NCBI GenBank assembly: GCA_004524535.1
Contig: SDNY01000090.1
Span: forward strand, 1-15,039
Source: Promethearchaeota archaeon
GTDB lineage: Archaea; Asgardarchaeota; Lokiarchaeia; Sigyniarchaeales; SOKP01
Direction: 5' to 3'
Length of the DNA: 15,039 bases
Numbering within the stretch: position 1 is the stretch's first letter; the number at the start of each line of letters is the position of its first letter. Both the position numbers and the translations under genes were made by a program. The notes under the pieces were generated by a model. The model searched no databases. It saw nothing but the letters and a program-made list of their open reading frames with translations, and had not been told where the DNA came from. This document shows, piece by piece, positions 1 through 15,039 of this stretch.

Positions 1-318
1 GAAAACGATGTAGAGGATGGATTTGTGAAGCTAGTTGTTGATAAATCATATAAAATTTTAGGTGCTCACATTGTTGGTCCATATGCTGCGATTTTAGTTC
101 AACCATTTGTCTATTTAATGAATTCTGGCTTTTCATGCAATTTAGAAGAAGGTCTTGATCTTAATCTAATACCAAAAACACTGCGAGCTTGTCCGGAAGG
201 TGGTTCATTTATGCCAATATACCATTCAATGATTATACATCCATCTCTTAATGAGGTAACAGGTTGGGCAATCGGTGGATTAAGACCAGTAAATATTAAA
301 CAGGAACATAATCACTAA
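1..318 (+). CDS. C-terminal dimerisation domain of a class I pyridine nucleotide-disulfide oxidoreductase (dihydrolipoamide dehydrogenase/mycothione reductase-like); 5'-truncated by the window edge
   Basis: Frame is open from base 1 (ENDVEDGFVKLVVDKSYKILGAHIVGP). The GFVKL...ILGAHIVG and HPSLNE (HPTLSE-type His-Glu dyad) motifs are present. The GTG at 25 is an internal Val. Confidence 0.85.
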   Translation, partial: ENDVEDGFVKLVVDKSYKILGAHIVGPYAAILVQPFVYLMNSGFSCNLEEGLDLNLIPKTLRACPEGGSFMPIYHSMIIHPSLNEVTGWAIGGLRPVNIKQEHNH

Positions 319-361
319 TATTAATGCTCAATAATCTCAATGCATCGCTATTGAATAGAAA

Positions 362-375
362 TTTTTTTTTCTTTT
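362..375 (+). terminator. Oligo-T tract, putative archaeal-type terminator between convergent genes
   Basis: T9-C-T4 run about 45 bp after the stop at 318. Confidence 0.4.
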
Positions 376-1267
376 ATTTATCTTTGAATTCTTTGATTAA
401 GATATGGTTTTTATCATAATCATCCATAATTCCTTTAAATCTTTTTTCTAAAGCTCTCTTCCAAAATCTTCCCGTTTCTGTGAGGATATAGAATATATCT
501 CTACGAATTGCTTCAAATACAATATCACCAGCTTCATCAGCTGAAGTACCCTTATCCCATAAATTTACCATTTCTCTGGCCATAGTTTCAAGATGTGGAT
601 GTTTTTTTATAATCCTTTCTATGTATGGTTCAAAATCTGGATCACAAAATTCCTCTGGACGATTTCTTTCGCATCGTGCAATATTGGTGGTGACAATTCC
701 TGGGCAAAGAACAGAGACATTAATTTTATGCCTCAATTGATTAAGACTTATTTTTAAACTCTCAGAAAGTGCCACAACTCCTTGTTTTGAGACACTATAG
801 ATACCATTCCATGCGTCTCCAGACATTAATCCTGCCATTGATGAGGTATTAATAATATGACATTCAGTATCTTGTTGAATCATTATAGGAATAAAAGTTA
901 GAATTCCATGAATTATACCCCACAAATTTACTCCTAAAGCCCATTTCCAATCATTTAATCTAGTCTCCCATAGAAATCCGGGAGATGCTACTCCTGCATT
1001 ATTACATAATAAATGGACTTCTCCAAACTTGTCGATTGTTTTTTGGGCTAAATTTTCAACATCCTCTATTTTTGAAACATCTGTTACTATAGATATAACA
1101 TCAACTCCTTTTGACTTTAATTCCTCTTCGGCAGCCAACAGAGCATCTTTTTCAATATCAGCTAAAACTACTTTCATACCCTCTTTGGCAGCTCTCCTGG
1201 CTATACCGAGGCCAATTCCGCTTGCGGCACCCGTTATAACTGCCACTTTGTCTTTAAATTCCTTCAT
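374..1267 (-). CDS. Short-chain dehydrogenase/reductase (classical SDR)
   Basis: TGAASGIG Rossmann motif, NNAG, catalytic Ser (NTSS), YSVSK (YxxxK) and LCPG motifs; an acidic residue after beta2 (LADIE) suggests NAD(H) preference. Confidence 0.95.
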   Translation of the reverse strand: MKEFKDKVAVITGAASGIGLGIARRAAKEGMKVVLADIEKDALLAAEEELKSKGVDVISIVTDVSKIEDVENLAQKTIDKFGEVHLLCNNAGVASPGFLWETRLNDWKWALGVNLWGIIHGILTFIPIMIQQDTECHIINTSSMAGLMSGDAWNGIYSVSKQGVVALSESLKISLNQLRHKINVSVLCPGIVTTNIARCERNRPEEFCDPDFEPYIERIIKKHPHLETMAREMVNLWDKGTSADEAGDIVFEAIRRDIFYILTETGRFWKRALEKRFKGIMDDYDKNHILIKEFKDK

Positions 1268-1402
1268 GATTATTATTAACTTTTTAATTAATTTATGAAT
1301 TTGCTTATTTCATATGCTTTTGGAGAAAAAGAGTTTTTCAAGAAATATAGAGTTTCTAAGCAATTGTATTTTTTTTAGTAGCATTTGCTAATATTAAATT
1401 TC

Positions 1403-1461
1403 TTATAATTCCAAGAAATTTTTAAGGATTTGCATTCCATGGAGCTTCATTTTGATGGATT
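1403..1461 (-). repeat. Direct repeat copy A1: remnant 3' end of a TrpG/PabA-like glutamine amidotransferase gene
   Basis: 1405-1461 matches 2220-2276 at 51/57 nt without gaps (hand alignment). The minus strand reads SIKMKLHGMQILKNFLEL-TAA. Confidence 0.85.
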
Positions 1462-1568
1462 AGTAACAATGGTGATAATCATCTATGCGATAATATATAA
1501 ATTAAAACTGTTTTATATTTATTGAATATCCCTAAAAGAGTAATATAGATAAATATTTAAGAGTTAAA

Positions 1569-2021
1569 ATGAAAAAATTAAAAATCTTCCTTGATACTTC
1601 AGTTTATAGCTCGCTTTTTGATAATCGAATTCCAAATCGTCAAAAAATGACGCAAGATTTCTGGAATAATATTGGAGATTATGAGCTTTATTATTCTGAA
1701 ATAATATTAGAAGAGATAAATGCTGTTTCAAATGAAAATTTAAAGAAAGATATGAAAAACTTATTAAAAGATGGAGAAAAATTAAAGACCTCAACGGAAG
1801 TAGAAAATTTAACTCAAATCTATATTAAAGAGGGGCTAATTCCAGAAAAATATGAGAATGATGCGGTTTTAATTGCTCTAACTTCTGTCTATTCGTTAGA
1901 CATATTAGTTAGCTGGAATTTTAAGCATTTAGTGAAGAGAAAAACTAGAATTGGAGTAAATCTTATAAATTTAAAAAACGGATATAAAACAATTGAAATT
2001 CTAGCTCCACCAGAATTATAG
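1569..2021 (+). CDS. PIN-domain (VapC-like) ribonuclease, putative type II TA toxin
   Basis: N-terminal IFLDTSV, SEIILEEI, DAVLIA and LVSWNFKHL motifs carrying the conserved acidic PIN residues; 150 aa. Confidence 0.88.
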   Translation: MKKLKIFLDTSVYSSLFDNRIPNRQKMTQDFWNNIGDYELYYSEIILEEINAVSNENLKKDMKNLLKDGEKLKTSTEVENLTQIYIKEGLIPEKYENDAVLIALTSVYSLDILVSWNFKHLVKRKTRIGVNLINLKNGYKTIEILAPPEL

Positions 2022-2026
2022 AGGTG
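2021..2026 (+). promoter_or_regulatory. Shine-Dalgarno GAGGTG for the downstream small ORF
   Basis: GAGGTG overlaps the PIN stop codon and ends 8 nt before the ATG at 2035. Confidence 0.7.
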
Positions 2027-2034
2027 TAAAATAT

Positions 2035-2202
2035 ATGTTATACAATATTGAAAATTTAATTAAAGAAGCTAAATTATCAGAAAAAGAAAAAACAAAGATT
2101 ATTGCGGAGGTAAGAGAAGAATTCCCTCAGGATGAGATGCTTTTTGAATTACATCTTTTTCGGTTATTACAGCATTTGAAAAAACAGAAAGTAATGAAAT
2201 AG
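2035..2202 (+). CDS. 55-aa helical protein, putative antitoxin (absent from the ORF track)
   Basis: Hand translation: MLYNIENLIKEAKLSEKEKTKIIAEVREEFPQDEMLFELHLFRLLQHLKKQKVMK*. It has a strong SD and starts 13 nt after the PIN gene. Confidence 0.75.
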   Translation: MLYNIENLIKEAKLSEKEKTKIIAEVREEFPQDEMLFELHLFRLLQHLKKQKVMK

Positions 2203-2217
2203 CAAATTCATAAAAAG

Positions 2218-2292
2218 TCATAATTCTAAAAAATTTTTTAGGATTTGCATACCATGGGGCTTCATTTTAATGGATTTGGGATGAAATTTCAA
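2218..2292 (-). pseudogene. Direct repeat copy A2: remnant 3' end of a TrpG/PabA-like class I glutamine amidotransferase gene
   Basis: The minus strand reads LKFHPKSIKMKPHGMQILKNFLEL-TGA, matching the family ending QFHPESI...G..IL.NFL. It is preceded by an in-frame stop, so it is only a fragment. Confidence 0.75.
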
Positions 2293-2324
2293 TTAACTCT
2301 TAAATTTTCATCTAATACCAAATT

Positions 2325-2523
2325 AACCTATTGTTCAAATAAAATTACATGAAGGGGTAAATCTTCCTCTATTTTTTTCTAAATATTGTTGATGATACTC
2401 CTCAGCGTGCCAAAATTCTGATGCAGGTACTATTTTCGTAACAATAGGATTACTATACTTTTTAGACAGTTCTAACCTTTTCCTTGAATTCTGTGTTGCC
2501 TTTTTCTGTTCCTTATTTAAATA
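2325..2523 (-). pseudogene. msrA: Orphan 3' fragment of msrA (direct repeat copy B1), including 10 bp beyond the stop codon
   Basis: Ungapped match to 4836-5034 at about 181/199 nt by hand count. It encodes YLNKEQKK...FWHAEEYHQQYLEKNRGRFTPSCNFI* and lacks the GCFWG active site. Confidence 0.93.
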
Positions 2524-2607
2524 CATATTCCGTATTTTCATCTTCATCAAAATCTATTTTATTAAATTTTAGAAAAAATAAATAATAAATCTTCATTAAT
2601 CGTTTAC

Positions 2608-2796
2608 ATGAAAGATGAACACTCTGATTATTTTCTAAGAAGGATAACAGAGAATGATGGAGAAAGGTCATTCCAAACAATTAGAGAAGAATTCAATACT
2701 CCATCTGGGACTCTAAAGGAGTATGTTAAGGAAGATAGAAATTGTAATGATGCGGGTCTCTTTTCTGTTCTTCCTTTCCTTCATAAAATGAAATAA
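2608..2796 (+). CDS. Hypothetical 62-aa ORF, possibly a decayed HTH-containing gene
   Basis: ATG-started ORF. SFQTIREEFNTPSGTLKEYVK has HTH-like spacing, but no family is recognised. Confidence 0.3.
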   Translation: MKDEHSDYFLRRITENDGERSFQTIREEFNTPSGTLKEYVKEDRNCNDAGLFSVLPFLHKMK

Positions 2797-3113
2797 CCTT
2801 TCGACCTAGCGACTTAAAAGTTATGTCGAGATCCTCATCAAAATAACCCACCAACCTCGTTGAAAAAATAGGGTAAATCTTTCTTGATATAGCCTTAGAG
2901 ATTGAAATGATTTTTCTTGCTTTTTTATCGGAAGTATGGATTTTAAGCGAAAGTATGGGAAGTTATGTGTGTATTAAAATATTCAAATTGGAATGCCGTT
3001 CTAAATGAAATTACTCTAATTTTTATTCCAAATTACATATTCGACAATCTGTCATATTTTATAAGCATCAGAATTATAAAATAATTTAATATTGTAATTT
3101 TGATTATTAAACA

Positions 3114-4091
3114 ATGGGAATACATATGAGTATTAATGTGTCTAATTTATATCTTATTTTGTTTCACCAAGTAAAAGGGATAGGAATTAAGAAATTAAAA
3201 GAGATTTACAAAAAATTTGGAGATTTTCAAAAAGCTTACAACGCACCTTTAGAAGATTTTGAAAAAATAATTAAAGAAAAAAAAGTAATAACAAATGTCC
3301 AAAAATTTCTTAATCAAAAAGAAGATGTAGTGAAAAAAGTAAAACAAATAAATATACTCTTAAAAAATAGAGAAGTAAGATATGTATCTTATTTTGATAA
3401 TGATTATCCTAAGCCCTTGCTAGAAATTGAAGACCCTCCTGTAGGATTATATATTAAAGGAGATTATTTATTTGAGTATTTAGAAAAAAGTGTATCAATC
3501 ATTGGCACACGAGACCCTTCTTTTTATGGGCATTCAAAAGCAAGAACTATTGCAAGAGAACTAGCGGAACAAGGTTACACCATTGTAAGTGGATTAGCAA
3601 GAGGTATTGATATGGAAGCACATTTAGGAGCTCTTGAAGGAGGGGGTAATACTATTGCTGTGTTAGGGTCAGGTGTAGAAAATATATATCCTGAAGAACA
3701 TAAAAACCTTGCCAAGGATATTTTGGATAATGGTGGAGCTTTAATTTCAGAATTAGATGTTAATCAAAGAAGTAGTCCTCATAGCCTCGTGAGTAGAAAT
3801 AGAATCGTTAGCGGTCTATCTAAAGCCTCATTAATAATAGAGGGAACATTAAAGAGTGGAACGAGACATGAAGCTAATTTTGCAAGAACTCAAAATAAAT
3901 ATTTATTTGCTCTAAGACCATTATCTTTATCTCGTGAAATCTCAGAATTACCTCTAGACCTAATAGAAAATGGTGCAATCGGTATTGAGACAACCTCTGA
4001 TATCATCGATTTCATAAATTCTAGTATCATAAGGGATGAATCAAAAAAGAAGACTAAAAAGGATTTAATGGATTTTATTAGAATTGAATAA
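3114..4091 (+). CDS. dprA: DNA-processing protein DprA/SMF
   Basis: N-terminal SAM/HhH-like VKGIGIKK, YPKPLLEIEDPP.GLYIKG, IIGTR, VSGLARGIDMEAH.GAL, AVLGSG...IYP and RNRIVSGLS motifs. There is no C-terminal winged helix. An alternative start lies at 3126. Confidence 0.95.
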   Translation: MGIHMSINVSNLYLILFHQVKGIGIKKLKEIYKKFGDFQKAYNAPLEDFEKIIKEKKVITNVQKFLNQKEDVVKKVKQINILLKNREVRYVSYFDNDYPKPLLEIEDPPVGLYIKGDYLFEYLEKSVSIIGTRDPSFYGHSKARTIARELAEQGYTIVSGLARGIDMEAHLGALEGGGNTIAVLGSGVENIYPEEHKNLAKDILDNGGALISELDVNQRSSPHSLVSRNRIVSGLSKASLIIEGTLKSGTRHEANFARTQNKYLFALRPLSLSREISELPLDLIENGAIGIETTSDIIDFINSSIIRDESKKKTKKDLMDFIRIE

Positions 4092-4107
4092 ATAAGACGA
4101 TGCTAGC

Positions 4108-4836
4108 ATGGTCAAGGAACAAGATGGTGTAATAATTTTAGACAATGATATAAGTGTCTTACCAATTTTTAATAATTATTGTTCAAAATGTAAAAAAAAT
4201 TTATCTTCAGGAGGACATTGCTATCAATGTCAACAATATCCATATGAGTCTGTAATTAATCTAGGATATTATTTTTCTGGATGGTTTCGGATGAAAGACC
4301 GTTATATTAGAGCCGATATTAAAAAGACCTTTGATTTGAACCTTGTTAATCCAAAATATAAATTTAGCAAATTAATCAATGATTCTAAGCGCCGTTGGTA
4401 TAGAAATACAATTTCGGATAAAAAGGCAACTATAAAGATACTTAGTAAGGGTCTTGCTTGGAAAATGTTAAAATATGAAAATCAGATTGTAAAAATAATT
4501 GATATTATTGTGCATATCCCTAAAAAAGAGGAAAATCCAGATAGAGATGATCTAGAGTGGAACCTCTTTAATCACGGGTATTATTATGCTAGATATTGTT
4601 CAGAAGAATTAGCTATACCATTCAAAGATAATTTGATATACGAACAAGAAGACTCTAGAAAGGGAGATCGTAATTTTGGGATTTCCAGTAATATAAGTAT
4701 AAGAAATAAGAATATCCTCATTATTGATGACACTTATACAAGAGGAGATACCAAAGGGCCGATTTCAGATCGTCTAAAAAAAGCAGGAGCATCTCAAGTA
4801 TATATTGGTGTGATCGGGAGATCAATAGTTATTTAA
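4108..4836 (+). CDS. comF: ComF-family protein: zinc ribbon plus type I phosphoribosyltransferase domain
   Basis: CSKC-x9-HCYQC zinc ribbon, PRPP-binding loop ILIIDDTYTRGDT and LKKAGASQVYIGVIGR ending; starts 16 nt after dprA. Confidence 0.75.
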   Translation: MVKEQDGVIILDNDISVLPIFNNYCSKCKKNLSSGGHCYQCQQYPYESVINLGYYFSGWFRMKDRYIRADIKKTFDLNLVNPKYKFSKLINDSKRRWYRNTISDKKATIKILSKGLAWKMLKYENQIVKIIDIIVHIPKKEENPDRDDLEWNLFNHGYYYARYCSEELAIPFKDNLIYEQEDSRKGDRNFGISSNISIRNKNILIIDDTYTRGDTKGPISDRLKKAGASQVYIGVIGRSIVI

Positions 4837-5034
4837 ACCTATTGTTTAAATAAAATTACATGAAGGAGAAAATCGGCCTCTCTTTTTTTCTAAATATTGT
4901 TGATGATACTCCTCAGCTTGCCAAAATTCTGATGCAGGTACTATTTCCGTAACAATAGGATTTCTATACTTTTTAGATTCTTCAACCCTTTTCCTTGAAT
5001 TATGTGCTGCCTTTTTCTGTTCCTCATTTAGATA
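4836..5034 (-). repeat. Direct repeat copy B2 (3' end of intact msrA)
   Basis: Matches 2325-2523 at a constant offset of 2511 bp; begins at the last base of the comF-like stop codon. Confidence 0.93.
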
Positions 5035-5334
5035 AAAGATAGCTGATCTATATTGAGAGCCAATATCCAATCCTTGACGATTCAATGTGGTGGGGTCATG
5101 AATATCCCAAAATATTTCAATCAAATCTGTATAAGAAATAATGGTTGGATCAAAAGTCACTTCTACTGCTTCAGCATGGCCCGTTTTATGAGAACATACA
5201 TCTTTATAGGTGGGATTTGGAAAATTACCCCCTGTATAACCAACTCGAGTAGAAATTACCCCTTTTAGTTTTCTAAACTGTGCTTCTATACCCCAAAAAC
5301 AACCTGCTGCAAAAATTGCGATTTGATAGTCCAT
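4846..5334 (-). CDS. msrA: Peptide-methionine (S)-S-oxide reductase MsrA
   Basis: GCFWG, VGYTGG, PTY..VC...TGHAE, HDPT..NRQG.DIG.QYRSAI and AEEYHQQY motifs, with a C-terminal Cys. Confidence 0.97.
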   Translation of the reverse strand: MDYQIAIFAAGCFWGIEAQFRKLKGVISTRVGYTGGNFPNPTYKDVCSHKTGHAEAVEVTFDPTIISYTDLIEIFWDIHDPTTLNRQGLDIGSQYRSAIFYLNEEQKKAAHNSRKRVEESKKYRNPIVTEIVPASEFWQAEEYHQQYLEKKRGRFSPSCNFI

Positions 5335-5426
5335 GTTAATATTGTAAAAATAAAAGAAATTAAATCTGTTTTTAATTAAATATAAAAGAATGGGGAAAAT
5401 TGGGTTATTTCTATAATTTGAGAGTT

Positions 5427-5448
5427 ATGAAATCTTTCATTATATAAT
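5427..5448. promoter_or_regulatory. Candidate msrB promoter: inverted repeat ATGAAA-TC-TTTCAT abutting a palindromic TATA-like ATTATATAAT
   Basis: Both palindromes are seen directly, ending about 38 bp upstream of the msrB ATG in the divergent msrA/msrB spacer. Confidence 0.4.
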
Positions 5449-5485
5449 AGTACGATTCTAATACGTGTATTTTCATATAGAGAAT

Positions 5486-5884
5486 ATGAAGTCGAAAATT
5501 AATGAGAAAAAAGAATTAACTAAAGAACAAAAATATGTTCTATATCAAAAGGGCACTGAACGACCGTTTAGTGGAAAATTTTGGGATAATCATGAGGATG
5601 GCACTTATAGATGTGCAGGATGCGGTTCTGAGTTGTTTTCTTCTGATACAAAATTTGATTCAGGAACCGGTTGGCCAAGTTTTTATGATGTACTCGATCC
5701 TGAGAAAGTTGAACTAAAGACAGATACTAGTCTTGGAATGATCCGGACCGAAGTCGTGTGTAAAAATTGTGGCGGTCATTTAGGGCATATGTTCAAAGAT
5801 GGTCCAAAACCAACTGGATGTAGGTATTGTATTAATTCAGCTTCTTTGGATTTTGAATCTGTGAATTTCCAAAATAAATGCTAA
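5486..5884 (+). CDS. msrB: Peptide-methionine (R)-S-oxide reductase MsrB (Zn-binding type)
   Basis: [39 protein letters not shown] and RYCINSASL motifs. The ATG at 5486 is preferred to the GTG at 5465. Confidence 0.97.
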
Positions 5885-6051
5885 ATTTTCCAAATAAGCG
5901 GAATTAGCAGAAGTTTCAAAACGAATCAAAGAGAATCTAAGGAGGGTTAATTATCTTTAAGTTGAGATAATTTTTATAAAAAATTACCCAAAAATATAAT
6001 TAGTAAAAAAGTAATTGTTCTAAATAAAAATTAAATTTTTTATTATTAAAA

Positions 6052-8859
6052 ATGCTAGAAGCTTATAGCGAGACTGTAGAGGAATTATTAAAAAACTTGG
6101 AGACAAGTGTAAATGGATTAACTTCTGGAGAAGTTGAACGGCGTTTACAAAGATATGGAAAAAACGAAATAGAAACTGGTAAAAAGATAAGTCCTCTAAG
6201 AATCTTTCTTAGTCAATTTAAGGATTTATTAGTAGTTATTTTAATTGTCGCGGGAATTATCACAGCATTAATTGGTATCATTGAGGATGATGAGAATGTA
6301 ATTATTGAAATCATAGCAATAAATATTGTCATTATTCTAAATGCGAGTTTAGGTTTTTATCAAGAATATTCAGCAGAAAAAGCAATTGAAGCTTTAAAGA
6401 CTTTATCAAAAAGTGAAGTGATCGTACTTCGAGATAACGAAAAACTGAAAATAAAATCAGAATTTCTGGTTCCAGGCGATATTGTATTCTTAGAGGCAGG
6501 GAATCTCATACCGGCGGATATTCGCTTGATTAAAAGTTATGAAATCAATGTGGATGAGGCAATATTGACGGGAGAATCGTTAAGCGTTCGAAAAAACATT
6601 CTCCCCCTCCCTGAAAAAACTCCTTTAGCCGATAGAAAGAACATGATATATAAAGGGACTACAATTTCAAGTGGCTCGGGAAGAGGATTAGTTGTTTCCA
6701 CAGGTTTAAATACAGAACTCGGAAAAATCGCATCATCTTTAGCTGGAATCAAAGCTGAAGATACCCCAATTCAAAAGAAATTAAAAATCCTAGCTAAACA
6801 ATTGACAATCTTTATTATCATCATAGTTGCGAGCATATTCCTTATACAAATCTTATTTGTTGGGTTAGATGACTTTACGGAATTATTCATTTTTGCTATT
6901 GGACTCGCAGTGGCGGCGGTACCCGAAGGATTACCCGCAGTCATGACCCTTTCCTTAGCAATCGGAGTTACTCGAATGGCAAGGCAAAAAGCCCTTATTC
7001 GGAAACTTCCTGCTGTAGAAGTTTTAGGCTCGAGTACGATTATTTGTACGGATAAAACTGGAACCCTCACGAAAAATGAAATGACAGTCACCTTAATCTG
7101 GACTCTCGATCATCAATATAATGTCACCGGGACGGGATACAGTAATTTTGGTCAGATAATGAAAGTTAATACTGCTAAACAAGTTGAATCTAAATATACA
7201 ATAGAATTAAAATCATTAATAGAAATTGGTACTTTAGCTAATGAAGCTTCAGTTGATTACCAGGGTGAGGGACAACCCTACAAAGTATTTGGAGATCCTA
7301 CGGAAATATCATTGTTAATTTTAGCCGAAAAAGACCAAACAGTCGAAGGGATAAAAAATAACTGGGATATTGAATATTTATTTCCTTTTGACAGTAATCG
7401 GAAACGAATGAGCGTTATTTCGAAAAATAAAAAAACAGGAAATCATCATATAATGGTAAAAGGAGCTTTGGATATAATGCTAGATCTATGCGATTCCTAC
7501 ATGGAGTCTGGTCAAAAGAAGCCAATGACCACCGAAATGAAAGATAAAATCAATAAAATAAGCGAAAGATATTCAGCTAATTTTGCATTTCGAATTTTAG
7601 GTTTTGCTTCACGAGAAATAAATCCTGAAGAATCCAAGAAATTAGTGGAAGAGAAAAAAAGTCAATTGGTCGAGGATAATCTTACATTTATAGGTTTCGT
7701 AGGAATGATTGATCCAGCAAGAGAATCCTCAAAACCCGCAGTATTGAAAGCAAAAAGGGCAGGAATTCGTGTAATAATGATTACGGGAGATCATATGGCA
7801 ACTGCCAGAGCAATTGGAACTGAAATTGGAATATGTGTTAAAACAACGCCAATTACCGGAGTAATGCTTGACAAGATGTCAGATGAGGAATTAGAAGATG
7901 TAATTAAGGAAGTTGAGATTTTTGCTAGAGTGGATCCATCTCATAAATTACGCATTATCAGCGCATTGAAAAAGCATAACGAAATAGTAATAATGACAGG
8001 TGATGGGGTTAATGATGCTCCAGCACTCAAGAGAGCAGACGTTGGGGTCGCGATGGGGATAACTGGGACTGATGTTGCAAAAGAAGCTAGTGATATGATA
8101 TTAGTGGACGATAACTTTGCTAACATAATAGAAGCTGTTGGAGAAGGACGGAGAATCTATGATAATATTAAGAAATTTATAAGTTACCTTTTATCTGCTA
8201 ACGCAGGAGAGATTCTGACCGTTTTAATTATTGTGTTGCTGTGTTTAATATATTCTAACCACATTATCCTTCCGATCCTTGCAATTCAATTACTTTACAT
8301 AAACTTAGTAACTGATACTTTTCCAGCACTAGCTCTGGGGGTTAGTCCTAAGGAGGAGGATATTATGGAAAGAAATCCTAGAGATCCAAGCGAACCATTG
8401 TTAACTAAAGAAATGATAATTAATATTGTCATATTTGGACTATTAAATGCCCTTGCGTGTATGTTTTTATTTATTTGGAGCTTAGATTTTAATTTAGCGA
8501 TTAATTTTCAGGAAGCTGATCTTTCACGTCAAAGAACAATAATTTTTGCCGCATTAGTAATCTTTCAGATAATCCAGTGTCTTTCGGTAAGTCAAAATAC
8601 CACGATATTTTCAAAAAAGACTATAGAGAATAAAGTGTTAATAGGAGCTATTATCTTGGCTATATTCTTATTGCTTTTTGCAATTTACGTACCTTTTTTG
8701 CAAATCTTTATGGGTACATCTCCGATTGGACCAATAGAGTGGTTAATGATTTTGCTTGCTGCAATTCCAATCTTATTCTTTTCAGAAATCTATGAGAGAA
8801 TAGTATTTAAACCAGAAAAGTTGGAAGAAACGAGTGAATCAGATACTGTTTGTGATTAG
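6052..8859 (+). CDS. P-type cation-transporting ATPase, type IIA (SERCA-like, probably Ca2+)
   Basis: [22 protein letters not shown] and [11 protein letters not shown] motifs; TM5 ANAGE and TM6 NLVTD Ca2+ ligands; about 10 hydrophobic segments. Confidence 0.95.
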
Positions 8860-8880
8860 TCTAAAAATTACATTATATTC

Positions 8881-8887
8881 TTTTTTT
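8881..8887 (+). terminator. Oligo-T tract after the ATPase
   Basis: T7 run about 22 bp downstream of the stop codon. Confidence 0.35.
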
Positions 8888-8945
8888 CTATTATTAAAGT
8901 AAAATATAGGGAAAAATTAATCGAGTCTAATATTTTTAAAGAACT

Positions 8946-9380
8946 TTAATGAGAGAACTCCTCATGATCATGAGCCAATTTTCCCTTTTTGAAATTTCTA
9001 ATGATGACACATGTTATTAATATTATAACAATTTCAATAGCATTATAAATAATAATCTCAATTATTACTAAAATATTGGTTTGTTGTATATTTATAATTA
9101 AAATTATATTTAAAACCACTAAACTGATAATTTCAGCAATTATTGCTAATTTTAGTAAATTTATTCCCGTTTTAAGATAATCAACACCAAGAAGGCTATA
9201 ATCCTCTTTTGCAAGAATAGCAGCTATTATTAAACTGAATCCCGCATATAAAGATGAAATTGCTAGTAAAATTTCAATTCTTGATGAACCCTCAAAAAAT
9301 AATAAAATTCCTATAATTGGATTCAATACCATTAATATTCCATTTAGGATACATATATAGACTGCAGTTTTCTCTCTCAT
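8946..9380 (-). CDS. Hypothetical membrane protein (about 4 TM helices)
   Basis: Four long hydrophobic stretches and a polar, His-rich tail (HDHEEFSH). The ATG at 9380 is preferred to the GTG at 9392. Confidence 0.7.
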   Translation of the reverse strand: MREKTAVYICILNGILMVLNPIIGILLFFEGSSRIEILLAISSLYAGFSLIIAAILAKEDYSLLGVDYLKTGINLLKLAIIAEIISLVVLNIILIINIQQTNILVIIEIIIYNAIEIVIILITCVIIRNFKKGKLAHDHEEFSH

Positions 9381-9723
9381 TGTTAAAAACACTTCCCATT
9401 GGGGACTTGTTAAGAATTATTTTAAAGGTATTAATTAAATTTTATTAAATTTTAATCTTATGAATTATTTATTCTTATCTTCAATTTAAGCATAATTCTT
9501 CAATTTGCGTTTTTTTTGGAAAACTTTGCGTTTTTTTAAAAAAGAATACTTCATTCTATCTATTTGTTTATAAATGAATTAGCAGTTTTTTTGGAAACTC
9601 ACAAATGACTAATAATTCGAGAACATTTTAGTTGAACTTTGTGAACTTTTCTTATATTAAATAATTAGATAAAAAAAACTATTCTATGTAATGAATTTTA
9701 AAAAATAAAAAAAAATATAAGAA

Positions 9724-11490
9724 TTATTTATTCCACAGTGGATCTGCTTCTTGCAATTGCCTTCTTTGAACTTTTCCTAAGACATTTTTTGGGACTTCCT
9801 CAATGAATTCTATGAGAGTAGGACATTTCCACTTAGTTAAATTTTCTTCAGTCCAGGCTTTTAATTCTTCTACTGTGATTTTATTTTCATATTCCGGTCT
9901 TATTTGTACCCATGCTTTTATGATTTCTCCGACTTTACCGGCGGGATCAGGAAGACCAGCAACTGCGGCCTCTGAGACGGCTTCATTCTTCATGAGCATG
10001 GATTCTACTTCTTTTGGAAAGACTGAATGACCTGCTATTTTAATCAATTGCTTTTTTCGATCCATTATGGTGATAGTACCATCTTCTCTCATGAAACCAA
10101 TATCTCCTGTTAAAAGCCATTTTCTACCATCCCATTCTTTAATCGTGTCGGCAGTTTCTTCTGGTTGATTAAGATAACCTTTCATAACTTGAGGTCCACA
10201 TACACAAATTTCACCCGTGTTTTCTTCTCCATACTTTGATCCTGATAATCCATCTGCTATAAGTCCTTTATTAAAATCTTCAGTTGGAAAAATCGCCCAA
10301 TCTGTTCCTGGAAAAGGCATCCCGATTGTACCTAAGGGACTCTCTCCGAAAAGATTACCCCCACTTACAACTGGACTTGCCTCTGAAAGACCATATCCCT
10401 CAACTATCCTACCTCCTGTATTTTTTTCGAAAGCTTCTTGGACAGGTTTATGCAGTGGTCCGGCACCCGACACACATAATCTTAATTTCCCCATGATATC
10501 ATAATTTTGAATTTCAGGAAAATCTGCTAGTCGCTTAAATAAGATTTCTGCACCAGCATAAGCTAAACCTTTGGGGGCAGGAATTTCTTGAATTTCTTTT
10601 AACAATTCTTCTGTAGGAGGAGGTTTAGGAAAGAGCATCATCCATCCTCCAGCAGCAATAGAAAATGTCATTACAGCAGTCATAGCAAAAGAGTGAAACA
10701 TTGGTAATACACCTACATCACCAAGACCAGGTTCTTCACCTCCAAACCATAACATACATTGCAGGGCGTTGGAAACTACATTGAAATGAGTTAGATCTGT
10801 GGCTTTTGGAACTCCAGTCGTACCACCAGTCATTATATAGGTAACGGTATCCTCTGTTGGATTTATTTTAACATCAGGTAAATTTGGGCTAGTTTCTAAA
10901 AGATCAGTAAATTTATACGAAGGTTCAAATTTTACCTTACCTTTAGGAATTTTTCCTATTATTTTGCCCAAAATTCTTAGAACTTTAGGAATCCCAATTG
11001 CCATATCTGCCACATTTGTATAGATAACAAAATCTAATTTGTGTTTGTCAAGAATTGGTTCAACTAATTCCTTCCATAGCGAATCAAGTGTTATTAATGC
11101 TCTAGCGTTAGTAATTTCTAAGTGATGCAGTACTTCTAATGGTTTATACGTCGGATTTATACCTGTACCGATTGCCCCTAATTTTGCGCAGGCAAAATAT
11201 GCAATCACATATTGAAAACAATTTGGTAGTAGAAATGCGATACAATCATTTTTTTTGATTCCTAAATTATGTAAAGCTGTAGCAAAGGAATCAATATTCT
11301 TTCCCAATTCTTCGTATGTCATCCATGTTTCTAAGAACCAAATTACATTTTCATTAGGATATTTTTTTCTCTGTGTCTCAAAAAATTCTCCAAGCGTTAT
11401 TTCTGGAAAATCATAGTTTTTGGGTACATTTTTTGGCCACCATTTCTTAAACCATGCTTTATCTTCATTTACTTGCCATTTTTTAGCCAT
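9724..11490 (-). CDS. Long-chain fatty-acid--CoA ligase (FadD-like, ANL superfamily)
   Basis: YIMTGGTTGVPKA AMP-binding P-loop, EGYGLSE, GEICVCGPQVMKGY, TGDIG, DRKKQLI and PKNVLGKVQRR motifs. The ATG at 11490 is preferred to the GTG at 11502. Confidence 0.95.
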   Translation of the reverse strand: MAKKWQVNEDKAWFKKWWPKNVPKNYDFPEITLGEFFETQRKKYPNENVIWFLETWMTYEELGKNIDSFATALHNLGIKKNDCIAFLLPNCFQYVIAYFACAKLGAIGTGINPTYKPLEVLHHLEITNARALITLDSLWKELVEPILDKHKLDFVIYTNVADMAIGIPKVLRILGKIIGKIPKGKVKFEPSYKFTDLLETSPNLPDVKINPTEDTVTYIMTGGTTGVPKATDLTHFNVVSNALQCMLWFGGEEPGLGDVGVLPMFHSFAMTAVMTFSIAAGGWMMLFPKPPPTEELLKEIQEIPAPKGLAYAGAEILFKRLADFPEIQNYDIMGKLRLCVSGAGPLHKPVQEAFEKNTGGRIVEGYGLSEASPVVSGGNLFGESPLGTIGMPFPGTDWAIFPTEDFNKGLIADGLSGSKYGEENTGEICVCGPQVMKGYLNQPEETADTIKEWDGRKWLLTGDIGFMREDGTITIMDRKKQLIKIAGHSVFPKEVESMLMKNEAVSEAAVAGLPDPAGKVGEIIKAWVQIRPEYENKITVEELKAWTEENLTKWKCPTLIEFIEEVPKNVLGKVQRRQLQEADPLWNK

Positions 11491-11608
11491 AATTTTAATC
11501 ACTTTTTTTAGATAATAAGTTCTTGATAAATATTTATATCATACTTTTTAAATTTTAATTAAATTATTTATAAAACCATAATATTCATTTAAACTAAATT
11601 TAGATATT

Positions 11609-12526
11609 TTAGAAAATAATACTTTTTTTTACCATATGATGTGGTTTATAAGACTCTTTAGCTTTTCTTAAACCTGAGATTCCCAAATCTTGCTCTCGAT
11701 TAATGAAAATAGCAGTTTCACAGCAATTTTTTAAGAATAAATTGTTTACTGCTTGATAAGAACCTTCATATTCAATATGAGCTTTTTCTATATGGATAAC
11801 TACCGTTTCATTATTTAGTTTTTCTCCCAATGTGTATCCTACACACTTTCCATCCACGCAAAGGATACCTCCTTTAAGATTTAATTTATTGTAATTATCA
11901 AATGCTTCATCAATAGCTTTCTGTTCTTCTAATAAATCCTCGTTGCTTTGACACTCGTTCATATCACACCATTCAATTTGTAATTTTCGAGCTTTATCTA
12001 TATGATCTTCGGTTATAATATTGAAATCGTAATTATATTGCTCAATAAATTTATTTAACCACCTTCTTTTTTGGCGATATTTATTTCCCGCAAGAGAAAT
12101 CAGATCTTGTTTATTATAAACATAATCCCAATTATCACGATCGTCAAAAAACTTTAAATTAAAATGGATTAATGTTTCACTCTCTTTAATTTGATTGATA
12201 ATTGGTTCTGGAACTCGATGAATCTCAATATTATTTAGATTTTCAAATAATTCAAAAATAATTTTATCAGGCGTTGGACCTATTGGAGGAAGGAAGTAAA
12301 TAACATCTTTTTTATCAGATTTAGGTTTTTTCCACGTATTCAAATAACTTTTTGAGAAAATAATTAAATGATTTTTATATTCTATAAATGAAAAATCATA
12401 ATGATTGCGCCAAATGAATAAATTGGTAAACGTTAATTCAGAAATTTGAGGATTAAATTTCAGAAAATAATTATCAAATAATGGCTTGTCAGTTATTTCT
12501 ATTTTTTCCGCAATACTTAAGTCCAT
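11609..12526 (-). CDS. DUF2156 family protein (stand-alone aminoacyl-phosphatidylglycerol synthase C-terminal-like, tandem GNAT fold)
   Basis: SELTFTNLFIW, DRDNWDYVY...DLISLAG.KY, IHIEKA and INREQDLG..GLRKAKESY.P motifs; no membrane domain. Confidence 0.85.
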   Translation of the reverse strand: MDLSIAEKIEITDKPLFDNYFLKFNPQISELTFTNLFIWRNHYDFSFIEYKNHLIIFSKSYLNTWKKPKSDKKDVIYFLPPIGPTPDKIIFELFENLNNIEIHRVPEPIINQIKESETLIHFNLKFFDDRDNWDYVYNKQDLISLAGNKYRQKRRWLNKFIEQYNYDFNIITEDHIDKARKLQIEWCDMNECQSNEDLLEEQKAIDEAFDNYNKLNLKGGILCVDGKCVGYTLGEKLNNETVVIHIEKAHIEYEGSYQAVNNLFLKNCCETAIFINREQDLGISGLRKAKESYKPHHMVKKSIIF

Positions 12527-12570
12527 GATTAATATAAAAAATTGGTAGTAAATTAAATATAATTAAATTA

Positions 12571-13722
12571 TTAATTCTCAATTTCAAATATGGTTCTAAG
12601 ATGCTTATACTTTGAATTAAGTAAGCCCAATAGCTTTGCAGCAAATGTTCTTAGATTTTTTGCGTGCTGTGGCTTTTCTTCTGCTTGTTCGTGATAAAAA
12701 TCATGAAGTAAGTTCCTTGTCGCATCAGGACCATGAGAGGAAAAATAGTCAACCCAATGAATGGAACTCCTACAAATTCTTTTTATTTCGTCATCTGGAT
12801 ATTTAGATTTATCAAATATAAGATCATTGTATGTATTTATTGCCCTACTAGTCATATCTATATAATCAGCAATCGCAAACATATACCTACATAGTGAAAT
12901 TATGTTGGAAGTAGTTCTCGTACTTCTTGTATTTGCTGCTTCTTCAAAAGAATTCCATGCGTCAAGCCATTCTTCATTATGCGAACCATTTATTCCATTG
13001 TTAACCATCACTATATTAATTATATCACTAAGATCAACATCATGCCCCCGTTTTAATTTTTTATTGAATATATTTCTAAGACTAGTACCTTCAAGATAAC
13101 TTCCTGCTCCAAAATCAAGCAATTGATCAAGATCATTCGCAGCAGTAAGGACAGCACTTTTCATTTCATTCGAGTAAGGATGTTTCCATTTAATTTTTTT
13201 TTCCCATTCTTTTGTAAGTTTGTTCTTTATCCATCCAAGTTCTTTTAATGCATGATGCAAAACATGTATTTTAAAAACCCAAAAATCAATATCGTCAGTA
13301 AATCTTTTTCTCCTCCAATCTCTTGTAGTGTATTTCCCTAGATACAACTTTAAGGTCCCTCTAAGTAAAGCAATTTTACCATCTTTTAAAACTTCTTTTG
13401 CTTCCTCATAATGGCTACTATTAGGATCGTTAGAAAGTTTTTTTATTTGATTAAGTATTTTTCTGGCTTCTCCAGCAACTATATCACATGGAATACTCCC
13501 ATCAGACGGATATTCTCTTGATCCTCCTTCTACGAATTTTTTGAATAAATCGAATTCATCATCAGGTATAGTATAAAACGGATTATTAAACATTATCTTG
13601 CCAAATACATAATGAGTATAACCATTTTCATCTATCCATGTCTTATCTACTAAAGGCGAAACATCTCTAAGATTATCTCCGTTTTTCACAGTATCAGCTT
13701 TTATATCCCAAAGGTTCCTCAT
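12571..13722 (-). CDS. Hypothetical protein with a Pol-beta-superfamily (AbiEii-like) nucleotidyltransferase signature
   Basis: LLRGT.KLYL...RFTDDIDF (G[GS]T...R.[ST].D.DF-like) and a later KLKRGHDVDLSDI (K..R...D..D) motif; 383 aa. The ORF is solid, but the function is inferred. Confidence 0.6.
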   Translation of the reverse strand: MRNLWDIKADTVKNGDNLRDVSPLVDKTWIDENGYTHYVFGKIMFNNPFYTIPDDEFDLFKKFVEGGSREYPSDGSIPCDIVAGEARKILNQIKKLSNDPNSSHYEEAKEVLKDGKIALLRGTLKLYLGKYTTRDWRRKRFTDDIDFWVFKIHVLHHALKELGWIKNKLTKEWEKKIKWKHPYSNEMKSAVLTAANDLDQLLDFGAGSYLEGTSLRNIFNKKLKRGHDVDLSDIINIVMVNNGINGSHNEEWLDAWNSFEEAANTRSTRTTSNIISLCRYMFAIADYIDMTSRAINTYNDLIFDKSKYPDDEIKRICRSSIHWVDYFSSHGPDATRNLLHDFYHEQAEEKPQHAKNLRTFAAKLLGLLNSKYKHLRTIFEIEN

Positions 13723-13782
13723 AATATAAGTCTAAAGAAATTTATTTTTAAACTTTAATTTTATTATTTTTCATTAAAATCT

Positions 13783-15039
13783 TTATTTGGTCCAACTTGA
13801 ATCTAAATATTCAATCATCTTGGATGATAAATTCGTTGGTGGCTTACATGTCTTATTAATACAAACATAAGCAGTGGCTTTTTCTTCAAACTTATCAAAC
13901 CATTCAATAAAATTTGAGTATTCATCGATTTTAGGAGGATAATGGTCCGTTGGACGAAAGATCAATACTTTATTTGGCAGATAATATTTCTTAACCTCGT
14001 TTAACATTAAATTGGTATCATCTGCACCTGTATCACCTGCTACAACGAGAGAAAAAGTTGGACCAACACCAAAATCTACAGCGTTTAAAAACTGAGTATA
14101 AGCTATGGGAGTACTCTCGATCTTTTCTGCGAATACCCTTCCCAGCAAATCAGCCTTTTTTTCAAGATCTGTATCACCTGTAATGTAACTCAATCTAAGG
14201 AGATTTGACATTGCGATAGAGTTTCCTGAGGGGATAGCACCATCGTAAATCTCTTTTTGTCTAGAAATTAGTTGTTCTCCATCATCTGGATAGAAGTAAA
14301 ACCCAGCAATATCATTATCCCAAAAATGGTCAATTAATTCGTTATTTAAATCAAGCGCGATTTTAAGATATTCAGTGTCAAACGTAGCTTCATATAATTC
14401 TATTAATCCCCATATAAAGAACGCATAATCATCTAAATATGCTAAAATTTCAGCTTCAGAATCTCTATATCGATGTAGTAATCGATCATCTGCATTTTTC
14501 ATAGCTTTTATTATGAAATTCGCAGCCTTTTGAGCTGCTTCTATATATATCTTTTCATTTAAGATTTGCCCTCCCTTAGCTAAGGCAGCAATCATAAGGC
14601 CATTCCAATCCGTTAGGATTTTGTCATCTTTAGAGGGATGTATCCTCTTTTCTCTTCTATTGAAAAGTTTTTCTCTTATTTTTTCTAATCGGGGGCTGTT
14701 AATAACATCAAGAGTTTGAAGATGTAAAATATTATGACCAGTTTTTCTTTGTGTGGCTTCTTCTAAAAAGTTTCCTTCTTTCCTCGTATTATATTTTTGG
14801 AAGATGTATTCTGCATCATCTTCTTCAAGAATTTTTTGAATTTCTTCTTCACTCCAAACATAAAATTTACCTTCTTCACCCTCACTATCGGCATCTTCTG
14901 CTGAATAGAACCCACCTTCTGGTGAAGTCATATCTCTTAGAACATAAGAAAAAATTTCTCTCGCGGTGTTAGCGTAAATTTCTTTTTTGGTTGCTTGATA
15001 CGCCTCCAGATATGCGATTGAAACGAGAGCTTGGTCATA
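13783..15039 (-). CDS. YyaL/SSP411 (SPATA20)-family thioredoxin plus (alpha/alpha)6-barrel protein; 5'-truncated by the window edge
   Basis: Frame is open to 15039 (YDQALVSIAYLEAYQATKK...). Motifs: GGFYSAEDADSEGEEGKFYVW, P.KDDKILTDWNGLMI, LDDYAF, DGAIPSGNS and AYVC...C.PP. Confidence 0.92.
   Translation of the reverse strand, partial: YDQALVSIAYLEAYQATKKEIYANTAREIFSYVLRDMTSPEGGFYSAEDADSEGEEGKFYVWSEEEIQKILEEDDAEYIFQKYNTRKEGNFLEEATQRKTGHNILHLQTLDVINSPRLEKIREKLFNRREKRIHPSKDDKILTDWNGLMIAALAKGGQILNEKIYIEAAQKAANFIIKAMKNADDRLLHRYRDSEAEILAYLDDYAFFIWGLIELYEATFDTEYLKIALDLNNELIDHFWDNDIAGFYFYPDDGEQLISRQKEIYDGAIPSGNSIAMSNLLRLSYITGDTDLEKKADLLGRVFAEKIESTPIAYTQFLNAVDFGVGPTFSLVVAGDTGADDTNLMLNEVKKYYLPNKVLIFRPTDHYPPKIDEYSNFIEWFDKFEEKATAYVCINKTCKPPTNLSSKMIEYLDSSWTK

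What the first reader, a model, noticed from the sequence alone, without database searches (positions are those of the whole stretch)
1403..5034. Two stacked cargo cassettes, each flanked by a duplicated 3' end of a housekeeping gene, with no integrase
Seen: reading the minus strand gives intact msrA, then [comF-like, dprA], an orphan msrA 3' end, 32 bp, a GATase 3' end, [small ORF, PIN] and a second GATase 3' end. In both cassettes the cargo is on the + strand, convergent with the gene-end copy on its right, and the paired copies are ungapped but only about 89-91% identical. Established: integrative elements that target gene 3' ends carry a replacement end and displace the old one, and homology-facilitated illegitimate recombination in transformation leaves similar scars. 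Inference: this is a recurrent insertion hotspot where two-gene TA/defence-type modules arrive attached to a foreign allele of a gene end. Two different target genes and no recombinase favour a homology-driven or trans-mobilised route over a single site-specific element.
Basis: partly seen in the sequence, partly recalled or inferred. Interest (0 to 1): 0.85.

Follow-up and report, generated by a model that had tools for sequence, protein, structure and literature searches.

The report
Integrase-free cassette arrays at gene ends
In this Asgard archaeon, small blocks of accessory genes have been slipped in behind the ends of ordinary genes, each leaving a spare copy of that gene end, and behind trpG this has built a long integron-like array of swappable cassettes for which no integrase was found; the window holds one such insertion at msrA and a stray piece of the trpG array.

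Summary
The repeats are real, but the locus is a sample of something larger. The 'GATase end' is the last ~70 nt of trpG. The genome holds 26 copies; 22 lie in one co-oriented ~72-kb array behind the trp operon, separated by toxin-antitoxin and metabolic cargo. Both window copies are orphans about 55 kb from trpG, and their PIN cassette also sits between trpG ends in another organism's array. The msrA orphan is the displaced ancestral end: a relative has different cargo at msrA and an orphan with the same flank. About 20 more genes carry such 3' orphans, and 4 of 6 tested sites are empty in relatives. No tyrosine recombinase was found in 97 trpG loci, no serine recombinase in this genome, no attC, and no viral carrier. 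Remnant lengths run from ~30 nt to 1.3 kb and cassettes change neighbours at the remnants. Best reading: homology-anchored insertion, then shuffling by ordinary recombination (0.65). Junctions pile up near QFHPES, so a trans-acting recombinase is not excluded. The scan noted the same phenomenon earlier in other genomes, at other genes; I found no paper on this array.

The parts
4846..5334 (-). Intact msrA, the anchor gene of the right-hand insertion
   Evidence: PF01625 6e-69; 95% protein identity to G008 msrA
4836..5034 (-). Gene-borne copy of the msrA repeat; its TAA stop and downstream flank differ from both orphans
4108..4836 (+). ComF-like phosphoribosyltransferase with N-terminal CxxC-CxxC motif; probable toxin/effector of a DprA-PRTase pair
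   Evidence: PF00156 weak; ShosT 2e-5 over 43 residues only; Atlas ComF/PRTase clusters; cysteines kept in homologues
3114..4091 (+). DprA-family protein, the only one in the genome; probable antitoxin/sensor
   Evidence: PF02481 2e-61; ShosA 4e-72; single tblastn hit
2759..2959 (-). Fragment from near the 3' end of a membrane-protein gene whose full copies lie on C89, C165 and G008:C17
   Evidence: 76-80% DNA identity
2608..2796 (+). 62-aa truncated ORF; its start resembles a 186-aa cargo ORF on C104 (seen by eye, not aligned)
2325..2523 (-). Orphan msrA 3' end: the displaced ancestral end, decaying
   Evidence: shares TGA stop and flank with the G008 orphan; 2 syn: 10 nonsyn changes
2306..2334 (.). 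Ancestral sequence downstream of msrA, shared with the G008 orphan
   Evidence: G008:C21:51377-51448 matches 2306-2377 at 93%
2220..2288 (-). trpG 3'-end remnant, about 70 nt, from the QFHPES block to the stop
   Evidence: 57 of 67 nt match the C80 trpG
2035..2202 (+). 55-aa ORF, constant partner of the PIN gene; probable antitoxin (inferred)
   Evidence: paired with PIN on C165 and in L183, L070; no family at cut-off
1569..2021 (+). PIN-domain (VapC-like) gene; cassette shared with other trpG arrays
   Evidence: PF01850 4e-5; 82% over 803 nt to L183 between two trpG ends, 80% to L136
1405..1461 (-). Second trpG 3'-end remnant; decayed homology continues to about 1499
   Evidence: alignment with L183 and L136
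374..1267 (-). Short-chain dehydrogenase, left neighbour; not adjacent to this site in G008
289..405 (+). 3' end and flank of the pyridine-nucleotide-disulphide oxidoreductase gene; a third gene end that occurs as orphans in G008 (three copies)

Best explanation
Accessory DNA from related Lokiarchaeia enters by homology-anchored additive recombination. A donor piece 'gene X + downstream cargo' pairs with resident X. The far end of the cargo is joined without long homology to a point inside X, either directly (HFIR-like) or after circularisation. X stays intact, sometimes with a foreign tail, and the old end is pushed behind the cargo. Each event leaves a new short repeat, which is itself a landing pad, so host recombination can add, drop and reorder cassettes without an integrase. 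Behind trpG, whose QFHPESIKMKP block is the best conserved DNA among donors, this has grown into an integron-like array. TA pairs are enriched because repeat-flanked cargo is otherwise easily lost. The window is one msrA insertion (DprA-PRTase) next to a displaced fragment of the trpG array (PIN pair). Shown: repeats, polarity, empty and alternative alleles, foreign tails, cassette sharing, no recombinase found. Inferred: the enzymes (RadA and end joining), the form and route of donor DNA, TA stabilisation, present-day activity.
For: 21 unrelated target genes besides trpG, repeats 44-388 nt. Mirror-image 5' cases exist: 6 listed, 1 an artefact, 1 with an empty allele in G008. Empty sites at 4 of 6 tested: rps17|rpl14 (4 of 5 genomes), ahcY and trxB (G008), glyA (5 of 5). 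Foreign tails: gene copy 79-80% vs orphan 93-96% to the empty allele at trxB and glyA, the foreign tract reaching 100-500 nt upstream of the repeat; at rps17 the allele switch lies inside the repeat. trpG remnant starts range from -715 to +42 and one displaced block is about 1.3 kb. 44 of 44 multi-copy contigs are co-oriented and 37 of 37 remnants lie downstream of the full gene. 15 of 22 multi-member cassette ends meet different next cassettes. One junction with both sides known is a 4-5 nt AATT microhomology. No conserved cargo-side half-site. No tyrosine recombinase in 97 loci, 1.12 Mb, nor on trpG contigs of 39 genomes except one 143 kb away; no serine recombinase in G000; nothing in viral contigs. 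40-bp homology suffices in Pyrococcus furiosus (PMC5099854, passage).
Against: 44 of 97 independent junctions fall at -13 to +4 (2.4 per nt against 0.1-0.4 upstream). Two other conserved blocks upstream (perfect-match share 0.27-0.28 against 0.33-0.38) do not show such a peak. Decayed upstream homology explains few of them (0.523 vs 0.497, p 0.04; 2 of 54 clear). Short remnants lean towards one synonymous spelling (p 0.02 vs full genes, 0.08 vs long remnants). The genome encodes XerA and a second tyrosine-recombinase-like ORF and a MutS-family protein, and no ComEC was found. HFIR is described as rare (PMC5361080, passage). Only 7 of 56 indels between G000 and G008 carry a repeat of 40 nt or more. 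No circle or excision was seen.
Confidence: 0.65

Rival explanations
1. The trpG end is a specific recombination site used in trans by a host or element enzyme (XerA, the C144 ORF, or an unrecognised family), as in pdif modules or CALINs; the other gene-end scars have another origin.
For: Junction peak at -5 and -2; weak allele bias; an imperfect 11-nt inverted repeat starts at -5 (read from the consensus); XerA-like hit in 38 of 39 genomes.
Against: No conserved partner half-site; no folding signal, z +0.5 to +1.0 in 5 of 5 copies; 0 of 179 copies have attC R boxes; 33 of 97 junctions lie further upstream, to -715; 21 other targets.
Confidence: 0.18
2. Tandem accretion of ordinary integrative elements that target the trpG and msrA ends, followed by loss of their integrases.
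For: Known for ICEs at protein-gene ends, with RecA-made hybrids (PMC5812530, passages); the geometry is the same.
Against: No tyrosine recombinase among 179 copies in 97 loci, including young 90-94% remnants; no mobility family among 128 of 200 cargo and neighbouring ORFs scanned; variable crossover points; no viral carrier.
Confidence: 0.1
3. Local tandem duplication followed by deletion; the cargo is ancestral.
For: A few of the 21 sites have paralogous cargo (C194).
Against: Empty alleles with one repeat copy, including inside the rps17-rpl14 operon; foreign gene tails; other cargo at msrA in G008; full DprA matches in only 18 of 134 genomes.
Confidence: 0.04
4. Assembly chimera of co-occurring strains.
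For: MAG of 198 contigs with 4.4% contamination; a second allele joins 1319 to 2295 in the probable source run; no listed contig spans the block. The 72-kb path is one valid walk through repeats, not a read-proven one.
Against: Same architecture on single contigs of other genomes and metagenomes; cassette pieces at few differences in a run from another study; copies too divergent to be collapsed alleles.
Confidence: 0.03

Closest known systems
Sequential displacement arrays attributed to homology-facilitated illegitimate recombination: Vibrio T6SS effector-immunity arrays, Rhs orphan C-termini (PMC5361080, passages read)
   Same: Upstream homologous anchor, old part pushed downstream, arrays grow without a known integrase, integron analogy.
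   Different: There the displaced part is the functional cargo of one toxin system. Here the anchor is a housekeeping gene end, the cargo is unrelated to it, the remnants stay recombinogenic, and over 20 genes are used in an archaeon.
Integrons and CALINs, including those of Asgard archaea (10.1101/2022.02.06.479319, passages read)
   Same: Co-oriented repeats between 1-2 gene cassettes, TA enrichment, cassettes shared and reordered between genomes.
   Different: No IntI, no attC R boxes or hairpin; the repeat is a coding gene end of variable length; cargo lies in both orientations and can be many kb.
Tandem accretion of ICEs/CIMEs at protein-gene ends, e.g. SXT/R391 at prfC (PMC5812530, passages; the Streptococcus fda case seen only as a reference title and recalled)
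   Same: Gene restored, end duplicated, tandem arrays remodelled by homologous recombination.
   Different: Those need an element integrase and a fixed att core; neither was found here.
DprA + PRTase anti-phage system and ShosTA (PMC9122126, PMC11961720, passages read)
   Same: DprA-like gene next to a PRTase gene, patchy, in a variable locus; the pairing recurs in 12 of 18 DprA loci.
   Different: [quoted passage not shown]

Membership tests
Integron / CALIN | IntI tyrosine recombinase at or near the array | tested here: not met
   (CALINs lack it too, so not decisive alone)
Integron / CALIN | attC sites: R boxes and stable single-strand hairpin | tested here: not met
   0 of 179 copies with R boxes; z +0.5 to +1.0 in 5 of 5; no attC covariance model was available
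Integron / CALIN | Co-oriented repeats separating exchangeable, TA-rich cassettes | tested here: met
Integrative element at a gene 3' end | Element-encoded tyrosine or serine integrase | tested here: not met
   serine families tested in G000 only
Integrative element at a gene 3' end | Fixed crossover with a conserved attP half-site | tested here: inconclusive
   44 of 97 junctions within 18 nt, the rest spread over 750 nt; no cargo-side motif
Integrative element at a gene 3' end | Empty target allele in relatives | tested here: met
   4 of 6 sites; not found for msrA itself
HFIR / sequential displacement | Foreign tract starts upstream of the duplicated part, orphan is resident | tested here: met
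   trxB and glyA; rps17 and ahcY switch inside the repeat instead
HFIR / sequential displacement | Microhomology at the non-homologous join | tested here: inconclusive
   one resolvable join, 4-5 nt; the defining feature is recalled, the primary paper was not held
HFIR / sequential displacement | Dependence on RecA/RadA and on DNA uptake | not testable with these tools
   no ComEC match in G000
ShosTA | DprA-like ShosA | tested here: met
   PDLC03961 4e-72
ShosTA | ShosT with N-terminal hydrolase plus PRTase | tested here: not met
   242 aa, only the PRTase motif matches
VapBC-type TA | PIN toxin with small adjacent partner | tested here: met
   partner lies downstream and has no family; toxicity untested

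The most novel reading that the evidence does not exclude
The 70-nt QFHPES-to-stop segment of trpG is a dedicated capture site kept at a fixed left edge and served by a host factor outside the tyrosine and serine recombinase families, making this a host-encoded gene-capture system of Asgard archaea that shares one cassette pool across genera.
Probability: 0.15. Interest if true: 0.85.

Novelty: new variant of a known kind. Interest (0 to 1): 0.62.

Why it matters
Asgard genomes are large and mosaic, and the integrated elements in the survey I read are integrase-driven. Here is a visible, countable route of gene gain that needs no element enzyme, leaves a datable scar, and at trpG behaves like an integron made from a housekeeping gene end. 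Cargo includes TA and defence pairs, metabolic blocks and LRR and WD40 proteins, one inserted inside the ribosomal protein operon. Such islets are invisible to integrase- or attC-based island finders. The array also makes a long-standing question testable: whether short-homology recombination alone can run cassette arrays in natural populations.

Tried and rejected
attC-like hairpin: not supported. Rfam: no match in the window and four array loci. Viral carrier: 0 pattern matches and 0 TrpG relatives. Retroposition of 5'-truncated copies: rejected because orphans keep the ancestral flank and lie only downstream. Steady renewal of remnant 3' parts as the cause of the junction peak: seen in single clusters but weak overall, and novel amino-acid changes in long remnants are 0.06-0.09 upstream, 0.05 in the block, 0.14 after it. 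Rate comparison with other genomes: 3 parent genes in 520 kb of G008 (all on the contig chosen for msrA and trpG), 1 in 400 kb of two closed genomes of another family, 1 or 0 in five smaller sets; too little to rank. Read depth is low over the cassettes, but only part of each run was read and other genes show the same holes, so it was not used. The 1319-2295 joint has 30 letters on its short side at 85% likeness and is a hint only. The first junction mapping mis-assigned neighbours and was redone. DprA as the uptake engine: rejected, it is cargo and patchy. hisS site unresolved. No structure, complex or covariance-model jobs were run. Supplements of the papers were not opened and could list such islands.
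Full report
Setting. The window is the whole contig C18 of G000, a 3.66-Mb, 30% GC genome in 198 contigs. It is an Asgard archaeon of the Loki type by inference: a homologue of the window PRTase is labelled Candidatus Lokiarchaeia and earlier scan notes say the same.

Observation. Both repeat pairs are present at the stated places and far beyond chance. The msrA end occurs only twice in the genome. The short repeat does not: a profile finds 26 copies. Two are the ends of full trpG genes, the rest are remnants.

The trpG array. Contig-end overlaps allow one path C52 (trpE) - C80 or C167 - C133 - C167 or C80 - C138. It holds 22 copies over about 72 kb; the second full trpG is a 1.3-kb displaced block that begins inside trpE. 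Between copies lie ParE (6 Pfam hits), PIN, DUF433/DUF5615 and antitoxin genes and larger metabolic blocks (67 of 94 ORFs scanned, none a mobility family). Relatives show the same design on single contigs, e.g. G008 with trpG and 6 remnants over 50 kb. A pattern matched 47 of 134 genomes of the family, 21 times in G000 and at most 4 times elsewhere. With 65 of 67 metagenome loci (two duplicates dropped), 97 sequences held 179 copies, 42 full. All 44 multi-copy contigs are co-oriented, all 37 remnants sharing a contig with a full gene lie downstream, and 11 of 21 full genes with 3 kb of downstream DNA have a remnant. Of 22 cassette ends seen more than once, 15 meet different next cassettes, 6 the same, 1 is unscorable; two of the 15 are old and may only have diverged. 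The clearest case is a RelE cassette, 95% identical in G000 and G008, joined through a 69-nt remnant to different neighbours.

The window. G008:C21 is syntenic at 79-94% with the right part of the window and runs on to the trp operon, placing the window about 55 kb upstream of trpG with its remnants inverted. Both window copies are therefore strays. Their PIN cassette lies between two trpG ends in L183 (82% over 803 nt) and before one in L136. A contig in the probable source run joins 1319 to 2295 without the block, a hint only. At msrA, G008 carries different cargo and then a 72-nt orphan. The two orphans share the TGA stop and the flank, while the two intact genes have TAA and unrelated flanks. 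So the orphan is the displaced ancestral end and the site was hit twice with different junctions. The orphan's divergence is mostly decay. The cargo is a DprA + PRTase pair: full DprA matches occur in 18 of 134 genomes, with a PRTase neighbour in 12 of 18 loci, own included. It works like the DprA-PRTase and ShosTA systems but lacks ShosT's hydrolase domain.

Genome-wide. A self-comparison found 30 pairs of '3' orphan downstream' from 25 parent ORFs: 4 trpG-derived and 21 others, among them msrA, hisS, ahcY, rps17, trxB, glyA and a Rad51-family gene. It also found 6 '5' orphan upstream' (one an artefact of a trpG remnant) and 3 other rows. Six sites were tested in five relatives: four empty, one with other cargo, one unresolved. 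The rps17 case splits the rps17-rpl14 adjacency (rpl14 named by eye), which fixes the direction as insertion. Against the empty allele, trxB and glyA have a resident orphan and a foreign gene tail that starts upstream of the repeat, which fits a linear donor or a trimmed repeat. rps17 and, roughly, ahcY switch allele inside the repeat, which fits a circle or decay. The route is a minority one: 7 of 56 indels between G000 and G008 over 534 kb carry a repeat of 40 nt or more, 9 carry 1-39 nt.

Engine. G000 has XerA and one weak tyrosine-recombinase ORF, both on other contigs, and no serine recombinase. A home-made profile found none in the 97 loci; its positive control was part of its training set. 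In 39 genomes PF00589 shared a contig with trpG once, 143 kb away. Viral contigs gave nothing. There is no attC signature and no cargo-side motif. Against a pure homology model, 44 of 97 independent junctions sit at -13 to +4 of the FHPES codons (the search pattern under-samples later starts, not earlier ones). That block is the best conserved among working alleles (0.82-0.85 against 0.66-0.81) and begins with an AT-rich stretch prone to microhomology, as in the one resolved join. Other conserved blocks lack such a peak, so a trans-acting enzyme remains possible.

Mechanism. Most likely (0.65) homology-anchored insertion creates the first repeat, and ordinary recombination between 60-400 nt gene ends then adds, removes and reorders cassettes; TA pairs persist because they resist loss (inference). 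The route of DNA entry is unknown: no ComEC was found.

Literature. Passages read: PMC5361080, PMC11529989 (no hit for 'duplicat', 'direct repeat' or 'homologous recombination'), PMC5099854, PMC11961720, PMC9122126, bioRxiv 2022.02.06.479319, PMC5812530. Searches (listings and abstract starts) showed no description of trpG-end arrays or of integrase-free gene-end islets in Asgard archaea; subscription journals and supplements were not seen. Earlier scan notes report the same kind of scar in another Promethearchaeota genome, arrays at the actin and 16S ends in Thorarchaeota, and islets in bacteria; these are unchecked leads, and look-ups by the trpG sequence and by look-alike stretches gave nothing on this array.

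Verdict. Interest 0.62.

Noticed in passing
L087:1479-4633 (G000:C188): An LRR-protein gene and a small cysteine-rich ORF sit between rps17 and rpl14, bracketed by a 70-nt duplicated rps17 end; four relatives are empty.
   Followed up: yes
L095-L096 (G000:C51:23038-60708): A 36.5-kb island rich in radical-SAM/B12-type and polysaccharide genes is bracketed by a 198-nt duplicated end of a DRTGG-domain gene.
   Followed up: partly
G008:C21:51459-56781 and G008:C17:5562-5671: The oxidoreductase end at window 289-405 occurs as three orphans in G008, two beside msrA; the window is a rearrangement breakpoint between two G008 regions.
   Followed up: partly
window 374-405: The last ten codons of the SDR gene match sequence that in G008 is the stop and terminator region of a convergent membrane-protein gene.
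   Followed up: partly
G001:C4, L072, L073, L075: trpG-end remnants occur in genomes where no full trpG was found with this query (G001, G115) or on contigs apart from trpG (G056).
   Followed up: partly
L005 (G000:C138:34294-36728), G005:C1, G008:C21, G001:C4: An old, decayed remnant sits beside a lysX/lysZ-like block (names by eye) in four genomes; this may be the fixed far end of the array.
   Followed up: partly
L006 (G000:C123:50891-63973): A stray 363-nt trpG remnant lies in a defence-like island with DUF4238, an AAA_15 ATPase and a restriction-modification methylase.
   Followed up: no
G000:C144:14802-16559: 585-aa ORF with a weak tyrosine-recombinase match, below the Pfam cut-off, among island-like genes.
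   Followed up: no
window 5860-9602: The P-type ATPase and a 148-aa ORF are absent from G008 with a clean join and no repeat.
   Followed up: partly
L083 and G005:C1:387900-393373: A glycosyltransferase/GH130 block lies behind hisS in G000 and inside the trpG array region in G005: the same cargo at different anchors.
   Followed up: partly
family f1: Full trpG was found in only about 26 of 134 genomes, scattered across genera, so the trp operon itself may be exchanged.
   Followed up: no
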